64,000 nt of DNA from an uncultured Candidatus Bathyarchaeia archaeon. Lineage in GTDB: Archaea > Thermoproteota > Bathyarchaeia > TCS64. A program made the translations under genes and the position numbers. The DNA is taken from positions 1,768 to 65,767 of the forward strand of contig CAZAQI010000001.1 in assembly GCA_964487465.1 (NCBI GenBank), written 5' to 3'. Below are positions 1-64,000 of this stretch, piece after piece (positions within the stretch are counted from its first letter, which is position 1; each line of letters opens with the position of its first letter). The notes under the pieces were generated by a model that worked only from the letters and a program-made list of their open reading frames with translations, did no database searches and had not been told where the DNA came from.

Positions 1-839
1 TTGACCCCAGTGGGGGCATCAAGGTTACTCTAGTTGACTATGATCCAGAGACCGGTAGAATAGATCTAGGTGACTTGGAGTCCAAGATAAGTGATGAGGC
101 TGCAGGTGTCTACTTTGAAAACCCCAACTACTTGGGGGTAATTGAGACAGATGGAGCGGAAATCTCCAAACTGGTCCATGAGGTTGGAGGGATATCAGTG
201 GTAGGTGTAGACCCCATCAGCCTCGGTGTGCTTGCCTCACCAGCACAGTATGGTGCAGATATAGCCTGCGGAGAAGCCCAACCCCTAGGAGTAAGCATGT
301 ACGCGGGTGGAGGAAGCTGCGGCTTCATAGCCTCAAGAGACGAGGAACGATATGTCGCAGAATACCCTCTGAGGCTGGTTAGCATCGCCCCCACTACCGT
401 AGAGGGAGAGTATGGTTTTGGTCAGGCACTATACGAGAGAACCAGCTATATGGCGAGGGAGAACGCCAAGGACTGGGTGGGTACAACTACTGTTCTCTGG
501 GGTATAACCGCAGCAGTCTACATGAGCCTTATGGGGCCAAAAGGGATGAAGGAACTGGGGGAAACCATCCTTGAGAAGAGCCACTATACAGCTAGCATAA
601 TAGATGAGTTGAAGAACGTGGATGTTCCTTATTCTGGGTTCTTTAAAGAGTTCCCAGTCAAATTCAGTAAACCAGTCAAAGAGATCAACACCCAGTTAAT
701 GAGCCACAAGATCTATGGTGGAAAAGATCTGAGCATCGAGTACCCTGAGCTAGGTGACTCAGCGCTATATTGTGTAACCGAAATGCATAGTCTAGAGATG
801 ATTGAGAAACTCAGGGATGCATTGGAGGTGCTTGCATGA
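1..839 (+). CDS. gcvPA: glycine dehydrogenase (decarboxylating) subunit 1, C-terminal part; the 5-prime end lies upstream of the window
   Basis: The frame-3 ORF runs off the window start. Residues such as GADIACGEAQPLGVSMYAGGGSCGFIASR and PLRLVSIAPT are typical of GcvPA. The reading frame is open from nt 3. The 4-nt ATGA overlap with gcvPB is the usual arrangement. Confidence 0.85.
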   Translation, partial: DPSGGIKVTLVDYDPETGRIDLGDLESKISDEAAGVYFENPNYLGVIETDGAEISKLVHEVGGISVVGVDPISLGVLASPAQYGADIACGEAQPLGVSMYAGGGSCGFIASRDEERYVAEYPLRLVSIAPTTVEGEYGFGQALYERTSYMARENAKDWVGTTTVLWGITAAVYMSLMGPKGMKELGETILEKSHYTASIIDELKNVDVPYSGFFKEFPVKFSKPVKEINTQLMSHKIYGGKDLSIEYPELGDSALYCVTEMHSLEMIEKLRDALEVLA

Positions 840-2365
840 ATCCCCGAGAGTATCAAGCACCCAGATGGAGTGAACTCATAATACATGAGCTCAGTACTCC
901 TGGTGAGAGAGGATTCATTCCACCAAGATCAGAGGAAAAAATCAGAAAAAGAGTCGGGAAAGGTAGCAGTCTGGTACCCGAATCCATGAAACGAAGAAAA
1001 GATCCCGAGCTACCTGAGCTAAGCCAGCCCCATGTCCTGCGGCATTATCTTAGGCTCAGCCAGATGACTCTGGGGATGGAGATGGACATCGATCTGGGTG
1101 TTGGTACATGTACCATGAAGTACAGTCCCAAGATAAACGAGGAGTTGGCTGGCATGATCAAAGACATCCACCCACATCAACCAACCGAATCTATACAGGG
1201 TTTACTGGAGATAGCATACGAGTTCGGTAACACTTATCTACGTGAACTAAGCGGCATGGATGCTTTCACGTATCAGCCACCGGGGGGATCAGCTGGTTGC
1301 TACAATAATGCGCTAATCATGAGAAAATACCATGCCGACAGGGATGAGTCCCACCGAGACGAAGTGATCACCACTATTTACAGTCATCCATGCGATGCGG
1401 CCGCACCAGCGACAGCCGGTTACAAAGTTATTACCCTTTACCCTGATCCCGAAACCGGGTTACCTGACACCGAAGCATTAAAGGAGGCAGTTGGACCCAA
1501 CACGGCTGGCTGCTTCATCACCAACCCCGAGGACATCGGCATATTCAACAAGAACATTGATGCATGGACCGAGATAATCCACGACGCTGGTGGATTATGC
1601 AGCTATGATCAGGCTAACGCCAACGCTTTGCTGGGTGTCACACGTGCCCGTGAAGCCGGGTTCGATATGCTATTCTTCAACCTTCACAAGACCTTCAGCA
1701 GCCCCCACGGGAGCAGTGGACCGGGCTCAGCCGCGGTCGGGGTAACCGAGGAACTAGAGGAGTACCTGCCGGTGCCAGTTATCGTGAAGAAAGAAGAGGG
1801 GTACACGCTGGATTATAATCGCCCCAAGAGCATAGGTAAGATACGGGACTTCATGGGGAATCTGCCCGTGGTGGTGCGTAGCTACGCATGGTGTATGGCT
1901 ATGGGAGCCCAGGGGCTACGGGAAGTCGCTGAGGTAAGCATGATCAACAATCAGTACCTTATGGAGAAAGTCAAGAAGATTAGGGGAGTAACCCTGACCT
2001 ACCCTAGGCGTAGAGTGGATCAGGCAAGGTGGAGCCTAGAAAAGATGAAACAGGAGACAGGCGTAGGTATCAGGGATGTGAATAGAAGAGTAATAGATTT
2101 CGGTGTCCAGAGCTACTTCATGAGCCACCACCCATGGCTCATACCAGAACCCTTCACACCCGAACCCGCTGAAACCTACAGTAAAAAAGACATCGACTAC
2201 TGGTGCAGTGTTCTGGAGAAGGTGAGTGAGGAAGCCTACAAGGACCCTGAGTTGGTGAAGTCGGCTCCCCATCGTAGCAGCATCCATAAAATCGAGTGGG
2301 ACGGCTTCAACGACCCCGAGAAGTGGGCTATGAGCTGGAGAGCGTACAGGAGGAAACACAGATGA
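836..2365 (+). CDS. gcvPB: glycine dehydrogenase (decarboxylating) subunit 2
   Basis: 509 aa. A PLP-dependent GcvPB-like sequence (FNLHKTFSSPHGSSGPGSAAVGV). It sits directly after gcvPA with translational coupling. Confidence 0.9.
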   Translation: MNPREYQAPRWSELIIHELSTPGERGFIPPRSEEKIRKRVGKGSSLVPESMKRRKDPELPELSQPHVLRHYLRLSQMTLGMEMDIDLGVGTCTMKYSPKINEELAGMIKDIHPHQPTESIQGLLEIAYEFGNTYLRELSGMDAFTYQPPGGSAGCYNNALIMRKYHADRDESHRDEVITTIYSHPCDAAAPATAGYKVITLYPDPETGLPDTEALKEAVGPNTAGCFITNPEDIGIFNKNIDAWTEIIHDAGGLCSYDQANANALLGVTRAREAGFDMLFFNLHKTFSSPHGSSGPGSAAVGVTEELEEYLPVPVIVKKEEGYTLDYNRPKSIGKIRDFMGNLPVVVRSYAWCMAMGAQGLREVAEVSMINNQYLMEKVKKIRGVTLTYPRRRVDQARWSLEKMKQETGVGIRDVNRRVIDFGVQSYFMSHHPWLIPEPFTPEPAETYSKKDIDYWCSVLEKVSEEAYKDPELVKSAPHRSSIHKIEWDGFNDPEKWAMSWRAYRRKHR

Positions 2366-3144
2366 AGAGACTTGAGGGAAAAAAAGCGGTAGTAACTGGA
2401 GCCATGCAGGGAATAGGAGCCGGAATCAGCAAATGTCTGGCATTCAACGGCGCAGAGGTAGTGCTAACAGATATCAGTGAACAGGTTGAGCAAACAGCGA
2501 AAGAGATCGAAAAAGCTTCATGGAGAGTAATGGATGTAACGGATCCGAGTCAGGTGAAACAGGTCTTCGATGAAGTTAACCCTGTGGATATACTGGTGAA
2601 CAACGCAGGTATCTACCCACGCATGAATCTGGAGGACATGGATGAAGGGTTCATGAAGCGTATGTTCGACATAAACGTTTTCGGTATGTTCCGCTGTAGC
2701 AAAGCAGTGCTACCCGAGATGAAGAAACAGAGAAAAGGCAAGATCATCAACATGAGCAGCGTAACCGGACCCATGGTAGGAGCCCCCAGTGGCGGACAGA
2801 CAGCTTATGGAGCCACCAAAGCAGCCGTGATCGGTTTCACCAAGGCACTTGCCCTAGAAACAGCCCAGTATGGAATCAATGTGAACACAATACTACCGGG
2901 GTATATTCACAGCCCCAGCGCCTTTGAGTTAAGAGGCAGTGAAGACAGTTCAGACGCTGAGAAAGCTATGAAGGAATTCGGCTACAAGATACCAATGGGG
3001 CGCCAAGGGACACCTGAGGATATAGGTAACCTGGTAGTTTTCCTAGCATCAGATGAGTCTGATTATCTTACTGGAAGCGAGATAGTCAGCGATGGAGGTA
3101 ATATACTACAGGAAGAGTACTTAGGTCCATATAAGCCAAGATAG
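2362..3144 (+). CDS. short-chain dehydrogenase/reductase (SDR) family oxidoreductase
   Basis: Rossmann motif TGAMQGIGAGI near the N-terminus and the catalytic YGATKAAV (YxxxK) motif. I prefer the ATG at 2362, which overlaps the gcvPB stop as ATGA, over the longer ORF start at 2296. Confidence 0.8.
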   Translation: MKRLEGKKAVVTGAMQGIGAGISKCLAFNGAEVVLTDISEQVEQTAKEIEKASWRVMDVTDPSQVKQVFDEVNPVDILVNNAGIYPRMNLEDMDEGFMKRMFDINVFGMFRCSKAVLPEMKKQRKGKIINMSSVTGPMVGAPSGGQTAYGATKAAVIGFTKALALETAQYGINVNTILPGYIHSPSAFELRGSEDSSDAEKAMKEFGYKIPMGRQGTPEDIGNLVVFLASDESDYLTGSEIVSDGGNILQEEYLGPYKPR

Positions 3145-3283
3145 GGAGAGAAGTTCAAATCATTAAACAAGTTTCCTTTTTACTGGAAAACTCCAAAATA
3201 ATTTCTTTCCGATCTAAACACCTACTAAATCGTACACGACGAAACAAGAAAAACGTAGATATTACCGGGAGCATATAACGCAT

Positions 3284-4387
3284 CTAAGCCAGCTTATAGA
3301 GGGTACGTCTACCAAACCCCGTGCGTACCTTATAGTAGCCCCTCAACTCCTCATCCAACTCCGAGTCACCTGTATCCACCCGCAGAGGATGCCCTCCAAG
3401 ACTAGCTAGCTTCTCAGGGGTAGCCACTATTATGATATTCTCCTTACCGACCTCCCGTATAACCTTGGGGCTTATCTGCTGATTTCCACGTCCGAATACG
3501 AAGCCCTGGCCACCGATGACAGTCACTATGAGGTTGACCTCCTCACCCTCAATAACCTCCAGTAACTGTTTTTCGTTAACATCCTTGGCTACCAGTTCCC
3601 CGTTCTTCACCACATCCACACCCAGTAAGGTCTTATCGACCCCTAGTATATCCGCGATTGGTTTAACCGTGGTTCCCGGCCCCAAGATATAGACCATATC
3701 CTGCTCCATCTCATCCGTTATCTCATTAGCTATACCGATGACACTGGACTCCCCAGTCAGCCTACTGGACTCCTTACCCCCCTGAATATAATCCTCAACA
3801 TACAGGGTGTTCATATAACCGTAGAGCTGAGCCTGAAGCCGATTATCCCTGAAAGCCTCCTCATCGATATCCATAACCTCCTCAAGCCGGAAGTCAACGC
3901 TCCCACCCGAGATGTACCGGTGTAATAACTCACCTGCGCTCCGAGGGTCCAAGGCGTAGACACCTGAATGAATCTTAACCCCAGTAGGTATACCCAGAAC
4001 AGGCACCTCCTCACCTACTACTGAGTAGACATCACGGACGGTTCCATCCCCTCCAGCGAAAACAAGCAGATCCACCTTATCCATAAGAGCCTCAGCAGCC
4101 TTCATGGTATCCTCAGCTGTCGTAGTATCACCAATGAGCTCCCCTAACACAATAGGGTCCAACCCAGCTTCCCTAGCCTCATTCTCCCCCATCTCACCCG
4201 GGTAAGTATAGAGCTCAAACTCAAGCCCCCTCAACTGCCTTAGCGCATCCACTGTTCTAGTCGGGGACATGGGTTCCGCCCCCATCTCTAAGGCCTTCTT
4301 CTTTATCTCCGCCCCATCGCTTCCCTTCAAGCCCACCCTGCCACCTATTCCTGCAAAGGGGTTTACAATTAACCCAATTTTCTTCAA
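3284..4387 (-). CDS. ATP-NAD kinase / diacylglycerol-kinase-like family protein
   Basis: N-terminal GLIVNPFAGIGG and a GGDGT motif (LVFAGGDGTVRDV), as in the NAD kinase/DAGK superfamily. 367 aa. Confidence 0.5.
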   Translation of the reverse strand: MKKIGLIVNPFAGIGGRVGLKGSDGAEIKKKALEMGAEPMSPTRTVDALRQLRGLEFELYTYPGEMGENEAREAGLDPIVLGELIGDTTTAEDTMKAAEALMDKVDLLVFAGGDGTVRDVYSVVGEEVPVLGIPTGVKIHSGVYALDPRSAGELLHRYISGGSVDFRLEEVMDIDEEAFRDNRLQAQLYGYMNTLYVEDYIQGGKESSRLTGESSVIGIANEITDEMEQDMVYILGPGTTVKPIADILGVDKTLLGVDVVKNGELVAKDVNEKQLLEVIEGEEVNLIVTVIGGQGFVFGRGNQQISPKVIREVGKENIIIVATPEKLASLGGHPLRVDTGDSELDEELRGYYKVRTGFGRRTLYKLA

Positions 4388-4389
4388 GC

Positions 4390-5643
4390 CTATTCCTCGT
4401 ACTCTATGTATCTCATTACTGTTAATGCTAGGGTCTTTACCATGGTCTCCAGTTGGTCTACGGACACGTACTCGTTGGCCCCGTGGGCATCTCTTACATC
4501 CCCTGGCCCAAAGACCGTGGTAGGAGTCTCGGCCACATTGATGAGGTGCCTTACATCCGATGCGTAGGTCATGCCCTCGTACACGGGTTCATCGCCTGTT
4601 ACATCGTTGTATGCTTTTCCTATCTCCTGTACAATAGGGTGATCTAAGGGTATCATAGATGAGGCGAAGCTGTATCCAGCCCACTCCACTTTTGGGTTAT
4701 GCTCTCTGAGCCAAGGGTCATCCTCCGCGATCTGATTGATCTTAGCCTCAAGCTCGATCTTTGCTGATTCCTCTGATTCACCAACAGCCACACCGATCCG
4801 TCCCTCGAAAACCACGCTCTCGGCCACGGTACCGGGCCATTCACCGCCCTTCACGGTGCCGATGCTGATGGCGTAAGGTGACTCATATCGAGTATAAAGA
4901 GGGTCTTTGAATCTATTGTTCCGCGTCTTCTCCAGCTCCATTAATCCATCATATAGTTTGATGAATTTCTCGATAGCACTAACCCCTTCATTCTTAACAC
5001 AGGCATGAACTGCCCTCCCCGGTACGGTTATCTTGAAGCTTATGGCTCCAGCGATTTCGGGGGCTATCTTGGTCTCACTGGGCTCCATGACTATACCGGC
5101 GTCAGCTTTGTATCCTCTGAGACATGTTGCTAGGGCTCCGCATCCTCCGTCCTCTTCCCCTATTACGCTCTGGAAGATTATCTTCCCTTTTGGATTAACA
5201 GTGTCTATTACTGCTTTTACCGCGTATAGTGCTCCTATGAGGGCTGCTTTCATGTCAGTGGATCCGCGTCCATAGAGCCTATCATCTTTGATCACTGCCT
5301 TGAGTGGGGGCGTCTCCCAGTTCTCTGGGTTTCCCGGTGCCACTGTATCGATGTGCCCGCAGATTATGAGACTCTTACCCTCTTCGCCTCCAATGGTTCC
5401 CACCACGCCTAAGCCTTCCTCGCGATCATAACTCATGCTGAAGTCGGGGTGTTCACAGAGTTCATCAAATTCAATCATCCATTTATCCACATTGAACCCC
5501 ATCTGGGTGAGCCTCTCCGCCATCTTCATCTGTGCTTTGGTTTCTAGTCCACCATAGCTGGGTGTAGCGATCATCTCCTCTATGAAGCTATACATAGAGT
5601 CATAATCGATTGAGTCTAGGACGCGTCTCTCTACGGGTTTCAT
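4390..5643 (-). CDS. M20 family metallopeptidase (ArgE/DapE/acetylornithine deacetylase-like)
   Basis: Motifs ICGHIDTVAPG, GRGSTDMKAAL and IGEEDGG are typical of M20 dinuclear zinc peptidases. I chose the MKPVERR start (ATG at 5643). The longer ORF, starting at 5730, overlaps the upstream gene. Confidence 0.75.
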   Translation of the reverse strand: MKPVERRVLDSIDYDSMYSFIEEMIATPSYGGLETKAQMKMAERLTQMGFNVDKWMIEFDELCEHPDFSMSYDREEGLGVVGTIGGEEGKSLIICGHIDTVAPGNPENWETPPLKAVIKDDRLYGRGSTDMKAALIGALYAVKAVIDTVNPKGKIIFQSVIGEEDGGCGALATCLRGYKADAGIVMEPSETKIAPEIAGAISFKITVPGRAVHACVKNEGVSAIEKFIKLYDGLMELEKTRNNRFKDPLYTRYESPYAISIGTVKGGEWPGTVAESVVFEGRIGVAVGESEESAKIELEAKINQIAEDDPWLREHNPKVEWAGYSFASSMIPLDHPIVQEIGKAYNDVTGDEPVYEGMTYASDVRHLINVAETPTTVFGPGDVRDAHGANEYVSVDQLETMVKTLALTVMRYIEYEE

Positions 5644-5671
5644 ATACCGTATTCGGGCGCTGTGGGCTATA

Positions 5672-6262
5672 TCATCTTCGGGGGATGAGCATGGGCACCT
5701 CTTCCCTGTATCTACGGTAACGTCGACCAAACTCTCTCAGGAGCTCCTTTTCCTCCTTCCAGCATAACAGGTAGACCACAATGAACACGATTGGGGTTAC
5801 GAGCAAAGCATCTCTTGAGCCAAACAAAAAAGAAACACCCAAATGTCCAAACAATCCGCCCAGATACTGAGGATGTCTAACAACCCCGTAGACTCCTGTG
5901 GTGACAAGTTCACTTGGGCGATGGGTCTCAGAGGTCTTAAACCCCAGTTCCAGCACGCCTTTTATCCCAAACCAGAAAGCAGGTAACAATAACAGAAAAG
6001 ATAACCCGATATTCATTGACCCAAAGGTTATACCCTGAATAGTGAAAACAGGATATCCTAACCGGAACCTTTTCTGGGGGCATATCCATAAACCGATCCA
6101 GAAACAGAAGAAACCCCAGCCACTGATATAACCTAACGCATCACCCATGATAACGCTATTCTCCTTGAACCATCTCTCCAATCGGTTGTGCTCAAGGGAG
6201 AGAAAATAGGGTAGGAGTATGAGCACATAACCTGTTAAGCTTATCTTGAAGCAAATCCCCAT
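5672..6262 (-). CDS. isoprenylcysteine carboxyl methyltransferase (ICMT)/PEMT-like membrane methyltransferase
   Basis: Multi-pass membrane protein with GVYGVVRHPQYLGGLFGHLG and a C-terminal EKELLREFGRRYRRYREEVP, the ICMT/PEMT signature. It lies 28 nt upstream of the M20 peptidase gene on the same strand. Confidence 0.6.
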   Translation of the reverse strand: MGICFKISLTGYVLILLPYFLSLEHNRLERWFKENSVIMGDALGYISGWGFFCFWIGLWICPQKRFRLGYPVFTIQGITFGSMNIGLSFLLLLPAFWFGIKGVLELGFKTSETHRPSELVTTGVYGVVRHPQYLGGLFGHLGVSFLFGSRDALLVTPIVFIVVYLLCWKEEKELLREFGRRYRRYREEVPMLIPRR

Positions 6263-6351
6263 AACTTGATCACATATCCCCGGTTATTTAGGGTTAAAGA
6301 ACCCGGGAAAACATTAAGACCCTTGAAGGATACACAATTGGGATAATAGTA

Positions 6352-7380
6352 TTGAAGACAATAATGAAGACCAAGCCTGAACCAGGGGTTACGGTCAGGG
6401 AAACTCCGAGACCAGTACTATCCGATGATGAGGCACTAATCAAGGTCCACTCAGCCGCTATATGTGGAAGCGACCTGGGAATATACCATTACACGTCAGC
6501 GTACAGCAAGATGAAGCTACCAGTCGTACTGGGGCACGAGTTCTCCGGGGAGATCGTTGAGAAGGGAAAAAGAGTGAAAGGATTTGATGTTGGTGACGGT
6601 GTTCTCTCTGAGTCGGTTAAGGCTTGTGGGGTCTGCCGCTTCTGCAGGACGGGTATGAGTAACCTCTGTGATCAGTCCACTTTATTCGGTATCCACACTA
6701 ACGGTGGGTTCGCTGAATACGTTAAAGTTCCATACAGGCTACTTCATAGAATACCGGATACGATGAGTTTTGATCAGGCTGCCCTAGTTGAGCCCCTCAG
6801 TAACGCAGTACACTTTGTCAGGGATATTACGTCTTTCAAGATAGATGACTATGTGGTGGTTCAGGGGATCGGTCCTATTGGGTTATTCAGTGCACAGTTA
6901 TTCAAAATGGGAGGCGCCAGGGTAATCATAACGGGGCTGGATATAGATGAAGAGAGATTCAAGATCGCTGAGAAACTGGGGCTAGAATACGTGAATATAC
7001 AGAAAGAAGACTTGGAGAAACGAGTACTGGATGATACAGAGGAAAGAGGAGCAGATGTAGCATTCGTAGCAGTGGGGGCACCCCCAGCTGTTAAACAAGC
7101 GACAAGGATCATAAAGAAGAGAGGCGCAGTAATCATGGTGGGTATATTCGGTGAACAAGTGCCAGTAGACATGACCCATCTGGTCAGACGGGAACTAAGA
7201 ATACATGGAGCATATGACGCAAAGCCGAATAATTTCCCAATGAGTATCGACCTCATCAAAAGAGGCATCATAGATGTTGACAGCGTCCTAACCCATAGAT
7301 TCAGCCTAGACGAAGCCGAGGAAGGCTTCAGAGTAGCCATCGATAAGACAGGGGGAAAAGTAGTATTCAAACCAAATTAA
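6352..7380 (+). CDS. zinc-dependent medium-chain alcohol dehydrogenase (threonine 3-dehydrogenase / sorbitol dehydrogenase-like)
   Basis: Catalytic zinc motif GHEFSGEIVEKG, structural zinc motif CGVCRFCRTGMSNLC, and GIGPIGL Rossmann motif. Confidence 0.8.
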   Translation: MKTIMKTKPEPGVTVRETPRPVLSDDEALIKVHSAAICGSDLGIYHYTSAYSKMKLPVVLGHEFSGEIVEKGKRVKGFDVGDGVLSESVKACGVCRFCRTGMSNLCDQSTLFGIHTNGGFAEYVKVPYRLLHRIPDTMSFDQAALVEPLSNAVHFVRDITSFKIDDYVVVQGIGPIGLFSAQLFKMGGARVIITGLDIDEERFKIAEKLGLEYVNIQKEDLEKRVLDDTEERGADVAFVAVGAPPAVKQATRIIKKRGAVIMVGIFGEQVPVDMTHLVRRELRIHGAYDAKPNNFPMSIDLIKRGIIDVDSVLTHRFSLDEAEEGFRVAIDKTGGKVVFKPN

Positions 7381-7457
7381 CGGATAAATGGAGGAGTTTC
7401 CTTATCCGGCTCCCCAGTCTCTATTTCGGTCTTTTCTTATTCGCCTTAGGGGCGGTT

Positions 7458-8030
7458 ATGATACTTTATGCTGACCTGGGGATGAGTCCTTGGGGTGTCT
7501 TCCAAGTGGGGTTAATGAATAGCGTTGGTTTGACCTTTGGACAAGCATCACAAGTGGTGGGTCTAGGCGTACTGGTGCTAGGATGGTTACTTGGGTTTCC
7601 ACCGGGTTTCGGTACGGTGATGAACATGTATTTCATAGGGTACTTTATCGACAGGATCATCGAGTGGAGGATTGTGCCACGATTCAATAACCTAGGCATG
7701 CAGCTAGTTCTACTGGTGGGGGGAATGGGCATGATCGGTGTTGCCAGCTACTTCTATCTGCGCCCAAAGTTGGGAGCGGGGCCTAGGGACGGCTTGATGA
7801 TCGGATTGGTCCAGAAACTTGACCGCCCTGTTGGTCAGGTTAGAGGAGGCATTGAGGTAACAGTAACGGTACTGGGTTATCTTATGGGAGGCCCTATAGG
7901 ATTGGGCACGGTTATCACTGCTTTAAGTATAGGATACTTTGTACAGTTAGCGTTCAAGCTGGGAAACTATGATCGAAACGCTAAACACATGAACCTCTAC
8001 GAGTTAGCAAAATACCTCACAGGCCAATAA
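7458..8030 (+). CDS. small polytopic membrane protein (YczE/YitT-like, uncertain); true start may lie upstream at a non-ATG codon
   Basis: Hydrophobic, glycine-rich helices. The frame stays open and hydrophobic (FGLFLFALGAV) upstream of the first ATG. Confidence 0.4.
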   Translation: MILYADLGMSPWGVFQVGLMNSVGLTFGQASQVVGLGVLVLGWLLGFPPGFGTVMNMYFIGYFIDRIIEWRIVPRFNNLGMQLVLLVGGMGMIGVASYFYLRPKLGAGPRDGLMIGLVQKLDRPVGQVRGGIEVTVTVLGYLMGGPIGLGTVITALSIGYFVQLAFKLGNYDRNAKHMNLYELAKYLTGQ

Positions 8031-8075
8031 CGGTTAACGTTAAAGCCCCCTTAATCACTGTTTTACTGGATTACG

Positions 8076-8579
8076 ATGCCAAAGATCGAGGGATTAGAGT
8101 GGAAGATCAGGGAAGCAACAGAGAAAGATATCCCCGTTATACTTGATCTCTGCTACCAGCTCAGCGTCTATGAGAAACTAGAATTCAAGGGAACAGAAGA
8201 ACAATACAGAAAATATGGATTCGGAGAAGATGCCATATATGACTGCCTTCTGGCTGAGAACACAGGGGAGGTTGGACCAGACTATCTGGGGATAGCCCTC
8301 TACTATTACACGTTCAGCACATTTGAGGCAAAACCAACCCTGTGGCTAGAAGACATCTTCGTACCCGAGGCATACAGGGGAAACGGAATAGGAACACAGC
8401 TCCTCAAACAATTATGCCAGATAGCGGTAGAGAAGGATTGCGGGCGTGTAGAGTGGACAGTACTGGACTGGAACGAGCCCAGCAGACAGTTCTACTTCAG
8501 CCTAGGCGCCACAGCCATGGATGAATGGACCACTTTCAGAATGACCCCGGATGTCTTTAAGAAGCTAGCCGAGGGATAA
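8076..8579 (+). CDS. GNAT family N-acetyltransferase
   Basis: GNAT motif A: RGNGIGTQLLKQLCQIAVEKDCGRVEWTV. Confidence 0.75.
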   Translation: MPKIEGLEWKIREATEKDIPVILDLCYQLSVYEKLEFKGTEEQYRKYGFGEDAIYDCLLAENTGEVGPDYLGIALYYYTFSTFEAKPTLWLEDIFVPEAYRGNGIGTQLLKQLCQIAVEKDCGRVEWTVLDWNEPSRQFYFSLGATAMDEWTTFRMTPDVFKKLAEG

Positions 8580-8796
8580 CACCTGCTCAAAGAAACTCGG
8601 TTCTACTCTAATTAACCCATTTTTAGTCAAAGGTTCTCCATGTAATGTCTTTGGTTTTCTTTATAACTCGTTAAACAGGTATCTTAAAAGAAGAGAAAAG
8701 ATCGAAAAAATGTATACATGATTACTGTATCATTGGTTTTCTATAGATGCTCCGCGAAACCCTTTTAATTGATTGGAGAATTGATTGTGGTTGCGT

Positions 8797-8868
8797 GGCC
8801 GCTGTGGTGTAATGGTAGCATACGGGCCTGTGGAGCCCTCGGACGGGGTTCGATTCCCCGCTGCGGCC
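8797..8868 (+). tRNA. tRNA-His (anticodon GTG) with genomically encoded G-1
   Basis: Manual cloverleaf fold. Acceptor GCCGCUG pairs with CUGCGGC, with one U.U mismatch. The anticodon loop is CUGUGGA and the T-loop is UUCGAUU. An extra 5-prime G pairs with discriminator C73, as expected for tRNA-His. One C.U mismatch closes the anticodon stem. Confidence 0.65.
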
Positions 8869-8916
8869 CATCCCAAAAACATAAATCAGTATCGATGGTT
8901 TATGCAGTGTATCTGT

Positions 8917-9004
8917 GCGGAGGTCGCCCAGCATGGCCAAAGGCGCAAGGTTGAGGGCCTTGTCTCTTAGGAGTTCGTGGGTTCAAATCCCACCCTCCGC
9001 ACCA
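8917..9004 (+). tRNA. tRNA-Leu (anticodon GAG), class II with long variable arm, encoded CCA
   Basis: Acceptor GCGGAGG pairs with CCUCCGC. Anticodon stem CAAGG/CCUUG with loop UUGAGGG. Long variable arm, T-loop UUCAAAU, discriminator A and CCA. Closely matches archaeal tRNA-Leu architecture. Confidence 0.85.
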
Positions 9005-9221
9005 CTTTTCGAGGGCGTTTCGAGTCGTTTTAGGGGATATTTCGTGGAAAGAAGACCTCTTTCATCCGCTTCATTATAAATGAGTTATTGTCGTTAGCTA
9101 TCCAATCTAATTCTTACGGTTTTAAGAGTTGTTAGGGTTCAAAATAAAACCAAAGTTAGCACTATATGCTCTATAATAATCAATAAGTTGTAAAATTAAT
9201 ATAAAAGTGGGGTTAGGAGGG

Positions 9222-9986
9222 TTACTCCTTGACAGTCTCTAGTTCATTGACCTCAACGGCACCCAGATACATTTCCTCTAGCTGTGGGTGATTCAACAAG
9301 TCAGGGGCGCTTCCCTCAAATGTGAAGTTTCCACCTCTCATCATGTATGCATAGTCGCCTACGGCCAACGCACGACGTGCACGCTGCTCAACCAGGATAA
9401 TTGGTAGACCAGTCTCTTCCGCCATTTCTTTCAACTGCTTCATGACGTCGGTAACCAGTTTAGGCATGAGGCCCGCGGTCGGCTCATCGACCATCATGAT
9501 CTTGGGGTCCCTCATGAGGACCATTCCCTCGGCTAGCATCTGGCGCTCACCGCCGCTCAAGGTACCTGCTTCACGAGGCATATAGTCCTTGAGTCTTGGG
9601 AACAGGCTGAAGACGAACTCTAGTTTATCCTGTATGACTTCTGAATCGGTCTGCGTGTAGGCAGCCATCCTCAGGTTCTCGTCCACGCTCAGGTTGCTGA
9701 ATATGTTTCCTACCTGTGGCATGTATCCGATACCCAAGTTGGTTCTCTGGTGTGCGGGTAGATTAGTAATATCATTACCCTCAAAGTGAACCTCGCCGCT
9801 ATAGACAGTAGCCAAACCCATGATCGCTTTTAGAAGGGTAGTCTTTCCGACCCCGTTGGGGCCTACAATGATTGTGACCTCCCCGTCCCTGACCTTGAAG
9901 TCAAGATCGTATATTACGTGGATTGGTCCATAGCCCACGTTTAGGCTCTTTGTTTCTAGTATGTATTTACTTCCCATCTTACTCAC
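9222..9986 (-). CDS. livF: branched-chain amino acid ABC transporter ATP-binding protein (LivF-like)
   Basis: Walker A GPNGVGKTT, signature LSGGERQML, Walker B MMVDEPTAGL. Confidence 0.85.
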   Translation of the reverse strand: MSKMGSKYILETKSLNVGYGPIHVIYDLDFKVRDGEVTIIVGPNGVGKTTLLKAIMGLATVYSGEVHFEGNDITNLPAHQRTNLGIGYMPQVGNIFSNLSVDENLRMAAYTQTDSEVIQDKLEFVFSLFPRLKDYMPREAGTLSGGERQMLAEGMVLMRDPKIMMVDEPTAGLMPKLVTDVMKQLKEMAEETGLPIILVEQRARRALAVGDYAYMMRGGNFTFEGSAPDLLNHPQLEEMYLGAVEVNELETVKE

Positions 9987-10737
9987 CTAGGTATGATTTT
10001 ATTACTTGCTCATCCGCGAAGACTTCCTCTGCGGTGCCCTCGGTTATGATCTTGCCTCTGTCCATGGCGAACACGTGGTCTGCGTACTGGGCAGCTACCT
10101 CTAATCTGTGCTCGATAACCAGGAATGTGATTCCCAGTTCATCCCTTAGCCTCAGCACGTGGCTGAAGATCTGGTGACAGAGCACAGGGTCAATACTGCC
10201 TACCGGCTCGTCGAGGAGAATGGTTTCGGCCCCTGACATTAAGGCTCGGCCAATCTCCAATAGCTTGAGCTCTCCACCGCTCAAGGTGTTGGCTGGTTTG
10301 TTCCATACGTGTCTTAGCCCAAGAACCTTTAGGAGCTCACTGGCGCGTCTTACTGCGCTGACCTCGCTATCGATCCAAGTTGGCTTGAAAAGTGACAGTG
10401 CGATGTTCTCGCCTGCGTTATCTGGCAATGCAACTAGCATGTTCTCAAGGGTCGTCAAGCTTAGGAAGGGTGATGCTATTTGGAAGGTGCGTACAAGTCC
10501 CCTCCGCGCGATCTTGTACATGTCTTCGCTCGTGATGTCTGCGTCACGATAATAGATTTTCCCTATTTCTGGTGCGAATATCCCTGAGATACAGTTAACT
10601 AGTGTTGACTTTCCGCAGCCGTTTGGCCCGACGAGCAGATAGATGCCGCCTTCCTTTAAACTGAAGCTAACGCCGTCGTTGGCTGCGAACTTGCCGAAAA
10701 ATTTGTGAACGTTATCGATTTTAAGTACTTCCGACAT
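9979..10737 (-). CDS. livG: branched-chain amino acid ABC transporter ATP-binding protein (LivG-like)
   Basis: Walker A GPNGCGKST, signature LSGGELKLLEIGRAL, and a LivG-type C-terminal extension. I chose the start at MSEVLKID (10737). Confidence 0.85.
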   Translation of the reverse strand: MSEVLKIDNVHKFFGKFAANDGVSFSLKEGGIYLLVGPNGCGKSTLVNCISGIFAPEIGKIYYRDADITSEDMYKIARRGLVRTFQIASPFLSLTTLENMLVALPDNAGENIALSLFKPTWIDSEVSAVRRASELLKVLGLRHVWNKPANTLSGGELKLLEIGRALMSGAETILLDEPVGSIDPVLCHQIFSHVLRLRDELGITFLVIEHRLEVAAQYADHVFAMDRGKIITEGTAEEVFADEQVIKSYLGE

Positions 10738-10915
10738 GTCGGCATCAACTATCCATATAGCACACATACAGGGTTTAAATAATTTTGCTGAGGAAACCCT
10801 CGTATGACTAGAGTAAAGTCAGTCTTTTTCACTAAATACATGAAAAACATAATCTAGTTAATACAATAATTACTATTTTTGTTTGTTTAAAAAAAGAAAA
10901 GGTTAGTTATTGTGC

Positions 10916-12223
10916 TTACATAGTTGGTGGGGTGTATCCCATCTCATCGGTATACCAAGTTACAGTTCCAGATACCATTTCGTATAGTCCTGAGACGTAG
11001 GGTACGACTACATCGCCCTCGTAGCGGTAGCTCCAGATCTGGTAGTTGCTTCCATATCTGTCTCCATCCTCATTCAGCCTGTTCCAGCCGCTTGCACCAA
11101 AGTTGTTGAAAGCGGTCTCATGCTGAAGTGGGATTACGTCAAGTGCCCTCGTACTTTGTGCATGCAGTATAGTCTCAGTGATTATCCAACCTATGTCATA
11201 GGTACATGCTGAATAGTAGCCATATGGCTGACTTACTAATGCATAGTATCTTTCATACAGGTTGTCGAATTTTTCAGATTCTGCTGGAGCAGCGTATGTA
11301 CTATGTACCTTTAGATGTGTTACTTGCTCTGGAGCATCGTCACAAGCCTGCTGTGACAGCGTTGTTCCGTCTGAACCGAACCAGACACTGTTATAGACCG
11401 TTGGGTAGTCTTCGGCTTGTGTCATCATGACTACGAACTCTGCGAATGAGATGATCTCTACACCTACATGCTCAGCTCCGTATTCATCAACCGCCTCAGA
11501 AAGTACATCCTCTGCGGTTTGCAGGTAGTTGCTAAACTCTGTAGCTTCTCCTGCATACCTGATACGCTCGAGAATGACTCCACCTTTCTCCTCGTACGCA
11601 GGTTCCAGTATGTTATAGATACCGTCTGCCCATGCGTCACCTCGATGGATTACTACGATCGCCTTGATTCCGTGGCTCCATAGCATCTCCGCGATGGCTG
11701 GAGCCTGGATAAGGTCTGTTGGACACATCCTTAGAAGGTTGTCATCCTCGATAGCCAGTAGTGGGCTAGTTGATGAGGCGCTCCACATCAACATATCGTT
11801 GTCGTTACAGTAACTGAGAGCTGACTGCGCCTGACTTGACCACCCGCCACCTATGAAGACTTCAATATCCATGGATTTGTATCCCTGGACTTTCTCTAGG
11901 TGGACCGCGGCTTGACTGGTCGCATCGTCAATCAGATACTCGAACTCTACGTCGTAACCCAGTTTTTCTGCGTATTCGTTGTAGTCCACTTCCATTATAT
12001 CTTGAACGTGTGGAACTGCTGTTTCTAGACCTACAGTCGTGGATGAGATGTAACCGAGTTGGACAGTCTTTCCCTCTAATGGTGCTTTAACTACCGTTGT
12101 AGGGGTTCCCTCTCCGCCTCCATCTCCGTCTCCGCTGGGTGCTAGGAAGTATCCTGCTCCAGCGCCGACTACAAGTCCGACGACTAGAAGCACAATTGCT
12201 AGTGTATTACCTTTCATTTCCAT
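10916..12223 (-). CDS. branched-chain amino acid ABC transporter substrate-binding protein, membrane-anchored
   Basis: An N-terminal TM helix is followed by a Gly/Asp-rich linker (GDGDGGGEGTPTT) and a periplasmic-binding-protein type I fold. It is co-oriented with livG and livF. Confidence 0.8.
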   Translation of the reverse strand: MEMKGNTLAIVLLVVGLVVGAGAGYFLAPSGDGDGGGEGTPTTVVKAPLEGKTVQLGYISSTTVGLETAVPHVQDIMEVDYNEYAEKLGYDVEFEYLIDDATSQAAVHLEKVQGYKSMDIEVFIGGGWSSQAQSALSYCNDNDMLMWSASSTSPLLAIEDDNLLRMCPTDLIQAPAIAEMLWSHGIKAIVVIHRGDAWADGIYNILEPAYEEKGGVILERIRYAGEATEFSNYLQTAEDVLSEAVDEYGAEHVGVEIISFAEFVVMMTQAEDYPTVYNSVWFGSDGTTLSQQACDDAPEQVTHLKVHSTYAAPAESEKFDNLYERYYALVSQPYGYYSACTYDIGWIITETILHAQSTRALDVIPLQHETAFNNFGASGWNRLNEDGDRYGSNYQIWSYRYEGDVVVPYVSGLYEMVSGTVTWYTDEMGYTPPTM

Positions 12224-12459
12224 TTATTGCTTCACCTTATGGTTTGTCGCAGAAAGAAATTACTCTCCTTACATTATATAAGGTTTTTACCGGCATTTAT
12301 TTATGTTAACTAAAGATTGAAAGATAAACGGGTTTTAAAGAGAGGAAATTGATAAAAACGGCCAAAAACACATAAAATATCTAAATATAAAAGTATATCT
12401 TGTCTAAAGATGCAAAGTATTATTAGTCCATAAATGCACAACGATGGCGGGTTTACAAC

Positions 12460-13422
12460 ATGTTAATCCCTGCAATTTGGATGGCAGCGTTAGTCTACGC
12501 ATCAGAACTAACACTGCTTAGTATCGGCTTTACACTAACGTATCTGACCGCGAAGGTACCAAACTTCGCGCACGGAACATATGCAGGTGTTGGCATCTAC
12601 GTAAGCTATACTTTTGCAAAGATCTGGGGCCTATCCCCCTACTATGGATTCCCTGTAGCCTTCATCATTGGAGGCGCAATGAGCGTACTAATCTTCAAGC
12701 TCGTTATCGGTGTCCTAACAAAGATGGGTGGTGGAGCCATCGTACTGACCATCAGCACACTGGCTATCCAGATCTTCTTAACGGCGTTCATTCAGATCTA
12801 CGCCTACTATCTGAGAGAAAGGTTCAGCACATACGCTATGGCGTTCCTGTTGAAAGAAAGCGATTTTAAACTCGCTGGATTCCCAGGAATCTTCGTTGTA
12901 TCACTGACCATTACACTCGGATCAGTACTCGCATTACACTATATGCTTACTAGAACCAAGATCGGCGTCGCCATGAGGGCGACGGCAGAAGATCCTGAAC
13001 TTGCACAAGTTCTTGGTATTAACACAGAACAGATACAGTTATTCAGCTGGTTCCTAACCGGAGGACTCGCATGTCTAGCGGGAGCTATGATCCCACTATG
13101 GTTCCAAAGCACACCAGTGTCCGGCGCCATGATTATCACAAGCATCATGGCCGGTAGTCTACTGGGTGGTTTCGAGAGCATCTACGGAAGCGTCATCGGA
13201 GGAGCCGTAGTAGGAATATCAGAGATCATGCTGACAACCTGGGGCCAAGCAATAATTGCCCCATGGATAGGCGAGTATAGACCCATAATCCCCATGGCCT
13301 TCCTGGTCGCAGTCTTACTGATTGAACCAAAAGGCTTGCAAGGAGCATGGGATAGATTTGCAGCATCAGATACAGGAGAAAAAATCCTGATATCTATTGG
13401 TTGGAAAAAGGAGTTGAAGTAA
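12460..13422 (+). CDS. livH: branched-chain amino acid ABC transporter permease (LivH-like)
   Basis: Polytopic permease. It is paralogous to the ORF at 52109. It is transcribed divergently from the binding-protein and ATPase genes. Confidence 0.85.
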   Translation: MLIPAIWMAALVYASELTLLSIGFTLTYLTAKVPNFAHGTYAGVGIYVSYTFAKIWGLSPYYGFPVAFIIGGAMSVLIFKLVIGVLTKMGGGAIVLTISTLAIQIFLTAFIQIYAYYLRERFSTYAMAFLLKESDFKLAGFPGIFVVSLTITLGSVLALHYMLTRTKIGVAMRATAEDPELAQVLGINTEQIQLFSWFLTGGLACLAGAMIPLWFQSTPVSGAMIITSIMAGSLLGGFESIYGSVIGGAVVGISEIMLTTWGQAIIAPWIGEYRPIIPMAFLVAVLLIEPKGLQGAWDRFAASDTGEKILISIGWKKELK

Positions 13423-13423
13423 A

Positions 13424-14644
13424 ATGCTACAAAATATCGCGTTTGGACTGCTTACAAGCAATGTCGCCCAGATCTCGGGAAGCTCGAGACTCATAGTCGA
13501 CATCGCCATGTATTTTGGACTTTTCGTCATTGTAGCGATGGCTCTAAACTTCCAGTACGGTAACGCAGGTATCCCGAACATGGGATGCGCTGTACAGGTT
13601 ATCGTAGGCGGCTTCACAGTAAGCGCCCTCACCACGAGATTACTATTCTTAATGGTCGAGTCAGCGGGAGTGGAGCTACAACCATGGGCAACCGACTTTG
13701 ACTGGGTCTACAATAACCCAGCAAACGTCAAGATCGCTAATGGGTACATTGCTAACCATGCCATGTTCGGCTGGTCAATGCTCCTTTTCAGCATAGCAGT
13801 CTCCCTTATCTTGGGTGCTGTTATTGGCTGGGTCATAAGTCTACCCGCCATCAGGCTCAGGGCAACTTACCTGATGATCGTCTTGATCACAATGGCGGAT
13901 GCTGCACAGATTTTCGGTAGGAACATCCCCGCAATCAGCGGTGGTACCCTCGGAATGTTCATCCCGAACATATTCGAATGGTACCCCGGGGACAGAACAG
14001 TTCTCACAGCCGTCGTCACCCTCCTTATTGGGTTAGTTAGCTTCTTCGTATTCAGAACGATGCTAAACAGCCCATACGGTAGGTTAATGAGGGCAATCCG
14101 TGAGAACGAGGTTACAGTCGGAAGCGTTGGAAAAAACGTAGTAGGCATCAGGAGAAACATCCTAATGTTCGCCAGCGGAGTCACAGCACTCAGCGGCACA
14201 CTCCTAGCCTTCTATTTCAGCTTCGTCGTCGAAGCAAACTACCAGCGAGCCTTCTGGACATACTGGCCCTGGCTAATGCTAATCCTTGGAGGCCCCGGTA
14301 ACAACGCCGGAACATTCCTTGGATGCGCATTAATCGTCGCTATGCGCCGTGTAATCATCGTAAACAAATGGTTCCTACAGGCAGTCTTCTTCTTCCCAGT
14401 TGCCTACTTTGAGGCAGTTCTTCTGGGTGTACTGCTTATCTTGGTAATCATGTTCCGTCCAAACGGATTGATCCCTGAGAAGCTACTATACATCCCAGGA
14501 GTAAACTACACCATGATGGTGCAGGAAGATGTAGAAGTTGACTGGAGAGGCACCACACAGGTAAAGAGAGGATTCTCATCAGGAATAAAGGGAATCTTCA
14601 ATGTACTGGGTGGTAGAAAAAGAATCAAGGAGGAGAAAGAATAG
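13424..14644 (+). CDS. livM: branched-chain amino acid ABC transporter permease (LivM-like)
   Basis: Polytopic permease immediately after livH, with a 1-nt intergenic gap. Confidence 0.85.
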
Positions 14645-14645
14645 A

Positions 14646-14798
14646 ATGAACAGTGATACTATTCTCTTCTGGGTAATGATCGCCCTATGGGTCATCATGC
14701 CTGCCTTCATCGTTTACGAAGAGGTACAGGAAAGAAAAGCCCTCAGAGAAGCGGAAAAAGCCTCTCAGAGGATGGAAGCTGAGAAAAAAGCCGAATAA
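14646..14798 (+). CDS. small membrane protein (one TM helix plus charged [20 protein letters not shown] tail), hypothetical
   Basis: The ATG at 14646 directly follows the livM stop. The longer ORF from 14601 overlaps livM out of frame. Confidence 0.3.
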
Positions 14799-14804
14799 AT
14801 TCCC

Positions 14805-14824
14805 CAATTTTTTATTTATTTTAA
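14805..14824. terminator. T-rich stretch between convergent genes (archaeal oligo-T terminator candidate)
   Basis: aattttttatttatttt lies between the stops of the + strand small ORF and the - strand 122-aa ORF. Confidence 0.3.
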
Positions 14825-14847
14825 AAGAATTTTAAGGAAAAATAAGG

Positions 14848-15216
14848 TTACTCTGTTGTTAGAGTATATAGCACGCCTACTTCGCCCAGTGCTTTATCGA
14901 CTTGGGCGATTAACTCTTCAATCTGCTGGAGTGTTGGCTTGCTTGACCACTCGAACATAAAGTCATAATCACCCAGAGTCATGGATGCTTCGCTAATGAT
15001 CTTTTCTGGTTCATAGCAGTCCTTATAGGTCTTCTGCAGGTTCTGGAGATAAGAGTTCCAGTCATTTTTGTCGCTCTGCAGCCTAGTTGGATATGGCACA
15101 CATTTGTGGCTAAACTTTATCTCTGTCTTTTTTGATAGATCAACGGCTACTCCCTCTAGTTTTCTGATTGCTTTTAGTAGTGGAGGTCCATAGATCCTTA
15201 CATAACTCTTAACCAT
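14848..15216 (-). CDS. hypothetical protein (122 aa), last gene of the L44e-S27e-aIF2alpha-Nop10 transcription unit
   Basis: Clean ORF with an ATG start, 68 nt downstream of Nop10. No family recognised. Confidence 0.5.
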   Translation of the reverse strand: MVKSYVRIYGPPLLKAIRKLEGVAVDLSKKTEIKFSHKCVPYPTRLQSDKNDWNSYLQNLQKTYKDCYEPEKIISEASMTLGDYDFMFEWSSKPTLQQIEELIAQVDKALGEVGVLYTLTTE

Positions 15217-15284
15217 CGTTATCGAGTGCTATCATGGTAATAATGGTGTAAAAAGCCTTTCCAAAAAGGTGCAATCTATAATGA

Positions 15285-15455
15285 TTATTCTTCTTTTTCG
15301 GCTATTCTTTTCATCAAAATCTTGTATTTTCGGTACTTGTCATCCATGCTAAACTTGGCGGGATGAGGAGAAGCTGCTTTTCCGCCACATTTAGGGCAAA
15401 TCTCTTTGAGGGTATAAGTCTCACAGTCTCTGCACTTTCGTAGGAGCAAGACCAA
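15285..15455 (-). CDS. nop10: H/ACA ribonucleoprotein complex subunit Nop10 (56 aa, TTG start; not in supplied ORF track)
   Basis: Reverse-strand translation gives (M)VLLLRKCRDCETYTLKEICPKCGGKAASPHPAKFSMDDKYRKYKILMKRIAEKEE. This has the Nop10 zinc ribbon (C-x2-C...C-x2-C) and the PHPAKFS motif. There is no in-frame ATG. TTG at 15455 (or 15449) follows the aIF2alpha stop (15458-15460) directly. Confidence 0.75.
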   Translation of the reverse strand: MVLLLRKCRDCETYTLKEICPKCGGKAASPHPAKFSMDDKYRKYKILMKRIAEKEE

Positions 15456-15457
15456 TT

Positions 15458-16249
15458 CTACCCCCTCGAGTAACTAAAAGTGCCCTCTACGTCGTCCCAG
15501 TTCTCTCTGATACTGGCAACGGTCTTATCTAGCACGATCTCTGCTCTCTTGTAGTCATCAGCGGTTAACTCTATGTGATATCTTGGTGCGCCTAGAGTAA
15601 TTATTTCGATACTCGCGTCATTCTCTTCGGCTACGGATTCAGCTTCCACGAAAGCCATTTTTATGTCATCCACACCATCGCTGTGTAGACTGGTCATCTC
15701 TATTAATCCCTGAATAGTAACGCCTTTGATGACTATCTTTTCCTTCGCTATCGTGCTTAGGATCTCAGCGATATCATCACTTACATCTGCTTTGGTTAAT
15801 GCGGGTGCTCCCTGCTTTGATGCAGCTTCAAGTCCCTCATAGAGGCTACCATATTCTTCTACTATCTTGCTTGCCTCTGATTCATATAGTTCTTCAATGT
15901 CTCGTCCCAGATCGTGAGCTACTTGAGTAAGTAATGTCTCGGCTTTTCTAGCCTTTTTCCATTCCTCTAGTTTCTTGCGTTTATCATCTTGGTTTACTCT
16001 TCTTAGGCTCAGGTCTATCTGTTCCTTACCGGGGTCGGTTCTCAAAACCTGTAGGACTACTTTTTGGCCTGGTCTAACATGGTTTCTTATGTTTCGCACC
16101 CAGCGGCTACTGATCTCACTTATGTGAAGAAGCCCCTCTTTGCCATCGAATTCATCTAAACCAACGTATGCTCCATATGACTCGATTCGCTTTACAGTAG
16201 CTATAACTAGGTATCCTACTTCTGGCCACTCTGATAGTCCTAAACTCAT
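15458..16249 (-). CDS. eif2a: translation initiation factor 2 subunit alpha (aIF2-alpha)
   Basis: S1 domain GYLVIATVKRIESYGAYVGLDEF...GLLHISEISSRWVRNIRNHV. Its length and position in the conserved L44e-S27e-aIF2a-Nop10 cluster fit. Confidence 0.9.
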   Translation of the reverse strand: MSLGLSEWPEVGYLVIATVKRIESYGAYVGLDEFDGKEGLLHISEISSRWVRNIRNHVRPGQKVVLQVLRTDPGKEQIDLSLRRVNQDDKRKKLEEWKKARKAETLLTQVAHDLGRDIEELYESEASKIVEEYGSLYEGLEAASKQGAPALTKADVSDDIAEILSTIAKEKIVIKGVTIQGLIEMTSLHSDGVDDIKMAFVEAESVAEENDASIEIITLGAPRYHIELTADDYKRAEIVLDKTVASIRENWDDVEGTFSYSRG

Positions 16250-16254
16250 TTAAT

Positions 16255-16452
16255 TCACCCTAATACGGCGATTACTGCGCCTTTGATGTCTGCTTTTCCG
16301 CCAGTTGGCTCTGAAAGGATCTCCCCACAGGTCTGGCACTTTACTGTTGTGCTACTATGACTGAATATTATCTGCTCTGATTCGCAACTGATGCAGCGTA
16401 CCCGTAGGAACCTGCTAGTGGGTCGAGGTATTAGATGCTCCCATTCAGACAT
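16255..16452 (-). CDS. rps27e: 30S ribosomal protein S27e
   Basis: Zinc ribbon VRCISCESEQIIFSHSSTTVKCQTCGEIL. I chose the MSEWEH start at 16452, where the ATG is part of the taagATG junction with the L44e stop. Confidence 0.85.
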   Translation of the reverse strand: MSEWEHLIPRPTSRFLRVRCISCESEQIIFSHSSTTVKCQTCGEILSEPTGGKADIKGAVIAVLG

Positions 16453-16453
16453 C

Positions 16454-16729
16454 TTATACGACCTCCATCTTTCTGACGCGGATTCCTTCACGCATCATAC
16501 CATAGTCACATTCTTTACAAGTGAGGACCAGTGTTTCTTTCTTTGATACCTTCGCTTGATTATGCTGCTCGGGGAACTTTTGTCCACCGTAGCCCTTCTT
16601 ACGTGCGGCTTGTCTTCTCTCGCCCTTCTTTGCTCCAGAGCGTCTACCTGCTTTGTAGAGCTTTACATTGAACTCGGTGTGAGTCTTGCATTTAGGGCAG
16701 TAGGTCCTCATTGTTTTAGGCACTTTCAT
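16454..16729 (-). CDS. rpl44e: 50S ribosomal protein L44e
   Basis: MKVPKTMRTYCPKCKTHTEF...LTCKECDY; an L44e zinc ribbon with a basic middle region. Confidence 0.9.
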   Translation of the reverse strand: MKVPKTMRTYCPKCKTHTEFNVKLYKAGRRSGAKKGERRQAARKKGYGGQKFPEQHNQAKVSKKETLVLTCKECDYGMMREGIRVRKMEVV

Positions 16730-16827
16730 TGTTATTCTCCACCAGCTTACACATGCCTCTCCTTATTAGGTTTAACTCTTCAAGAGAGTAGTGCAGAGTA
16801 TGATATGGCTCAGTATAAAGGGTATGG

Positions 16828-17430
16828 TTAGACTTCAGCCTCTACTTTCTTAGCTACACCTCTTTTTATGAGGTTTTCAGCGTTTTGCCGGGGAATGGTA
16901 GCTAGTTCCTCTGGTTGAAAGGGGCCATATGCCTTCATGTCTATCCCCATTATCGCGGGCAGTGGCTGGACGAATCTAACCAGCATCATCTCCATCTCCT
17001 CATCGCTAGGTGGTTTAACCTCGGGGGATTCTTTTTCAACAGGTTTTTTCACAGTTCTCGGTTTTATCTGTGTTCTAGGTTGGGAGATCTCTGTGCCCTG
17101 TCTATAACCGGATATTAGTTGCCGTATATTGCTGTGGAGCTGCTGCTCTTCAGGAGTCATGGCTTTTGCATCTATGGGGAGTCCGTTTAGCTCGCTTTTT
17201 ATGATCTTGTCTAGTCGTTTTTCTCTTAATTCATTCAGTAGCTGGTTGGCGTATTGGCGCTCGGTTCGGGTAAGGTTTCCTGAGAGGGTACCTTTCTCCG
17301 TCGAGGTCTTGTTGAGTTGATTGACGTATTTTTTCATCTCGTGGAGGAAGTTATCTGATATATTCTGGAGCTCTTTTTTTTGGGTCTCGTTTTTCCAAGC
17401 TTCATGGAGTCGAGTGTATCTAGTTCTCAT
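16828..17430 (-). CDS. GINS complex subunit Gins51 (Gins15)-like protein (tentative)
   Basis: 200 aa, directly downstream of priS and overlapping it by 11 nt. An alpha-helical N-domain (FLHEMKKYVNQL...ERQYANQLLNELREKRLDKIIKSEL) is followed by a small C-terminal domain (VRFVQPLPAIMGIDMKAYGPFQPEELATIPRQNAENLI). Gins51 adjacent to priS is a known euryarchaeal arrangement. Confidence 0.5.
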   Translation of the reverse strand: MRTRYTRLHEAWKNETQKKELQNISDNFLHEMKKYVNQLNKTSTEKGTLSGNLTRTERQYANQLLNELREKRLDKIIKSELNGLPIDAKAMTPEEQQLHSNIRQLISGYRQGTEISQPRTQIKPRTVKKPVEKESPEVKPPSDEEMEMMLVRFVQPLPAIMGIDMKAYGPFQPEELATIPRQNAENLIKRGVAKKVEAEV

Positions 17431-18655
17431 TTTTCACCTTTGCTCCTTTTTTGCATAGGTAGAATAACGCGGCTTCCAGCGGCAGTATGGCTTCCTCCTC
17501 CTCATAGGGACCATACTCTGTGTCCAGTATTTTGATTTTTGGAGCCCGTAGGAATTTCAGTTTAACTGGCTCACCTCTTATGATGACTGCTTCTTGTAAA
17601 GGGTTATAATTTGGGAGTTGCCCATAGGGAATGGTCTGTACTTGCCAGCCGGTCTTACCGTGGAGGGTTTTAGGCATCCTGATTAATCTATGGATATCAG
17701 TGGTCACAACGGTGTCGATCTCTGATGCCTGTAATTTTAACGCCTGCTCCAGTATTTTTTCCAGGCTCTCAGGGTTTATGTAGGGCATCACGTTGCTGGG
17801 GTGCTTGGTTACCAGTGTATCAAGTATTTTATCTCTATTCTTAATTATTTTTGATACAGCATTTTTCTTAAGGTCAAGTTCTTTTATTTCTTCCTCGGAG
17901 GCCGTACTAAGGTAATCATAAATGGCTCTTCCAGTTCTTCCTCTCCACCCTCCTTCAGCGAGAGTAGATTTTGCACCCTTGTTTTTACGACTGAATCCCA
18001 GATATTCTCCTTCCAAGCCTATGGCCATGATATAGTCCACAATTTCTCTTCTAGCGTTTTGATCCAGGGGCTTGAATTTGTCACTATGTACGTGGACATG
18101 GTAGCCCCTGTTTCCACTGAAATTTGTGGTGAGGTTCTCTATTTTTGCCCCAAAATCAGTAATTAGTATATCAAGGAGTTTCTGGGTCTCATATTTAGCG
18201 GCCTGAAGGCATTTCTCACAGAGCCATGTCTCGGTCTTGAACTGGGCTTTACCGCACTCACATATCTCCGGGGGGTGTCCTGTGCCTTCTTCATCGCAGT
18301 TTCTACACCACCAGCGGTCATGTGTTTTCTGGCATGGAAGGTCAAAGTGGTCCGCGTCTATATCGAAGACTAGATCTGCTCCTAGCCATCCTTTTAGATT
18401 CATCTCGGCAGTGGGGTCTTCATAGTAGCTACTGCTATGGTAAGCGTGCATTGGAGCAGTGTTTCTGAGGTATTTATGAAGGTCTGTCTCGGTTGGAAGA
18501 GCTATGTGACGGTGCATACCTTTGCCTTGGAATAATATGAATGCGAATTCTCGTTTCTCTATCTCGATTGGGGTGGGCACTGTAGAGCTGTTATGCCTAT
18601 ACCATTCTTTGAAGGTTTTAGCTACGAAATTAGGGCTTCCCCAGGGCTCTTCCAT
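17420..18655 (-). CDS. priS: DNA primase small (catalytic) subunit PriS
   Basis: Catalytic LGADLVFDIDADHFD motif and a zinc knuckle CRNCDEEG...CECGK...CEKC. Confidence 0.9.
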   Translation of the reverse strand: MEEPWGSPNFVAKTFKEWYRHNSSTVPTPIEIEKREFAFILFQGKGMHRHIALPTETDLHKYLRNTAPMHAYHSSSYYEDPTAEMNLKGWLGADLVFDIDADHFDLPCQKTHDRWWCRNCDEEGTGHPPEICECGKAQFKTETWLCEKCLQAAKYETQKLLDILITDFGAKIENLTTNFSGNRGYHVHVHSDKFKPLDQNARREIVDYIMAIGLEGEYLGFSRKNKGAKSTLAEGGWRGRTGRAIYDYLSTASEEEIKELDLKKNAVSKIIKNRDKILDTLVTKHPSNVMPYINPESLEKILEQALKLQASEIDTVVTTDIHRLIRMPKTLHGKTGWQVQTIPYGQLPNYNPLQEAVIIRGEPVKLKFLRAPKIKILDTEYGPYEEEEAILPLEAALFYLCKKGAKVKNEN

Positions 18656-18835
18656 GGTACCTCAAGTAGTCTCTCAAGGTATAAATTTGGTTACTTTCGT
18701 GGATAAGTGGCGTGGATGCATTTTCCACAGGCTGGTTTATTGTATCTTACAACGTTCTCATAATATTTGCAGTAGTGTAGTCCTACTTGTTTGAGTTTTT
18801 GTTTGCGTTCATCACTGGGGGGATTCATTTCCCTT

Positions 18836-19930
18836 TTATTCCTGCTCGGTTTTATTTAGGGATTCAGCTTCTTTTGCTTTTCGTTCCTCTCTCTTCTGGA
18901 TGCCCCAAGCTTTTCTCCGGTAATAACTCAGGGGGTGGACTATTTTTTTGCATAAGCTATCAGGGTTTCTGCAGACACCATGGGTTCTAAGCGTGTTACA
19001 GGTCGGTGGCGTATACTTGGTTCTATTTCCCTTTAATCCCGCGATATGTTCTATCTGGTACCGGGTTAGTGATTCATCGAAGTCTGTTACTTCTGTGTAG
19101 AAGCTCACCATCTGCTCTATGGGCATACCTATGTTCACTAAGAAACTGGTTAGGGCGAAACGCTCCATGTGGCTAGCGCGTCTACCTGCAAGCAAGCCCT
19201 CCAAGCAGTAGTTGATGCATGGGGGGAACGCCTCGTTTATCACTTCGCTGGGTAGGTTGCTACCTCCTAGCTTGGCTCTGTTTTCCTCAAATACTTTGCG
19301 TATATCATCAAGGCGGGCTTGTATTGTGGGGGGTAATTTGAAGTTGCTGGGTGTGGCGACTCTCTCGTTTACCCACTGTTCTACTTCTACTTGCATTAAT
19401 CGGGCTGCCTCGACGCCGGTTATGGATACATAGCCGTCCTCCATCTTGCGGTTCACCAGTTTCCATTTGGGCTCATGGAAGCCAGCTGCCACTCTGAGAT
19501 AGTCATCAAATGCTATCTTGAGGTTGTGCACTACTCCATCGATTATCTCAGGGTCTTTTCTTATATTCCAGTTGAATTCATCTAGGGCAATCTGTAGTAT
19601 CTTGTCCTCGTATTCTTCTTGTAGAAGGTTGTATGCTCTTACGGCTTCACCTAGACTGTATCTTCTGTTGAGGAATTTTTCCCCTATTAGGGTGACGAAC
19701 ATGACGGCTATGGGGTAGCTTAGTAGTTCGGTCTGAGGGTCTGCCAGCTTGGCTGATACCTCGCCTTTGAGGATGGCTTCGATTACTCGTTCCTTGGCTC
19801 GGTCAACTACTTTTGTATAGTTGGGTCCAGCAAGTTCATCCAGTTGGAGGTCCAGTCCTTCAAGCAGGTCTAATCCTATGGATAGGAACGGGTACTTGGC
19901 TGCCTCTCTTTCAGCTAGCATCAGAACCAC
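18836..19930 (-). CDS. priL: DNA primase large (regulatory) subunit PriL
   Basis: C-terminal Fe-S domain with four cysteines (CINYC...CNTLRTHGVCRNPDSLC). It lies immediately upstream of priS on the same strand. Confidence 0.9.
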   Translation of the reverse strand: MVLMLAEREAAKYPFLSIGLDLLEGLDLQLDELAGPNYTKVVDRAKERVIEAILKGEVSAKLADPQTELLSYPIAVMFVTLIGEKFLNRRYSLGEAVRAYNLLQEEYEDKILQIALDEFNWNIRKDPEIIDGVVHNLKIAFDDYLRVAAGFHEPKWKLVNRKMEDGYVSITGVEAARLMQVEVEQWVNERVATPSNFKLPPTIQARLDDIRKVFEENRAKLGGSNLPSEVINEAFPPCINYCLEGLLAGRRASHMERFALTSFLVNIGMPIEQMVSFYTEVTDFDESLTRYQIEHIAGLKGNRTKYTPPTCNTLRTHGVCRNPDSLCKKIVHPLSYYRRKAWGIQKREERKAKEAESLNKTEQE

Positions 19931-20105
19931 CTAGTTATCGAAGATTATAGTCTTATCGTTTACCCAAGACAAGTCAAGTATGTTTAAAAGATTATTACAA
20001 TTGCATAAATCGTAGTCAAAGATATGATCTCGTTGAATATAGAAAATGATTAGTTAAGCGATATTATAGAGACATGTGCTTCACCATGAAATAATATTGT
20101 TTTAA

Positions 20106-20281
20106 ATAATTAAAAGTCAAAATAAGAGTTATGAATGCGGAGTATGTGGTTACATATATGACCCAGATGTAGGTGATCCTGACGCAGGGATTGAGCCCGG
20201 TACATCCTTCGATGATCTGCCTGATGACTGGGAGTGCCTATATGTGGAGCACCTAAAGAGGAGTTCAATCCCATCGATTAA
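20106..20281 (+). pseudogene. rubredoxin, disrupted (frameshift in a C-run; no in-frame ATG). Possibly a sequencing artefact.
   Basis: Frame 0 reads [38 protein letters not shown]. After position 20238 the sequence [15 protein letters not shown]-stop continues in the +2 frame. Inserting one C in tgcc|tat restores a canonical 52-54 aa rubredoxin. The only upstream ATG (20131) is out of frame. Confidence 0.6.
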
Positions 20282-20943
20282 GGCTCATATTGATAATTTA
20301 TCCACCAGAAGCATTTACCCATATACACGTTTTTCTCATCAATCCCTTTACTGCAGGCACTGAAATATTCGACTAGCTCCTCTATGGTAAAGTAGTTCTT
20401 TACTATGAGATGCTGTGTGCCATCGTTAAGAGTCCGCAGCTTGTACGTGTTGGGGTCATCTGGCTTTGTCTCAAGTCTCCCACCGATACCCTCAATGTAC
20501 GTGTTATCGGCTATGAAGACCATTGCACCGGGCTCAAGAAATCTATGAACATGCTCAAGCCAACTAGAGATATCTTCTCTAGGTACATGGCTCAGCATGA
20601 AGGTAGCCAAGGTGCCAGTGAATTTTTCACTAAAATTCATATCGTAAGCATCCATAACCTTATACTCGGTAGGGCAACCATACTTCTTTCTCCGCGCAAT
20701 CTCCAGAACAGTCTCATTGATGTCGATTCCCACTATATTCTCAGCGGTATCACTGATACGCTGAGTCCAGTAACCCGTGCCACAACCGATGTCCAGTACC
20801 CTGCGATCCTTGAATACCTCCTTCAGAGTCTTCTCCATCAGATCCTGTTCTTCTTGTCTATGGGGGTCTCTCCACTCGTAGATCTCCTCGTATTCCTTAG
20901 CTCGGTCTCTGTAGTACTTCAGCATATCATCGGACATGGACAA
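20278..20943 (-). CDS. class I SAM-dependent methyltransferase
   Basis: Motif [16 protein letters not shown]. Confidence 0.8.
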
Positions 20944-20963
20944 TACAATATAGTCTAGAATAG

Positions 20964-21332
20964 TTAAATGGAGCGAAACTTTTCGGCGATGATGCGGTCA
21001 CCTGGAAGCATGTCGTAGTCCAGTATCTGGTCCCTGCTAACCCATTGGATCTGTTCATGTTCGGTTAACCTAATCTCCCCTGAGAGATAACGTAAAACGT
21101 AGTAGAGTATCTTGAAAGGTGGCTCGGTGTATGAGCTAAAATAGTTCTCCACCTCCACCTCGATCCCCAGTTCTTCCATCAGCTCCCTCTTTACACCTTC
21201 CTCACCGCATTCACCCGGGTTCAGAGTGCCCCCGGGGAACTCCCATTTAAAGCCGTGGCTATCGTTTCTATGCCGTTGGGCTACGAGGATCTTGTTCCCC
21301 TTCTTAACAATCCCACCGGCTACTGTGATCAT
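20964..21332 (-). CDS. NUDIX hydrolase (MutT-like)
   Basis: Nudix box GGTLNPGECGEEGVKRELMEELGIEVEV. Confidence 0.8.
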   Translation of the reverse strand: MITVAGGIVKKGNKILVAQRHRNDSHGFKWEFPGGTLNPGECGEEGVKRELMEELGIEVEVENYFSSYTEPPFKILYYVLRYLSGEIRLTEHEQIQWVSRDQILDYDMLPGDRIIAEKFRSI

Positions 21333-21573
21333 ATTAATGCTAGAAGTAATAGGGGTTTAAGAAGTTACTTGATAGCGACTTCTTTTAGCTCATGTCTTCG
21401 TCACTGATACTCCGATGGGTCGATCTCCTCAAAGCAGGACTTAATCCATCCTGAGTGTGCTGGGTTTTGCTATCTGAGTCTTTACAATTCTGTGATCTTT
21501 ATGAGCAAAAAACCTGTTATCATATCTGCTAGCCCAGTTAAAGATATCACGTAATATTAAGCAGTAATTAATT

Positions 21574-21924
21574 TTAGTACAGGTAAGGGATCAATCGCCA
21601 TGGGACCTTCTTCATATATATGCGGTACTCTTTCCCGTATTTCTCGATGAGTTGCTCCTCTTCCTTGGGTATGAACACCACCATACCGGCCATGGTGAAG
21701 ACCAGAAGCAGCCTAGTCTCATAACCGGGTAACGCAAAATTGAGCCCCACCACGAACAGGATAAAGCCAGTGTAGAAAGGGTGCCTTACCATGGAGTAAG
21801 GGCCACCAGTCAACAACTCGCCTTGGAAGTTACGTTTCCAGTAAAGATACCAGTATAGGCAGATTACACCACCCAGTGAGGTGAGCAAGCCACCAACTAT
21901 AACTCCAAGGCTGAGGTTGAGCAC
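21574..21924 (-). CDS. ICMT/PEMT-like membrane methyltransferase (second copy)
   Basis: GGPYSMVRHPFYTGFILFVVG...EEEQLIEKYGKEYRIYMKKVP. It starts 1 nt after the stop of the M24 peptidase gene on the same strand. Confidence 0.6.
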   Translation of the reverse strand: MLNLSLGVIVGGLLTSLGGVICLYWYLYWKRNFQGELLTGGPYSMVRHPFYTGFILFVVGLNFALPGYETRLLLVFTMAGMVVFIPKEEEQLIEKYGKEYRIYMKKVPWRLIPYLY

Positions 21925-21925
21925 A

Positions 21926-23044
21926 CTATTTCACCGGGTAAACTCTAAGGTCTCTTGGGAAGTGGGTTAACTCCTTTCCGCCGGTCTCAGTACATACGAC
22001 AGTGTCCTCAACCCTTACACCTATCTCATCTACAATGTATATCCCGGGTTCGTCTGTGAAAACCATGTTGGGCTCCAGTCTCTGCTTGTTATTCCGCACC
22101 ATGTAGGGGTGTTCATGAATCTCCATACCAAGACCATGACCCAGACGGTGGATGAAATATTCGCCATACCCAGCTTTTTCTATTACTTTTCTAGCCGCGA
22201 TATCTATGGATTCACAGGTTATACCGGGCTTGACTGCCTCTAGGGCAGCCCTGTTTGCAGCCAGAACGGTATGATATATCTCTCGTTGTTTTTCCGTGGG
22301 CGCCTCACCATAAAAGACGGTCCTAGTGCAGTCGCTCCAGTAACCATTGTATAAGCCACCCATATCCACCAGTACAAATTCACCTGGCTGAAGCTCTCTA
22401 TCACCAGCAGACCCATGAGGTAGGGCGGCTCTCTCGCCGAATAAGACACCGGCAAATGCTCTTGTGGCGCCTCTCTTCTGCATACCATTAACCATCAGTG
22501 ACTGTAACTCTTTCTCGGTCATACCTGTGTGCAGCTGGGCGAAGGCCTCCTCCATTGCCTCGTCGCTGATGCTACACGCTTTCTCGATATACTCTATCTC
22601 CTTATCGGTTTTCACCATACGCACGTAACCTAACTGGTCTCCCACATCGATGAACTCAGCACCAGGTAAACACCCTCTAAGACTGTTCACCCAGCCCCAT
22701 GGAGCCTCAACCGGTATACCTATCTTGGCTGCACCGTAGCCGGCGTTTTTTATGGTCTCTGCTAAAAGATCTACAGAGTCCTCGTGTTCATCCCATGTTT
22801 CCACCTTGTTGAACCAGGGCTCCTGACCCCGGAGTTCCTCCTCCAACTTGTTAACCAAGAAATAGGGTACACCATCCACAGGTATGACGGCGGCTGCGAG
22901 TCTTTCACTCAACCCGATGGAAAACCCCGTGTAGTAAGCTATGTTAGCTCCCGGGAATAGTAGCAATAAGTCTACGCCATCTTTCTCTAGTAAGTCAAGT
23001 ACTTGTTGACCTCTTTTCTTCTGGAATGTACTCAAGTTAATCAA
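21926..23044 (-). CDS. M24 family Xaa-Pro aminopeptidase/dipeptidase
   Basis: Pita-bread fold metal ligands (DMGGLYNGYWSDCTRT, HRLGHGLGMEIHEHP, VFTDEPGIY). Confidence 0.8.
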   Translation of the reverse strand: MINLSTFQKKRGQQVLDLLEKDGVDLLLLFPGANIAYYTGFSIGLSERLAAAVIPVDGVPYFLVNKLEEELRGQEPWFNKVETWDEHEDSVDLLAETIKNAGYGAAKIGIPVEAPWGWVNSLRGCLPGAEFIDVGDQLGYVRMVKTDKEIEYIEKACSISDEAMEEAFAQLHTGMTEKELQSLMVNGMQKRGATRAFAGVLFGERAALPHGSAGDRELQPGEFVLVDMGGLYNGYWSDCTRTVFYGEAPTEKQREIYHTVLAANRAALEAVKPGITCESIDIAARKVIEKAGYGEYFIHRLGHGLGMEIHEHPYMVRNNKQRLEPNMVFTDEPGIYIVDEIGVRVEDTVVCTETGGKELTHFPRDLRVYPVK

Positions 23045-23155
23045 AGAAGAAGACAGTAGTTATGGGTTTTAACGTCTCCGGCAGTCCATTGTTTCACCCA
23101 TCACTACTGTGCAAACATCTGGATGATTTAAAAACCTGTGAACCCAACCCAAAAC

Positions 23156-23305
23156 ATGGGTGAATTATTCAAAGTCAAGAAACAAGTTGGACCATGCGGC
23201 ATAACCTGTGGCACCTGTTTCCTAGGAGACGGAACCATGGCCAAGACCATGGCGGAGGCAAACAAATACATCAACATGTCAGGCATCAAGGAGTGGGCGG
23301 TATGA
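23156..23305 (+). CDS. DUF3795-like Cys-rich protein, N-terminal segment (PCGITCGTC motif)
   Basis: 49 aa: MGELFKVKKQVGPCGITCGTCFLGDG... It ends in an ATGA overlap with the next ORF. Inserting one G in the ggg run at 23295-23297 fuses it in frame with the next ORF. Confidence 0.4.
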   Translation: MGELFKVKKQVGPCGITCGTCFLGDGTMAKTMAEANKYINMSGIKEWAV

Positions 23306-23592
23306 TACCAAGGGACACAGAGATCAACGGGCCTGAGACAGAGAAAGCACTCAAGTGGATGAACAAGTACGCCTACTGCGCGGGCTACGAGGAGGGAGGA
23401 GGACCACCAGACTGCACCATCAGGGTATGTACACGCGAGAAAGACTACGATTTATGCAGTAAATGCACTGAACTGGACACCTGTGATAAACTCAACTGGC
23501 TTGGAGAACCAGAGACAATAAAAGAGAATCTACGTCGGAAAAAGGGTAAGACCAAGCGGGAGATAGCTGATGAGGCCCTGAGATCTAGTTAA
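23302..23592 (+). CDS. DUF3795-like Cys-rich protein, C-terminal segment (C-x-G-x6-C...C-x2-C-x4-C)
   Basis: MIPRD...YCAGYEEGGGPPDCTIRVCTREKDYDLCSKCTELDTCDKL. Together with the preceding ORF this resembles a single DUF3795 domain. The longer ORF-track start (23194, MRHNLWH...) overlaps the upstream ORF in another frame and is low-complexity. Confidence 0.45.
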   Translation: MIPRDTEINGPETEKALKWMNKYAYCAGYEEGGGPPDCTIRVCTREKDYDLCSKCTELDTCDKLNWLGEPETIKENLRRKKGKTKREIADEALRSS

Positions 23593-23633
23593 TTTCCTGA
23601 AAACTGGTTTATACCATTTCAACACTATTTTGT

Positions 23634-24548
23634 TTGATGAGCAGAAAACGGCCTAGCTACGATAAGGTCGTGGCAGCTGCCCTTGAGGTGTTTGAACAAT
23701 ATGATACAGCGATTACGCTGCGTCAGCTATATTATCGATTGGTGGCTAGGCTGCTCATAGAGAACACCATAAACAGCTACAAGCGATTAAGCAGGATAAT
23801 GGTGAAAGCAAGGGAGCAGGGTGACGTGCCCCTTAACTGTATCGAGGATCGTAGCCGACGTGTGCTGGGTCGTGGAGATACGGGTTATGAGTCAGCTGAG
23901 GAATATCTGAAGAGGAGGTTAAGTAGCCTTCAGGATAGTTGGAAAGGGTTCTCCATGCCCATGTGGGAGGACCAGCCAGTATATCTCCTGATTAGCCTAG
24001 AAAAAGATGCCTTGAGCAGACTCGTAAGCAGGGTTGGTAACCGGTACTCTGTTAGGACGTTCCCGACACGAGGTTATCCGAGTTTTAGCTATGTACAGAC
24101 CATGGCCAAGTATATGGAGACCAGACTCGGTGGAAAACCAACAGTGGTTCTCTATTTCGGTGACTTTGACCCCAGTGGCGTGGATATTGAAAGAGATTTG
24201 GAGGAAAGACTCACCCGTTATGGTGCAACCCAGTTCAAGGTAAAGAGAATCGCCCTAACACTAGATCAGATAAGAGAATACAATCTGCCACCCATGCCGG
24301 TTAAGCGAAGTGATGCCCGTTCTGAGAGCTTTCTAGCCGAATATGGTAACAAATCAGTGGAACTGGATGCCTTAGACCCTAATCTTTTCCAGGAGATTGT
24401 GGAGGAGGCCATAAGGAACAACATTGATGTACCGAAGTGGAATGCAAGGGTCCAGAAGATCAGGGAACTCCAGCAATGGATAAAAGGTAAGCTGGATGAC
24501 ATAGAGAAAATAATTGACGAGGAAATAGATAGCCTAGAGGATGCTTAG
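23634..24548 (+). CDS. Spo11/Top6A-like protein (5Y-CAP winged helix plus Toprim), stand-alone and short (304 aa)
   Basis: N-terminal AITLRQLYYRLV matches the R-x-[IL]-Y-Y catalytic-tyrosine motif of type IIB topoisomerase A subunits. Toprim acidic motifs: LLISLEKDALSRL (Glu), GYPSFS and VVLYFGDFDPSGVDIERDL (DxDPxG). C-terminal VELDALDP. No Top6B gene is adjacent. Confidence 0.6.
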   Translation: MMSRKRPSYDKVVAAALEVFEQYDTAITLRQLYYRLVARLLIENTINSYKRLSRIMVKAREQGDVPLNCIEDRSRRVLGRGDTGYESAEEYLKRRLSSLQDSWKGFSMPMWEDQPVYLLISLEKDALSRLVSRVGNRYSVRTFPTRGYPSFSYVQTMAKYMETRLGGKPTVVLYFGDFDPSGVDIERDLEERLTRYGATQFKVKRIALTLDQIREYNLPPMPVKRSDARSESFLAEYGNKSVELDALDPNLFQEIVEEAIRNNIDVPKWNARVQKIRELQQWIKGKLDDIEKIIDEEIDSLEDA

Positions 24549-25412
24549 CTTCTCTATTTCTCTCACGAAAGCTGCTGATTCATCCTCGGTCATAGCTCTC
24601 AGGGGTGCCTTTGGAATCCCGCAGTCAACGCCTCTGAGACGTAATGCTTCATAGTGGGGGGCCAAGGGTGGCTTCTGGAGCTTGCTTCTCAGCACGTTTA
24701 TCTCGAATTGTTTCCGTTTGGCTGCCTCTTGGTCATCTGACTTGATAGTTTTCAAAAAGTCTGCGTATATGTCTGGGAACCCGTTGGCGTATCCTGTTAT
24801 GGCTCCCTTGGCGCCCATAACCATCGCCGGGTAAATATAACTATCTGTACCGCAGATTACGCTAAAAGTATCTGGGAGTAACCTGATATAGTTTAAGACA
24901 TTAATAAAATCCCTGCTGCTATCTTTCACCCCCTGGATATTAGTTACTTTAGATAACTCCAGCATCATCTCTAGAGTCACAGCGTTGAGGGCTTGTCGTG
25001 GTATATTGTATATGTAGACGGGTAACTTCGTTGCGTCTGCAATCGATTTGAAGTGATTAAGGATGCTCTCCTCGTCAGGCTTCATGAAGTAAGGTGGAAC
25101 AGCTCCAACCGCGTCCACACCGGCTTTCTCGGCTTCCACTGCGAGACGTACGGCTTCCCCTGTGCTGGGTGCTCCAACGTGGGCTAGTAGTTTCACCCGG
25201 CCACGGGCTGCCTTGACTGATAGTTGATACATCTCTATTCTCTGATCTGTACGCATCACTGTGCCCAGTCCAGCTGTACCGCAAAGAAATAATCCATCCA
25301 CGCCTCCCTTCACCTGAAAATCTATGAGAGGCTTTACTGCTTCTTTCTTCAACTCGCCTCCCACTGTGAAAGGCGTTATGAGGGCTGTGATAATACCTGA
25401 TAATGGCTCCAT
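24534..25412 (-). CDS. DapA/DHDPS family class I aldolase, probably 2-keto-3-deoxy(phospho)gluconate aldolase
   Basis: GIITALITPF, GVDGLFLCGTAGLG, and a Schiff-base lysine region (YNIPRQ...). It is divergently paired with a KDG-kinase-like gene. Confidence 0.7.
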   Translation of the reverse strand: MEPLSGIITALITPFTVGGELKKEAVKPLIDFQVKGGVDGLFLCGTAGLGTVMRTDQRIEMYQLSVKAARGRVKLLAHVGAPSTGEAVRLAVEAEKAGVDAVGAVPPYFMKPDEESILNHFKSIADATKLPVYIYNIPRQALNAVTLEMMLELSKVTNIQGVKDSSRDFINVLNYIRLLPDTFSVICGTDSYIYPAMVMGAKGAITGYANGFPDIYADFLKTIKSDDQEAAKRKQFEINVLRSKLQKPPLAPHYEALRLRGVDCGIPKAPLRAMTEDESAAFVREIEKLSIL

Positions 25413-25490
25413 GGGTCATATAAGGTTGACTCGATTGTTATTATTTGTGCCAAATCTTATCCCGGTGAAAGCACAGTTTGGTTGAGTATT

Positions 25491-26438
25491 ATGAGCCCGG
25501 AAGTAATAAGTCTCGGAGAACCCATGGTGGAGTTCTGCGCCACAGAGGTTGGTAGATTAGGGGATGTATCCTTATTTAAGCGGGGATGGGGTGGAGACAC
25601 CAGTAATTTCGCCGTAGCAGCGGCTAGACAGGGCCTTGAAGTGGCGCATATTTGCAGGCTTGGGGGGGACGAGTTTGGACGAAGTTTCCTTGATTTATGG
25701 GAAAGCGAGGGGATGGATAATAGCAGAGTATTGGTGGACCCCGGTGGCTGGACAGCCATCTATATAATTAGCCTTATCGAGGGTGGAGACCATGATTTCA
25801 CTTATTATAGAGCTGGATCCGCTGCTAGCAGGTATAATGTGGATGATCTTGACCTTGATTACATTGGTGAAGCTAGTTACTTCCATACAAGTGGGATAAG
25901 CCTCGCTATTAGTCTAGAGGTAAGAGAAGCCGCCATCAAGGCACTCCAAACCGTGAAAGAGAACGGTGGATACAACAGCTTCGACATAAATATGAGAACT
26001 AAGCTATGGGACGTTGTGACAGCCCGAAGTAGCCTCGCTGAGGCTTTCAAGGTATGTGACGTGGTTTTCGCTAGCATGGAGGATATAAACACACTGTATG
26101 GTATCAAGAGCCCTGAGAAGGCTGCAGATCATCTCAGGGGATTAGGCGTTGACACCGTGGTTGTGAAACATGGAGATAAAGGATGCTTCGTGTCAAAGGA
26201 TGGACAAGAGTTCACCATGCCCGGATATAAGGTAGAAGTAGTGGATACCACTGGCTCGGGTGACGCCTTCGACGGAGCATGGATAAAAGGAATTGAGATG
26301 AACTGGGATCTGGAGAAGACAGCCAGCTTTAGCAATGCAGTAGGTGCCTTAACGGCAACTGGACTAGGAGCCGTCGCACCCATCCCTAGCTATGATGAGG
26401 CGGTTAACCTCATCAGGGAGCATGATGGAGTATGGTAG
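25491..26438 (+). CDS. kdgK: PfkB/ribokinase family sugar kinase, 2-keto-3-deoxygluconate kinase-like
   Basis: N-terminal GEPMVEF. Anion hole/ATP motif DTTGSGDAFDGAW. The ATG at 25491 is preferred over the TTG at 25482. Confidence 0.75.
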   Translation: MSPEVISLGEPMVEFCATEVGRLGDVSLFKRGWGGDTSNFAVAAARQGLEVAHICRLGGDEFGRSFLDLWESEGMDNSRVLVDPGGWTAIYIISLIEGGDHDFTYYRAGSAASRYNVDDLDLDYIGEASYFHTSGISLAISLEVREAAIKALQTVKENGGYNSFDINMRTKLWDVVTARSSLAEAFKVCDVVFASMEDINTLYGIKSPEKAADHLRGLGVDTVVVKHGDKGCFVSKDGQEFTMPGYKVEVVDTTGSGDAFDGAWIKGIEMNWDLEKTASFSNAVGALTATGLGAVAPIPSYDEAVNLIREHDGVW

Positions 26439-26893
26439 AGCAGGATATATTGAGGGCACGTATCAGCCGGGTTATCACTGCTACCCGTTTCCCCTTTGTG
26501 GGTCAAGAGGACTGGGATGAAACCCGAATCACCATAGCCAACGATCCCCAAGACCCTGAGTGGTTTTTTGAGACAGAGGAAGGACCACTTGCTCCCAGCG
26601 TAGTGGTGCTAAACAGGGATGGAACAGTCCGTGAATGCGGAGAAGTTGAGCTTGATGAGAACTACACAGAGGATCACGTGGAGAAATGGCGTACCATGAG
26701 CCAGTTAACGGGTCCCGGGGTAAAGTACAAGAAATTCTTCCTCTATGTCCCTGAGGGGAGCGAGGATAAGGCGTTGATATTATTGGAGGAAAATGGGATA
26801 GAGTACGCGGGTCTCAGATCATGGAGGCTGGATAACTGGAACCTAGTACTCACGCCGGTAAAGACTCCTGATATGGCCAAGGATCATCGTTGA
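26432..26893 (+). CDS. hypothetical protein (153 aa), translationally coupled to kdgK (7-nt overlap)
   Basis: Clean ORF. Acidic. No family recognised. Confidence 0.45.
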   Translation: MVEQDILRARISRVITATRFPFVGQEDWDETRITIANDPQDPEWFFETEEGPLAPSVVVLNRDGTVRECGEVELDENYTEDHVEKWRTMSQLTGPGVKYKKFFLYVPEGSEDKALILLEENGIEYAGLRSWRLDNWNLVLTPVKTPDMAKDHR

Positions 26894-26968
26894 ATGTAGT
26901 AAACCCAACATACATTTTCTTTTAACACGATTCAACCGAAAAACATGCGTATTCGGGTGAGAGAATAA

Positions 26969-27571
26969 ATGAATAGACGGGGATTAACGGGCTTGGAGAC
27001 AGCCATTATATTGGTGGCTTTTGTGATTACTTCTTCAGCTTTCGCTTTCGTGATTCTAAACATGGGGGCGTTATCGGCGGAGCAAGCCCAGTCGGTTATA
27101 AGCAGCAGTATGGATGAGTCTAGTGCAGCATTACTGATGGACTCCGAGATTATCGGGACATTCGCTAACACAACAAGTGCCCAGAGCACAATATGTCTCA
27201 CTAAGGCTACTTTCTATCTCAGACTCAGTCAGGGAGGTACCCCCATTGATATGGATGATAACAGGGTGGTTATCACGTATGCTAACCCCAGGTGTCATGG
27301 ATCCATCTATGACTCTAACGGTACTGTGACCACCATTACACCGGTTGCCGGTGATGGAGACTCTATGCTTGAGGCAGGTGAAAAATTCAAGGTGGTAATC
27401 GACTTCACTGAGCTAGCTGGAACCAGCGTGGATCCAGTACAGGGGGATAGGAATAACATCTATACGCATCCATATGAGGAGCTCAGGATTGAGATACAGC
27501 CCAGTGGTGGAGCTAAACTAGCTATAGAGAGAAGCATCCCCATGGTGACTAATACTGTGATGGGTTTCTAA
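26969..27571 (+). CDS. archaeal type IV pilin / archaellin-like protein with class III signal peptide
   Basis: N-terminus MNRRGLTGLETAIILVAFVITSSAFAFVIL is a typical prepilin-peptidase (PibD/FlaK) substrate: basic residues, RGLTG, then a hydrophobic helix. There is no fla operon nearby, so a pilin is more likely than an archaellin. Confidence 0.6.
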   Translation: MNRRGLTGLETAIILVAFVITSSAFAFVILNMGALSAEQAQSVISSSMDESSAALLMDSEIIGTFANTTSAQSTICLTKATFYLRLSQGGTPIDMDDNRVVITYANPRCHGSIYDSNGTVTTITPVAGDGDSMLEAGEKFKVVIDFTELAGTSVDPVQGDRNNIYTHPYEELRIEIQPSGGAKLAIERSIPMVTNTVMGF

Positions 27572-28080
27572 TCTAACCTATCATAGCGGACCCATTTTTC
27601 TTGAGCTAGATCATAGACCCAGACCTGTCTAGGTTTTTTCATAGCTAATTGTTTTAAGGAGAATAGCTTAGCGGCCGCGTCTCTATCCGGGAAGGCGATC
27701 TGTCCAGTGCAGTTATTCACGAGTTCAACGGCTGCGGGGCAGTTCATGTCTACACCGAGAAGTACACCCTCCTCTGGGTCGGGGTCTAGGCTGAAGGGGA
27801 ATTGTCTACATGAAGCGGGTCTGGTGTCGTATATTTTACACATGTTTTCCGCTAGATGGGGGCAGACTGTTTCTGTTAACTGATAAGCAAGTATCGTGAA
27901 GTTTACGCTGTCCGGGTGTTTACCTGAGCCGAGATATGGCTCTATGGCTTCTTCTCTGAAGAGTTCTGTTTCCTCTGGGAGAAGAGTTAAGCCACGGAGT
28001 ACTCCATGGTCTCTGAAGACCAGATCACGGCAACATTTTCCACATTGTTGACAATTGAAACTCATAGATGCATGTATCAT
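27568..28080 (-). CDS. YkgJ/UPF0153 family zinc- or iron-chelating protein (CxxCxxCC)
   Basis: NCQQCGKCC at the N-terminus, plus additional Cys residues (CPHLAENMC, CRQFP). Confidence 0.55.
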   Translation of the reverse strand: MIHASMSFNCQQCGKCCRDLVFRDHGVLRGLTLLPEETELFREEAIEPYLGSGKHPDSVNFTILAYQLTETVCPHLAENMCKIYDTRPASCRQFPFSLDPDPEEGVLLGVDMNCPAAVELVNNCTGQIAFPDRDAAAKLFSLKQLAMKKPRQVWVYDLAQEKWVRYDRLD

Positions 28081-28177
28081 GTTTAGGGTCGTGTATAGGG
28101 TTTAGTATACGAAACCCGTGAAGATTAGACAAGCCTAAAATATTAAAGAGAAGGTATAGATGCGTTAGGAGAATCAA

Positions 28178-28936
28178 TTGAACCTACTAATTCCAATAAT
28201 TCTCAGCACGATAGCGGGGAGCGCTACAGGAATCGGTGGACTCATAGTACTACGATTCGGGGATATCAGCGATAGAAAGATGGGGTTCCTTATGGGGTTT
28301 GCCGGTGGAGTTATGTTGGTTGTTAGTTTCATCGAACTTTACGCGGAGGCTATAAGCGTTTTATCTCCGTGGAAAGTTACTCTTGCATTCGCAGCGGGAA
28401 CACTGTTTATGATGGGTATAGACTTAACTCTCCCCCACATCGAATTCGGCTTATGGGAAGAAGGGATACAGGACCGTCATTTGTTCAACAGTGGTTTGTT
28501 GATAGCGGTTGGGATGTCGATTCATAACTTGCCTGAAGGTATAGTGGTCAGCGCTGGTTATGGGCATATACCAGAGCTGGGCATCCTTGTAGCCATAATG
28601 ATCTGTCTGCACAATATCCCTGAAGGCATAGCCACGGTTAGCCCATTAATTAACGCTGGGGTAAATAAGTGGAGGGCTGTGGGTCTCGCTACATTGAGCG
28701 GATTAATGGAAGCTGTGGGGGCGTTAATCGGGGTTGTCATAATCGCAGGCGCGGGTATGAATATTATTGGCTGGGGTCTAGGATTCGCTGCGGGGGTAAT
28801 GACCTATGTGACCATCGATGAGTTAATCCCTATTGCTCATGAATACTGTACACTTGACCACAAACACATGGTTTCTAGTGGTTTACTCTTGGGAATGTTA
28901 TTCGCCATGATTCTTGGACTAGTTCTTCACGTTTAG
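28178..28936 (+). CDS. ZIP family divalent metal transporter (ZupT-like)
   Basis: Duplicated HNxPEG signatures (SIHNLPEGIVV and LHNIPEGIA) in a polytopic membrane protein. Confidence 0.8.
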   Translation: MNLLIPIILSTIAGSATGIGGLIVLRFGDISDRKMGFLMGFAGGVMLVVSFIELYAEAISVLSPWKVTLAFAAGTLFMMGIDLTLPHIEFGLWEEGIQDRHLFNSGLLIAVGMSIHNLPEGIVVSAGYGHIPELGILVAIMICLHNIPEGIATVSPLINAGVNKWRAVGLATLSGLMEAVGALIGVVIIAGAGMNIIGWGLGFAAGVMTYVTIDELIPIAHEYCTLDHKHMVSSGLLLGMLFAMILGLVLHV

Positions 28937-30021
28937 AGGAGTCGGGGATTTTTAGTGAGTTGTTCGTAACCATCCTCCGTGACCACAACATTTTCCTCTA
29001 TCCTGACACCACCATAACCAGGTAAATATATTCCAGGTTCAACGGTGAATAACATCCCTGGTTTCAATATATCGACGCTGGTCTTGCTTAAAGATGGAAC
29101 AGGAAAACCACTTAATGGATGACCCAAACTATGAGGATAATCAGGGAACCCGTGATCCTTCAATACTTTTCTAGATATTTTATCCAGTTCCACGCATCTT
29201 ACACCGGGTTTGACATTGTCTATGACTGCCTGAACTGCTTCATCCATGGCTTTCAGCATCCGCTCTTTCTTCAAGTCTTCCCCCAAGAGATATGTACGTG
29301 TCTCATCAGCTGCATAGCCACTCACGGTTGGGCCCAAGTCTACTAACATGAACTCGTTTTTCTTTAACTCTCTGGGTGTAGGCCATCCGTGGCTGTAAGC
29401 TGATCTGGGTCCAGTTGATACTATTGTCTGGAAACTCAATGTCTCGGCTCCATGTCTCTGCATGGCATAATTAGCTTCAGCCGCTATCTCGGTCTCTTTT
29501 ACTCCAGCAGCCATTGCCTCTCTCGCTGCGCTGCATCCTATATCTGCTAGTTTGGAGACTTTTCTCTGATAGTGTATTTCCTCGGGGTATAGACCGAAGA
29601 AGACCTCGGGTATGATGGTGCCGGTTATATCTATTAGCTCTCCCTTCATCTCCTCCCGGTAGTACTCATAGTCGGAGTGATTCAGTGAGCCTAGATTAAC
29701 TCCTATCTTGGACCCGTCTTTCAGGTGTTGATTAGCGTACTCGGTTACATATTCACATGTTTTTTCTCTATTCTCGATGAGTTTGACGGGTAGCCAGCTC
29801 TCCTCCACTGTGCTGTTATAGTCTACACTGTAGACAAACAGGGCGGGGTTTCCATCTATAGGTATGATTAGCGCGGTTCCGCTAGTTGTGTCGGCTATTC
29901 GTTTGAATCTTGGCCCCATTCCCGGTCCACCATATAGCCACACAAGGTCTAGCTCCTGCTCAGTCATCTCATTCTTGAGGTGGTTGTACCGTTTTTTACA
30001 GAAATAAACGGGATCAGACAT
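28933..30021 (-). CDS. M24 family Xaa-Pro dipeptidase (second copy)
   Basis: DLGPTVSGYAADETRT, HGFPDYPHSLGHPLSG, FTVEPGIY. Confidence 0.8.
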   Translation of the reverse strand: MSDPVYFCKKRYNHLKNEMTEQELDLVWLYGGPGMGPRFKRIADTTSGTALIIPIDGNPALFVYSVDYNSTVEESWLPVKLIENREKTCEYVTEYANQHLKDGSKIGVNLGSLNHSDYEYYREEMKGELIDITGTIIPEVFFGLYPEEIHYQRKVSKLADIGCSAAREAMAAGVKETEIAAEANYAMQRHGAETLSFQTIVSTGPRSAYSHGWPTPRELKKNEFMLVDLGPTVSGYAADETRTYLLGEDLKKERMLKAMDEAVQAVIDNVKPGVRCVELDKISRKVLKDHGFPDYPHSLGHPLSGFPVPSLSKTSVDILKPGMLFTVEPGIYLPGYGGVRIEENVVVTEDGYEQLTKNPRLL

Positions 30022-30214
30022 AGAATATGATTCGTGGAATTGTTATAATAATCCATCCACAGCTCTACGATTTTATGAAAGGCAGTAATAAAACGAATAC
30101 TCCAATCAGGATTAGTAGCAAATAATATAATGCAACAAGGATTACCCCTAATAGAATGATCCTTTTTACCCATTTCCAGAGGTTCACAGAAGAAAAAAAG
30201 GTATTTGAGGTATA

Positions 30215-30910
30215 TTACTTTTGACAGGCATGAATAAAAGCCTGGAAGAGCTTGTTCATGTCTTCATTGTCCATATGCTCTGGATGCCACTGGACACATA
30301 GCTTCCATGGCTCGGATTCAATCTCCAACACCTCAACTACGTTATCCCCAGCCCACCCTGTTGCAGTGAACCCGGGAGCCGGGTCTTTACAGGCTTGATG
30401 ATGGAAGGTGTTAGTTAGCACCTTATCTTTTCCATATAATCTATGTAGCATTGACCCTTGTTCAAGTCGTACATGATGAGTGCCATACCATGCCTTAGCC
30501 TCCTGACGATGCTTCAACGGATCATCAATCTGGCTTCCAATATCCTGTATCAATGTGCCACCGGCTGCCGCGTTCAGGACCTGTAGTCCTCTACATATCC
30601 CGAACACGGGTTTAGGGCCATCCAAGGCTATCTTGGCTAGTTTGAACTCAAAGTCATCCCTCATGGGCTCGATGCCGCCCTGTTTGGGTAGGGGCTCCTC
30701 CCCATATAGTATAGGGTCCACATCTGGTCCACCTGTGAAAAGCACCCCGTCTACACTTTCGTATAGTTGCTGGTACTCTGCCTCGTATAAGGGCGGTATT
30801 ACTATGGGGGTTCCACCGTTTCTCTGGATAGCCTTGGCGTAGGCATCGGGTAGATTATATCTCTTATTTTCACTGCTAAATCTTGAGGTTATACCGATAA
30901 GCGGCTTCAT
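30215..30910 (-). CDS. class I glutamine amidotransferase-like / gamma-glutamyl-GABA hydrolase (PuuD, peptidase C26) family
   Basis: Catalytic Cys in GICRGLQVLN and downstream His (VQWHPE). Confidence 0.7.
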   Translation of the reverse strand: MKPLIGITSRFSSENKRYNLPDAYAKAIQRNGGTPIVIPPLYEAEYQQLYESVDGVLFTGGPDVDPILYGEEPLPKQGGIEPMRDDFEFKLAKIALDGPKPVFGICRGLQVLNAAAGGTLIQDIGSQIDDPLKHRQEAKAWYGTHHVRLEQGSMLHRLYGKDKVLTNTFHHQACKDPAPGFTATGWAGDNVVEVLEIESEPWKLCVQWHPEHMDNEDMNKLFQAFIHACQK

Positions 30911-30960
30911 AAGTGAGGATATGTATGACGGGATTTAACATTAATGAAGAAAAATGGATG

Positions 30961-31338
30961 CTAGTGATTTATCCTCATATCCTGTATGCACGGGGTAGGC
31001 ATCTCATGTATCCGAACATAAGACTTCAACATGTTTTCAAGAAACTGAATTGGCTCACCAATTGGTCCAAGCCTTTTTCTGTATGCCTCCCCATCGATGG
31101 TTAGAACTAGATTGGTGTTCGCTTCTTCTCCCACATCTAATTTACTGTAAGGGGCATCGAATTGGTTGTTGAAGCATCTTTCATAGTTGCCTCCACCTTG
31201 TATGAACTGTATTCCCTTGTTTGTGCATAAGAGGAATCCTCTCATGAAATCTATCCTACATTCATATGAACCTATGACCTCCTCATCTTCATCGAGTGGT
31301 TTCATTTGCTCTCTTGCAGCTTCGGGTAATTCAACCAT
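30961..31338 (-). CDS. hypothetical protein (125 aa)
   Basis: Clean ORF at the left edge of the AT-rich accessory stretch. Confidence 0.4.
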   Translation of the reverse strand: MVELPEAAREQMKPLDEDEEVIGSYECRIDFMRGFLLCTNKGIQFIQGGGNYERCFNNQFDAPYSKLDVGEEANTNLVLTIDGEAYRKRLGPIGEPIQFLENMLKSYVRIHEMPTPCIQDMRINH

Positions 31339-31551
31339 TTTGTATCATATTATGTAATGGTTTGAATCGTTATTATCAATGATACCTATACCGTATATAT
31401 GATATAGATACACTACTGAAGAAACAGTAAGAAAGCAAAGTATATACAACCAAAGAGCACAAACTCTTTCAACTATGACTAAAATCTAGTTAATGTGATC
31501 ATAGGAGTAACCATTAATGTTTAAGTTAGAGAGATTAAAGAAGGAATAATA

Positions 31552-31872
31552 ATGGTTCAACACCAAGTCAAGATTACAGTTATAAAATGTATAGAGCCTT
31601 CAATGATCTATGAACAGGTTCCCGTTAATACGGAAAATAACGTCCCTCATGTAGCCTGCCCAGTATTCAAAGAGGGGCAAGCTTTCTTTGCGGAGAGTAT
31701 GGGTACACCTCCCGAGGGGTTCTGCCCTAGTGCTTGGCATGATATTCTTGAATATGTTAGGGTCCTGCATCATGGAGGTAGTTTCTATCCATGGCTGGGG
31801 GAGAAGGAGATGATTAGATGCTGCACCGATGGATTAAGACCTGTAGTATTTAAACTAGAACGAATGGACTAG
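31552..31872 (+). CDS. TIGR04076-like small conserved protein (tentative)
   Basis: 106 aa with conserved Cys residues and the pattern ...CPVFKEGQAFF...GFCPSAWHDI...GGSFYPW...CCTDGLRPVVFKLER. This is reminiscent of the TIGR04076 family. Confidence 0.4.
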   Translation: MVQHQVKITVIKCIEPSMIYEQVPVNTENNVPHVACPVFKEGQAFFAESMGTPPEGFCPSAWHDILEYVRVLHHGGSFYPWLGEKEMIRCCTDGLRPVVFKLERMD

Positions 31873-31888
31873 AGAAGAAAGTTAGGGA

Positions 31889-32326
31889 TCAGAATCGGGG
31901 ATTAGTCAATAGATCATCTACTATTTCTTTGCTATAGCTGAGTAAAGACCCTAATGATCTAGCGATCTCTTCTTCCATCTCCTTCGTTAGTTCATCTTGT
32001 TTCATCAGAGTTTTTTTCCGTTCTTTTAACTGTAGGTACTCGTTCAGAGTCTCCTTGGAGTCAGCTAGATGGATAACTATCTTGTTTCTCGTAAACTCCG
32101 GGTTGAAGAGCAGGGTCTCCAAGAAATCGTTATCGGTATGCAAGGTGACTCCGTATTCCTCTGCGACGAGCTTCACATCATCTATTATCGCGTTATATTC
32201 TTCGGTGGTGAGTGGAGGACTAAGCCCTAATCGTTTAACACCGCTTCCCACCACCTCCGCGAAAGCGTAGATCATACCAAGGTTGTAGCTACGTTTATCG
32301 AGTTTATCTAGGTCGAGTTTAGGCAT
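31889..32326 (-). CDS. hypothetical protein (145 aa)
   Basis: Clean ORF; no family recognised. Confidence 0.4.
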   Translation of the reverse strand: MPKLDLDKLDKRSYNLGMIYAFAEVVGSGVKRLGLSPPLTTEEYNAIIDDVKLVAEEYGVTLHTDNDFLETLLFNPEFTRNKIVIHLADSKETLNEYLQLKERKKTLMKQDELTKEMEEEIARSLGSLLSYSKEIVDDLLTNPRF

Positions 32327-32603
32327 GATGAAGGGGATAGTTTCCAGAATTATTATCTTTTCCCCCCGAGGGTACTCATTTCTCGGTTATTAAAGATGGT
32401 ACCATAGGACATGATCAAATAGAGAACAAATAAGGGAATAGGAGTGATTTATTAGATAACTATACAGGTCTGGACCATAGAGAAACTGATATCACCTATT
32501 TTGAGAACATGAAACAAGTTAATTATTCATCTTGAACGATCGTTCCAGAATGTTCTAAGCTGTTCTTCATATAACAACACAACATTATTTCCCTGGATCC
32601 TAT

Positions 32604-32912
32604 TTGAGCTTAGAGTACTATCGACACTTCATTAGGAATTATAGTGATCGCCTCCGTCTTGAAGGTTTCACTGTGTTAAATATATTGGAGAACCCAGAGA
32701 GGATGCCAGTTTTTAACGGGGTTAAGCCGGAGATATTTGCTAGAGATGACAATCTAGAGCGTATTATAGTGGTGAAGGAGAAAAGAGATTACATAAAATC
32801 CAGGGATGCTCTTGAGAAACTCAAAAAATATGCAATATCTAATAAGTACACATCTTTCTGGGGATTTATCGTTAAGGATGATTCATGGAGCCTCGTGGAT
32901 AATATAATCTGA
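32604..32912 (+). CDS. hypothetical protein (102 aa, TTG start)
   Basis: ORF in the AT-rich stretch; the start is uncertain. Confidence 0.3.
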   Translation: MSLEYYRHFIRNYSDRLRLEGFTVLNILENPERMPVFNGVKPEIFARDDNLERIIVVKEKRDYIKSRDALEKLKKYAISNKYTSFWGFIVKDDSWSLVDNII

Positions 32913-32995
32913 TAGGAATAAGAGTCATTAAAATGAGTTTGAGTTATTCTAGCTAAGGTTCTTATCAGGTTACCTCAAAGAAATATTTGTAAATA

Positions 32996-34417
32996 TTGAG
33001 TAAACTAGGGTACGATATAATTGTAGAGACGTCAGAGGAATTCATCAACAGATCTCTAGAAAATATGCAGAAAGAGAAAATTATACCGGATATCATCCAG
33101 GGAAGATACCTGTTAGATGTACCAGAAATATTAAAAGAATACCAGAAACTCGACTATGAGATAACGCTAACAGAGCCATTAAGGGTAGACGCCCTGGCAA
33201 GCAGAAAAATAAAAATATTCTTTAATGCAGGGCTAAAAATCAGCTTTAACATCCTCCAAGTAAAAACCGGTGCCTCCGGAACAATCATGAGCAGACCAAT
33301 ATATAACAGGGCATCAAATCAACTTGAGCTAAAAATAAAGGAAATAAGACTGGACGAGATAAAATTACTTGAGTCGATAGAGTTACCCGGTTTTTTAGTG
33401 AACTCCATTAATGATATAATTCGGGGGGTTATCAAAAAAGGATTGTATGACCTAGATGTTATACCTGTTTCACCTATCGCTGGGAAACTAGACCTACCGG
33501 AGATGCCCCCTGGTAAGGAGAACCTTCTACGCCTTGGATTCAGTAAAGTCGAAGTACTTGATCATAACAAAGTATCAGTCGCATTTGATATTCAATTACC
33601 TGGAAACGGAGTCAAGACAAGTCAGGAAAACATCAACCTGAGAAATGATTTAGCGGTTGCAGTCTCTGATTCAGCAATGAAAAAGGTTCTGGAGTTCTGG
33701 TGGAAGAGGACTACTTACCCCAAAAGACAGGAGTTTACGGGTAGAAACAAGATAGATGATGTTGATGAGTTAATTGATTATTTCTCAAATTACAGTATCG
33801 AGTTGTTCCCTAAACTCTTCACCCTTGGCTTCGTGGAGCTTGACTGGGATCTTATCAATATATGGTTAGACTATTCTGGAGTGATTGAGGTCCGTAAACC
33901 AGCATTAACCATGGGGGAAGATAACATGAGGATTGAAGCCGATTCCATTGTGGACCTATCCGCTGTGCTGCGCATAGAACTGGACACAGCCCTTGAATTT
34001 GATACCAGCGGCCCCATTCCTGATATATTTACTCCATGGGAAGACGACAAGGTGGTAGGCAGAAGGCGACGGATCTTTGATACCTTGAGATATAATACGC
34101 GTCAGAAGCGTATAGAGCTTGTTAATGCGGAGTTAGGTCTTGTTTTGGATGATGAGCAGCATCTATTAGTGGAGATTAAGGACTTTGATCTTGATGTAGG
34201 GCTAAACTGGAGGATGCCCAGACGAGTAATGAAGCGGCTGGAGCGTAGCATCGAGAAAAAGGTGTTGAGGAGTTTTCCTAGAATTCCGTTGACGCCTTCC
34301 ATTATTAGGCATCAGCTGGAAGGGAGTGATCTATTATTTGATCTGGAAATTCAGTCGGTTACCCAGCTAAAGAATTCAATAGTCGTGAACGCTGATATCA
34401 AATATAGCGTTAACTAA
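32996..34417 (+). CDS. hypothetical protein (473 aa), no TM segments; beta-rich repeats
   Basis: Long clean ORF with lower GC than its surroundings, upstream of and co-oriented with the radical SAM gene. TTG start; the true start is uncertain. Confidence 0.5.
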   Translation: MSKLGYDIIVETSEEFINRSLENMQKEKIIPDIIQGRYLLDVPEILKEYQKLDYEITLTEPLRVDALASRKIKIFFNAGLKISFNILQVKTGASGTIMSRPIYNRASNQLELKIKEIRLDEIKLLESIELPGFLVNSINDIIRGVIKKGLYDLDVIPVSPIAGKLDLPEMPPGKENLLRLGFSKVEVLDHNKVSVAFDIQLPGNGVKTSQENINLRNDLAVAVSDSAMKKVLEFWWKRTTYPKRQEFTGRNKIDDVDELIDYFSNYSIELFPKLFTLGFVELDWDLINIWLDYSGVIEVRKPALTMGEDNMRIEADSIVDLSAVLRIELDTALEFDTSGPIPDIFTPWEDDKVVGRRRRIFDTLRYNTRQKRIELVNAELGLVLDDEQHLLVEIKDFDLDVGLNWRMPRRVMKRLERSIEKKVLRSFPRIPLTPSIIRHQLEGSDLLFDLEIQSVTQLKNSIVVNADIKYSVN

Positions 34418-34513
34418 GAGGAAATAGTCTCAATTTAGTTTTCTTGGGAAAATAGCTTATGAAGTGTTTAAAGCAGACCATTTAGACTATGGAGATAATC
34501 TAGGCGAACAATC

Positions 34514-35731
34514 TTGGCGATAAGATCTATCGTAGACCAGTTGGGTAAAAAGATAAAACAGATCGGGAAACCACAGGATAAGCCAAACAGGATACCGTAC
34601 ATGGTGGTCTGGAACTTTACCAATATGTGCAACCTCAACTGCAAGCACTGTTATCAGGATGCGAAAGCATTCGGGACACCGGATGAGTTGACGCTGGAGG
34701 AGAAAATCAATTTCGTTGACACTATGGAGGATGCTGGTGTAAAGGTCCCCATGATTAGTGGTGGTGAACCGTTGATTCATCCTGACTATTTTACGGTGCT
34801 GGATTATATGATATCCAAGGGCATGCACGTAGCTACCGCCACCAACGGCACAATGCTCACCAAGGATTTCGCAGCCAAGCTCAAGGAACACGGGTTAGCT
34901 TATATCGAGATCAGTTTAGACAGCGTAGACCCTGAGAAGCATGATGAGTTCAGGGGAGCCAAAAGCTCTTGGAAGAAGACAGTTAAAGGAATCAAGAACT
35001 GTGTCGAAGCAGGAATATTTACAGCAGTAGCCACAGTTTTCACGAAAGAGACTATCGACGAGGTTGATGCAATGCTGGACTTGGCAGCTGAACTGGGGGC
35101 ACAGAGGTTCATACACTTCAACTTCGTACCAACGGGTAGGGGAAAAGAATACGCGGAGAACGATCTTAGTCCAGAGGAACGTGAGATGGTACTCAGCAAG
35201 CTTTTCAAACGCCGTAGAACAATTGGACTAGAGGTATTGAGCACAGCACCCCAGTACGGTAGAGCTTGTCTAGAGGGAAGCCTCGGTAAGTATCTTGACC
35301 CCGACAGGCTCTATGTGGAGACAAAAGCGCAGAAGAGCGAGCAGTTCTACGTTCAGAGTCCAACACATTATAACACAATGAGCGACAAACACCAAGCAGT
35401 TCCTCTGGAGTCCTTGCAGGGCTGTGGTGCGGGTCGCCAGTTTGTATGTATCCAGCCAAATGGAGACATTAGCCCATGTATGTTCATCAAAAGTTGGATT
35501 GAGGGCAATATCCGTGAAGAACCTTTCTGGGATATCTGGGAGCGCTTCGCTACGTATCCTTGTTTCACTGATCGGGACGCCTTGGAGGATAACTGCGGCT
35601 CATGCCAGTTCAGATACCTCTGCGGTGGATGCAGGGCACGCGCCATTAACTATATCGGTGAGCCTATGGCCGCTGACAGCGGATGTATAAGAAATAAAGA
35701 TAAGTGGCTAAAAGAACAGGACTTAATCTAG
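34514..35731 (+). CDS. radical SAM protein with C-terminal SPASM domain (AhbD/NirJ-like or peptide-maturase-like)
   Basis: Radical SAM cluster motif CNLNCKHC (CX3CX2C). The SPASM region has seven Cys (CGAGRQFVCIQPNGDISPC...CGSCQFRYLCGGC). The alternative ATG start at 34601 (MVVWNFTNMC) is also plausible. Confidence 0.8.
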   Translation: MAIRSIVDQLGKKIKQIGKPQDKPNRIPYMVVWNFTNMCNLNCKHCYQDAKAFGTPDELTLEEKINFVDTMEDAGVKVPMISGGEPLIHPDYFTVLDYMISKGMHVATATNGTMLTKDFAAKLKEHGLAYIEISLDSVDPEKHDEFRGAKSSWKKTVKGIKNCVEAGIFTAVATVFTKETIDEVDAMLDLAAELGAQRFIHFNFVPTGRGKEYAENDLSPEEREMVLSKLFKRRRTIGLEVLSTAPQYGRACLEGSLGKYLDPDRLYVETKAQKSEQFYVQSPTHYNTMSDKHQAVPLESLQGCGAGRQFVCIQPNGDISPCMFIKSWIEGNIREEPFWDIWERFATYPCFTDRDALEDNCGSCQFRYLCGGCRARAINYIGEPMAADSGCIRNKDKWLKEQDLI

Positions 35732-37179
35732 TCTTCTTTATCCAGTATCATCATGGGCATCCGGGCACGGTCTGGTGTGCATACTAGGTCGTGGAGTAGC
35801 TCTGGTGTCTGATCATCCATCAAGCGGCGCATCTCCTCGGCGCATCCACGCACTTCTTCACCGGTCATCCTACGCACATTGGGCTCCAGTACGGGACCGG
35901 TTCTACCACATACTGGGCATTCTTCCAGCAATGTAACCATATCGCCTGTGATTATGGCACCAGGATAGCTGTTAGCCATAGGGTCGATGAAGGCAAAGCG
36001 TCCGGTTTCTCCGTATTCAAGCGGTTGGTTGTTCTCGTCAAGCACCATCGGGTAGACGAGGGTTGGCGGTAGGTGGAGGTAGTGTCCTTCCGGACACTGG
36101 ATGGCGTGCCAGTTACTCTCCACCATAGTGTAAAGGTCTATGTTGTTCTCAGGGGGGATCCCCAATACGCGCTCAGCTTTATCCCTGAACTCTTTCAGGG
36201 GGATCTCCTCTGTGTCGTGAAGCTTCCAGCCCCCACCTGTGATGATGGCGCCTCGTTCACCGAAATCGAAGGTTCTTCCATCTTCCTCCAGTTTATCGAA
36301 GACTCTCTGCATAATGAAGGGGGCTTCTGCTATGAATACTCTGTCTCCGGCTTTATCCCGTTCCTCTAGCCACTTGATTACGTTGCCTGTGATCTTGCGT
36401 GTGGTGCCCAATAGCTGCATGGCCGCAGCCATGACAGCGTCGCTGAGGCCACGTATGTCGCCGTTGCTGATGCGCATGAGCTGGGTTGTGATCTCCCTAT
36501 CTATGGCGTACTGGACATCAGTGTAGACATCATCCATTAATTTGACTACTTTGCCTACCCACATGTTGGTCTTTGAAGGGTTTGGTCCACAGAGGTAAGC
36601 ATAAGCTGACTCATCGTACCAGTATTCCAGCATCTCGCTGATACCCATCTTCCCTAGGGCGTACTGGCTACGCATGTATGTTTTCTGGTCTTTGGGTATG
36701 AAGCTGAATCTTCCACTGGTTCCGCTGCTGTATACTGGGCTCAGTCCCTTTTGACTGAATACGTCTATGAGTTCATCCATACTGGGACTCTTCTTAGTGA
36801 TATCAGGTTTCTCCACCTTGTTTATGCTTATGCTCAGGAGCCAGTTGACGAATTCCTTACCCTCAAGATAGGCCTTGAAGAATCTGTGGCTTATTAGAGG
36901 TACTTTGGGTAGGTCGTCACCTGTTTGTAGCTGGCTTGGTTTGAAATCGAATTCGTTACAGTAAATATGATACCATTTGCTGTTCTCGTACCAGTAGTTG
37001 AATGCATATTTGATCGCTTGTAGTCTCAGCTTATCCGCTTTCTCCATGGGGAGCTGGAATAGTGTTTCCACTCCGTACAGAGCTTCATCAACGGGGGTCC
37101 ATGATTCCCGTGGTGGGACATAGCCGATCTCATGCATCTTCTTCGTTGCCTTACTAACCATACTGGTTGACCACGGCAT
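35728..37179 (-). CDS. LuxE/PaaK-like adenylate-forming enzyme (acyl-protein synthetase family) with C-terminal zinc ribbon
   Basis: P-loop-like SSGTSGRFSFIP is typical of PaaK/LuxE adenylating enzymes. C-terminal CPEGH...CPVCGRTGPV and GCAEE contain cysteines. Confidence 0.6.
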   Translation of the reverse strand: MPWSTSMVSKATKKMHEIGYVPPRESWTPVDEALYGVETLFQLPMEKADKLRLQAIKYAFNYWYENSKWYHIYCNEFDFKPSQLQTGDDLPKVPLISHRFFKAYLEGKEFVNWLLSISINKVEKPDITKKSPSMDELIDVFSQKGLSPVYSSGTSGRFSFIPKDQKTYMRSQYALGKMGISEMLEYWYDESAYAYLCGPNPSKTNMWVGKVVKLMDDVYTDVQYAIDREITTQLMRISNGDIRGLSDAVMAAAMQLLGTTRKITGNVIKWLEERDKAGDRVFIAEAPFIMQRVFDKLEEDGRTFDFGERGAIITGGGWKLHDTEEIPLKEFRDKAERVLGIPPENNIDLYTMVESNWHAIQCPEGHYLHLPPTLVYPMVLDENNQPLEYGETGRFAFIDPMANSYPGAIITGDMVTLLEECPVCGRTGPVLEPNVRRMTGEEVRGCAEEMRRLMDDQTPELLHDLVCTPDRARMPMMILDKED

Positions 37180-37254
37180 AGTAGGAATCCTGTATAAAAA
37201 GGTAAACTGTTTTGACTCGTAACGGCTAAAGGATGCCGTTCCAGACTCAAGGGT

Positions 37255-38231
37255 ATGAAGGTTTTAGTGGTTTACAAGGGGCTCGCGGAGCGTATACAGG
37301 AGCGTTTACCCGATGATATTGAGGTAGTCTACCCGGAGAAAGGTACTGATGAGGAATTGGTCGAGTTAGCGAGAGACGTGGAGGTTATAGTCTCAACACG
37401 GTTATCACCTATTGTAGCGGAGAATGCATCGAAGCTTAAGCTACTCCAGAAGACCGGGGCGGGGGTTGACGATATGCCCTTCGAAGCCTTAAGACCTGAG
37501 ACCTATATGGCTAACACCAGTGGAAGTAACCCGCTGCCATTGGCTGAGGGAGCAGTAGCCCTTCTACTAGCCTTAGCCAAAAGGATAGTGCCAAGGCATA
37601 ATGAGTTTCTAGAGGGGCGAGAGGATAAACGAGGAGTACTGTTTCACGGAATGACAGCGGAATACTTGGTATGGGCTCCATAGGTGTTGAGGTTGCAAAG
37701 ATGCTTAAGAGCCTGGGAATGAAGGTTATCGCTACTAGGAGGAAAAGGGATGAGAAGCTAAGAGATGAGCTAGGTTTGGAGTGGCTTGGTGGCCAAGACG
37801 ACTTGGACCATTTAATGCGTGAATCCGACTTCTTGGTGATCACAATACCATTAACACCAGACACTAAGAGGTTAATTGGTGAAAAAGAGATTAGAGCGAT
37901 GAAAAAGGGCTCGTATATAGTGAACGTGGCTCGGGGAGCAATTATACAAGAGAGACCACTTTACGAGGCCTTGAAAGATGGTCACCTCGCTGGAGCTGCA
38001 TTAGATGTCTGGTGGCAGCCTCACTTTTGGGACCCTCTGTGGAATACTGAGGGTAAGCCGCCTTCAGCGTATCCTTTCTGGGAACTGGATAACGTCATCT
38101 GTACTCCGCATAATATCGTTTTTACTGATCATCAGAGCGATGCATCACTAGAGATCATGGTGGAGAACATTGAACGGGTCCAGGAAGGTAAGACACCTAT
38201 CAACTTGGTGGATAAACAGCTCAGGTATTAA
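37255..38231 (+). pseudogene. D-isomer-specific 2-hydroxyacid dehydrogenase, frameshifted (single-base deletion in a G-run; may be a sequencing artefact)
   Basis: ORF 37255-37683 ends ...RGVLFHGMTAEYLVWAP*. ORF 37671-38231 continues in the +1 frame with GMGSIGVEVAKMLKSLGMKVIA. Inserting one G at 37658-37660 (gcgg|aat) gives LFHGMTAGILGMGSIGVEVAK, a perfect L-x2-G-x-T-x-GIxGxGxIG NAD-binding motif. Downstream the catalytic region is intact (VARGAIIQE...H near the C-terminus). Confidence 0.7.
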
Positions 38232-38346
38232 TGTGTGCCTTACCCTAGCCATCTTTTTCAACAAGATATATCCCTAGAACGCTTCTAGATGATATAGATA
38301 CAAGAAAAGTAGACGGCTTATCCTAGTTTCTTAGATTTATAATGAG

Positions 38347-38424
38347 TGGTGGGCCGGGCCGGATTTGAACAGGCGATTACCGCGATGTGAACGCGGTGTC
38401 CTAGCCAGACTAGACCACCGGCCC
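38347..38424 (-). tRNA. tRNA-Val (anticodon CAC), encoded CCA
   Basis: Reverse complement folds as acceptor GGGCCGG/CCGGCCC, D-arm GUCU...GGAC, anticodon stem CCGCG/CGCGG with loop UUCACAU, T-loop UUCAAAU, discriminator A and CCA. One U.C mismatch in the T-stem. Confidence 0.8.
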
Positions 38425-38548
38425 ACTCCATCCCAATAAGAATCGTGTAAGATAAAATTCTTTCTCAAGACTGGTTTCGAATTACTTTGCTATATAAGTG
38501 CTGGTTACGATTTAGTAGTTGATTAATTTGGCTAATGAAGGGCATGAT

Positions 38549-40552
38549 ATGAAGAAAGAGATGATGAAACACGAGGGTAAGAATCATCACGCCAAGATGG
38601 AGCAGGATTTTAAGCGAAGATTCTTCGTCTCGCTACTAATCACAATACCTATACTAGTTCTCTCACCGACGATCCAGGACTGGTTTAACTTCACCGTGCC
38701 CAGATTCACAGGATATGATTATATCTTATTTGGACTCGCAACCATCATCGCCCTATATGGTGGTTGGCCTTTCTACAAGGGAGCAAAGCAGGATCTTGAA
38801 CGGGGTGTTCTTGGCATGATGGTTTTGGTGAGTATAGCCGTGGGGACAGGTTATCTGTTCAGCGTGGCTGCCACATTCATATTAACTGATGTGGTGGATT
38901 TCTATTGGGAGATAAGTACACTTGTAGTATTCCTCCTGTTTGGGCACTGGATGGAGATGAGGATGACTCGGAGAGCCACCGGCGCACTTGAGGAACTGGT
39001 GAAGCTGATTCCCCCCACCGCCAACAGGGTTGAGGATGATGAGATCTTAGAAGTGTCCACAGATGATGTTGAGGTCGGCGATGTGCTGCTTGTTCGACCA
39101 GGAGAAAAAATACCAATAGACGGAGTTATAATTGAGGGAGAATCTGCCCTTGATGAATCTATGATAACCGGTGAGAGCAAGCCCGTAGCCAAGGGGGAGG
39201 GAGAGGAGGTTATCGGGGGGACGATAAACACCACTGGGGCGTTGAGGATCAAGATAGAGAAGACAAGTGAAGAGACAGCACTTGCTCAGATCATCCAGTT
39301 AATGGAGGAGGTGCAGGAATCAAAGCCACCCACACAGAAGCTGGCGGATAGAGCTGCACACTATCTCACCATCACAGCGATCACGGTCGGGCTGGGTAGC
39401 TTTATTTACTGGAACTACTTCGGGGGAGAGGGCATCGTGTTCGCCTTAACCACCATGGTTACCGTGACTGTCATCGCGTGTCCTCACGCTCTGGGGCTGG
39501 CGATTCCTACGGTTACAGCCATCTCGACGACGTTGGCCGCGAGTAATGGGATTCTTGTGAAAAACGCTGATGCCTTGGAGGTTGGGGAGAAGATCGATAC
39601 CATCATCTTTGATAAGACAGGTACTCTCACGAAGGGAACCTTCAGCGTTACAGACATCATACCATCAGCGGATACGAGCGAGGAGGAGCTACTAAGATAC
39701 GTTGCATCGCTGGAATATGAGTCGGAGCATCCTATAGGGAAAGCCTTGAATGAAGCAGCCAAGGGGAGGGGGATCGAATTACATGACACTCAGGGATTTG
39801 AAGCAATATCAGGGCACGGAGTCAGGGGCATCGTTAAAGGTAGGAAGATGACCGCCGGTACATTAAAGCTAATGAATGATATGGGTAAAAGCATCTCGGA
39901 AGAATTGTTGGAGAAGGGTGAACGGCTCTATGATGAAGCTAAGACTTTGAGCTATATCGCAATCGAGGATGAGGTGGTGGGGATTGTCGCATTCTTTGAT
40001 GAATTGAAGGATAGTAGTCTCAAGGCTATAGAAGAGCTACATGCGTTAGGCAAAGAGATAATCATGATAACAGGTGACAACGAGCGCACAGCCCAGGTCA
40101 TCGCAGAGAAAGCCGGGATAGACGACTACCTAGCAGAGGTCCTGCCCGAGGATAAGGCTAGTGAGGTGAAAAAGGTTCAGGATGCAGGTAAAAAGGTGGC
40201 CATGGTGGGTGATGGTATTAATGATGCGCCTGCTCTCGTACAGGCAGATGTTGGAATAGCCATCGGTGCGGGTACAGATGTGGCTATAGAGTCCGCGGAT
40301 ATCGTCTTGATTAAAAATGAGCCTGGTGACGTCTTGAAGCTTATCAGGTTAAGTAAGGCAACCATGCGGAAGATGAAGGAAAACCTAGTCTGGGCCTCGG
40401 GGTATAACGCGATAGCTATACCTGTAGCAGCTGGGATACTGATGCCATGGAACATTACCCTGAGACCAGAGGTTGGTGCATTGATAATGTCAGCAAGCTC
40501 AATAATCGTTGTTGCAAACGCGTTGCTTCTAAGGAACGAGAAAATAGACTAG
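38549..40552 (+). CDS. copB: heavy-metal P1B-type ATPase, CopB-like (CPH motif, His-rich N-terminus)
   Basis: His-rich MKKEMMKHEGKNHHAK N-terminus with no HMA domain. TM6 has CPH (VIACPHALGLAIPT), not CPC. DKTGTLT, TGDN and GDGINDAPAL motifs are present. The ATG at 38549 is preferred over the TTG at 38519. Confidence 0.85.
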   Translation: MKKEMMKHEGKNHHAKMEQDFKRRFFVSLLITIPILVLSPTIQDWFNFTVPRFTGYDYILFGLATIIALYGGWPFYKGAKQDLERGVLGMMVLVSIAVGTGYLFSVAATFILTDVVDFYWEISTLVVFLLFGHWMEMRMTRRATGALEELVKLIPPTANRVEDDEILEVSTDDVEVGDVLLVRPGEKIPIDGVIIEGESALDESMITGESKPVAKGEGEEVIGGTINTTGALRIKIEKTSEETALAQIIQLMEEVQESKPPTQKLADRAAHYLTITAITVGLGSFIYWNYFGGEGIVFALTTMVTVTVIACPHALGLAIPTVTAISTTLAASNGILVKNADALEVGEKIDTIIFDKTGTLTKGTFSVTDIIPSADTSEEELLRYVASLEYESEHPIGKALNEAAKGRGIELHDTQGFEAISGHGVRGIVKGRKMTAGTLKLMNDMGKSISEELLEKGERLYDEAKTLSYIAIEDEVVGIVAFFDELKDSSLKAIEELHALGKEIIMITGDNERTAQVIAEKAGIDDYLAEVLPEDKASEVKKVQDAGKKVAMVGDGINDAPALVQADVGIAIGAGTDVAIESADIVLIKNEPGDVLKLIRLSKATMRKMKENLVWASGYNAIAIPVAAGILMPWNITLRPEVGALIMSASSIIVVANALLLRNEKID

Positions 40553-41475
40553 ACTGGTGTTAACCAGTCGCTGTATTTTGGTACGTTGCCTGCCAATATC
40601 TCAGAGTAGTATTCCGCTACCTCGGTTGTTATAGGTCCAGGGTACTCGTTCCCGAACTTTATGTCATCAATACTGGCGACTGGTGTACACTCACCGCCGG
40701 TACCGCAGAGGAAAACCTCATCACATGCGTAAAGCTCCACACGGGTAACATCTCTTACCTCAATCGGGTAACCTAGATCTGGTATAAACTCGATAAACGC
40801 GCCCCGGGTAACAGACTCCAGTATACTAGCGGTAACAGGTGGAGTAAACACCTTTCCATCCCTGACCATCATCAAACACGCTAAAGTAGCCTCCGAGACA
40901 AACCCGCGTCTATCAAGGAAAACCGCGTTATCATACCCACAGCGCCTAGCCTCACGGATCGCGTGCATACTGTTCAAATAATTCGCCCAGCTCTTAGCCT
41001 GAGGTGGCATAGCATCACTGCTGATCCGGGTCCAGCTGCTTACCATGAACCTACGTTCCTCAGCGAATTTTGGGTTATCTTTGCCTAATAGCGTCTCAAA
41101 TGGCCAGACGGGTACCACTACGTGGCTGTCATCGCTACCCCAGGAGCCTTTCGGCCAGACCCTGGGCTGGATATACGTGTTCTCATCGTAGTCATTCCTG
41201 ATTATACATGCCCGTACAGCCTCCAGTAACTCATCCCGGGTATAAGGCATAGCCAAGCCGTTAACCTCGGCACTTCTCCAGAGTCTGTCAATATGCTGCT
41301 CCCAGCCGAAGATGTTCAGCTCACCCTTACCCAGCACATCACCGGCAGCGTAAGCCTTTATCCCCTCAAATATACCCAGATGGATACTCTCCATAGGTGA
41401 GACCAGCGCCTCACTGGTGGGTATAACTTTACCATTCATCCAGCAGTACTTTGAACCATGAAATCCTGCACTCAT
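40549..41475 (-). CDS. class IV PLP-dependent aminotransferase (branched-chain amino acid aminotransferase-like)
   Basis: Fold-type IV motifs (EGIKAY, EVFLCGTGGECTPVASID). Confidence 0.75.
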   Translation of the reverse strand: MSAGFHGSKYCWMNGKVIPTSEALVSPMESIHLGIFEGIKAYAAGDVLGKGELNIFGWEQHIDRLWRSAEVNGLAMPYTRDELLEAVRACIIRNDYDENTYIQPRVWPKGSWGSDDSHVVVPVWPFETLLGKDNPKFAEERRFMVSSWTRISSDAMPPQAKSWANYLNSMHAIREARRCGYDNAVFLDRRGFVSEATLACLMMVRDGKVFTPPVTASILESVTRGAFIEFIPDLGYPIEVRDVTRVELYACDEVFLCGTGGECTPVASIDDIKFGNEYPGPITTEVAEYYSEILAGNVPKYSDWLTPV

Positions 41476-41538
41476 ATTAAAAGAAACACCATGTGGAGTT
41501 ATAGCAATTTCTAAAACATAGTGGGTTAAGAGCGTATT

Positions 41539-41895
41539 ATGCCCGTTGAAGGATACAAAGCCTCAGTGGTAATCAGAGAAAAGAAAACCTGTGAAGCCGC
41601 CGTGGAGGAGGCTAGACGATTCAAAGACTGCCCCCATCTAGTAGCATATGGTCTGAGGGGGAGAAAGATAATCTCCGTGTTCATGGTCCCCGATGAACTA
41701 GAGTGGTGGATAAACTACTCGGAACTATTCCCAGACAGTGAATCAGAAACCATACTAATAGACGAAATCTACTACCCTGAAGAACCCAGAGAGATAAAAA
41801 TATCTGACACCCCGCCATGTGGGGCAGAGTGCACAGATTGTCCATTCAAGATAAAACATGGGTGTAGTGGCTGCGTAGCCACTACGGGAGATTAA
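41539..41895 (+). CDS. hypothetical protein with Cys-rich C-terminus (PPCGAECTDCP...HGCSGC)
   Basis: 118 aa; clean ORF; no family recognised. Confidence 0.4.
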   Translation: MPVEGYKASVVIREKKTCEAAVEEARRFKDCPHLVAYGLRGRKIISVFMVPDELEWWINYSELFPDSESETILIDEIYYPEEPREIKISDTPPCGAECTDCPFKIKHGCSGCVATTGD

Positions 41896-42908
41896 CCTAT
41901 AACCTCTTTGAAGACCCGCATATGGTTACCGCCTAGGATCTTCATGATATCCTCGTCGCTGTAACCACGCTGAACAAGAACCCGGGTAACGTTAGGCGTC
42001 TTATCAACACTCTCCAGACCCTCTGGTGGTGGCCCTATGCCATCAAAGTCCGAGCCCAGACCCACGTGGTCGGGTCCAACCAGTTCCACTATGTGGTCAA
42101 TATGGTCAACCATATCGTTAATGGTGACATCTTCTCCGCCTTCCTTAATGAAAGCTGGAGCATAGTTCATACCAAGAACACCACCATGATCAGCTATCGC
42201 CTCAATCATATCATCAGTACAGTTACGAGGATGATCACAGAGAGCCCTAGCATTACTGTGACTGGCGATGAAGGGCCCATCCATAAGATCAGCTACATCC
42301 CAGAAGACACTATCAGCAAGGTGGCTTACATCGAAGATCATACCCAGCTTATTCATCTCCTCAAGAGCCTCTACGCCTAGCTCAGGTAGCTTGCTCTCAG
42401 CTCGTTTGGCTCCTAGTCCATCCGCGAAGGGGGTTCTATAGTTCCACGCGAAGCTTAGCATCCTTACGCCGAGCCTGTAGAAGACTCTCAACAAGGCGAT
42501 GTCCCCCATTAGGGGTTCCGCTCCCTCGATGCTGAGTAATCCACATACTTTCCCCTCCTTTTTAGCGTGCACTATCTCACCGTGGGTGGTTACTGTCACT
42601 ATCTCGGGGTTGGCATCGATCTGGGTATAGAACTTGTCCACCATCTGGAGAGCCCTTAATGTGGCATCTGGTACGATGGGTGCTCTACCAGTGTATATGG
42701 CGAAGGTCTGGCAGGTAAGCCCGCCCTCAATCATCCGTGGAAGATCCAGGTGTCCTCTCTCGCTTCTTTCTCCCAGTGTACGTGCTTTTGGTAGTGGCCA
42801 TGGCTGCTTGAGGAAGTGCCCCAGGGTGTCACAGTGGGTGTCAACTATTATGGCTTTCCTGTGAAGTCTCATGGCTCGTTCTTCTTGAGCTTCATTTAAC
42901 TCTATCAT
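41892..42908 (-). CDS. membrane (renal-type) dipeptidase, peptidase family M19
   Basis: DTHCDTL near the N-terminus, FDVSHLADSVF, and overall M19 TIM-barrel motifs. Confidence 0.8.
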   Translation of the reverse strand: MIELNEAQEERAMRLHRKAIIVDTHCDTLGHFLKQPWPLPKARTLGERSERGHLDLPRMIEGGLTCQTFAIYTGRAPIVPDATLRALQMVDKFYTQIDANPEIVTVTTHGEIVHAKKEGKVCGLLSIEGAEPLMGDIALLRVFYRLGVRMLSFAWNYRTPFADGLGAKRAESKLPELGVEALEEMNKLGMIFDVSHLADSVFWDVADLMDGPFIASHSNARALCDHPRNCTDDMIEAIADHGGVLGMNYAPAFIKEGGEDVTINDMVDHIDHIVELVGPDHVGLGSDFDGIGPPPEGLESVDKTPNVTRVLVQRGYSDEDIMKILGGNHMRVFKEVIG

Positions 42909-43110
42909 GGGTTAGAATAGGTGTAGGGGGTTATTACCTTTTTTCAATAAATGATCAATACTATATATTCACAAGAGACGCATCAAATGAACCAGAAATA
43001 GACGCGATGACACCTGTACGCTAATACTTTACTGTAACCGGAAACCCGATTCCTTTAGTCAATGTTTAAAAATGAGGCTAAGCTAAGAAGACAGAGTCCG
43101 AGGAAAAACG

Positions 43111-45165
43111 ATGCTCATCCGTGAGGTAATACTAGAGAACTTTATGTCATACGAGTACGCCAGAGTACCCCTGAAAGAAGGGGTGAACGTGGTCTGCGGC
43201 CCCAACGGATCCGGGAAAAGCAGTCTACTACTGGGGATATGCGTCGCCCTCGGAGACACTTATACGGAAAGATCAAAGAAACTCAGCGACCTCATCAGAT
43301 GGGGGAGCGAGACAGCCAGGGTCACACTGATACTGGATAACACGTTTGGAGAGAACGGTTACAGACCAGTTCCCCAGTATAATATGGATGAGATTACACT
43401 CACAAGAACCCTGAGGGTAGATGGAAAATATGGTTTTAGGGTTAACCAGAGAAACGTGACCAAGGCGGAGGTAATGGGGCTTCTGCGAACCTATGGCTTC
43501 GACCCCACTAATATGCTGATAATCATGCATCAAGCCATGCCCAGCAAGTTCGCTAACATAAACCCCAAGGAGAGACTTCAGATATTGGAGGAAGCAGTGG
43601 GCTTCGATACATTCAGGGAAGACGTGATAGAGGCGAAGAAAAAACTCAGCGGGGTGCTGAGCGAGGAGGAGAGTCTCGGTAACTTGCTGAATCAAGCAAG
43701 GGAGACACTAAATTACTGGCGTGAACAGAATGAACGCCTTCAGGAGAAAAAGCAGTTAGATAAGAGACAGACGTTTCTACAGCAGGAGATGGCTTGGAGT
43801 AGGGTAATGTCCATGGAGGAACAGGTGGAGAAACTCCAAGAACAGCTAAAGGATACGGAAAAGGAGCTGTTTGAAGCAGAGGAGGAGATGGAGCAGAACA
43901 CCAAGCTAATAGTGGACAGCGAGCAAATGCTCCAGAATCTAAGAACCCAGCGGGAAGACCTCATCGAGAAACGTATCGAATCAGAGAGGATCGTCGGGGT
44001 AAGCGAACACAGCATCAACACGGCTAAAGACAGGCTCAATCAGCTAGAAGATAATATACTGGAGAGCAATCAACAGAGAAGACGATTCGAAACCAGCTAC
44101 AAGAACCTTTTAAACCAGCTAGAGATGGGCCCCACCAAGCTGGATGACTACTTCAAGCTCTTTGAGGAGCTAGAGGAGACACAGGTAGAGACATATGAGA
44201 ACCTAAGCAATCAGTTTCACGCACAGAGAAACACGATCCAGACCCAGTTAGAGACATATACTCGGCGGTTAACCACAGCAGAGGAAGAAGCCCAGAAAAT
44301 AGTAACAGAGATAAATCAACTGCGTGGGAGAATCGATAAAGCAAATGATCAATACATCGATAGTAGAATCAACCTGGCGTTACTGAAGGATCGGCGCCAA
44401 CGCCTGAACCGTAGAGTAGAGGCATTAAAGGCAGAGATGGATAGGGCTAACCGTGACCTGAATGACGCTGAAGCGGAGGCATTAATCAAAGGGCAGCGGA
44501 TCGAGACAGGGAGAACCGGGGAAGAGATTCTTAACGAGATAAGAAAGACTCAGGGAATCCTCATGGGGATGTCCAATATACCTGATGAAGCTGAGGAGAT
44601 GTACGAGAGCTACAACGAGACATTCAAAGAGATACAGCAGCGAATCGAGGAAGTAAAAGAGAACCGCCGTAAAATACTCAAGGAGATCGAGGAACGAAAC
44701 AAGAAATGGAGACAGGTAACAGAGAAACTCCTCGACGACGTTAATATACGGTACAAGGAGTTACTAAAGAGACTTCAGGCGAACGGAGAAGTCAGATTAA
44801 TCGACAGCCACGACATCGAAGAAGCAGGATTAGAGATATTCGTAGGGTTCAAAGGTGCTCCACCCAGCAGACTCGACCCGTACACGCATAGTGGTGGAGA
44901 GCGGAGCAGCAGCGTTATGGCGTTCCTGCTCTCACTACAACAAAATGTATTGAGCCCTTTCAGGGCTGTGGACGAGTTCGATCTCCACATGGATCCCCAG
45001 AATAAGGAGGCGGTTAGTGAGTTCATCGTGCAGACCATGGAGGGCACTGATGACCAGTACATGGCTATTACCCCTAGCCAGATTACCTTCAAGGGGAAAG
45101 ATGTGCACATTATCATGGTTCATAAAACGGAGACGGTCTCAGAGCCCACTGTAGTGGAGGAATAA
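43111..45165 (+). CDS. SMC-like ABC ATPase, hinge-less (684 aa): head-coiled coil-short apex-coiled coil-head
   Basis: Walker A GPNGSGKSS (31-38). Q-loop IIMHQAM. A roughly 390-aa heptad-rich coiled-coil region with a Gly-Pro break (LEMGPTKLDDY, residues 338-347) exactly at the protein midpoint and no hinge domain or CxxC hook. Signature THSGGERSS, Walker B VDEFDLHMD, H-loop VHIIMVHK. Confidence 0.75.
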   Translation: MLIREVILENFMSYEYARVPLKEGVNVVCGPNGSGKSSLLLGICVALGDTYTERSKKLSDLIRWGSETARVTLILDNTFGENGYRPVPQYNMDEITLTRTLRVDGKYGFRVNQRNVTKAEVMGLLRTYGFDPTNMLIIMHQAMPSKFANINPKERLQILEEAVGFDTFREDVIEAKKKLSGVLSEEESLGNLLNQARETLNYWREQNERLQEKKQLDKRQTFLQQEMAWSRVMSMEEQVEKLQEQLKDTEKELFEAEEEMEQNTKLIVDSEQMLQNLRTQREDLIEKRIESERIVGVSEHSINTAKDRLNQLEDNILESNQQRRRFETSYKNLLNQLEMGPTKLDDYFKLFEELEETQVETYENLSNQFHAQRNTIQTQLETYTRRLTTAEEEAQKIVTEINQLRGRIDKANDQYIDSRINLALLKDRRQRLNRRVEALKAEMDRANRDLNDAEAEALIKGQRIETGRTGEEILNEIRKTQGILMGMSNIPDEAEEMYESYNETFKEIQQRIEEVKENRRKILKEIEERNKKWRQVTEKLLDDVNIRYKELLKRLQANGEVRLIDSHDIEEAGLEIFVGFKGAPPSRLDPYTHSGGERSSSVMAFLLSLQQNVLSPFRAVDEFDLHMDPQNKEAVSEFIVQTMEGTDDQYMAITPSQITFKGKDVHIIMVHKTETVSEPTVVEE

Positions 45166-45166
45166 G

Positions 45167-45940
45167 ATGAGTGAGCTTGAGAGCGTCATAAACCTATGCA
45201 GGATGGTTCAGAGCGGTAAGATAGAGCCATTTGACATCGACTTCGACTATGTGATGAGCGTCATCAAGAAACATTATCCTAACATTAAGAACCCTAAGGA
45301 TTTCTGCTTAGACGCTGAGGCGCTGAGGGAGCTCAGTAACGTGCTTGAGCGCCAGAACCAGTGGATAGAGCACAAGTCCACGACGCTATACAAGGACCCA
45401 TTCATGCTGAGCCAGAGCCTATTAGCATTGGATATCGGAGCCATCGCGGATCTATTTCTCAGAACATGGCATCCATTGGTGGAGTTGGAGCAGATGAGCG
45501 CAGGCACTCTGGGAGCTAGCCTCGGGTACTGGGGGGACCTCGTTCCCATCGATGAGAGATGGCAAGACGAGGAGGTGGAGGAGAGAGAGACAGGCAGGAC
45601 CACCCGTGACGAGGTGCGGCGGATGGGGTTACTGCCAGAGGAAGGATTTACTGAGGTGATAGAGAAACTCTGGCAGGAGCTTGAGGAAAAAGTGGGATCT
45701 GGTGGGAGTATCGATTACTGGGACTGGATCGGTGCAGACACCTACGAGGAGACTGTTAACAGGGCTTATCTAACCGTATTCATGGTGGGTTACGGGTACG
45801 CGGGCGTCGAGTGGGACCAGTTAATGGATGAATACACTATTATCCATAAAGAGGAGCCCATACCGGACCCTGAGCAGGGAAAAGTAAGCCTACCAGTGCT
45901 AGTAGATTATGAGGAGTGGAAACTATGGCGAAACGAGTAA
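45167..45940 (+). CDS. kleisin-like protein (ScpA-like N-terminal and C-terminal winged-helix regions), tentative
   Basis: It starts 2 nt after the SMC-like stop. The N-terminus LESVINLCRMVQSGKIEPFDIDFDYVMSVIKKHY resembles the ScpA LDLLLHLI...IDIYDIPIAEITEQYL motif. The C-terminal TVNRAYLTVFMVGYGYAGVEWDQLMDEYTI resembles the ScpA WHD (FLALLELvk...leQ). Acidic linker in the middle. Confidence 0.5.
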   Translation: MSELESVINLCRMVQSGKIEPFDIDFDYVMSVIKKHYPNIKNPKDFCLDAEALRELSNVLERQNQWIEHKSTTLYKDPFMLSQSLLALDIGAIADLFLRTWHPLVELEQMSAGTLGASLGYWGDLVPIDERWQDEEVEERETGRTTRDEVRRMGLLPEEGFTEVIEKLWQELEEKVGSGGSIDYWDWIGADTYEETVNRAYLTVFMVGYGYAGVEWDQLMDEYTIIHKEEPIPDPEQGKVSLPVLVDYEEWKLWRNE

Positions 45941-46521
45941 GCAAGGCAGAGCAGCATTATCAACGTAAACTCAAGGACGCAGTGCATCTATTATTCTTCA
46001 CGCATCATAAATTACCCGGGGTTAGAGGCTGGGAGTTACGAAAGGAACTGGGATCCGACTGGCAGAACATCCTTGAGGTATTGGATAAACAGCTCCAACC
46101 ATTTGACCTCCAGGTCACCAGAGTACTTGATGACCCGGATATCGTTGACCCCACCAGTTCTCAGCTTCAGGACGCCAGATATTATATCACAATGAGAGGG
46201 ACCGTGGACCAGAAGACAGCCAAGACCATTGGGTGGCGTATAGATGATATCGCCGGATTAGCTGTATCCGTTGCTTATATTATCTCCAAGCAGGGAAAAT
46301 CCAGTAGACAGGACGTGGAGAGGGTTCTGGAGGAGAAGCTTCCCGGGTGGAGGGTGAAACTAAATATTGATCGTTACATCAATCAGGGGTATCTTGGTGA
46401 GGATGATCAGGGTATGCTATATCTTGATTGGCGTAGCAGAGCTGAGATAGACTCCAAGAAACTAGTGGACCTTGTGGTTAGCTATGGTAAAAGAGAGCAG
46501 GAAAAAACATCTAACGAATAG
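45925..46521 (+). CDS. tandem winged-helix (kite / ScpB-like) protein, tentative
   Basis: About 198 aa with two WH-like units: HLLFFTHHKLPGVRGWELRKELG... and LAVSVAYIISKQGKSSRQDVERVLEEKLPGWRVKLNIDRYINQGYL. It overlaps the kleisin-like stop by 16 nt. The ORF track offers a GTG start at 45916. Confidence 0.5.
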   Translation: MAKRVSKAEQHYQRKLKDAVHLLFFTHHKLPGVRGWELRKELGSDWQNILEVLDKQLQPFDLQVTRVLDDPDIVDPTSSQLQDARYYITMRGTVDQKTAKTIGWRIDDIAGLAVSVAYIISKQGKSSRQDVERVLEEKLPGWRVKLNIDRYINQGYLGEDDQGMLYLDWRSRAEIDSKKLVDLVVSYGKREQEKTSNE

Positions 46522-47056
46522 TCGTGATAGTGTAGCGGCATTTCAATGGTGTTTCGCTGATAATCTCCATCTCACAGGTGTGTTCCTCCCCGTTAACAGT
46601 ATCAAAGATACCTGTTAGAAACCCTTTAGTGAATGGATTCAGGTTCTCCATCTCTTCCTTTATACCCATTTTTGTGAAGAACCCGTTCTCCTCAATTATA
46701 GTTATTTCATCCTTTTCTAGTGACGCCGTATCAGAGTTCTCGATAGTCATCCGGCCCCATCCAGCCATATATATGTTCTTGAAGATATTCTTCAGGCCCT
46801 CTAACTTGTTTGGGGTTTTTTTCAGAAGGTCTCCGTAACTTATCCCCACACCCATGCCACTCTGGTACATGAATACACCTGTTGCGCTGCCGAAGTGTTC
46901 AGTTAGGTTTTCAACTATGCTGTGGATCATGGTTTCTCCTATTAGTACGAACCTGTAATCCACGTTTATGTTGCTCCATTCACCGGTTTCAGGATTAAAC
47001 TTGAAAAAGTCCTCAGGTTTCATATTTAGGGGTTGTAGTAATACCGTATAAACCAT
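46511..47056 (-). CDS. V4R domain-containing protein
   Basis: C-terminal NPFTKGFLTGIFDTVNGEEHTCEMEIISETPLKCRYTIT matches the 4-vinyl-reductase domain pattern (...GxxxGxxx...C...C). Confidence 0.5.
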   Translation of the reverse strand: MVYTVLLQPLNMKPEDFFKFNPETGEWSNINVDYRFVLIGETMIHSIVENLTEHFGSATGVFMYQSGMGVGISYGDLLKKTPNKLEGLKNIFKNIYMAGWGRMTIENSDTASLEKDEITIIEENGFFTKMGIKEEMENLNPFTKGFLTGIFDTVNGEEHTCEMEIISETPLKCRYTITTIR

Positions 47057-47071
47057 AGGATGAAAATAAAA

Positions 47072-47464
47072 TTAGTCTCTTGGACCGACTCTGTCCTTCT
47101 TGTATTCATCGAATACTCCGGGACACGCGTGGCCCTCGTATGGTCCATCCCACCACTCGTATAGCACTGTGTCTTCTATGGGTACGAGAATATGAGGTAT
47201 TCCCTTGGGGGTCTTATGTACTGTGTTCTCCTTTAGGATGTGTTCCTCTAGTTTGCCATCTATTTCTTTAACCACCATAGCTGAGCCTCCGAGAAGCACA
47301 GTGTATTGATCATAGGGATGAATATGATCCCCACGATAGGCACCCTTCTTTGTTTCAAGAAAGCTGCACCATTTACCGTTTACATCTGCACCGAATCCTT
47401 TACCTACTTTTGGTCTCGTTCCCCATTCCTTGACATTGAAATCCATGAATATCCTTTTTTTCAC
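47072..47464 (-). CDS. cupin domain protein
   Basis: A GDHIHPYDQYTVLLGG...HKTPKGIPHIL two-motif cupin pattern in a 130-aa protein. Confidence 0.45.
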   Translation of the reverse strand: MKKRIFMDFNVKEWGTRPKVGKGFGADVNGKWCSFLETKKGAYRGDHIHPYDQYTVLLGGSAMVVKEIDGKLEEHILKENTVHKTPKGIPHILVPIEDTVLYEWWDGPYEGHACPGVFDEYKKDRVGPRD

Positions 47465-47617
47465 GTATTTTATCGCTTAAAGCAATATCTATGGGATTCT
47501 AGCAATGGTTTTCCGTTTATTAGAATTGTCTCAAATAAATGGATTATTCATGTTTATGGGTATGATTTTATAATCTGTACAACATTATCATTGATGAATA
47601 TCCCTTTAGGTGACAAA

Positions 47618-47941
47618 ATGGCGCAAGAAGACAAGATACTAGGCGTAGTAAACGCCGTTGGAATGGAGAGAGACGAGAAAGAATACAGAAAATTCAACCT
47701 AACCGTGGGAATCAAGGTAAAGACGGATAAGAGAGTATCATACACCGAGGGAGAGAAACTGATGAAACAGCTCCAGAAAGACTTGATGGGTAAAAACATC
47801 GAGCTTGAGATGGTCGCAGTCCCATGCCCCATATGCGGAAGGACGTTTAACTCCCAGTTCGGTATGGAACAACATAAACGTATGAAACACAAGGATGAAG
47901 AAAAAAAGAAGAAAAAGAAAAGCAAAAAATCAAAGAAATAG
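47618..47941 (+). CDS. C2H2 zinc-finger protein with lysine-rich C-terminal tail
   Basis: 107 aa from MAQEDKILGV. Single C2H2 finger CPICGRTFNSQFGMEQHKRMKH, followed by KDEEKKKKKKSKKSKK. The upstream part of the 211-aa ORF-track entry overlaps the cupin gene and is rejected. Confidence 0.55.
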   Translation: MAQEDKILGVVNAVGMERDEKEYRKFNLTVGIKVKTDKRVSYTEGEKLMKQLQKDLMGKNIELEMVAVPCPICGRTFNSQFGMEQHKRMKHKDEEKKKKKKSKKSKK

Positions 47942-47950
47942 GTTTAAGAA

Positions 47951-48025
47951 TGGAGCCTCGGGCGGGATTCGAACCCGCGGCCAACAGCTTACAAGGCTGC
48001 CGCTCTACCTCTGAGCTACCAAGGC
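47951..48025 (-). tRNA. tRNA-Thr (anticodon TGT), encoded CCA
   Basis: Reverse complement GCCUUGGUAGCUCAGAGGUAGAGCGGCAGCCUUGUAAGCUGUUGGCCGCGGGUUCGAAUCCCGCCCGAGGCUCCA folds as a canonical cloverleaf with anticodon loop CUUGUAA. Confidence 0.85.
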
Positions 48026-48140
48026 GATGTGCACCAACTATGATATGGGCAATCAAATAAAGATTATTCTAAGAGAGCATGTAAAATCATGCTACGGGTC
48101 TAAACACCTATAAGCAGAGACGAATTGAGTTGATTTAACC

Positions 48141-49136
48141 TTGAAATCCGGGGTAATTACGGGTCTGTTCTTGCTTCTCATCGGGTTCCAGATGACTGTT
48201 TTTGAGGATTGTGAAGAGCTAGAGATGGCTATGGTTCCTAGCAGCGAGTTTAATCAATCAAAGATCCAGAGTCTAATACAGTGCAATACTCCAGTTGTTC
48301 TATACGGAGAAGATATTTCAAGTTTAATTGATGTATTTGAGCCAAGTTTCATTATCACGAATAGGACAGAGTCGAGCACTGGACTCGTGGTGAGCGGCTT
48401 CTGGCTCCAAGAAGCGAGGGACAAGACAATAGAACACCAGTTAAGAATATACGATATTAGTTACCATGAAAGATTCCAAGATAAAATCAGTAACTGGATT
48501 GAAGAGAGCACCGCTATAACTCAACCCAAAGATTACACTGTTGAGAGTATTATCACCGTTATTGAGTACCATGAACCATCTGGTTTCATCGAGACAGAGA
48601 TGGAGATTCTGAAGCTTGCCGACGATAACATAGAATATGACTGGTATGATGTCTCAATAAATCAACACCTAGTACCTGGGTCCAACTATTCTTCATCAAG
48701 CTGGGAGTGGAACTGGCTAACTTATACCATGAACGGCTCACTAGGTAAATCAAACATCCAATTATCAAACTATGATCAACCGCCTAGCAATGAACTGCCC
48801 AAGGGACCTTTCGGTTTCCTCTGGAGAATAATGGGCTTCGATATCAGGAAGATAATTCCCTGGCTAAAGCCACCTGAACCCGGAGTAGAAGGTATCGACA
48901 TGAGTGACTTTAGCCAAGAGGTTTTCCAAGTCAGATACTCAGCACCAGAAAGATACATGCATAAAAATGAGCCGTTAACAGTTAAACACCACTATGTTAT
49001 ACGGGTCACGGAGGAAGAGCCACCCGTTTTCTGGCATCAGACACAGGTTAAGTATACGCAGGCTAGTGACTTCGCCAAAATACCCTATATCACCCCACCC
49101 ATAGTATCAGGTTACGTGGAAAAACAAAGCAAATAA
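48141..49136 (+). CDS. hypothetical secreted/membrane-anchored protein (N-terminal hydrophobic segment)
   Basis: N-terminal MKSGVITGLFLLLIGFQMTVF signal/anchor. The rest is hydrophilic and rich in W/Y/N. No family recognised. Confidence 0.45.
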   Translation: MKSGVITGLFLLLIGFQMTVFEDCEELEMAMVPSSEFNQSKIQSLIQCNTPVVLYGEDISSLIDVFEPSFIITNRTESSTGLVVSGFWLQEARDKTIEHQLRIYDISYHERFQDKISNWIEESTAITQPKDYTVESIITVIEYHEPSGFIETEMEILKLADDNIEYDWYDVSINQHLVPGSNYSSSSWEWNWLTYTMNGSLGKSNIQLSNYDQPPSNELPKGPFGFLWRIMGFDIRKIIPWLKPPEPGVEGIDMSDFSQEVFQVRYSAPERYMHKNEPLTVKHHYVIRVTEEEPPVFWHQTQVKYTQASDFAKIPYITPPIVSGYVEKQSK

Positions 49137-49140
49137 CTGG

Positions 49141-49686
49141 TTAGAGGCTTTCACCCAAAGCTCTAGCCTTCTCCAGTAAAATCTCATTATCCTTAACAGG
49201 GTTGTTACCTGTTCCATGCGCCTTAAGAGAGCCATGAACCTCCATGTTCCAGTAGTGACTCATCCTATCGTTCAGCCATTCAACTACTTCATCATAGACA
49301 TTCGGGTTATCCCAGCCACAGGTGAAGACACTGATGAACTGTATATCGTCCTTTATCCGTTTCCGGTACTCTGCTCCATGGCTCTTACTGTAATAGTAGA
49401 GTCTATCTATGAATAACTTAGCTCGTGAACTAACATGATCATAGTAAATGGGGGTACCCAGAACCATGGCATCCATAGACTCCAAGTGAGGCATTAACTT
49501 CGTGAAACCGTCATCAGGATAAACGTATCCATCTTCATCTGCTTCAAGAGGATTAAGGTCCAATTCACTTAGATAAAACAGGGTAGCCTCGTTTCCAGCT
49601 TCCTCTGCACCCTTGATTACTTCCTCAACTAGTCTAGCCGTGTTTCCATTCTTACGGGGTCCAGCCACTATGCCTAATACTTTCAT
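49141..49686 (-). CDS. NADPH-dependent FMN reductase / flavodoxin-like fold protein
   Basis: MKVLGIVAGPRKNGNTARL (GxPRxxxNT) N-terminal flavin-binding motif. Start chosen at 49686. Confidence 0.6.
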   Translation of the reverse strand: MKVLGIVAGPRKNGNTARLVEEVIKGAEEAGNEATLFYLSELDLNPLEADEDGYVYPDDGFTKLMPHLESMDAMVLGTPIYYDHVSSRAKLFIDRLYYYSKSHGAEYRKRIKDDIQFISVFTCGWDNPNVYDEVVEWLNDRMSHYWNMEVHGSLKAHGTGNNPVKDNEILLEKARALGESL

Positions 49687-49793
49687 ACACATCAATGGTA
49701 CCCGGGTTGTTATCAAAGTAACTACCACAATGTATAGAAGCCCTTTTAGATTAGTATTAATTCTCTACAGCGTTAGACGAGAAAACCTGTACG

Positions 49794-50669
49794 GTGCACG
49801 TCCATATGTCTGTAAACGAAAACAAACTTGATGAACTGGAAGAACAGGCAGCTGAATTAAGAGAACAGAGAAACCAGTTATTCGAGAAGATCAGTAAAAT
49901 CAGAGATGAGAGAGACCGCCTGAATAAGAAAGCCAGAGCCGCACGCGAACAAGCTCATAAGCATAAGAAAGAGAGGGATCGGATTAACGCCAAGGTACAA
50001 GAGATAAAACAGAGCCTTGGACCTCTCTTTGACGAATTATCCGAAAAAAACAAGGAGCTTAGAAAAGCGGATAGGGCTCTTAGAGAAGAGTACCGAGGAT
50101 TACCCAGTAAGAAGAAGGTCCAGGAGGACCTCAAACGCATCGAGTGGGAGGTAATGACTACGCCCACACAGGAGATGCTGGGGAGAGAAGAGGAGCTGGT
50201 TAAGCGGGCATCCGATCTCAGGAAGACCCTTGAAGAATTCAAGGGAATCGAAGAGAAGAAAGATGTGAAAAAGGATTATCTCGCGGATAAGAGAACCACG
50301 GAAGCAGAGATTAATGCTCTCAGAGACGAGATCAACCAGTTGGCTGAGAAGAGTCAGGAACACCATGAACGAATGATTCTATTCTTCGAGCAAGCGGATA
50401 AAGACCAAGAGATGGCCGACGCCGCCCATAAACGCTACGTAGATAAGATTAAAGAGGCTGATGAGATTAAGAGCGAGCTCAGCGTAATTATGCCTGAGGT
50501 CAATGCTTTAAAGGATGGACTTGCAGCTCATGATCAAAGACTCGCCGAGCTACGTAAGATGAACGCCCAGGAGAGAGCTGAGGCTAGGAAACAGGCGGCT
50601 ATTAAGAAGATGGAGAACGGGGAGAAGCTCAGTTTCCAGGAGCTTAAACTCATCTACGATGAAGAGTAA
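49794..50669 (+). CDS. archaeal coiled-coil protein (COG1340-like), function unknown
   Basis: About 290 aa, almost entirely heptad-repeat, charged (E/K/R-rich) sequence. Confidence 0.45.
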   Translation: MHVHMSVNENKLDELEEQAAELREQRNQLFEKISKIRDERDRLNKKARAAREQAHKHKKERDRINAKVQEIKQSLGPLFDELSEKNKELRKADRALREEYRGLPSKKKVQEDLKRIEWEVMTTPTQEMLGREEELVKRASDLRKTLEEFKGIEEKKDVKKDYLADKRTTEAEINALRDEINQLAEKSQEHHERMILFFEQADKDQEMADAAHKRYVDKIKEADEIKSELSVIMPEVNALKDGLAAHDQRLAELRKMNAQERAEARKQAAIKKMENGEKLSFQELKLIYDEE

Positions 50670-50670
50670 G

Positions 50671-51600
50671 TTAGGTCCTATATATGGGGCAGGTCATACA
50701 GTGTATACCGCCCATTCCTTTTCGCATCTCTTCACCGGGGATCTGGATTACCTCGATCCCACGTTCACTGCATTCCCTCATAACCCTCGGGTTACCTGTA
50801 TAGTGGAAAGCTAGATCTCTGTCTATTGTCAGGAAGTTTGCAGCCATATCAAAACATTCCTGGTCATTTATCTCTAGGATGTCCCAGTTTTCTTCTCGCA
50901 ACCACTCGGTAAAGCTTCCTCTCCAAGTCTCATTACTTGTCTTGAACACCGTGGGGACGTTCTCCATTACCTCGGGGTGGATTAAAGCCACTTTTCCGGG
51001 GAGTTCACAGAACTCGCCGTCGATGTGTACGATGCCGGGCGGCATTTTGAGCTGGATGAATAGGTTTACCAGGTTGTTTTCCAGTAGATAGTCGCTAATC
51101 TGGTTTAACGCGCCCTTTGTTGCTCTGTCACATAGACCAGCTACAGCGACTCCTTCCTCTAGTAGAGCGAATCCTCCTCCCTCAAAGCTCTCAGGCTCAT
51201 GCATCTCCATAGCAATGGGTACACCGTTAGCCCGGTGAGCTGCTTTTATGATGGGGGTCTCTAGTCGTCTACTGGGTAACCCCATCCTGAATAGTAGGGC
51301 ACCGTTATTGGTCATGGTGCTGCTATCCCTGACGAACACTAGGTTGGGTGTCTTATAGCTCTGTTCTAGTGCTTTTTCATTGTCCGCGATAAGGTCACGT
51401 ACAAGCAGGGTTTCTACTCCGGCTTCACGTAAAGCGTTCACGAGTTCCTTGTGGTCGTTGATGAAGCGTGTTACGTCTACTGGTTGATCAAAGTGGTGTG
51501 CAACTGGGTCATCGTTGGCTAGCTCAAGTTCCTTTCCCGGGTGATGAACCATTACCCGTTTTAGGGTTCCTGATTCATGGGTTATTCCATATTTTGACAT
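50671..51600 (-). CDS. amidinotransferase-superfamily hydrolase (dimethylarginine dimethylaminohydrolase / arginine deiminase-like)
   Basis: C-terminal catalytic Cys in GMGGIHCMTCPI, plus upstream Asp/His-containing segments. The 309-aa length fits DDAH. Confidence 0.6.
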   Translation of the reverse strand: MSKYGITHESGTLKRVMVHHPGKELELANDDPVAHHFDQPVDVTRFINDHKELVNALREAGVETLLVRDLIADNEKALEQSYKTPNLVFVRDSSTMTNNGALLFRMGLPSRRLETPIIKAAHRANGVPIAMEMHEPESFEGGGFALLEEGVAVAGLCDRATKGALNQISDYLLENNLVNLFIQLKMPPGIVHIDGEFCELPGKVALIHPEVMENVPTVFKTSNETWRGSFTEWLREENWDILEINDQECFDMAANFLTIDRDLAFHYTGNPRVMRECSERGIEVIQIPGEEMRKGMGGIHCMTCPIYRT

Positions 51601-51655
51601 ACCGTATTCTAATTGGGTAGGACATAAAACACTATGCAGGAGCCGGGTTAGGGGG

Positions 51656-51937
51656 TTACTTGGATTTTTTCTTGGCTGCTCTCTTCTCTGCTCGTGCTCT
51701 CCGCTTCTCGGCTTTCTCTCTTTCTTTCTCTGTTATTCGGTATTTTCGTTGACCGTCGTCGGCTTTGAAGCTGTTTATCCGCTCGTCTTTGAACATTTTT
51801 TTTAGTAGTGTGAATGCTTTTTTTTCTTTGACGTCTAGTTCATCGGCTATCTCTGTTAGTGACATTGGTCCATCGAGTAGTAGGACTCCGATCTTGTTTC
51901 TTAGTGTTGATGCTGACATAGTCTTCAACCAAATCAT
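51656..51937 (-). CDS. small winged-helix DNA-binding protein with basic C-terminal tail
   Basis: LLLDGPMSLTEIADELDVKEKKAFTLLKKM HTH-like, followed by EKEREKAEKRRARAEKRAAKKKSK. Confidence 0.4.
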   Translation of the reverse strand: MIWLKTMSASTLRNKIGVLLLDGPMSLTEIADELDVKEKKAFTLLKKMFKDERINSFKADDGQRKYRITEKEREKAEKRRARAEKRAAKKKSK

Positions 51938-52108
51938 ATGGGGTTTTTTTATTAAAACTTGACGTGTTTTGGGTTATTTTAGTATTTAAATTCACCGGTA
52001 ATTGCATCTTTTTTGTGGGTTGTTGTGGTTTTAGGGTTATACAGGGTTTAGGGAGTTAACACGCTTTGGTTAACCTTATATGGTTGACGACGTTAGTTTG
52101 ATCTGTAT

Positions 52109-53359
52109 ATGAATCAACTGTGGATGGCTGCATTCACGTATGCATCCGCCCTGATATTACTCACAGAAGCATTCTCCTTGATGTACCGATCAACAAAGGT
52201 ACCTAACTATGCACTGGGAACACTCATGACCATAGGAGCCTATACAGCTTATACCAGTAAACATATTCTCCATAATCCAGTATATCTAGGTTTTCCCGCC
52301 GCTTTTCTAGTAGGCTCAATACTGACGTTAATCATCAGTACGTTCATCATCGAGCCATTGATGAGAAAAGGCAGACCACTGGTTGAGATGACCCTGGCAA
52401 CCATTGGGTTAGGAATACTATTAGAAGCCTTGATCCAAATTTATCATAAATACATCAAGGTTCCCTATACAAACATAATGCTCCGTCAATATGATTTCAA
52501 GATCGGAGAAATATATTGCATTTTTCCAGTATCAACAGTATTAGCTATATCATCGTTTCTACTAATCAGGCATATCTTCAAATCAACCCGATTTGGGTGC
52601 TCTGTCAGAGCGGTTTTGGATAATGTTGAGTTAGCTCAGGTTCAGGGCATTAACCCGACAAGAAGTAGGAAGGTTATCTGGGTCCTTGCTGGTGGTTTAG
52701 CGGGTTTATCAGGTGCGATAATGACTATGTGGTTCCATCTTACGCCTATAAGTGGTTCATGGATTATGATTTCTATTATTGCCGCTGCGTTACTTGGTGG
52801 GATTGACAGTTATAGAGGTGCGTTTATAGGAGGCTTGTTGACGGGTCTCGGGGAGATAATGTTAGTCACCTGGGGTCAGAGTATCATAGGAGTGTGGGTA
52901 GGTGGGTTTAGAATTCTTGTACCCGTAATGGTTATTGTTCTTGTGTTGATGTTCGCCCCGAATGGGTTATTTGGATCTGATATAGTACAAGAGGGGTTAG
53001 TATCTAGACATCGGCTTACGAAATCCAACAGGAAATATCTGATGATAGCATCAATTTTGCTCATAGTATGTGGATCACTTCTTACACATACGTGTAACGT
53101 GAATAAGGCAAAGGCGAAGGATGAGGCCATCCAAGGGTTCTCTGGGTTTGATTTAGAGGTTAGAGAAATTGATCATAGTGTAACCTGTTTCAATGTTGGT
53201 AATCTAACAGTCTTTAAAAACACCATTGAGAGGTTGAATATTTCTAGGGTCTATATGGAGCCCAATGGTGTAACGTTTTATTATATTCGGAATGATGTTT
53301 ACTGGGTGACCAATGTTAGGTTTAAACGCATAGGATTATGCAGATTTGAAGTAGAATAA
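52109..53359 (+). CDS. LivH-like ABC permease paralog with roughly 110-aa non-membrane C-terminal extension (orphan)
   Basis: It aligns along its whole membrane domain with the LivH at 12460, including the shared GIN(P/T)...motif and the C-terminal ...VTWGQSIIGVWVGGFR. No partner ATPase or SBP genes flank it. Confidence 0.7.
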   Translation: MNQLWMAAFTYASALILLTEAFSLMYRSTKVPNYALGTLMTIGAYTAYTSKHILHNPVYLGFPAAFLVGSILTLIISTFIIEPLMRKGRPLVEMTLATIGLGILLEALIQIYHKYIKVPYTNIMLRQYDFKIGEIYCIFPVSTVLAISSFLLIRHIFKSTRFGCSVRAVLDNVELAQVQGINPTRSRKVIWVLAGGLAGLSGAIMTMWFHLTPISGSWIMISIIAAALLGGIDSYRGAFIGGLLTGLGEIMLVTWGQSIIGVWVGGFRILVPVMVIVLVLMFAPNGLFGSDIVQEGLVSRHRLTKSNRKYLMIASILLIVCGSLLTHTCNVNKAKAKDEAIQGFSGFDLEVREIDHSVTCFNVGNLTVFKNTIERLNISRVYMEPNGVTFYYIRNDVYWVTNVRFKRIGLCRFEVE

Positions 53360-53417
53360 GGATAAAACAATCGTACCTAAACAATATAGGTCACGTTTCA
53401 CCATCACTCATGACTGA

Positions 53418-53654
53418 GTGAGTATGCCCAGAAAAGTCTCAAGGGGAAAACACGGGGTATGTCCACGCATCAAAGAGTGTAAACGACCTATAACTAGACT
53501 GCATTTTAATACGTTCTGTCTCGGAGGCAACTGGAAAAAATGTCACTGGTACAACAAGTGGGCGCGTACATTAAAACGACCACTGGTACATCTTCAGAAG
53601 ATGGCTGTAAGCCAAGCTCAAAAAGCAGAACAATTAGCCGAAAAAGACAACTAG
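53418..53654 (+). CDS. hypothetical small basic Cys/His-containing protein
   Basis: 78 aa: GVCPRIKECKRPITRLHFNTFCLGGNWKKCHW. No family recognised. Confidence 0.3.
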   Translation: MSMPRKVSRGKHGVCPRIKECKRPITRLHFNTFCLGGNWKKCHWYNKWARTLKRPLVHLQKMAVSQAQKAEQLAEKDN

Positions 53655-53705
53655 AAATCAGAGGCAGATAAATATCAAAACAAATCCGAGAAAACATAAA
53701 ATGGT

Positions 53706-54377
53706 TTAATGCCTTCTTACGGCGATGGCTCTTACTATGTCAGCGGTATTCTCACACCAGTCTGCAATGGTCTCAAGAGCATCAAAGAACTCGTTTATCA
53801 TTATTAACTGACCAGTCTTAAACTCAGTTAGTTCATCTTTAGCGAAATAGAAGCGAGCCTCACCATACAGATCGTCTATTGTTTCCTCAAGCATCTCTAC
53901 CTCATCCGCGAGACTTAATGCCTTATTGGGGTCTCGCGGTAAGGCGTCAATGCTTTTGATTAATACCTTAACGCAATCCACGTTAGCTTTCACCATTTTG
54001 AAAGCCGAGTCCTTGAGGTTATCAGTCACCTTCTCAAAGGGGATTGTTCTCAGTATCCTACCAGCCTCCTTGGACCAGTCCGCTATCCAGTCAACTGCCC
54101 TGACAAGCTCCATGAGATCATCCCTTTCTTCAGGATACATCTCACCCTTAGTTAGCTCCTCTACCATGTTTCTTCTAAGCTCGTCAGCCTCTTTCTCAAA
54201 CCTGCTAATATCTGTGAATATGTTGCTTCCTGATTCTTGCCCGTCTTCACTCGCTGCTTCAACCATGGTCTGGAGGCTTGTGACCGCTTTTTCTGTTAAC
54301 TCTAGGTGTTTCTCCACCATCTCTAGTACGTTGGCTCCTCTGTTGGGCCCTAATCTTCCGAATAGTCTTCTCGCCAT
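53706..54377 (-). CDS. PhoU-like phosphate-transport regulator (DUF47 family)
   Basis: DUF47 pattern: N-terminal LFGRL..., EADELRRNMVEEL, PEERDDLMELVRAVDWIADW, C-terminal IADWCENTADIVRAIAVRR. Confidence 0.65.
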   Translation of the reverse strand: MARRLFGRLGPNRGANVLEMVEKHLELTEKAVTSLQTMVEAASEDGQESGSNIFTDISRFEKEADELRRNMVEELTKGEMYPEERDDLMELVRAVDWIADWSKEAGRILRTIPFEKVTDNLKDSAFKMVKANVDCVKVLIKSIDALPRDPNKALSLADEVEMLEETIDDLYGEARFYFAKDELTEFKTGQLIMINEFFDALETIADWCENTADIVRAIAVRRH

Positions 54378-54405
54378 TTATCTACACACCTCAAATTTTT
54401 TAACA

Positions 54406-55083
54406 TTATATCACTCTAATCGCTATAGCTCTAGCGATGTCAGCCGAGTTTTCGCACCAGTCAGATGCTTCTTCGATGGAGGATATGAGTTCATTAACCA
54501 GTATCAATGCGCTCCTAGTGAGTTCTCCTTCATCCATCATTACTAGTTGATTTCTAGCCTCACCGAATAAATCATCCATATCCTCTTCCAATAACTCAAC
54601 CTGGTCAGCAAGATCAAGCGCTTTTTGCGGGTTCCTTGATAACTCGTGTATACATTTGGATAATACCTTTACAGTGGCATAGTTTGCTCTACACATATTT
54701 TCTACTGAATCCCTGAATATAGCCTGCAACTTTTCGAAGGGAATAATGACTAAAAGCCTACTTGCCTCCCTTGATAGATCTGCGATCCAGTCGACAGCTC
54801 TGACTAGTTCTATCAAGTCATCACGTTCATTGGGATAAAGATCTCTTTTACTTAGCTCGTTTACCATGTCTCGTCTAATTCTGTCTGCTTGCATCTCATA
54901 ACGGCTTATTGACTCATAATGTGGTTTCTTTCTTTCAGGCTCCTCGACTATGTTCTGTACCATCTCATATAATTGATAAACTGCCTTTGTTGTCAACTCT
55001 AGGTGTTCATAGGTCATTTCTAGGACTGTCTCCTTTCTACGGTCCCCGAACCATCTTAGTATTCTTTCACTCACAGTTATCAC
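54406..55083 (-). CDS. PhoU-like phosphate-transport regulator (DUF47 family), paralog
   Basis: It carries the same motifs as the neighbouring gene (EADRIRRDMVNEL, PNERDDLIELVRAVDWIADL, ASDWCENSADIARAIAIR). Confidence 0.65.
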   Translation of the reverse strand: MITVSERILRWFGDRRKETVLEMTYEHLELTTKAVYQLYEMVQNIVEEPERKKPHYESISRYEMQADRIRRDMVNELSKRDLYPNERDDLIELVRAVDWIADLSREASRLLVIIPFEKLQAIFRDSVENMCRANYATVKVLSKCIHELSRNPQKALDLADQVELLEEDMDDLFGEARNQLVMMDEGELTRSALILVNELISSIEEASDWCENSADIARAIAIRVI

Positions 55084-56286
55084 CTACAATAGATATATTA
55101 TAAGAATTGGCACCACAAAGAACACTCCGATAACCCAGGCAAGTAACGCGAAGGCAACATTCTGGTTTTTAGTTATTTTAGCTCCTAACCACTCAGCGAT
55201 TGCTACGGGTACAAATCTCAATGGAGATATCAACCAAAGAGTCATTGCCATGAGGTTAAGTAAAACGTGGGCACTTCCCAGAATCATTCCTGTGACGCCG
55301 CCTGCCATATATCCATAGATCTGAGAAAGGTCTACGGCGGTTGCCATGTTAGTACCAACAAGATATGGGTACGCGGTCTTGAGATCAACAACCTTGGTAG
55401 CAAGGAAGGGGATTACTAGACTGCTACCGATGCTGCTACTTCCAACCAAGAAAGTTACTGCGAATCCGGTGAAGAATCCTCGTACTGGATTATTGAACGC
55501 TGCTTTTACCCGGTCCTCCCATTCAAGCTCAATCATTTTCTCAAGGTTCTTGGTTATCATGTTCATAGATAGAATGATGACTATGAACCAGAAGATGAAT
55601 AAAATGACTCCACCAGCTCTAGCACCAGTTAGATTAACCAAGACTCCTTTCATCGGGTTTATTATCGGTTCTTTAATTATGAGATCAACGAGGCTGTCCT
55701 CAAAGCTAGCGAAAAAACTCTCAAGTTTAAGTACATTAGTGTAGAAATCACCTAGCCTTAACACGATTTTACTGATAAAGCCAAATGAGAGTTCTAATGC
55801 AAAGAAGATTGTTATTGTTAGGGCTTCGTATACATCATCAACTATTACACCGGGGATTGTTTCTTTGAATTCATCCATTGTCATCCCTCGTTCTATACCG
55901 AATGCTACAATTGTGTTTGTAACGGTGGTTCCAATATTAGCGCCGAGCACCATGGGGACACCGAATTGGATCGCATCTGAAAGAGGTAAGCCTCCTGCTA
56001 CCATCCCAGACATACTCACCATTGTTGTGGCGACCACCGCGCTACTGCTCTGCACTAATGCTGTACCCAAGATACCGAGGGCTAGTCCAGTTACTGCGGC
56101 TGTTTCTGAGGTCACCATTTCTAGGATAATTGTCTGCCACTCAGCGAAAATCAGTTTAAAGCCGGTTTTAACCCCTTCAAGGCTTGAGATAAAGAAGAAT
56201 ACACTTAGAAAGAGCGAAACACCAACACGTACTCGTTTATCAGAGAGTATCGGGACATCGTCATACCATTTTTTAGTCTTAAACAT
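55084..56286 (-). CDS. Na+/phosphate cotransporter (NptA / type II Na-Pi cotransporter-like)
   Basis: Polytopic membrane protein with the GANIGTT signature (VLGANIGTTVTNTIVAFG). Its stop abuts the first PhoU-like gene. Confidence 0.7.
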   Translation of the reverse strand: MFKTKKWYDDVPILSDKRVRVGVSLFLSVFFFISSLEGVKTGFKLIFAEWQTIILEMVTSETAAVTGLALGILGTALVQSSSAVVATTMVSMSGMVAGGLPLSDAIQFGVPMVLGANIGTTVTNTIVAFGIERGMTMDEFKETIPGVIVDDVYEALTITIFFALELSFGFISKIVLRLGDFYTNVLKLESFFASFEDSLVDLIIKEPIINPMKGVLVNLTGARAGGVILFIFWFIVIILSMNMITKNLEKMIELEWEDRVKAAFNNPVRGFFTGFAVTFLVGSSSIGSSLVIPFLATKVVDLKTAYPYLVGTNMATAVDLSQIYGYMAGGVTGMILGSAHVLLNLMAMTLWLISPLRFVPVAIAEWLGAKITKNQNVAFALLAWVIGVFFVVPILIIYLL

Positions 56287-56798
56287 ATATAATCCCCATA
56301 GCTACTATAGATTACTATCTGACTAGGCTAAGAACCATACATTTTGTAATAAATAGTTTGGTACAATAAAGTATATTGAAAAATATAGTCAATATAGAAT
56401 ATATAGGTCTGTGTATGGGTAGTCATCTCTATGATCTAGCTTCTACGGACCAGATTCGTGGTATGTGGTCCACACTCCATAGAGAGCTTCAAGGCGTGAT
56501 TAACCCAGCATATTCATTTATACTTAAAATAAGGACGTGATATCGTAATTAATCACAGAGAAAACAGTAATTCTCATCACGATTATGTGGCATTTTAATA
56601 TGAGGGTAGGGGAAAAAGCGGGAGAATATCCCAAAACCCCTTCCTCAAACGCATAATCACATACTAGGTTAAAGAGATTCCTAAAACAGGATACGTAATA
56701 TAATGTGCTTAACCAGATCAGAGATCACAAGAATATGGGGAAACGGTCAAGGATTAAATACCCTGATGTCGACTATCAGAGACATTAAGGGAAACACT

Positions 56799-57962
56799 AT
56801 GAACTCCGAGGATAGAACCATTATAGCCATATCAGCGAGCCACGGCATAATGCATGCCTATTTGGTACTTCTACCCGCAATGATACCCATACTAGGGGGG
56901 GAATTGGGTGATATAGCAACTGTTGGAATGCTAGCGAGCCTTGTTACATTATTCTATGGGTGGTTAAGTCTACCAGTAGGTTTCATCGCAGACCGCTTTA
57001 GTAAAAAAGATCTCATTATGGCTAGTATGCTTCTCTGTGGAGGGTCAAGTGTAATCATAGGATTATCCCCAAATATACCTGTAGCAGCTGTTGGTCTAAT
57101 CATCTTGGGAATAGGAGCAAGTCTATATCATCCATGTGGATACGCGCATATGAGCTTGGTTAGTGATGAGAGCCGAGGAAGATACATGGGAATACAGGGC
57201 CTTGGTGGGGATATGGGTATGGCGATAAGTTATCTAACCTCAAGTATATTGGGTTCTAGATTTGGATGGAGAATGACTTTCATCATATGGGGAGCCATTG
57301 GTATAATCATGGCAGTTATCGACCTGCTAGTCGCAAAAGACATTCCGTCGCCTATTCCAGAGGGGGGACATGTCGGACCGGTTGAAACCTTACGAAGAAT
57401 GTTTGGAACAGCGGATAGAACAACACTAATCTTGACCTTGGGGATAGTTGTCCTAAGCGGTATGCTTTGGACAGGCGTCTCAAGCTTCATCATGGCTTTT
57501 ATGGAGGAACAGAAAGGCGTGGCCTTTGTTATCGCCGGGGGTCTTAGCACCCTAAAATACACTGTGGGTGCTTTCGCCCAGATATTAGGGGGGGAACTCA
57601 GTGATAAATTTGGTAGAAAGAGACTGCTGCTCTTTGGATACGCGGGGTTTGCGTTATCTCTTATTGGTTTTATATTATCTCCGAGTAGTTTGCCTTTACT
57701 GGTATTAATCGTGGTAGTACTGGGCTTTACGTTCTTCATAACTCAAAGTCCTATGAACGCGCTTCTAGGAGATGTTGCTAGGAAAGATACTATAGGGGTA
57801 ACATATGGAGTAAACTTTACATTGAAATACGGGATCGGGTTTTTCACTCCTGCTATCGCTGGTTTATTAGCTAAGTATTATAGTTACTCCAGTGTATTCT
57901 ACTTCTTCGCAATCCTCAGCGGGCTAGCTTTTGGTATAACCCTGTTAATAAGAGAAGATTAG
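56799..57962 (+). CDS. MFS transporter
   Basis: 12-TM pattern. I prefer the start at MNSEDRT (56799). The ORF-track start at 56703 adds a non-hydrophobic leader. Confidence 0.7.
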   Translation: MNSEDRTIIAISASHGIMHAYLVLLPAMIPILGGELGDIATVGMLASLVTLFYGWLSLPVGFIADRFSKKDLIMASMLLCGGSSVIIGLSPNIPVAAVGLIILGIGASLYHPCGYAHMSLVSDESRGRYMGIQGLGGDMGMAISYLTSSILGSRFGWRMTFIIWGAIGIIMAVIDLLVAKDIPSPIPEGGHVGPVETLRRMFGTADRTTLILTLGIVVLSGMLWTGVSSFIMAFMEEQKGVAFVIAGGLSTLKYTVGAFAQILGGELSDKFGRKRLLLFGYAGFALSLIGFILSPSSLPLLVLIVVVLGFTFFITQSPMNALLGDVARKDTIGVTYGVNFTLKYGIGFFTPAIAGLLAKYYSYSSVFYFFAILSGLAFGITLLIRED

Positions 57963-58693
57963 AGGATGAAGGGAATTATCTCCTCAACACTCTCATAAAA
58001 ATCCGTCTCAGATAGTTTATCGATCTCTCCAATTGAAGCCTCAAGCTGATCATCAAAGTCTATGGACCCCAAATAATCTATTCCCAATTCCTCTAGATCG
58101 GATTGTACGTAATCAGACTCCTTCAGGACCATATTCTCCAAGACACCGGTAATAGATATCCCCATATCCTTCAATAACATAATCAACCTTCTTACGGATT
58201 GATAAGCCACCACGCTTGGAGTGGTTACTACTATGAATTCTAGTTTGGGTATTAATCTGATTGTATCTAGTGTCGCGTCTCCGATGCCGGGGGGCATATC
58301 TATTATCAAGTAGTCAAGTTCGCCCCATCGGGTTATGGCGAGGAGTTCTATTATGGCGTTGCTTACATCTTCGCCTCGGAGTGGAGCGGGTTCATCTAGG
58401 CTGTAATGAGTTATGCTCATGTAATGTAGGTTATGAGCTAGTGGGGGGATAATCCCGTATTCTTCCTCAGGGTATAGTCCATTTACACCTAGTATTACGT
58501 GGGTTGCTGGGCTTGTGAAGTCTAAGTCTAAGAGACCGACCTTGTAACCTTTATCTCTTAGATTTAAAGCTAGGCTTGTGGCGACCATGCTCTTGCCTAC
58601 GCCACCTTTGCCGCTACTTATGGCGATAACCTTGCCTACGTTATCAAATCGTTTCTCGATGATGTCTAGTCTTGGATCACTCATTTTTCTCAC
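57959..58693 (-). CDS. Mrp/MinD (NBP35) family P-loop ATPase, candidate MinD-type HypB / Fe-S carrier
   Basis: Deviant Walker A SSGKGGVGKSMVATSLALNL. It lies immediately downstream of hypA with a 17-nt overlap. MinD/Mrp-type HypB next to hypA is known in Thermococcales. Confidence 0.65.
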   Translation of the reverse strand: MRKMSDPRLDIIEKRFDNVGKVIAISSGKGGVGKSMVATSLALNLRDKGYKVGLLDLDFTSPATHVILGVNGLYPEEEYGIIPPLAHNLHYMSITHYSLDEPAPLRGEDVSNAIIELLAITRWGELDYLIIDMPPGIGDATLDTIRLIPKLEFIVVTTPSVVAYQSVRRLIMLLKDMGISITGVLENMVLKESDYVQSDLEELGIDYLGSIDFDDQLEASIGEIDKLSETDFYESVEEIIPFIL

Positions 58694-59081
58694 CTTTTAT
58701 CGTTGCTAACCAAACGCCTCTTCCTTCAATAACCTCAAAGTCGGGGCTTTCACATTCACCGCATTTTAGGTAGATATGGGCCATCTCTGGTACGAAGTGT
58801 ATGGCTTCTGAGACTTCCTCGGTCATACCCTGGGTTTTGAAGGTCCACTCGTTACCACAGTTACGGCACCTGAATTTTGCTGGCTGTGATTTCAATATGA
58901 ATTTTGCGTCCTCAAACAAGGATGTCTTGAGTTGTTCGAATGCGAACTCTAGAACATCGTGTTCAACTTGTTGAAGTTCTCCTATCATTACTACTACTTC
59001 TGTTACCTTTGTGAGATTGTTTTCCAAGGCGAATTTTCTCGCTGTGGATATTACTCCCTCTGCTAGCGCCCATTCATGCAT
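58677..59081 (-). CDS. hypA: hydrogenase nickel incorporation protein HypA
   Basis: MHEWALAEGVISTARKFA N-terminus and zinc ribbon CRNCGNEW...CGECESPDFEVIEGRGVW. I chose the start at MHEW (59081) rather than the longer ORF. Confidence 0.8.
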   Translation of the reverse strand: MHEWALAEGVISTARKFALENNLTKVTEVVVMIGELQQVEHDVLEFAFEQLKTSLFEDAKFILKSQPAKFRCRNCGNEWTFKTQGMTEEVSEAIHFVPEMAHIYLKCGECESPDFEVIEGRGVWLATIKGEKNE

Positions 59082-59149
59082 GGGGGTTTCTCCAAGCTGG
59101 TGAAATATAGGTGTTATTACGGGGTGAAGCTGGCGATAATTATTATTAG

Positions 59150-59175
59150 TATTACGTAGATTCATTTTAGTAATA
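59150..59175. promoter_or_regulatory. inverted repeat TATTAC-N14-GTAATA in the hypA/cooC-nikR divergent promoter region (candidate NikR operator)
   Basis: Perfect 6-bp arms with 14-nt spacing at 59150-59155 and 59170-59175. It is embedded in AT-rich DNA, so chance occurrence is quite possible. Confidence 0.2.
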
Positions 59176-59204
59176 TTTTTAATCAATGTGGGGGTGGAGA
59201 GGGT

Positions 59205-59933
59205 ATGAAACTACTTGTAGGGGGTAAAGGAGGGGCGGGTAAGTCCGCTGTATCCATTTTAATTGCTAGGGAATTATCTAAACACGGTAAAGCGATCTTG
59301 ATGGACGCTGATGAATCCAATAGGCTTTTACCAAAAAGCCTAGGCGTTGAATCTGTGGATACTATTGCCAATTATCTAGGAGGTAGATCACAGGTACGAG
59401 AAGGATTAGAGGATCATGTTAAGGTACACATGAGTAAGATCCCTGGAGACTATATCTCAAAAACCAAGGATGGAGTCACATATGTAGCCGTCGGTAAAAT
59501 AGAAGAATACGGTGAGGGTTGTGCTTGCCCCTATGGATTTCTTTCCAAAGAATTGTTAAAGAGAATAGAGCTTGAATCAGATGAGTGCTTGATAGTTGAC
59601 GCTGAGGCGGGTATTGAACACCTAGGAAGAGGCGTTGAAGAAGGAATAGATAGAATAATTGTGGTCATTGACCCTACTGCGGAGGGAGTTGCCATAGCTA
59701 AAAAGCTAGCGTCTGAAGCAGGACGAATTGGTAAACCCATTCATCTAGTGCTAAATAAGATGACCCCAGAGGTCGAGAAGGTTATGATGGAGAAGCTCGC
59801 GTCTGAGGGACTCAAACCGGATGCTGTGATTGGTTATGACTCTAAGATATTCCAGTCTAGTTTAAGGGGTGAAGAGCTAAAGGCTGGTGTAGCATCCGAA
59901 GCAATATCAAACTTTGTCGACTCAATTCTCTGA
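59205..59933 (+). CDS. cooC: CooC/AcsF-type nickel-insertion ATPase (MinD/ParA family with CxC motif)
   Basis: Deviant Walker A VGGKGGAGKSAVS and metal-binding EGCACPYG (C-x-C), which is characteristic of CooC-type maturation ATPases. Confidence 0.65.
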   Translation: MKLLVGGKGGAGKSAVSILIARELSKHGKAILMDADESNRLLPKSLGVESVDTIANYLGGRSQVREGLEDHVKVHMSKIPGDYISKTKDGVTYVAVGKIEEYGEGCACPYGFLSKELLKRIELESDECLIVDAEAGIEHLGRGVEEGIDRIIVVIDPTAEGVAIAKKLASEAGRIGKPIHLVLNKMTPEVEKVMMEKLASEGLKPDAVIGYDSKIFQSSLRGEELKAGVASEAISNFVDSIL

Positions 59934-59944
59934 GTTGTGAAAGC

Positions 59945-60346
59945 ATGACAAGTGGAGTCTCAAGAATAAGCGTATCAATAGACCCCGATCTACTGACTGA
60001 ATTCGATGAGCTTGTGCAGAGGATTGGATATAATCGTTCTAGTGCAGTACAACTAGCTATGAGGGGTTTCTTGACTGAACATAAGTGGAAGGATCTTGAA
60101 GGCGTTTTAGCTGGTGTAATAACAATGATTTACGATCACCACACAGGGGGGATAATGGAAGAGTTGACCCATCTTCAACATGATTATACGGATATCATCA
60201 GTTCTTCAACACATATCCACTTGGATCATCATAATTGCCTTGAGATCCTAGCTGTGAAGGGGAAAGCATCTCAGATCAAAAAGTTGGCTAACGCATTGGA
60301 GGTTACTCGTGGACTTAAGCAGATACGTGTATCTATGATGCAGTAA
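59945..60346 (+). CDS. nikR: nickel-responsive transcriptional regulator NikR
   Basis: N-terminal ribbon-helix-helix RISVSIDPDLLTEFDELVQRIGYNRSSAVQLAMRGF. C-terminal metal-binding domain with HxxxxxH...H...C residues (HLQHDYTDIISSSTHIHLDHHNCLEIL). Confidence 0.8.
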   Translation: MTSGVSRISVSIDPDLLTEFDELVQRIGYNRSSAVQLAMRGFLTEHKWKDLEGVLAGVITMIYDHHTGGIMEELTHLQHDYTDIISSSTHIHLDHHNCLEILAVKGKASQIKKLANALEVTRGLKQIRVSMMQ

Positions 60347-60365
60347 CTCTTTCACTTTTTTCACA

Positions 60366-60617
60366 GTGAATATAGTTGAAAAATACTTAGATCTATTTCA
60401 TGATGTGAAGCTTGGTTTCAACTGGTTCACAGTTAATCTAGTAGTCGTGTCGGTATTGACAGTTTTCACTGAAATCTTGTTCCTGAACTATTTTCGTTAC
60501 AGACAGGGGTATATTGTGGCTTACTGTTACCTACTGTGGACACTGGTGACGTGGTATTATTTGATGCATGTTAGGATAAAAGCCGCAGTAAGGGGATTAC
60601 TGGAGAACAATAGATAA
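60366..60617 (+). CDS. small membrane protein (2 TM), hypothetical
   Basis: 83 aa, hydrophobic, directly after nikR. Confidence 0.3.
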   Translation: MNIVEKYLDLFHDVKLGFNWFTVNLVVVSVLTVFTEILFLNYFRYRQGYIVAYCYLLWTLVTWYYLMHVRIKAAVRGLLENNR

Positions 60618-60647
60618 AAATCGCCGCAGATATCAGTTCGCTATCAT

Positions 60648-61073
60648 ATGAATGAGTATCTAAGAGCACTTGAGGAGACAGGTAACAGTCTCATGGTGTA
60701 TAAGGAAGGAGAGCTTATTTTTGAGAGCAGCCTCGGTGGGATTAGACCTCACTTGGTGGCCATTGATAAGCTGGGTCAAGAGTTGGAGGGGACGCTGATG
60801 GTGGATAAGATTCTCGGACGGGCGGCGGCGTTTCTTGTTATCTATAGTAAGGCTGCGGAGGCTATCGGTGCCATTGTGAGTACTCCGGGTAAGCTTGTCT
60901 TGGAGGAGTATGGTTTGAGGTTTAGTTACCGAGAGGAAGTTCCACATATTAAGATGGAGAACGGTGTTATCTACTGCCCCTTTGAGCGTATGGTTCAGGG
61001 CATTCATGACCCGGTTGAAGCCTATGAGGCTATCGTGGAGAAGATGCGAGGTTTGCAGGGTTCTTCCTCATAG
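60648..61073 (+). CDS. DUF1893 (TM1506-like) domain protein
   Basis: MVYKEGELIFESSLGGIRPHL...DKILGRAAAFLVIYSKAAEAIGAIVS...CPFERMV matches the DUF1893 pattern as I recall it. Confidence 0.45.
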   Translation: MNEYLRALEETGNSLMVYKEGELIFESSLGGIRPHLVAIDKLGQELEGTLMVDKILGRAAAFLVIYSKAAEAIGAIVSTPGKLVLEEYGLRFSYREEVPHIKMENGVIYCPFERMVQGIHDPVEAYEAIVEKMRGLQGSSS

Positions 61074-62229
61074 AGCGTATGGCGGGTAATGCACCGAGGT
61101 TTAATGCGGCGCCTAACAAGAATATGGTACCATAAGGTAAAAACACGGTTAGTATACCTGCTGCTACGCTGCCTAAGGTGCTACCTAGGCTGAATACGCT
61201 GGATAGGTAGCTTATGCTTATGGTCTTAATCTCTGGCTCCACGAGGTCTGTTAGGAATGCCCACTCTGAGACGGCTCTTGTACCCCAGCAGAGCCCGTAT
61301 AATGCCATGGATAGGGCTAACATGGTTGGGTTTCCCGTGGTGGCGATGATTAAAAAGCTGACTACTAGTAAGCTGTAGGCTGCATATAGTAGGGGTTTTC
61401 TCCCTATCTTGTCGCTGATGTTTCCTGCCGGGAAACGTGCAAGGGTGTTTGTGAAGCCGCGTATTGTGAAAAGTAAAGCGATGGTGGAGTCACTGAGTCC
61501 TAGTTGATTTGCTGCGTATATACTGAAAAGTGCTAGGAATATGGCTTGAGCTGTGCTGAAGCTGGTGCGACAGTAGCTTAGGAGAAGGACGTTACGGTTT
61601 TTGAGTATCATCCTCATGGATTCGTTCAAGGGTATCGTGGGGGGGTTTGTTTTTTCTTGTTCTCGGATGTTCTGGGGCGCCATAAATATTAATAATATTA
61701 TGCCGATGCTGGGTACTGCTCCAGCTAGTAAGAATAATCTTGTATAGCCTAAAGGTTGTATGAGCCATGAACATATGGCTGGGCCTAGGAGCATTCCGAG
61801 GCCTAGAAATGTTAGGTATCGTCCCATTGCATCGCCTTGTCTATGTGTTGGCGCTGCGTCGCTTACTGTACTCATAGCGGTCTGGTTGAAGCTACTGGCG
61901 GATATGCTGTTGAATAAGATCACTAACATTAGTTGTTTGAAGGATTGAGCGGGTATGAAGAGAAGGGTGCCTACACCACTTATGATTAGACTTATTATTA
62001 GGCTTCGTATTCGTCCTATTTGCTCTATTAAACCACTTATGGGGATCCTTAGTATTAATGGGATGAAGCTTTGGACACTGAGGAGAACGCCTAGCTGGAC
62101 CACGGTTATCCCCTTGCTCGTAAGGAATAGACTGTATATGGGCTGGGTAAGTGTGAAGTTTAGTACGAAGGTGGTGGATGAGAGCATAAGTGCGTATAGT
62201 CGTTTGTTGTAGCCGCTCGTTGTTTCCAC
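61030..62229 (-). CDS. MFS transporter
   Basis: 12-TM hydrophobicity pattern with MFS-like loops (GRIRSL, GRKPLL). Confidence 0.7.
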   Translation of the reverse strand: METTSGYNKRLYALMLSSTTFVLNFTLTQPIYSLFLTSKGITVVQLGVLLSVQSFIPLILRIPISGLIEQIGRIRSLIISLIISGVGTLLFIPAQSFKQLMLVILFNSISASSFNQTAMSTVSDAAPTHRQGDAMGRYLTFLGLGMLLGPAICSWLIQPLGYTRLFLLAGAVPSIGIILLIFMAPQNIREQEKTNPPTIPLNESMRMILKNRNVLLLSYCRTSFSTAQAIFLALFSIYAANQLGLSDSTIALLFTIRGFTNTLARFPAGNISDKIGRKPLLYAAYSLLVVSFLIIATTGNPTMLALSMALYGLCWGTRAVSEWAFLTDLVEPEIKTISISYLSSVFSLGSTLGSVAAGILTVFLPYGTIFLLGAALNLGALPAIRSMRKNPANLASSPR

Positions 62230-62321
62230 CTTTTCTCTTGTTGCTATCTGTTGGGAGATAAATCTTGTGGGGTCGATGGTTTTAAGAGTCTGTGCGCTGA
62301 TTTTTTTGGATTCATGGCTAG

Positions 62322-62996
62322 GTGTCTAGTTTGTTTGATGAGGTGATAAAATACACGGAGTTGATTGGGGATAAAGAATTGCGTGGTAAAGTATTGAAGT
62401 TTCTAAGGGATCCTCCTTCGGATATTGATGCACCATGTTTGTCTTTGAGTGTTTGTCCTGCAGGGGCTTACCAACATCATAGCTATGCGGGTGGACTTCT
62501 GGAGCACACCGCATCCGTTGTACGTATCGCGTTGACGTTGTGTGATTTGGTTGAGGATTATTATGGTGGAGGGGTTAACCGGGATACTGTGGTAGCTGGT
62601 GCGGTTTTACATGATTTAATGAAGTGTTATTGTTATGAGGAGGATGAAAAGGGGGGTTTCCGTACAAGTGATTTTGGAGGTAAGGTGGATCACTTGTCTT
62701 TGATGGTGGGGGAATTGATGAAGCGAGATTTCCCGTTAGATGTAGTGCATGTAGTAGCAGGGCACCATGGAGATGCGGGGGCTACGAGGCCCAAGAGTCT
62801 GGAGGCTCTGGTGGTCTCTTTGGCTGATCTGGTGGACAGCGAGTTAAATAATAAGCTACTGCGGGCTGCAGAGTATTTGCTTCGTCGTTGCGGTGCAGAT
62901 CGGCCTAAGATGGGTAGCAGTAGGGAGGCTGTTAGGGTGATCTCGGCAAAGGATCATCAGGGCTGGGATGGAGTTAAGCGACTGGTTGAAAAGTAA
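62322..62996 (+). CDS. HD domain phosphohydrolase
   Basis: H...HD motif (HHSYAGGLLEHTASV...LHDLMKC) and later HHGD. Confidence 0.75.
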   Translation: MSSLFDEVIKYTELIGDKELRGKVLKFLRDPPSDIDAPCLSLSVCPAGAYQHHSYAGGLLEHTASVVRIALTLCDLVEDYYGGGVNRDTVVAGAVLHDLMKCYCYEEDEKGGFRTSDFGGKVDHLSLMVGELMKRDFPLDVVHVVAGHHGDAGATRPKSLEALVVSLADLVDSELNNKLLRAAEYLLRRCGADRPKMGSSREAVRVISAKDHQGWDGVKRLVEK

Positions 62997-63068
62997 ACCC
63001 TGTTAACTATTAATAACCGGGTTCCCGGGGGGAAAGGGTTAATTGGTGGTTTGTTTGGTTTCTTTTGA

Positions 63069-63151
63069 GCAGCCGTGACAGAGTGGTGATTGTGCTGGTC
63101 TCGAAAACCAGTGGCCTTTGAGCCTCATGGGTTCGAATCCCATCGGCTGCG
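63069..63151 (+). tRNA. tRNA-Ser (anticodon CGA), class II
   Basis: Acceptor GCAGCCG/CGGCUGC, 3-bp D-stem, anticodon stem CUGGU/ACCAG with loop CUCGAAA, long variable arm, T-loop UUCGAAU, discriminator G. Followed by ttcttttttt. Confidence 0.85.
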
Positions 63152-63161
63152 TTCTTTTTTT
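63152..63161 (+). terminator. oligo-T tract immediately after tRNA-Ser
   Basis: ttcttttttt directly 3-prime of the discriminator base; a typical archaeal termination signal. Confidence 0.4.
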
Positions 63162-63538
63162 GACGTGGAGTTAGTAGAAAGAGGTAGCTTGGGGTGATGA
63201 GGAGTGGCGTGGTGGACATAATTTGTATTGGATTCAGGGATGTTTTCATCGCAGCTACGACTATGGTGATATACTCTAGGCTAGTTTCTCTTAATAGAAA
63301 ACACTTTGAAAGAGATAAGGGCTTGAAACTCGTTTAGGCCTAGTTAGAGGTTTTTTGCGAGCTATGTTAGAGCTGTAAGCTTGTTTTTCATTTTGTTTTT
63401 TGTGTTCATGATCCATGAGAACAGATGGGTTATAGAGAAACAATCTTGTATAAGCTTACCTTGACTGATGTAGATTGAAGAGTGTTTATTAATTCTATGA
63501 ATATATAATGAAAAAAATAAATTGGGGTAATTTTTTTG

Positions 63539-63727
63539 TTACTCTAGTTCTTCTAGTTTTTCCTTAACTGCTTCAAGTTCTTTCTCCAAGCTGTCAAGGT
63601 ATTTTTCCAAGAGTCCCTTCTTTTCTTCTTTGGTCAGGTATCTCCTATGGTGCGTACAACCACATCGCCTTTTGTGGTGGTGCCCACACCCGCATCGTTG
63701 TCCATGATGTTCGCACATATTTTTCAC
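63539..63727 (-). CDS. small His/Cys-rich protein with coiled-coil tail (putative metal-binding)
   Basis: 62 aa: MKNMCEHHGQRCGCGHHHKRRCGCTHHRR, then LEKYLDSLEKELEAVKEKLEELE. Confidence 0.4.
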   Translation of the reverse strand: MKNMCEHHGQRCGCGHHHKRRCGCTHHRRYLTKEEKKGLLEKYLDSLEKELEAVKEKLEELE

Positions 63728-63803
63728 TGCTCAATACTATAATATTTATATCATTTAAACTATCAAGTTTATAGTAACATAGTTACTTCAGGATATGATA
63801 GTA

Positions 63804-64000
63804 ATGAATCAAAAAGAACACATATGTTTCTGCCCCATTGAGGGCGTAATAGATGTAATAAGCAAGAAATGGGCTCTCCTTATAGTTAACACTCTTGGAA
63901 ACTTCCAAGTACTGAGATTTAACGAGTTGGAATCTAAGCTTAAAGGCATAAGCCCAAAGACCCTCTCGGATACACTTTCTAAGCTCCAGTCAATTGGCTT
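63804..64000 (+). CDS. HxlR-type winged-helix transcriptional regulator, 5-prime part (runs off window end)
   Basis: CPIEGVIDVISKKWALLIVNTLG...RFNELESKLKGISPKTLSDTLSKL matches the HxlR/DUF24 HTH pattern. Confidence 0.6.
   Translation, partial: MNQKEHICFCPIEGVIDVISKKWALLIVNTLGNFQVLRFNELESKLKGISPKTLSDTLSKLQSIG

What the first reader, a model, noticed from the sequence alone, without database searches (positions are those of the whole stretch)
23634..24548. Stand-alone short Spo11/Top6A-like protein (304 aa) without a Top6B partner
The protein has the two hallmarks of type IIB topoisomerase A subunits and Spo11:
- a winged-helix tyrosine motif, ITLRQLYYRLV (R-x-L-Y-Y);
- a Toprim domain with the catalytic Glu (LISLEKDAL) and DxDPxG (FGDFDPSG), plus GYPS and ELDAL.

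It is about 70-90 aa shorter than canonical Top6A. It is flanked by unrelated genes: a DUF3795-like gene upstream and a convergent aldolase downstream. No GHKL/transducer (Top6B) gene is present.

Such lone mini Top6A-like proteins (Mini-A / Topo VIII-A-like / JetD-like Toprim nucleases) are poorly characterised. They may act as DNA-cleaving defence or recombination factors rather than topoisomerases. A hinge-less SMC-like/kleisin/kite module sits 19 kb away in the same window. Wadjet systems combine exactly those components with a Top6A-like JetD, so a functional link is conceivable even though the genes are not adjacent.
Basis: partly seen in the sequence, partly recalled or inferred. Interest (0 to 1): 0.75.

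Follow-up and report, generated by a model that had tools for sequence, protein, structure and literature searches.

The report
Chromosomal Mini-A topoisomerase-like gene in Bathyarchaeia
This gene encodes a 'Mini-A' protein, a short stand-alone relative of the DNA-cutting subunit of topoisomerase VI and Spo11, a family so far described only from viruses and mobile elements; here it is a fixed chromosomal gene of Bathyarchaeia that is as conserved as DNA primase.

Summary
The ORF is real. Its most likely start is the ATG at 23637, giving 303 aa. It is not an ordinary Top6A and not a JetD/Wadjet nuclease. It belongs to the known Mini-A subfamily of type IIB topoisomerase A-like proteins: phrog_6247 'DNA topoisomerase' E 7.7e-72, and 35-39% identity to proteins of 79 isolated phages. 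An AlphaFold model (pLDDT 94.6) best matches Top6A and Spo11, both full-length and for the N-terminal winged-helix domain alone. R30, Y34, E123, D177, D179 and E243 are invariant in 176 homologs; they match the Top6A catalytic tyrosine, metal site and R-E cleavage clasp. No GHKL partner was found in the window. The SMC-like gene 18.5 kb away shows no Wadjet signature.

The new point is context. The Bathyarchaeal sequences form one tight clade (100/100 NJ bootstrap; 64-100% identity inside, at most 52% outside). The gene sits at a fixed chromosomal site near PriS/PriL/GINS, is present in 8 of 8 informative PriL-anchored loci, and diverges in step with PriL. Its nearest relative lies in an integrase/primase-helicase element. 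It is most likely a captured mobile-element gene now serving the cell as a tyrosine-dependent DNA breakage enzyme. Its cellular role is unknown.

The parts
23608..23613 (+). TATA-like box (TTTATA) about 26 nt upstream of the ATG. It is probably the gene's own archaeal promoter and implies a leaderless or near-leaderless mRNA.
   Evidence: Read directly from the sequence. A TATA-like hexamer lies at the same distance in all 21 orthologous loci examined, including those with unrelated upstream genes. Promoter function is inferred, not shown.
23637..24548 (+). Mini-A coding sequence: 303 aa from the ATG plus the stop codon. The mechanical ORF begins one codon earlier, at TTG 23634.
   Evidence: P0001 is the identical 303 aa protein; phrog_6247 E 7.7e-72; AF2 model pLDDT 94.6.
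23658..23969 (+). N-terminal winged-helix / 5Y-CAP domain (residues 9-112).
23721..23735 (+). RQLYY motif: R30 (clasp/DNA-binding arginine), Y33, and Y34 (predicted catalytic tyrosine).
   Evidence: R30 and Y34 are invariant in 176 of 176 homologs. They have the same R-x-x-x-Y spacing as M. mazei Top6A R102/Y106 (PMC13040014).
23976..24419 (+). Toprim domain (residues 115-262).
24000..24005 (+). E123-K124: the Toprim catalytic/metal-binding glutamate (LEKDAL).
   Evidence: Invariant in 176 of 176. Corresponds to Top6A E202. An intein in relative P0236 is inserted one residue before this Glu.
24162..24179 (+). DFDPSG: the DxD metal-binding pair D177/D179 and G182.
   Evidence: Invariant in 176 of 176. 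Aligns to DGDPYG of M. jannaschii Top6A.
24357..24374 (+). T2BI box VELDAL. E243 is the predicted partner of R30 in the cleavage-restraining clasp.
   Evidence: E243 is invariant. The box is VELDAL in 23 of 23 Bathyarchaeal sequences and WELDAL in 72 of 80 viral ones. The Mini-A signature is xWELDAL (PMC7671362). The Top6A R102-E342 clasp and hyper-cleaving E342Q mutant are described in PMC13040014.
24429..24545 (+). Long C-terminal helix with an acidic tail (residues 266-304). Role unknown; it is less conserved than the two catalytic domains.
   Evidence: The AF2 model shows one continuous helix over residues 266-303. Conservation within the clade is 0.61 for the helix and 0.31 for the tail, against about 0.8 for the catalytic domains.

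Best explanation
The gene encodes a Mini-A protein. Mini-A is a roughly 300-residue stand-alone relative of the type IIB topoisomerase A subunit (Top6A/Spo11), made only of a winged-helix 5Y-CAP and a Toprim domain.

**Likely mechanism (inferred from homology, not shown)**
- The protein works as a homodimer.
- Y34 of each protomer attacks one DNA strand. The Mg2+ site E123/D177/D179 assists it, probably the site of the partner protomer as in Top6A.
- This gives a staggered double-strand break with 5'-phosphotyrosyl links.
- The invariant R30-E243 pair is the equivalent of the Top6A R102-E342 clasp that restrains cleavage. This suggests controlled, reversible breakage rather than free nuclease activity.
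- There is no ATPase or strand-passage subunit, so it is not a canonical ATP-driven topoisomerase.

**Genomic status (shown)**
- Unlike the described Mini-As, which are viral or proviral, this copy belongs to one Bathyarchaeia-specific clade.
- The clade sits at a stable chromosomal site near the PriS/PriL/GINS genes.
- The gene has its own conserved promoter geometry.
- It co-diverges with PriL and is as conserved as PriL.

**Origin and role (inferred)**
- It is most likely a gene captured from the replication/recombination module of an integrated element or virus.
- It is now kept for a cellular DNA replication, recombination or chromosome-processing function.
For: **Family and fold**
- phrog_6247 'DNA topoisomerase' matches full length at E 7.7e-72.
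- 79 isolated phage genomes carry 35-39% identical genes annotated as DNA topoisomerase or hypothetical protein.
- 7,845 cluster representatives match, and those listed are about 300 aa.
- The AF2 model has pLDDT 94.6. The top four Foldseek hits are M. mazei Top6A at probability 1.0.

**Active site**
- R30, Y34, E123, K124, D177, D179, G182 and E243 are invariant in 176 sequences.
- They map onto the residues shown to act in Top6A (PMC13040014).

**Chromosomal and vertically inherited**
- Neighbours are housekeeping genes. GC and GC3 match the neighbours.
- Synteny holds down to about 72% identity while the adjacent DHDPS/PfkB genes come and go.
- 8 of 8 informative PriL-anchored metagenome loci carry the gene.
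- Pairwise identity correlates with PriL at r = 0.86 over 66 pairs, with means of 75.7% for Mini-A and 74.2% for PriL.
- The clade is monophyletic in 100 of 100 NJ bootstraps. Identity is 64-100% inside and at most 52% outside.
- The TATA-like box is conserved in position in all 21 loci.

**Mobile-element origin**
- The nearest relative, P0125, lies between an integrase and a Prim-Pol/D5 primase-helicase in a Bathyarchaeota MAG.
- The closest viral copies are in genuine tailed viruses.
- In Pseudomonas phage NP1 the gene sits between DNA ligase and Sak4, Cas4 exonuclease and helicase genes.
Against: - No Mini-A from any source has been characterised biochemically (PMC8185306; bioRxiv 2026). 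Cleavage, dimerisation and religation are all inferred from homology.
- Top6A alone is not an active topoisomerase without Top6B. Mini-A may therefore need an unknown partner or trigger.
- The 66-70% identity tier, which includes two complete chromosomes, has different though cellular neighbours. Relocation or transfer within the class cannot be excluded.
- The tree is distance-based and has no Top6A outgroup.
- Sampling of Bathyarchaeia was limited by pattern-based scans: 22 species-level genomes and 8 informative metagenome loci.
- dN/dS could not be estimated because synonymous sites are saturated.
- Whether the same genomes also encode canonical Topo VI was not testable here.
Confidence: 0.7

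Rival explanations
1. The gene is still cargo of a cryptic integrated virus or plasmid, or a decaying remnant of one. It serves that element (for example as a replication initiator, as proposed for skuldviruses) rather than the cell.
For: The family is overwhelmingly viral: more than 577 hits in viral contigs and 79 isolated phages. The closest relative lies in an integrase/primase-helicase element of a Bathyarchaeota MAG. The literature describes Mini-A only from viruses and proviruses.
Against: - No integrase, capsid, terminase or ORFan run lies within about 10 kb in the window or in orthologous loci.
- Base composition is native.
- The gene keeps the same chromosomal slot across lineages that differ by about 30% in PriL.
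- It was present in 8 of 8 informative anchored loci.
- All catalytic residues are intact, and 132 of 304 positions are at least 95% conserved within the clade.
Confidence: 0.07
2. It is a captured viral gene used for defence or superinfection exclusion, cutting incoming related elements. It might work with the SMC-like ATPase module 18.5 kb away, as JetD works with JetABC.
Against: - MksG differs from Topo VI in the 5Y-CAP and catalytic tyrosine (PMC10123090), whereas this protein keeps both as invariant features.
- The SMC-like protein matches only generic SMC/ABC ATPase models, and its neighbours match no JetA/JetB model.
- There is no operon link.
- Primase-level conservation at a fixed locus is unlike the patchy, fast-evolving pattern typical of defence genes.
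Confidence: 0.08
3. It is the catalytic core of a complete ATP-dependent type IIB topoisomerase, and its GHKL ATPase partner ('Mini-B', or the host Top6B) is encoded elsewhere in the genome.
For: Single-chain proteins exist that fuse a GHKL/Bergerat ATPase to an A-moiety that is 41-43% identical to this protein and carries the Mini-A type WELDAL box (P0183, P0192). Their relatives occur in Nitrososphaerota and Thermoproteota archaea. The retained R30-E243 clasp suggests that cleavage is gated by something.
Against: - No homolog of that ATPase moiety was found in the window, in 482 kb of Bathyarchaeal loci, or next to any of 84 viral Mini-A genes.
- Only 20 such proteins were found in the whole database.
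- Mini-A lacks the N-terminal 5Y-CAP segment that binds Top6B (PMC7671362; here the tyrosine is residue 34, against 106 in M. mazei Top6A).
Confidence: 0.08
4. It is simply the organism's ordinary Top6A, annotated short, with top6B elsewhere.
For: The fold and catalytic motifs are those of Top6A.
Against: - There is no Pfam TP6A_N or TOP6A-Spo11_Toprim hit.
- The family profile reaches Top6A only at E 0.015, and only over the Toprim domain.
- Structure-based identity to Top6A is 13-21%, against 35-39% to phage Mini-As.
- The roughly 300 aa length is conserved among the about 150 best of 7,845 cluster representatives.
- The ELDAL box is the Mini-A signature.
- Archaeal top6A normally sits next to top6B (PMC7671362).
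Confidence: 0.02

Closest known systems
Mini-A (Topo mini-A) subfamily of type IIB topoisomerase A-like proteins (Takahashi et al. 2019/2020, PMC7671362)
   Same: - About 300 aa, made only of a truncated 5Y-CAP and a Toprim domain.
- RxxYY motif, Toprim Glu, DxDPSG and the ELDAL T2BI box.
- No adjacent B subunit.
- Strong full-length profile match and 35-39% identity to phage members.
   Different: - The described members are viral or proviral. This clade is a fixed chromosomal gene that co-diverges with PriL.
- The T2BI box is VELDAL rather than WELDAL in every clade member.
- There are 12 clade-specific conserved substitutions.
Topoisomerase VI A subunit (Top6A) and eukaryotic Spo11
   Same: The fold of both domains. 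The catalytic tyrosine, acidic metal site and R-E clasp residues. Dimeric double-strand cleavage chemistry is presumed to be shared.
   Different: About 70 residues shorter at the N-terminus, which removes the Top6B-binding part. There is no Top6B or Top6BL partner gene nearby. Sequence similarity is marginal: no Pfam hit and profile E 0.015.
JetD / MksG nuclease of Wadjet (MksBEFG) systems
   Different: MksG/JetD lacks the Topo VI-type 5Y-CAP and catalytic tyrosine (PMC10123090) and is encoded in an operon with JetABC. Here the Tyr and 5Y-CAP are invariant, and no JetA/B/C genes are adjacent.
Topo VIII (plasmid-borne, B and A fused)
   Same: [quoted passage not shown]
   Different: Topo VIII carries a fused GHKL/transducer moiety, an RVELNAM box and a YxxRP motif. 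None of these is present here.

Membership tests
Mini-A | About 300 residues holding only a 5Y-CAP (winged helix) and a Toprim domain, with no ATPase moiety | tested here: met
   303/304 aa. The AF2 model shows two domains plus a C-terminal helix.
Mini-A | [quoted passage not shown] | tested here: met
   The catalytic Tyr is residue 34, against Y106 in M. mazei Top6A. The first helix of the winged-helix domain begins at residue 9.
Mini-A | Conserved Arg and catalytic Tyr in an RxxY/FY motif | tested here: met
   RQLYY. R30 and Y34 are invariant in 176 sequences.
Mini-A | Toprim Glu followed by DxDxxG | tested here: met
   E123 and D177-F-D179-P-S-G182 are invariant.
Mini-A | T2BI box with the xWELDAL signature | tested here: met
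   The ELDAL core is present and E243 is invariant. W is replaced by V in all 23 Bathyarchaeal sequences and in 45 of 73 other representatives, so this is a common variant of the signature.
Mini-A | Sequence-level relatedness to accepted (phage) members | tested here: met
   phrog_6247 at E 7.7e-72 over residues 14-293. 35-39% identity over about 88% of the length to Pseudomonas, Xylella, Salmonella and Flavobacterium phage proteins.
Mini-A | Encoded by a virus, provirus or other mobile element. This is a characteristic stated in the literature rather than a structural criterion. | tested here: not met
   Housekeeping neighbours, native composition, conserved synteny and co-divergence with PriL.
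Topoisomerase VI A subunit (Top6A) | Matches the Pfam TP6A_N and TOP6A-Spo11_Toprim models above threshold | tested here: not met
   No hit for the window protein at E up to 10. Only 1 of 50 family members gave a weak Toprim hit.
Topoisomerase VI A subunit (Top6A) | Encoded next to top6B (GHKL plus transducer) | tested here: not met
   No HATPase_c domain in the 30 other window ORFs scanned or in orthologous loci.
Topoisomerase VI A subunit (Top6A) | A canonical top6A/top6B pair elsewhere in the same genome, which would show this gene is an extra paralog | not testable with these tools
The literature says Topo VI is near-universal in Archaea (PMC9348778). No Top6A other than Mini-A appears in 482 kb of fetched Bathyarchaeal DNA.
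JetD / MksG (Wadjet nuclease) | Full-length match to JetD models (DUF2220/DUF3322/DUF2399) | tested here: not met
   Only the Toprim stretch matches, at E 4e-4 to 5e-3 in PADLOC. Pfam DUF2399 scores 15.1 bits, below its 23.4-bit cutoff.
JetD / MksG (Wadjet nuclease) | Hydrolytic nuclease without the Topo VI-type 5Y-CAP catalytic tyrosine | tested here: not met
   The protein has an invariant RxxYY in a Top6A-like winged helix. The MksG difference is stated in PMC10123090.
JetD / MksG (Wadjet nuclease) | Operon with JetA/JetB/JetC | tested here: not met
   The nearest SMC-like gene is 18.5 kb away and gives only generic ATPase hits. Its two neighbours have no JetA/JetB hits.
Topo VIII | B-moiety (GHKL plus transducer) fused or adjacent; RVELNAM T2BI box; YxxRP motif | tested here: not met
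   There is no B-moiety. The box is VELDAL, and YYRLV follows the tyrosine.

The most novel reading that the evidence does not exclude
The Bathyarchaeal Mini-A is a virus-derived Top6A-like core that has become a housekeeping DNA breakage-and-reunion enzyme of the cell. It could be, for example, an ATP-independent decatenase or relaxase, or a maker of programmed double-strand breaks for recombination or replication restart. That would be a prokaryotic parallel to the recruitment of Top6A as Spo11, and the first cellular role for the Mini-A family.
Probability: 0.2. Interest if true: 0.85.

Novelty: new variant of a known kind. Interest (0 to 1): 0.55.

Why it matters
- Mini-A was named in 2019, and no function or activity is reported for it in the literature searched.
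- A Mini-A lineage that is chromosomal, vertically inherited and as constrained as primase in a widespread archaeal class breaks that division.
- It shows that the A-only core can serve a cell. It also gives a well-conserved set of orthologs for biochemistry, with clear mutational predictions: Y34F, E123A, D177A/D179A, and E243Q for hyper-cleavage.
- It bears on how Spo11-like stand-alone DNA breakers evolve from topoisomerase or viral ancestors.
- If the gene instead proves to be ordinary mobile cargo, the finding reduces to one more Mini-A.

Tried and rejected
1. **Replication origin.** The window's cumulative GC-skew minimum falls at 22-24 kb, next to PriS/PriL/GINS. The fine-scale skew simply follows coding strand, and no ORB-like repeat set is present; there is only one 15-nt inverted repeat. 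Rejected.
2. **Wadjet link.** Rejected.
3. **Unlinked 'Mini-B'.** GHKL moieties of fused relatives found nothing in the window, in 482 kb of Bathyarchaeal DNA or in 84 viral loci.
4. **Conserved partner gene.** The DUF3795-like upstream gene is present in only some lineages. No other neighbour is conserved across all tiers.
5. **dN/dS.** Synonymous sites are saturated (dS above 2), and the estimate failed for Mini-A. I used amino-acid identity relative to core genes instead.
6. **C-terminal PIP box.** None fits the consensus on reading the sequence.
7. **Text search 'Bathyarchae' plus 'mini-A'.** The hits were 'mini-array', which is irrelevant.
8. **Supplementary table of the Mini-A paper.** It lists the three known archaeal sequences, but it is not held.
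9. **Single-sequence searches.** Pfam, NCBIfam and PDB sequence searches were uninformative.
10. **First phylogeny script.** It timed out and was redone with a faster method.
Full report
**Observation.** The ORF at 23634..24548 (+) is present as described. All quoted motifs are at the stated positions: R30-Q-L-Y33-Y34, E123 in LEKDAL, D177-F-D179-P-S-G182, GYPS and E243-LDAL. The identical database protein (P0001) has 303 aa and starts at the ATG at 23637. Upstream lies a DUF3795-like gene. Downstream lies a convergent DHDPS-family aldolase that overlaps the 3' end by 15 nt. Further out are PfkB, an archaellin-type pilin, an M24 peptidase, ICMT, NUDIX, a methyltransferase, and PriL, PriS, GINS, L44e, S27e and eIF2-alpha. 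None of the 30 other window ORFs scanned has a GHKL domain.

**Family assignment.** Single-sequence searches were nearly blind. Pfam gave only a sub-threshold DUF2399 hit, NCBIfam gave nothing, and the PDB sequence search gave nothing. PHROGs gave a full-length match to phrog_6247 'DNA topoisomerase' at E 7.7e-72. tblastn found 35-39% identical genes in 79 isolated phages of Pseudomonas, Xylella, Xanthomonas, Salmonella, Flavobacterium and others, annotated as DNA topoisomerase or hypothetical protein. An exhaustive HMMER search found 7,845 clusters at 50% identity, and those listed are about 300 aa long. These properties match the Mini-A subfamily defined by Takahashi et al. (PMC7671362): about 300 aa, no N-terminal Top6B-binding part of the 5Y-CAP, RxxY/FY, Toprim Glu plus DxDxxG, an xWELDAL 'T2BI' box, and no B subunit.

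**Structure.**
- An AlphaFold2 model built from a 50-sequence alignment has pLDDT 94.6 and pTM 0.81.
- The four best Foldseek PDB hits are the M. mazei Top6A chains at probability 1.0. The yeast Spo11 core complex also appears.
- The family profile's best PDB sequence hit is the 1D3Y Toprim at E 0.015, with DxDPxG in register.
- An M. jannaschii Top6A Toprim fragment hits the Bathyarchaeal Mini-A genes directly, with a best E of 9.5e-5.

**Active site.** R30, Y34, E123, K124, D177, D179, G182 and E243 are invariant in 176 homologs: 23 Bathyarchaeal, 80 viral and 73 other. In M. mazei Top6A the equivalent residues are Y106, the acidic set E202/D254/D256/E342, and an R102-E342 'electrostatic clasp' that holds the tyrosine away from the metal site. 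The E342Q mutant cleaves far more than wild type (PMC13040014). Mini-A therefore keeps both the cleavage chemistry and the element that restrains it. That points to gated, probably reversible, tyrosine-mediated breakage rather than free nuclease action. This step is an inference from homology. No Mini-A has been characterised (PMC8185306), and as of 2026 its role is still only hypothesised.

**Not Wadjet.**
- PADLOC JetD models match only the Toprim stretch, and weakly.
[quoted passage not shown] This protein keeps both.
- The SMC_N protein at 43111-45165 matches only generic SMC/ABC ATPase models. The two genes after it match nothing.
- About 18.5 kb of unrelated genes and a tRNA-Val separate the two loci.

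**Genomic status, the unexpected part.**
- A one-genome-per-species scan returned 25 loci, 23 of them at 66-100% identity. All of these are from Bathyarchaeia MAGs apart from one 3.4 kb contig binned as Aquificota that is collinear with a Bathyarchaeal contig. They include two complete chromosomes.
- The viral collection holds more than 577 relatives, but none exceeds 49% identity.
- In a 176-sequence distance tree the Bathyarchaeal sequences form one clade in 100 of 100 bootstraps. Identity is 64-100% inside the clade and at most 52% outside it.
- Orthologs at 80% identity or more share the whole neighbourhood. Orthologs at 72-77% keep PriL-MTase-ICMT-(M24/DUF3795)-MiniA-...-pilin-CxxC but gain or lose DHDPS, PfkB or the 153-aa gene. 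Orthologs at 66-70% have different but cellular neighbours: radical SAM/B12, a MobA-like transferase, an M28 peptidase, an XPD-like helicase, a PAS histidine kinase and an AIR-synthase-like protein.
- Anchoring on PriL instead of Mini-A in metagenome contigs gives 8 of 8 informative loci (PriL at 68% identity or more) with Mini-A at the expected place. One distant lineage (PriL 52%) lacks it within 10 kb.
- Across 12 genomes, pairwise Mini-A identity tracks PriL identity (r = 0.86, 66 pairs). Mini-A is slightly more conserved than PriL (75.7% against 74.2%), and more conserved than the methyltransferase and ICMT and than PriS, GINS and eIF2-alpha.
- GC and GC3 match the neighbours.
- A TATA-like box lies 24-30 nt upstream of the ATG in all 21 loci examined, whatever the upstream gene. 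This suggests an autonomous, leaderless transcription unit.

**Origin.**
- The clade's nearest neighbour in the tree, P0125 (48% identity), comes from a Bathyarchaeota MAG. There it follows a tyrosine integrase, a run of ORFans and an 869-aa Prim-Pol/D5 primase-helicase, which is a typical integrated element.
- The next relatives lie in genuine tailed viruses, with a portal protein and terminase in one contig and a PolA-UDG fusion and methylase in another, or on a 94-kb ORFan-rich contig.
- In Pseudomonas phage NP1 the gene sits in the replication/recombination module between DNA ligase and Sak4, Cas4 exonuclease and helicase, downstream of primase.
- The simplest reading is a single capture of a mobile-element replication/recombination gene by an ancestor of this Bathyarchaeal lineage, followed by vertical descent under strong constraint.

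**Side lead.**
- Two long representatives, P0183 (715 aa) and P0192 (773 aa), fuse a GHKL/Bergerat ATPase to an A-moiety that is 41-43% identical to this protein. The A-moiety carries the Mini-A type box (VWELDSL, TWELDAL), not the Topo VIII RVELNAM.
- Only 20 such proteins were found. Named ones come from Nitrososphaerota and Thermoproteota archaea, and some lie next to integrases or transposases.
- No homolog of that ATPase occurs in the window, in 482 kb of Bathyarchaeal DNA or beside 84 viral Mini-A genes.
- A Mini-A core can therefore work with a B-type ATPase in some lineages, but nothing suggests that it does so here.

**Limits.**
- All enzymology is inferred.
- The tree is distance-based and unrooted.
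- Sampling was limited by pattern-based scans.
- dN/dS was saturated.
- I could not check whether the same genomes carry canonical Topo VI. The literature says it is near-universal in Archaea (PMC9348778).
- I found no paper describing a chromosomal or Bathyarchaeal Mini-A, but the supplement listing the three archaeal Mini-As known in 2019 was not available.

**Verdict.** The protein is a member of the known Mini-A family. The new element is that it is a fixed chromosomal gene with primase-level conservation in Bathyarchaeia.

Noticed in passing
P0183, P0192 (loci L132, L133); relatives P0275-P0292 (L135, L136): A small family of about 20 proteins of 720-800 aa fuses a GHKL/Bergerat ATPase to a Mini-A-type A-moiety that has the WELDAL box rather than the Topo VIII RVELNAM. 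Named members are from Nitrososphaerota and Thermoproteota archaea, and some lie next to integrases or a transposase. This could be the 'Mini-B' that the Mini-A paper looked for, in fused form.
   Followed up: partly
P0236 (674 aa): A Mini-A homolog is interrupted by an intein (Hint plus LAGLIDADG). The intein is inserted one residue before the catalytic Toprim glutamate (…YVECW | intein | CEKNTL…), as expected for a functionally critical site.
   Followed up: partly
window 43111-46521 (+): An SMC_N-type ATPase of 684 aa is followed by two co-oriented ORFs (257 and 201 aa) that have no Pfam or PADLOC match. Only generic SMC/ABC ATPase models match the ATPase. It is not a recognisable Wadjet, and its identity is open.
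   Followed up: partly
L013 (QMPS01000205.1, labelled Aquificota bacterium): This 3.4 kb contig has the same gene order (NUDIX-ICMT-MiniA-pilin-CxxC) and the same identities to the window proteins as the Bathyarchaeia contig L010. It is almost certainly a mis-binned Bathyarchaeal contig.
   Followed up: no
L029 1-4565 (IMGVR_UViG_3300032156_000008): The viral contig with one of the closest viral Mini-As also encodes an adenylosuccinate-synthetase homolog (PurZ-like), a family A DNA polymerase fused to a uracil-DNA glycosylase domain, and a DNA methylase. This hints at a phage with modified DNA.
   Followed up: no
window 24534-26893; compare L009-L013, L115, L121, L127: The DHDPS-family aldolase, PfkB kinase and 153-aa gene next to Mini-A are variably present among related lineages. 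Mini-A and the pilin gene stay in place, so the site is an indel hotspot beside a stable gene.
   Followed up: partly
window 23053-23110: A 15-nt inverted repeat (93% complementary, 28-nt spacer) lies in the divergent intergenic region between the M24 peptidase and the DUF3795-like gene. It could be an operator or a hairpin.
   Followed up: no
window 23194-23592 (+): The mechanical 132-aa ORF upstream of Mini-A is probably shorter. On the JGI contig carrying the identical Mini-A (L001, 21.6 kb), the corresponding stretch is called as a 45-aa gene plus a 96-aa DUF3795-like gene. That gene is present upstream of Mini-A in only some lineages.
   Followed up: partly
window 21926-23044 and 28933-30021 (both -): Two paralogous Creatinase_N/M24 peptidase genes, about 30% identical, bracket the Mini-A region. 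Both are conserved in related genomes.
   Followed up: no

Follow-up and report, generated by a model that had tools for sequence, protein, structure and literature searches.

Composition of the span and its division into two units

A 6.3-kb span within a 64-kb stretch of Bathyarchaeia DNA (the window) had been described in a sequence-only reading as an AT-rich, horizontally acquired or lineage-specific biosynthetic locus ending in a radical-SAM/SPASM enzyme (rSAM) and a LuxE/PaaK-like adenylating enzyme, which raises the question whether its seven genes belong together and what the two terminal enzymes do. The coordinates, strands and lengths claimed for the seven ORFs were all reproduced (Table 1). 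Our preferred reading is tentative, with a probability of roughly 45% for the division together with the mechanism proposed below: the span would comprise two independent units, a hypervariable AT-rich slot with five lineage-specific genes between two conserved genes (30911-34513) and a conserved pair of rSAM/SPASM and LuxE-like genes (34514-37179). This division is based on a split in GC content, on the turnover of the slot in close relatives and on a homolog of the 473-aa protein standing alone in locus L017.

Table 1. Genes and sequence features of the span and its two flanking genes, in order along the window.
Feature	Position	Strand	Remarks
C26-type glutamine amidotransferase-like gene	30215..30910	-	left anchor of slot; PF07722, 201.9 bits
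ORF125	30961..31338	-	variable slot; no family match
ORF106	31552..31872	+	variable slot; TIGR04076 family protein, 82.9 bits (cutoff 33)
ORF145	31889..32326	-	variable slot; sub-threshold matches only
ORF102	32604..32912	+	variable slot; no family match
ORF473	32996..34417	+	predicted double-TULIP (BPI/LBP/CETP-like) lipid-binding protein
rSAM/SPASM enzyme, 405 aa	34514..35731	+	AhbD/NirJ/Gms-like; PF04055 and PF13186
CX3CX2C cluster motif	34628..34651	+	C39, C43, C46; invariant in alignment A3
20-aa insertion	35297..35356	+	DPDRLYVETKAQKSEQFYVQ; clade-specific; between rSAM core and SPASM domain
SPASM domain	35423..35686	+	seven invariant Cys: 304, 322, 361, 364, 370, 373, 391
LuxE-family adenylate-forming enzyme, 483 aa	35728..37179	-	PF04443, 83.5 bits
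27-aa C-terminal tail	35731..35811	-	QTPELLHDLVCTPDRARMPMMILDKED; invariant H463, D464, C467, P469, D470
RGCAEE motif	35833..35850	-	C446 equivalent to LuxE acylation site Cys364, R437 to Arg355; invariant
CPVCG (residues 421-425)	35905..35919	-	C421, C424; putative metal site with C362/H366/H369 (36073-36096)
TGGGWK motif	36223..36240	-	K319 equivalent to LuxE Lys238; invariant
SSGTSG nucleotide-binding loop	36712..36729	-	residues 151-156; invariant or nearly so; aligns with LuxE SSGTSG
2-hydroxyacid dehydrogenase gene	37255..38231	+	syntenic neighbour on the right; with a frameshift in the window

Ranked against windows of the same length, the slot, with a GC content of 0.396, is the lowest 3.6-kb stretch of the whole window (0.1 percentile), the rSAM and LuxE-like genes reach 0.491 (91st percentile) and the entire span 0.436 (23rd percentile). 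Hence, the lower GC claimed for the span holds for 30911-34513 but not for the rSAM and LuxE-like genes, which at 0.49 and with conserved core synteny are not part of an AT-rich stretch. The two intergenic regions pointed out as long and AT-rich are so indeed (31339-31551, GC 0.277; 32327-32603, GC 0.354), but intergenic regions of like length and AT-richness occur elsewhere in the window (10768-10915, GC 0.27; 12224-12459, GC 0.30), and in codon usage the five small genes deviate by about 1 SD or less from the genes of the window. Likewise, the supposed lineage-specific character applies to the slot, which behaves as accessory DNA, but not to the rSAM and LuxE-like genes. Horizontal acquisition finds no backing, as neither mobility genes nor flanking repeats nor an adjoining tRNA were found around the span and no donor was identified.

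The radical-SAM/SPASM enzyme

In line with its proposed assignment, the 405-aa protein matches both the Radical_SAM and the SPASM family. Its best-scoring curated families are the AhbD heme b synthase and NirJ heme d1 enzymes, with core and SPASM domain aligning over most of the length (NirJ2, 264 bits; AhbD, 244 bits), but these scores and that of TIGR04053 (243 bits) are all under the respective cutoffs and the alignment is interrupted by the insertion in rSAM. The identity as a clear AhbD/NirJ ortholog, which the sequence-only reading had named as the outcome making the neighbourhood coincidental, was accordingly discarded (244-264 bits versus cutoffs of at least 500). The 64-kb window yielded no further AhbC/D-like rSAM, and the genes annotated around the rSAM/LuxE-like pair include no heme-pathway families. 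The maturation of a ribosomal peptide (RiPP), also suggested earlier, is not borne out, since no precursor-peptide gene was found at the locus and the 96-nt gap upstream of rSAM contains no open frame; with about 38 residues before the CX3CX2C motif, a distinct recognition domain would hardly fit at the N-terminus of rSAM.

The closest relatives of rSAM are archaeal proteins of about 480 aa (45-48% identity) with about 110 additional residues at the N-terminus, an extension missing from rSAM and the short Bathyarchaeia-type proteins. Conversely, the 20-aa insertion is present in all five short Bathyarchaeia-type rSAMs of alignment A3, two of which are shown adjoining a LuxE-like gene, and missing in the relatives with the extension. 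The closest of the latter (P0033) has no LuxE-like neighbour, and one of the approximately 480-aa relatives adjoins a B12-binding rSAM gene. Judged by architecture and this one gene neighbourhood, these relatives appear to fit GMGT synthase (Gms), because both the extension and the B12-binding neighbour match the published description of Gms with an N-terminal extension and the neighbouring B12-binding rSAM methylase Gmm (PMC11214058). Gms has been defined by its authors via an N-terminal COG4001 lipid-binding domain of about 100 aa (PMC11214058, PMC11186832). Like Gms, rSAM possesses an AhbD-like radical-SAM core and a complete seven-Cys SPASM domain, but its neighbour is a LuxE-like gene, with no B12-binding rSAM gene adjoining. 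Moreover, the part missing at its N-terminus corresponds to the lipid-binding domain of Gms, and it bears the 20-aa insertion in the bridging region instead.

The LuxE-like enzyme and a proposed acyl handover

The 483-aa protein matches the LuxE family, as had been proposed. Its family profile covers LuxE (7xc6_E) over its length (E 1e-27), and the AF2 model (pLDDT 85.5) has a PaaK fold, in agreement with full-length homology to LuxE of the LuxCDE fatty-acid reductase (PDB 7xc6), both being of PaaK type and devoid of the ANL C-terminal subdomain. According to the alignment, the catalytic Lys and Arg as well as the acyl-accepting Cys of LuxE are kept (role of Lys238 and acylation of Cys364 according to PMC9157457), the acyl-Cys being located in a mobile C-terminal segment of both enzymes. 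However, the LuxE-like enzyme is about 110 aa longer, reaches just 81.8 bits with the NCBIfam model for the LuxE equivalog (cutoff 550) and, beyond LuxE, has the conserved C362/H366/H369 and CPxC residues and the 27-aa Cys-bearing tail. In addition, no LuxC or LuxD gene adjoins; the partner is rSAM here and transglutaminase-like in Thermoplasmatota. Across the family alignments, C362, H369, C421 and C424 show no variation and H366 hardly any, and together they may form a metal site; the Cys residues are missing from LuxE 7xc6 in the alignment. The CPVCG motif, previously described as an unusual C-terminal zinc ribbon, does not lie at the C-terminus but 58 residues upstream of it, and is conserved throughout the whole protein family. 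The tail, in contrast, was found in 28 of 28 Bathyarchaeia-type sequences reaching the C-terminus, with all other sequences listed lacking it, and is thus confined to the rSAM-linked clade; with pLDDT below 50 in the AF2 model, it is predicted to be disordered.

As the most likely mechanism, we infer that adenylation of an acyl group is followed by its transport as a thioester and its transfer to rSAM. The LuxE-like enzyme would adenylate a carboxylic acid of probably hydrophobic nature and load the acyl group onto its own C446 in the manner of LuxE; the mobile C-terminal segment and the tail would then bring it into rSAM, which might carry out radical chemistry on the tethered substrate. This handover is proposed because K319, R437 and C446 are invariant and aligned with Lys238, Arg355 and Cys364 of LuxE, and the tail is a candidate delivery arm because of its predicted disorder and the flexible C-terminal motif by which LuxE has been proposed to bring its acyl-Cys into LuxC (PMC9157457). 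In Thermoplasmatota, a tailless ligase appears to pass the acyl group to a transglutaminase-like Cys enzyme.

Alternatively, rSAM might post-translationally modify the tail, the ligase then being its substrate as sulfatases are for anSME and QhpC is for QhpD, with a thioether from C467 to D464, T468 or D470 or a conversion of Cys to formylglycine as possible products. A tail restricted to the clade with the rSAM neighbour, holding a single invariant Cys surrounded by invariant Asp and Pro and predicted to be disordered as expected of a peptide substrate, would suit this explanation, and peptide- or protein-acting SPASM enzymes are among the detectable relatives of rSAM (CteB 5wgg, SkfB, PqqE, anSME 4k36). 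The tail sequence C-[TAY]-P-D-[RM] also resembles the sulfatase motif C-x-P-x-R, but 5 of the 28 tails have Met in place of its Arg, and anSME scores just about 50 bits, equal to or below unrelated SPASM enzymes. Furthermore, small molecules are the substrates of the closest named families by HMM score (NirJ2, AhbD), a lipid-modifying enzyme is what the nearest relatives fit, and a LuxE-type reaction has no evident role for a modified tail. Tail modification is, therefore, an unlikely alternative to acyl handover.

Conservation of the gene pair

In all informative loci, the LuxE-like gene is followed downstream by the rSAM gene in convergent orientation, 8 of 8 in GTDB Bathyarchaeia (7 abutting, 1 at 877 nt) and 10 of 10 in metagenomes (9 abutting, 1 at 2.2 kb), the collections being partly redundant. 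In the window, the convergent overlap claimed for the two genes is real and amounts to 4 nt; with this orientation, the genes are, therefore, not co-transcribed. Outside Bathyarchaeia, a Transglut_core gene is found on the same strand not more than 100 nt downstream of the LuxE-like gene in 62 of 70 loci, none of their LuxE-like proteins having the 27-aa tail; the Thermoplasmatota relatives, too, show no tail and a transglutaminase-like gene next. We regard rSAM and the LuxE-like enzyme as a conserved two-gene module, so far seen in Bathyarchaeia only, because the pair is kept in all informative loci, even in L002 and L006, whose flanks on either side bear no relation to those of the window, and because the tail, the lack of the N-terminal extension and the 20-aa insertion co-occur in one clade.

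All cases of tail plus rSAM, however, belong to a single lineage and therefore represent one evolutionary event, and adjacency kept within one clade could reflect inheritance and not selection. Accordingly, the two enzymes might be functionally unrelated, with rSAM a stand-alone AhbD/NirJ-like cofactor or tetrapyrrole enzyme and the ligase acting alone or with an unlinked partner. Compatible with this are the convergent orientation, the one or two genes inserted between rSAM and LuxE-like genes in L021 and L102 and the wider block of synteny that, in most close relatives, also takes in the C26 and 2-hydroxyacid dehydrogenase genes on either side of the pair. Nevertheless, the persistence of the pair with both flanks replaced, the co-occurrence of clade-specific features in both proteins, the tight linkage of the ligase to a different partner in other phyla and AhbD/NirJ equivalog scores of about half the cutoffs render unrelated neighbours unlikely.

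The variable slot and its genes

When synteny was compared with related genomes, as had been suggested for the block, the content between the C26 amidotransferase and rSAM genes was found to differ between close relatives (LuxE-like protein at least 83% identical), comprising a cupin gene, a lone ORF102-like gene, a 67-aa ORF, ORFs of 342 and 64 aa, or the five-gene set, while the order of C26, rSAM, LuxE-like and 2-hydroxyacid dehydrogenase genes remains steady. ORF125 and ORF145 have copies in L016 with 94 and 97% identity, respectively, and the former is missing from sister genomes carrying the cupin gene at this place. As stated by the sequence-only reading, the 125-, 145-, 102- and 473-aa proteins are without recognisable family (no match in Pfam, NCBIfam, PHROGs or PADLOC) and the 106-aa protein belongs to TIGR04076.

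For ORF473, the prediction is a double-TULIP (BPI/CETP-like) lipid-binding protein. A Foldseek search of the PDB with its AF2 model (pLDDT 79.6, pTM 0.72) gave BPI (1bp1, E 6e-12) as best hit, followed by CETP, LBP and botulinum P47/OrfX. The predicted two-domain fold thus corresponds to that of these proteins and of TipA from Bdellovibrio, a bacterial double-TULIP protein (bioRxiv 10.1101/2025.09.09.675085), at E values from 6e-12 to 2e-5 and a probability of 1.0; however, there is no sequence-family match, TM-scores are merely about 0.4 and the ORF473 family is tiny (14 hits in 5.8e9 proteins, 107 representatives in 1.84e9).

ORF102, ORF473 and rSAM lie on one strand with gaps of 83 and, as claimed, 96 nt, an arrangement held where ORF473 is 82-98% identical, and in L099 an ORF102-like ORF (107 bits) is found between the C26 and rSAM genes, immediately upstream of the latter, with no match to ORF473. 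Although these observations and a predicted lipid-binding fold beside an rSAM with presumed lipid-modifying relatives would suit a single, horizontally acquired biosynthetic locus with an ORF102-ORF473-rSAM operon maturing a RiPP or cofactor, such a locus is very improbable given the GC divide, the missing mobility genes, flanking repeats and precursor ORF, the short sequence before the CX3CX2C motif, the lack of ORF473 or ORF102 matches in the other rSAM-LuxE loci L019-L027, which restricts the postulated operon to the close lineage of the window, and the solitary ORF473 homolog (46% identity) in L017. At the right-hand border, the 2-hydroxyacid dehydrogenase gene of the window is broken into ORFs of 142 and 186 aa, showing a 1-nt deletion at about 37658 compared to the intact gene in L003.

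Division of the AT-Rich Stretch into a Variable Slot and a Conserved Gene Pair

By comparative genomics, the flagged span divides in two: a variable slot at 30911-34513, located between the gene of a C26 amidotransferase and that of a 405-aa radical-SAM/SPASM protein (rSAM), and a conserved pair comprising the latter and a convergent gene for a 483-aa LuxE-like adenylate-forming enzyme. The sequence-only reading of a low-GC, horizontally acquired or lineage-specific modification locus is partly confirmed in what it observed and partly supported in its interpretation. Its description of the seven ORFs proved exact in an ORF check of the window, and for ORF125, ORF145, ORF102 and ORF473, PHROGs, PADLOC and a permissive Pfam scan gave nothing beyond the Pfam and NCBIfam results.

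Genes of the flagged span and further genes of the window referred to in the text
Gene	Position	Strand	Match or remark
Putative pilin/archaellin-type gene, 200 aa	26969-27571
Cys-rich protein, 170 aa	27568-28080		strand opposite to the adjoining pilin/archaellin-type gene
ORF125	30961-31338	-	no Pfam/NCBIfam match
ORF106	31552-31872	+	TIGR04076
ORF145	31889-32326	-	no Pfam/NCBIfam match
ORF102	32604-32912	+	no Pfam/NCBIfam match
ORF473	32996-34417	+	no Pfam/NCBIfam match
rSAM/SPASM, 405 aa	34514-35731	+	Pfam/NCBIfam Radical_SAM and SPASM
LuxE-like, 483 aa	35728-37179	-	PF04443 LuxE; 4-nt tail-to-tail overlap with rSAM gene
2-Hydroxyacid dehydrogenase (2HADH)	37255-38231		split into 142-aa and 186-aa ORFs

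The low GC ascribed to the span applies to the slot, which at 0.396 is the lowest of any 3.6-kb stretch in the 64-kb window, with values between 0.38 and 0.44 for its five small genes versus a window mean of 0.464 (SD 0.033). It does not apply to the rSAM and LuxE-like genes (34514-37179), which show a GC content of 0.491 (91st percentile) and GC3 z-scores of +0.85 and +1.48, respectively; the span as a whole is unremarkable in the window (0.436). Codon usage of the five small genes is not distinct (log-likelihood z between -0.74 and +0.95), and spacers equally AT-rich and of like length are found elsewhere in the window.

The order C26-125-106-145-102-473-rSAM-LuxE-2HADH-ATPase is intact in three comparison loci (L003, L016 and L018), in which ORF473 is 82-98% identical. 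In other genomes with LuxE-like proteins 83-91% identical, C26, rSAM, LuxE-like and 2HADH are retained and the content of the C26-rSAM interval differs, so that the presence/absence variation looked for in the synteny comparison is already seen at LuxE-like identities of at least 83%. The interval holds a 125-134-aa protein (cupin-looking from sequence only) in L022-L024 and L101, an ORF102-like ORF alone in L099 (5132 to 5871; 107 bits; LuxE-like 91% identical), whose slot gave no ORF473 match, a 67-aa ORF in L100, 342-aa and 64-aa ORFs in L110 and other genes in L021 and L026. From these differing contents among close relatives, 30911-34513 is therefore a hypervariable slot. Horizontal acquisition or lineage specificity is in line with its low GC and presence/absence pattern, but not with codon usage, mobility genes, repeats or a border tRNA: no integrase or transposase gene marking the slot was found, and its border carries no tRNA, the nearest being located at 38347, past the conserved genes. 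A mobile element was dismissed, as the slot is not bordered by any significant repeats, direct or inverted, and a defence island or prophage remnant likewise, as the PADLOC matches were confined to generic viperin ones through the rSAM core and PHROGs gave none. An Rfam scan of the AT-rich spacers revealed no non-coding RNA. The AT-rich stretch is an ordinary variable slot with the BPI-like ORF473 as its sole notable gene.

LuxE-Like Ligase and Its C-Terminal Tail

The LuxE-like protein matches PF04443 with 83.5 bits (gathering score 24.9) and does not reach the NCBIfam LuxE equivalog (81.8 versus 550 bits). Its family profile aligns with LuxE along the length (7xc6_E, E 1e-27), and an AF2 model (pLDDT 85.5, pTM 0.87) shows the PaaK-type adenylate-forming fold. 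Invariant in 46 sequences, K319, R437 and C446 align with Lys238, Arg355 and Cys364 of LuxE, which serve adenylation and thioester formation (PMC9157457); in the proposal made there, the acyl group reaches LuxC by a swing of the flexible C-terminal motif of LuxE that bears Cys364. Unlike in the LuxE system, no LuxC reductase or LuxD gene is among the window neighbours, while rSAM and 2HADH adjoin the LuxE-like gene. Family-specific conserved residues (C362/H366/H369 and C421-P-x-C424) may form a metal site. The CPVCG motif, previously taken as an unusual C-terminal zinc ribbon, is internal and family-wide.

About 478 homologs of the LuxE-like protein were detected. All 28 Bathyarchaeia-type sequences reaching the C-terminus carry an extra 27-aa segment (...PELLHDLVC[TAY]PD[RM]xRMP..., hereafter tail) with invariant H463, D464, C467, P469 and D470, which is predicted to be disordered by AF2. 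None of the Thermoplasmatota/Halobacteriota-type sequences compared has it.

Two Mutually Exclusive Architectures of LuxE-Like Proteins

Comparison of 80 species-level genome loci, from Bathyarchaeia and 70 others (L028-L097), reveals two mutually exclusive architectures, tail with rSAM and tail-less with transglutaminase. In all eight informative Bathyarchaeia loci, an rSAM of the short, window type lies convergently downstream (seven abutting, one at 877 nt), and a transglutaminase-like gene was found in none of them; among tail-bearing metagenome loci, rSAM is downstream in 10 of the 10 informative ones. The 4-nt overlap is not obligatory, since genes are inserted between LuxE-like and rSAM in L021 (a 231-aa gene, 7602-8297) and L102 (420- and 230-aa genes, 6486-8543). 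In 62 of the 70 non-Bathyarchaeia loci, on the other hand, the tail-less LuxE-like gene has a Transglut_core gene in the same orientation no more than 100 nt downstream; the 62 come from Thermoplasmatota, a small number of Halobacteriota and Methanobacteriota and a single Anaerolineales genome. The Transglut_core genes encode 327-346 aa, and LuxE-like plus Transglut_core (e.g., L009:7001-9397, L012:2627-5100, L015:7001-9369) is a conserved two-gene operon lacking a described function. A literature search for LuxE with radical SAM, or for acyl-protein synthetase with transglutaminase or with Bathyarchaeota, yielded nothing relevant, and neither the rSAM-LuxE module nor its Thermoplasmatota counterpart was found in the searchable literature.

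In the Anaerolineales bacterium chromosome CP070639.1 (L086), a LuxE-like protein 47% identical is encoded next to a transglutaminase-like gene, which could be due to inter-domain transfer or to mis-assigned sequence. Furthermore, in two Thermoplasmatota loci the LuxE-like/transglutaminase-like operon is preceded at 0.7-2.3 kb by the gene of an rSAM resembling GMGT synthase, Gms (L033:2148-3596 and L051:3788-5281); this is probably coincidence, because these rSAM proteins bear an N-terminal extension and occur in only 2 of the 70 loci.

rSAM as a Domain-Less Relative of Gms

Alignment of rSAM with its relatives (A3) shows a CX3CX2C motif (C39/C43/C46) and seven invariant SPASM cysteines. The top curated families are NirJ2 (264 bits versus an equivalog cutoff of 500), AhbD (TIGR04545; 244 versus 500) and TIGR04053 (243 bits), with cutoffs of 395-500, and NirJ1 and NirJ give 196 versus 650 and 185 versus 515 bits, respectively. 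The AhbD and NirJ2 alignments are interrupted at about residue 250, resulting in two stretches for AhbD, and a 20-aa insertion lies at residues 262-281 between core and SPASM domain. With scores of about half of the cutoffs, rSAM is not the clear AhbD/NirJ ortholog that would have made its neighbourhood coincidental. Orthology to AhbD/NirJ was also rejected because the window shows no paralog of rSAM: a search of all its ORFs with the related rSAM P0036 for a second AhbC/D-like enzyme returned only rSAM itself. The annotated neighbours of the pair (Zip, M24, C26, 2HADH, P-type ATPase, aminotransferase and M19) do not include a heme-pathway gene.

Orthologs at 56-98% identity all have about 405 aa, the few named ones being from Bathyarchaeota. 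The next relatives (45-48% identity) have about 480 aa, of which an N-terminal extension accounts for about 110, and occur in Bathyarchaeia, Nitrososphaerales, Asgard archaea, Methanomethylicia and Conexivisphaera. Their architecture and, in one case, the neighbourhood match those published for Gms. This AhbD homolog carries a COG4001 lipid-binding domain of roughly 100 aa at its N-terminus (PMC11214058; PMC11186832), and its gene is frequently found in a cluster with that of the B12-rSAM methylase Gmm (PMC11214058). In a Nitrososphaerales MAG (L007:8001-10927, L008:999-3925), the gene of a 479-aa rSAM/SPASM protein with N-terminal extension overlaps by 4 nt with that of a 496-aa B12-binding rSAM, which fits a Gms-Gmm pair. 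P0033, the closest extension-bearing relative at 50% identity, is without a LuxE-like neighbour and lies near TFIIE and Trm56 genes, as does the Nitrososphaerales Gms-like gene.

The window rSAM shares with Gms the AhbD-like core and a SPASM domain with cysteines for two auxiliary clusters. In contrast to Gms, it has the 20-aa insertion, its CX3CX2C motif starts already at residue 39, and a LuxE-like gene takes the place next to it where a B12-binding rSAM is missing. As the N-terminal COG4001 domain is absent, it falls outside the third of the published Gms criteria, which is the presence of this domain (PMC11214058). Assignment as a true Gms was rejected on this absence and on the failure to find a split-off domain gene: no separate ORF resembling the extension was found in the window with a set-up that recovers rSAM itself, and the window also gave no homolog of the B12-binding rSAM. 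The most fitting description of the enzyme is that of a paralogous relative of Gms without the domain; it could easily be misannotated as AhbD, NirJ or Gms and is none of these by their own definitions.

Peptide maturation, suggested from the radical-SAM/SPASM architecture, found no backing around the gene. The 96-nt gap upstream of rSAM has no open frame for a precursor peptide, nothing further upstream is conserved across loci, and the 38 residues preceding CX3CX2C, for which Pfam shows no extra domain, harbour no RRE/PqqD-like domain. Some peptide-modifying SPASM enzymes, however, also do without an N-terminal peptide-recognition domain. A RiPP cluster was rejected on the missing precursor ORF and the little sequence before the motif.

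Possible Coupling of Ligase and rSAM

Presence of the tail co-occurs with both the absent extension and the 20-aa insertion of rSAM. We infer, at a probability of about 0.45 for the relay as a whole, that acyl groups pass from the LuxE-like ligase to rSAM. The ligase would adenylate a carboxylate and then self-acylate on C446. Extended by the tail, the mobile C-terminus of the ligase would present the acyl group (or C467) to rSAM, and this protein-borne delivery would compensate for the loss of the lipid-binding domain. A more doubtful proposition concerns origin and target: rSAM might derive from, or be sister to, the Gms lineage, having swapped the lipid-binding domain for a protein partner, and act on the ligase-tethered thioester or on the arm itself.

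A less probable but serious rival is a modification of the tail itself by rSAM to a thioether or formylglycine. Sulfatase-type substrates carry the motif C/S-x-P/A-x-R, which the C-[TAY]-P-D-R of 23 of the 28 tails resembles, but the likeness is imperfect, as the other 5 read C-x-P-D-M with Met for Arg. Moreover, anSME is only a distant relative: 4k36/4k37 reach about 50 bits with the rSAM family profile, lower than PqqE, SkfB and CteB, and these scores do not support orthology. Slightly less probable again is an adjacency that was simply inherited, with the two enzymes not functionally coupled, for which the convergent orientation of the genes and the origin of all cases from one clade would speak; the pair is kept in L002 and L006 although both flanks are unrelated to those in the window.

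Bathyarchaeia and the Thermoplasmatota of sediments are abundant groups, most of whose members are uncultured, and radical-SAM enzymes have lately been identified as the source of several unusual lipid modifications in them. Both enzymes of the pair belong to known superfamilies. Their conserved association links LuxE-type acyl activation with a Gms-like rSAM lacking the lipid-binding domain, the clade-specific features of both match, and it points to an undescribed way of modifying activated acyl groups or proteins. If the more doubtful reading of a Gms-related rSAM with a protein partner holds, an enzyme-tethered radical modification would yield some lipid, acid or cofactor in Bathyarchaeia, with a sister LuxE-like/transglutaminase-like system for acyl transfer in Thermoplasmatota. 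The module is worth following together with this counterpart, the operon of which is present in dozens of species-level genomes and likewise uncharacterised.

ORF473 and Minor Observations

The AF2 model of ORF473 (13-sequence alignment; pLDDT 79.6, pTM 0.72) shows two tandem helix-plus-long-sheet domains. Foldseek against the PDB matched it to BPI (1bp1, E 6e-12), then CETP, LBP and botulinum P47/OrfX (2obd, 4m4d and 5wix) with a probability of 1.0 and TM-scores of about 0.4. Hence, ORF473 reads as a double-TULIP (BPI/LBP/CETP-like) protein, for which lipid binding is predicted from the fold; a signal peptide is not apparent by eye. The family is tiny (14 matches in 5.8e9 proteins; 107 representatives in 1.84e9). 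The operon ORF102-ORF473-rSAM proposed earlier gained little support, as the full gene order is restricted to loci with the closely similar ORF473, and a homolog 46% identical (L017) stands alone with no rSAM, LuxE-like or ORF102 nearby. ORF102 might be envisaged as an adapter of the double-TULIP protein, in the manner of TipB for TipA; an ORF102-like ORF occurs without ORF473 in L099, and the ORF473 homolog of L017 lacks an ORF102-like neighbour.

Between the window (30700-34600) and L016, ORF125 to ORF102 plus spacers show 94-98% nucleotide identity (spacers alone 95-98%), ORF473 merely 86-90% (82% at the protein level) and the rSAM and LuxE-like genes mostly 84-95%. In ORF473, amino-acid changes exceed synonymous ones (85 versus 66); it may be fast-evolving, or the left part recently exchanged. 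The split of 2HADH is due to a 1-nt deletion in a G-run at about 37658, as judged against the close relative L003, where the gene is intact with 321 aa, and reflects either an error of sequencing or recent pseudogenization. Upstream of the slot, the 200-aa protein has what looks like an archaeal pilin/archaellin-type N-terminus (MNRRGLTGLETAIILVAFVI...), and the gene next to it apparently encodes the Cys-rich protein.

Follow-up and report, generated by a model that had tools for sequence, protein, structure and literature searches.

Organisation of the locus

The window (the complete 64-kb stretch of DNA that was analysed) carries at 43111-46521 three tightly coupled, co-oriented genes for an SMC-type ATPase, a kleisin and a kite (Table 1). 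The ATPase is about half as long as a canonical SMC. The original prediction had recognised an operon of this composition, and the head motifs of gene 1, Nse4 profile matches of gene 2 and a two-winged-helix model of gene 3 bear this out. It had also called the triad "not a described archaeal system", which did not hold. The triad is a member of an already catalogued complex. As best explanation, it is quite probably the Bathyarchaeia representative of the archaeal "SMC5/6-related" complex, a vertically inherited housekeeping machine for chromosome maintenance, with canonical Smc-ScpAB most likely present as well.

Gene boundaries were read from the sequence. The TAA stop of gene 1 occupies 45163-45165 and the ATG of gene 2 begins at 45167, leaving a 1-nt spacer; the gap of "+2" given before was start minus end. 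The -16 given for the second junction was confirmed as a 16-nt overlap of genes 2 and 3, with ATG 45925 as start of gene 3. This ATG was taken as the true start because homologs of gene 3 start with MA(K/Q)R. The three genes are translationally coupled. Upstream, the segment 43065..43103 (+) might constitute an archaeal promoter and leader of gene 1, judged from two motifs in the letters.

Table 1. Features of the triad locus (window coordinates)
Feature	Position	Strand	Description
Candidate TATA-like box TTTAAAAA	43065-43072	+	~40 nt upstream of gene 1 ATG; read from sequence
Candidate GAGG Shine-Dalgarno-like motif	43100-43103	+	read from sequence
Gene 1	43111-45165	+	684-aa SMC-type ABC ATPase, archaeal SMC5/6-related family, short hinge-less form
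Head, N-terminal half (residues 1-165)	43111..43605	+	Walker A and Q-loop Q141
Antiparallel coiled-coil arm (residues 166-553)	43606..44769	+	~170 residues per strand; AlphaFold2 DSSP
Arm apex LEMGPTKLDDY (residues 337-347)	44119..44151	+	GPTK turn, then short aromatic helix
Head, C-terminal half (residues 554-684)	44770..45165	+	SGGERS, VDEFD, H626
Gene 2	45167-45940	+	257-aa Nse4-like kleisin
Gene 3	45925-46521 (ORF from 45916)	+	198-aa tandem winged-helix kite, Nse1/Nse3 type

ATPase head

Gene 1 encodes an ATPase with the complete ABC/SMC catalytic motif set: Walker A GPNGSGKS (residues 30-37), Q-loop Q141, signature SGGERS (594-599), Walker B VDEFD (620-624) and H-loop H626, all invariant in 41 Bathyarchaeia homologs. 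AlphaFold2 confidence was low in the N-terminal head because the alignment is shallow.

The protein matched Pfam SMC_N over residues 3-675 (4.9e-32). Its best NCBIfam model was SMC_prok_A with 203 bits (cut-off 729), and the second SMC_prok equivalog, SMC_prok_B, gave 175 bits (cut-off 567). ASRP scored 79.5 bits (cut-off 300) and Rad50 models about 56-70 bits (cut-offs 700-1087). True canonical SMCs found in the same search reached 974-1125 bits on SMC_prok, with the hinge present.

Against the PDB, the head of P. furiosus Smc was the best match (4.6e-30), followed by yeast Smc5 (1.3e-28) and human Smc6 (1e-24); the best stretch aligned residues 501-659 to residues 893-1053 of yeast Smc5. Smc5 was also the best eukaryotic match, with 128.6 bits for the Dictyostelium protein versus 114-117 bits for canonical archaeal SMC, a margin of only ~10 bits. 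The named matches checked outside the protein's own family were eukaryotic Smc5 and ATPases of Hodarchaeota/Thorarchaeota. On these scores, gene 1 by itself does not discriminate an SMC5/6-related protein from a canonical SMC. Its placement in a clade sister to eukaryotic SMC5+SMC6 rests on published trees.

Arm and apex of the ATPase

In the AlphaFold2 model, the short coiled-coil arm of gene 1 ends in a bare turn. DSSP assigned helices 166-339, 344-356, 359-460, 470-486 and 494-553, with pLDDT of 78-94 across most of the arm. Helices 166-339 and 359-460 are continuous, and the connection between them consists of a turn of 4 residues and a helix of 13; the returning strand is broken at 461-469 and 487-493. 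The arm contains 16.5% Glu, 0.5% Pro (two prolines only) and no Cys.

As predicted, hinge and zinc hook are both missing. Pfam SMC_hinge (PF06470) was not found in the protein, and CxxC is absent from its full length, the sole cysteines being C29 and C44. The apex motif LEMGPTKLDDY, previously noted as a Gly-Pro break at residues 338-347, starts one residue earlier (337-347) and occupies the position expected for a hinge or zinc hook. L344, D345, Y347 and F348 do not vary among the 41 Bathyarchaeia homologs, and conservation is at least 90% at L350 and F351; across the wider family the apex could not be aligned.

More than 120 cluster representatives with 73-99% identity share a constant length of 684-686 aa (few 680-697), so the short hinge-less form is not due to chance. 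It is common to ~50 related clusters of 548-685 aa and is thus, by sequence comparison, the family norm. Some relatives have a divergent hinge together with the same kleisin and kite partners, and a closely related long paralogue with a Rad50-like CxxC hook is a stand-alone gene.

Among SMC-type ATPases, RecN has short arms and also no SMC hinge. The triad might accordingly be imagined as a RecN/Rad50-style tether of DNA ends or sisters, in which the short arms would serve as rigid spacers and two head-bound DNAs would be linked through the apices, kleisin and kite being regulators only, with no ring formed. The comparably short arm of gene 1, the missing hinge, the hook of the long stand-alone paralogue and a conserved aromatic apex helix that could mediate apex-to-apex contacts would all suit such a tether. 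We regard it as quite unlikely, since no kleisin or kite is known to partner RecN or Rad50, whereas this partner set is strictly conserved and translationally coupled. Neither an Mre11-type nuclease nor SbcD, the partner of hook-bearing Rad50-SbcC, is adjacent; the neighbours are kleisin and kite. The tether also overlaps with the SMC5/6-related assignment, from which it differs in mechanism and not in family.

Archaeal ASRPs (ClsN/coalescin, Sph1/Sph2) are likewise SMC-superfamily ATPases, ~600 aa long, short-armed and devoid of an SMC hinge. The vast majority of them carry a zinc hook (PMC9389158), whereas the cysteines of gene 1 are confined to the N-terminal head. Its ASRP score is below that of canonical SMCs on the same model, and the words "kleisin" and "ScpA" do not occur in the text of the ASRP paper (PMC9389158).

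Kleisin and kite

Gene 2 consists of an ScpA-like helical N-region (~3-69), an acidic linker (~124-148) and an Nse4_C-like winged helix (~146-222); its most acidic 25-residue stretch contains 10 Asp/Glu. The five best PDB matches of its family profile were all kleisins: yeast Nse4 (1.8e-4 in two sequence versions, 4.7e-4 in a third construct), human EID3 (0.0059) and ScpA (0.008, N-domain only). Weak Pfam Nse4_C matches occurred in 14 of 53 homologs (0.0078 at best, below the gathering threshold), and the related kleisin of locus L084 gave 7.7e-5. The ScpA family was not returned for gene 2 from Pfam or NCBIfam. At this level of similarity (profile versus PDB and sub-threshold Pfam matches), gene 2 resembles ScpA N-terminally and Nse4 C-terminally, and is similar to Nse4-related rather than ScpA-type kleisins. 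Of the ScpA-like signatures proposed for both ends, the N-terminal one and the acidic linker were recovered, and the C-terminal winged helix turned out to be Nse4_C-like.

For gene 3, the AlphaFold2 model comprises two winged-helix modules (mean pLDDT 71.8, moderate confidence), and no RING or other domain beyond these was found. The four best Foldseek matches in the PDB were Nse1 (7.6e-4), Nse3 (1.1e-3), MAGE-A4 and MAGE-G1; JetB followed at rank 7, and MukE was also listed. TM-scores were ~0.3 because the two modules are oriented differently. Pfam SMC_Nse1 matched weakly in 6 of 53 homologs. The ScpB family was returned neither for gene 3 (Pfam, NCBIfam) nor for its homologs (Pfam). The modelled fold is that of an Nse1/Nse3-type tandem winged helix. 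Two winged helices in about 200 aa had been foreseen, and their closest relatives are Nse1/Nse3 instead of the ScpB, MukE or JetB named at the time. Together, genes 2 and 3 are closer in their similarity to Nse4 and Nse1/3 than to ScpA and ScpB.

With canonical Smc-ScpAB, the triad has in common the ABC head motifs, the ScpA-like kleisin N-region, a tandem winged-helix kite and the operon. It could then be a shortened orthologous Smc-ScpAB, the sole condensin of the cell, performing bulk chromosome organisation. SMC_prok_A as best NCBIfam model of gene 1, the P. furiosus Smc head as its best PDB match, the ScpA N-domain match of gene 2 and high conservation in a core-genome setting speak for this. 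Such an origin is nevertheless very unlikely. The 203 bits are far under the SMC_prok_A cut-off, canonical SMCs have ~1170-1180 aa and a hinge whereas gene 1 has 684 aa and no SMC_hinge match, both partners lack ScpA/ScpB model matches, and their best matches are to Nse4 and Nse1/Nse3, not to the ScpA C-terminus or ScpB. Published gene tables likewise argue against a sole condensin, as given below.

Relation to described complexes

In addition to the canonical operon, TACK and Asgard archaea have been described to possess an SMC-kleisin-kite operon termed "SMC5/6-related" (van Hooff, Raas, Tromer & Eme, bioRxiv 10.1101/2024.01.07.573240); one of the gene-cluster examples is from a Bathyarchaeota genome. 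In the same work, Nse4-related and Nse1/3-related genes are adjacent in the Bathyarchaeia table rows, ScpB-like kites are tabulated in 18 of 21 Bathyarchaeia genomes, and Bathyarchaeota E29_bin60 carries both operons. The corresponding SMC5/6-related aSMC clade, Bathyarchaeota included, was defined by Yoshinaga & Inagaki 2021 (PMC8665677). The triad agrees with this complex in the co-oriented SMC-kleisin-kite order, where kleisin and kite are immediate neighbours, in the Nse4-related kleisin and Nse1/3-like kite, in the TACK host and in the ScpB-like kite found alongside in most Bathyarchaeia; nothing defining differs. Of the suggestion of a second, specialised DNA-organising or plasmid-restricting complex, the second complex beside canonical Smc-ScpAB is thus most likely, and the plasmid-restricting function proposed with it found no support in the neighbourhood. 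The hinge-less ATPase form of 548-685 aa is not mentioned in bioRxiv 10.1101/2024.01.07.573240 or PMC8665677, and this interesting architecture apparently went unremarked.

Among solved structures, the closest relatives are those of eukaryotic Smc5/6, with Nse4/EID3 and Nse1/Nse3/MAGE as best matches of genes 2 and 3; both complexes are kite-type, not hawk-type. This places eukaryotic Smc5/6-Nse4-Nse1/3 nearer, by gene 2 profile and gene 3 Foldseek, than the MksBEF/Wadjet or RecN systems suggested initially. The eukaryotic complex is a hinge-joined Smc5/Smc6 heterodimer with two kites (Nse1 with a RING, and Nse3), whereas the triad has a single SMC gene without hinge, and therefore presumably forms a homodimer, and one kite gene without RING. 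Nse2, Nse5 and Nse6 are not present with the triad, where neighbours are unrelated metabolic genes, and its arms are about half as long.

MukBEF, MksBEF(G) and Wadjet JetABCD are also SMC, kleisin and kite triads, and JetB and MukE appear in the structural list of the kite. In MukB and JetC a hinge is present and the arms are much longer, JetC matches to gene 1 are weak and partial, the gene 2 kleisin shows no significant similarity to MukF/JetA, and JetD/MksG nuclease is absent beside the triad. The separation of the triad from ClsN/ASRP, Rad50, RecN and Wadjet made at the outset therefore stands, on the ASRP score, the missing CxxC, the missing nuclease and the weak JetC similarity.

Distribution and genomic setting

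Related loci were examined in Bathyarchaeia, Thermofilales, one "Thaumarchaeota" MAG and unclassified metagenome contigs. The triad was kept in all of them with enough downstream sequence, in core-genome settings that lack nuclease and mobile genes, and its conservation in related genomes was confirmed by the same gene order in six loci (L001, L002, L003, L083, L085, L088). L001, a complete, distant Bathyarchaeota genome, also has the same Peptidase_M19 neighbour as the window. Judged by source names, most close homologs of the three proteins come from Candidatus Bathyarchaeota/Bathyarchaeia; a few carry the label Thermoproteota or "archaeon" and one that of a bacterium, which makes the host a TACK archaeon.

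In the window, the neighbours of the triad are metabolic or informational genes, defence or mobile genes are absent from its neighbourhood, GC content is even, and no ORF of at least 1000 aa occurs. Judged from this gene content, the setting is core genome.

Restriction of extrachromosomal DNA is an established activity of eukaryotic Smc5/6. In this light, and in view of weak PADLOC head-domain matches to mad3 (3.9e-27), LmuB (5e-16) and JetC and the rank of JetB, a defence function against plasmids or phages was considered, in which an SMC system of Wadjet/MksBEFG or Lamassu type would detect foreign DNA through loop extrusion or recognition of ends and call in a nuclease encoded elsewhere. 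We hold it to be highly improbable. Genes 2 and 3 had no PADLOC match, and no JetD/MksG-type nuclease or other effector adjoins the triad in seven loci (the window and the six above). The metabolic or informational neighbours, homolog identities of 57-99% across many MAGs and the kept Peptidase_M19 synteny are unlike patchy, fast-evolving defence islands.

Proposed mechanism

If the SMC5/6-related triad operates as Smc-ScpAB, MukBEF and Smc5/6 do, two ATPase subunits would engage their heads around two ATP, one kleisin would bridge the two subunits by binding one at its neck and the other at its cap, and a kite homodimer would sit on the middle of the kleisin. The kleisin compartment would hold DNA clamped atop the engaged heads, and this DNA would be released or translocated through ATP hydrolysis. 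The arms, free of hinge and hook, may pair via the conserved aromatic apex helix or be joined at the heads only. An Smc5/6-like role, in segregation or on intermediates of replication or repair, is favoured by analogy over bulk condensation or defence. From ~174 residues at 1.5 Å per residue, the length of the arm was estimated as ~25 nm.

Operon organization and genomic context

The three ORFs were found where the original prediction had placed them, all on the plus strand, with the third read as the open frame 45916-46521. For this third gene (gene 3), ATG 45925 was taken as the start codon because its homologs start with MA(K/Q)R; from this codon, it overlaps gene 2 by 16 nt. The three genes are translationally coupled. 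A divergently oriented Peptidase_M19 gene precedes the triad both in the window and in the complete genome CP070784.1. Other neighbours in the window are metabolic (aminotransferase, dipeptidase, cupin, FMN reductase and arginine deiminase-like protein), and no nucleases, integrases or defence genes were detected among them. GC content is even along the whole window. Downstream of the triad, a small C2H2-type zinc finger protein with a lysine-rich C-terminal tail is encoded next to a tRNA gene on the opposite strand. A highly charged coiled-coil protein is encoded 3 kb downstream of the SMC operon.

Positions of the triad, of further features in the window and of related loci
Feature	Sequence	Position	Strand	Remarks
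Gene 1, ATPase ORF	window	43111-45165	+	684 aa; TAA stop ending at 45165
Gene 2, kleisin ORF	window	45167-45940	+	257 aa; ATG at 45167
Gene 3, kite ORF	window	45925-46521	+	198 aa from ATG 45925; open frame from 45916
C2H2-type zinc finger gene	window	47615-47941	+	Pfam E ~3e-5
tRNA gene	window	47954-48025	-	
Charged coiled-coil protein gene	window	49794-50669	+	291 aa; DUF7121 match, 8.4e-11
Split ATPase ortholog	L001 (CP070784.1)	7948-9999		201 aa + 457 aa genes, 72-nt gap
P0377, zinc-hook ATPase	L082	2105-5248		1047 aa
P0426 locus	L083	4014-8261		ATPase of 982 aa
P0441 locus	L084	5001-9438		ATPase of 928 aa
Triad followed by Cdv genes	L085	1389-6329		

Head, arm and apex of the ATPase

All head motifs are present in gene 1 (Walker A 30-37, Q141, SGGERS 594-599, VDEFD 620-624 and H626) and are invariant across 41 homologs; the ABC/SMC active site is intact. 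The original description of a half-length ATPase lacking both hinge and hook was confirmed, since SMC_hinge (Pfam) was not matched, cysteines occur only at positions 29 and 44, and the AlphaFold2 arm helices flank a bare turn. In this model, helices 166-339 and 359-460 (pLDDT 78-94) are linked by a four-residue GPTK turn and a 13-residue helix. The arm contains only two prolines, and the segment LEMGPTKLDDY corresponds to residues 337-347. Because the alignment used for modelling contained close homologs only, head confidence was low (pLDDT ~30), and only the arm of the model was used; it is predicted to form a short antiparallel coiled coil.

Residues L344, D345, Y347 and F348 of the apex helix are invariant in Bathyarchaeia homologs, and no such conservation was found in the alignment of the wider family. 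Strict conservation within Bathyarchaeia argues for a function of this helix, possibly in dimerisation. A truncated or frameshifted canonical SMC was ruled out by the constant length of 684-686 aa across >100 clusters. ASRP/ClsN, Rad50, RecN and Wadjet/Lamassu/MADS were likewise considered as families for gene 1 and rejected.

Kleisin and kite partners

Genes 2 and 3 gave no significant match in Pfam, NCBIfam or PADLOC. By sequence, gene 2 has kleisin-type N- and C-terminal regions with an acidic linker between them. The best solved-structure match of its homolog profile was yeast Nse4 (E 0.024), followed by EID3 and the ScpA N-domain. After the profile was broadened with the corresponding genes of four distant loci, the PDB search returned Nse4 at E 1.8e-4, EID3 at 0.0059 and the ScpA N-domain at 0.008, and all top five matches were kleisins. 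Pfam Nse4_C was weakly matched in 14 of 53 gene 2 homologs and reached E 7.7e-5 in the kleisin of one distant relative (L084).

Gene 3 was modelled by AlphaFold2 as two winged helices (pLDDT 71.8). Foldseek ranked Nse1, Nse3, MAGE-A4 and MAGE-G1 as the top four matches, with JetB at rank 7 and MukE lower. Sequence searches against the PDB yielded nothing for gene 3 with either the single-family or the broadened profile, so that its matches come from fold comparison alone. Both rankings favour the kleisin and kite folds originally assigned to genes 2 and 3. They also place the two proteins with Nse4 and Nse1/3, not with ScpA/ScpB or MukF/MukE.

Relation to described archaeal SMC complexes

The original prediction regarded the triad as a system not described in archaea. 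This claim fails, as a complex made up of SMC5/6-related SMC, Nse4-related kleisin and Nse1/3-like kite has been published, Bathyarchaeota included. A phylogenomic survey accepting lengths of 500-1500 aa defined 80 "SMC5/6-related aSMC" homologs, mostly from TACK archaea including Bathyarchaeota, as a clade sister to eukaryotic SMC5 and SMC6 (Yoshinaga & Inagaki, PMC8665677). Two archaeal complexes were distinguished in a preprint (van Hooff et al., bioRxiv 10.1101/2024.01.07.573240): a condensin/cohesin-related one, whose kite is ScpB-like, and an SMC5/6-related one that combines a kleisin related to Nse4 with a kite resembling Nse1/3. The triad belongs to the latter, already described kind, and the original structural reading of its three proteins is essentially correct.

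According to Supplementary Table 3 of the preprint, the Nse1/3-related kite occurs in 18 of 21 Bathyarchaeia, and the Nse4-related kleisin and the kite are adjacent wherever both were found in this group. The ScpB-like kite is likewise present in 18/21, and Bathyarchaeota archaeon E29_bin60 appears among the gene-cluster examples with both operons. Since both complexes thus occur in Bathyarchaeia, it is unlikely that the short ATPase is the organism's sole, shortened canonical SMC. The supplementary text of the preprint gives adjacency of the SMC5/6-related SMC and kleisin in 2/9 species and of kleisin and kite in 31/31.

Hinge loss or shortening of SMC5/6-related archaeal proteins is mentioned neither in PMC8665677 nor in the preprint, and literature searches found no other paper on it. 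The remaining interest lies in the short arms and missing hinge of the ATPase and in how this architecture varies inside the family. Eukaryotic Smc5/6 is considered to descend from this archaeal complex, of which the locus offers a clean, full-length case. In public records all three proteins are labelled "hypothetical" or "AAA family ATPase"; they could now be named in annotation.

Apex diversity in the ATPase family

Relatives of gene 1 were searched with phmmer against 1.84 billion cluster representatives. The closest ones (E < 1e-90, 33-57% identity) comprise ~50 clusters of short proteins, whose full-length members have 548-685 aa. Walker A lies around residue 30 in them and the signature motif ~90 residues before the C-terminus; CxxC occurs in none. 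Named matches checked just outside the family were Smc5 of Dictyostelium, a mite and a spider, and ATPases of Hodarchaeota and Thorarchaeota. Canonical archaeal SMCs (1177-1178 aa; SMC_prok_A passed by 3/4, Pfam hinge found in the one scanned) scored ~10 bits below these. Because this margin is small, the putative affinity of the ATPase to Smc5/6 is based on the published phylogenies and the identity of its partners.

Two kinds of longer relatives were found. The middle of P0426 (982 aa) is a globular domain; it matched Pfam SMC_hinge below threshold (E 0.0044, model positions 4-107 of 116) and gave no hinge match in the PDB by phmmer. Genes of 251 and 180 aa, homologous to gene 2 and gene 3 (hhalign 98.3% and 97.7%), follow P0426, which suggests that the triad originally had a hinge and that the short forms have lost it. 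Three further clusters (P0377, P0390 and P0400; 1016-1047 aa, 33-38% identical to gene 1) carry the zinc-hook signature C-D-K-C-G mid-molecule at about residue 520-545, and two of the three include Bathyarchaeota-named members. P0377, the sole hook-form locus looked up, is a solo gene; it is flanked by genes for an aminotransferase and a gamma-glutamyl transpeptidase, and neither a kleisin nor a kite is encoded next to it. Solo paralogues of this type could explain the low SMC-kleisin adjacency in the preprint.

A rough NJ tree built from head domains nests the hook forms among the short ones (100% bootstrap). The tree was used solely for this nesting and was rejected as evidence for Smc5/6 affinity, as it has no independent outgroup. 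Given P0426, the hook clusters and this nesting, one clade holds architectures with a hinge, with a hook and with a bare apex. Within it, the apex seems to have changed among three states, which are a divergent hinge with the same partners (P0426), a bare turn (~50 clusters, gene 1 included) and a CxxC hook encoded by a solo gene. This lineage commonly does without a hinge and with a halved arm, and keeps kleisin and kite.

Models of how SMCs load and extrude loops currently assign central roles to the hinge and to arm length. Relatives with hinge, hook or bare apex, some with partners and some without, could thus form a natural series for comparative tests, and the compact triad proteins could help structural studies of the Smc5/6 core. 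A more distant relative, P0441, is followed by a 384-aa kleisin and a 173-aa gene; this longer kleisin carries an extra N-terminal MarR-like winged helix besides Nse4_C, and a TIP49/RuvB-like gene lies upstream.

Conservation of the triad

Close homologs of the three genes come mostly from Candidatus Bathyarchaeota/Bathyarchaeia records, few being labelled otherwise. Identities to listed homologs are 73-99% for the ATPase (nearly all 684-686 aa), 57-98% for the kleisin and 73-99% for the kite. That the kite range equals that of the ATPase and lies well above that of the kleisin is unusual for an accessory SMC subunit.

The three-gene arrangement is kept in relatives, being present in every locus examined with enough downstream sequence. 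In MAG E4H04 it occupies consecutive locus tags 04795 to 04805. Triads with a short ATPase also occur in a Thermofilales MAG (L003), a "Thaumarchaeota" MAG (L002) and two metagenome contigs, L085 (646 + 268 + 191 aa) and L088 (653 + 235 + 193 aa); the L085 partners gave an hhalign probability of 100% against the profiles of genes 2 and 3. A genome-contig scan with the gene 1 family alignment returned mostly bacterial SMC loci via the generic Walker A, with L002 and L003 as useful loci.

The ATPase ortholog of CP070784.1 is split into two gene calls, and a genuine pseudogene, a frameshift or an error in sequencing could lie behind this; the downstream kleisin and kite are intact. One homolog of 686 aa (P0056, HUV53640.1), with 74% identity to gene 1, bears the label "Candidatus Krumholzibacteriaceae bacterium" and is probably from a mis-binned archaeal contig within a bacterial MAG.

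Proposed mechanism and role

By analogy to Smc-ScpAB, MukBEF and Smc5/6, two ATPase subunits would homodimerise with their heads engaged by ATP, and a single kleisin would connect one subunit's neck to the other's cap. The middle of the kleisin would carry a kite dimer, and DNA would be clamped on the heads. That the gene 1 family constitutes a natural "mini-SMC", a kleisin-kite complex working on arms of ~15-25 nm without hinge or hook, is a tentative reading held at low confidence. Should apex dimerisation really be absent from the short forms, the prokaryotic proteins nearest to Smc5/6 would work as DNA clamps made of heads and kleisin, not as rings closed by a hinge.

Involvement in replication, repair or segregation, as a housekeeping system, is favoured because of the core-genome setting, the high conservation, the probable coexistence with a canonical complex and the lack of an accompanying nuclease. 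Function as a defence system or as a RecN-like tether is considered a minor alternative in each case. CdvB and CdvA are parts of the TACK cell-division machinery. In L085, a Snf7/CdvB-like gene and then a CdvA gene directly follow the triad, a weak hint from one locus at a link to cell division.
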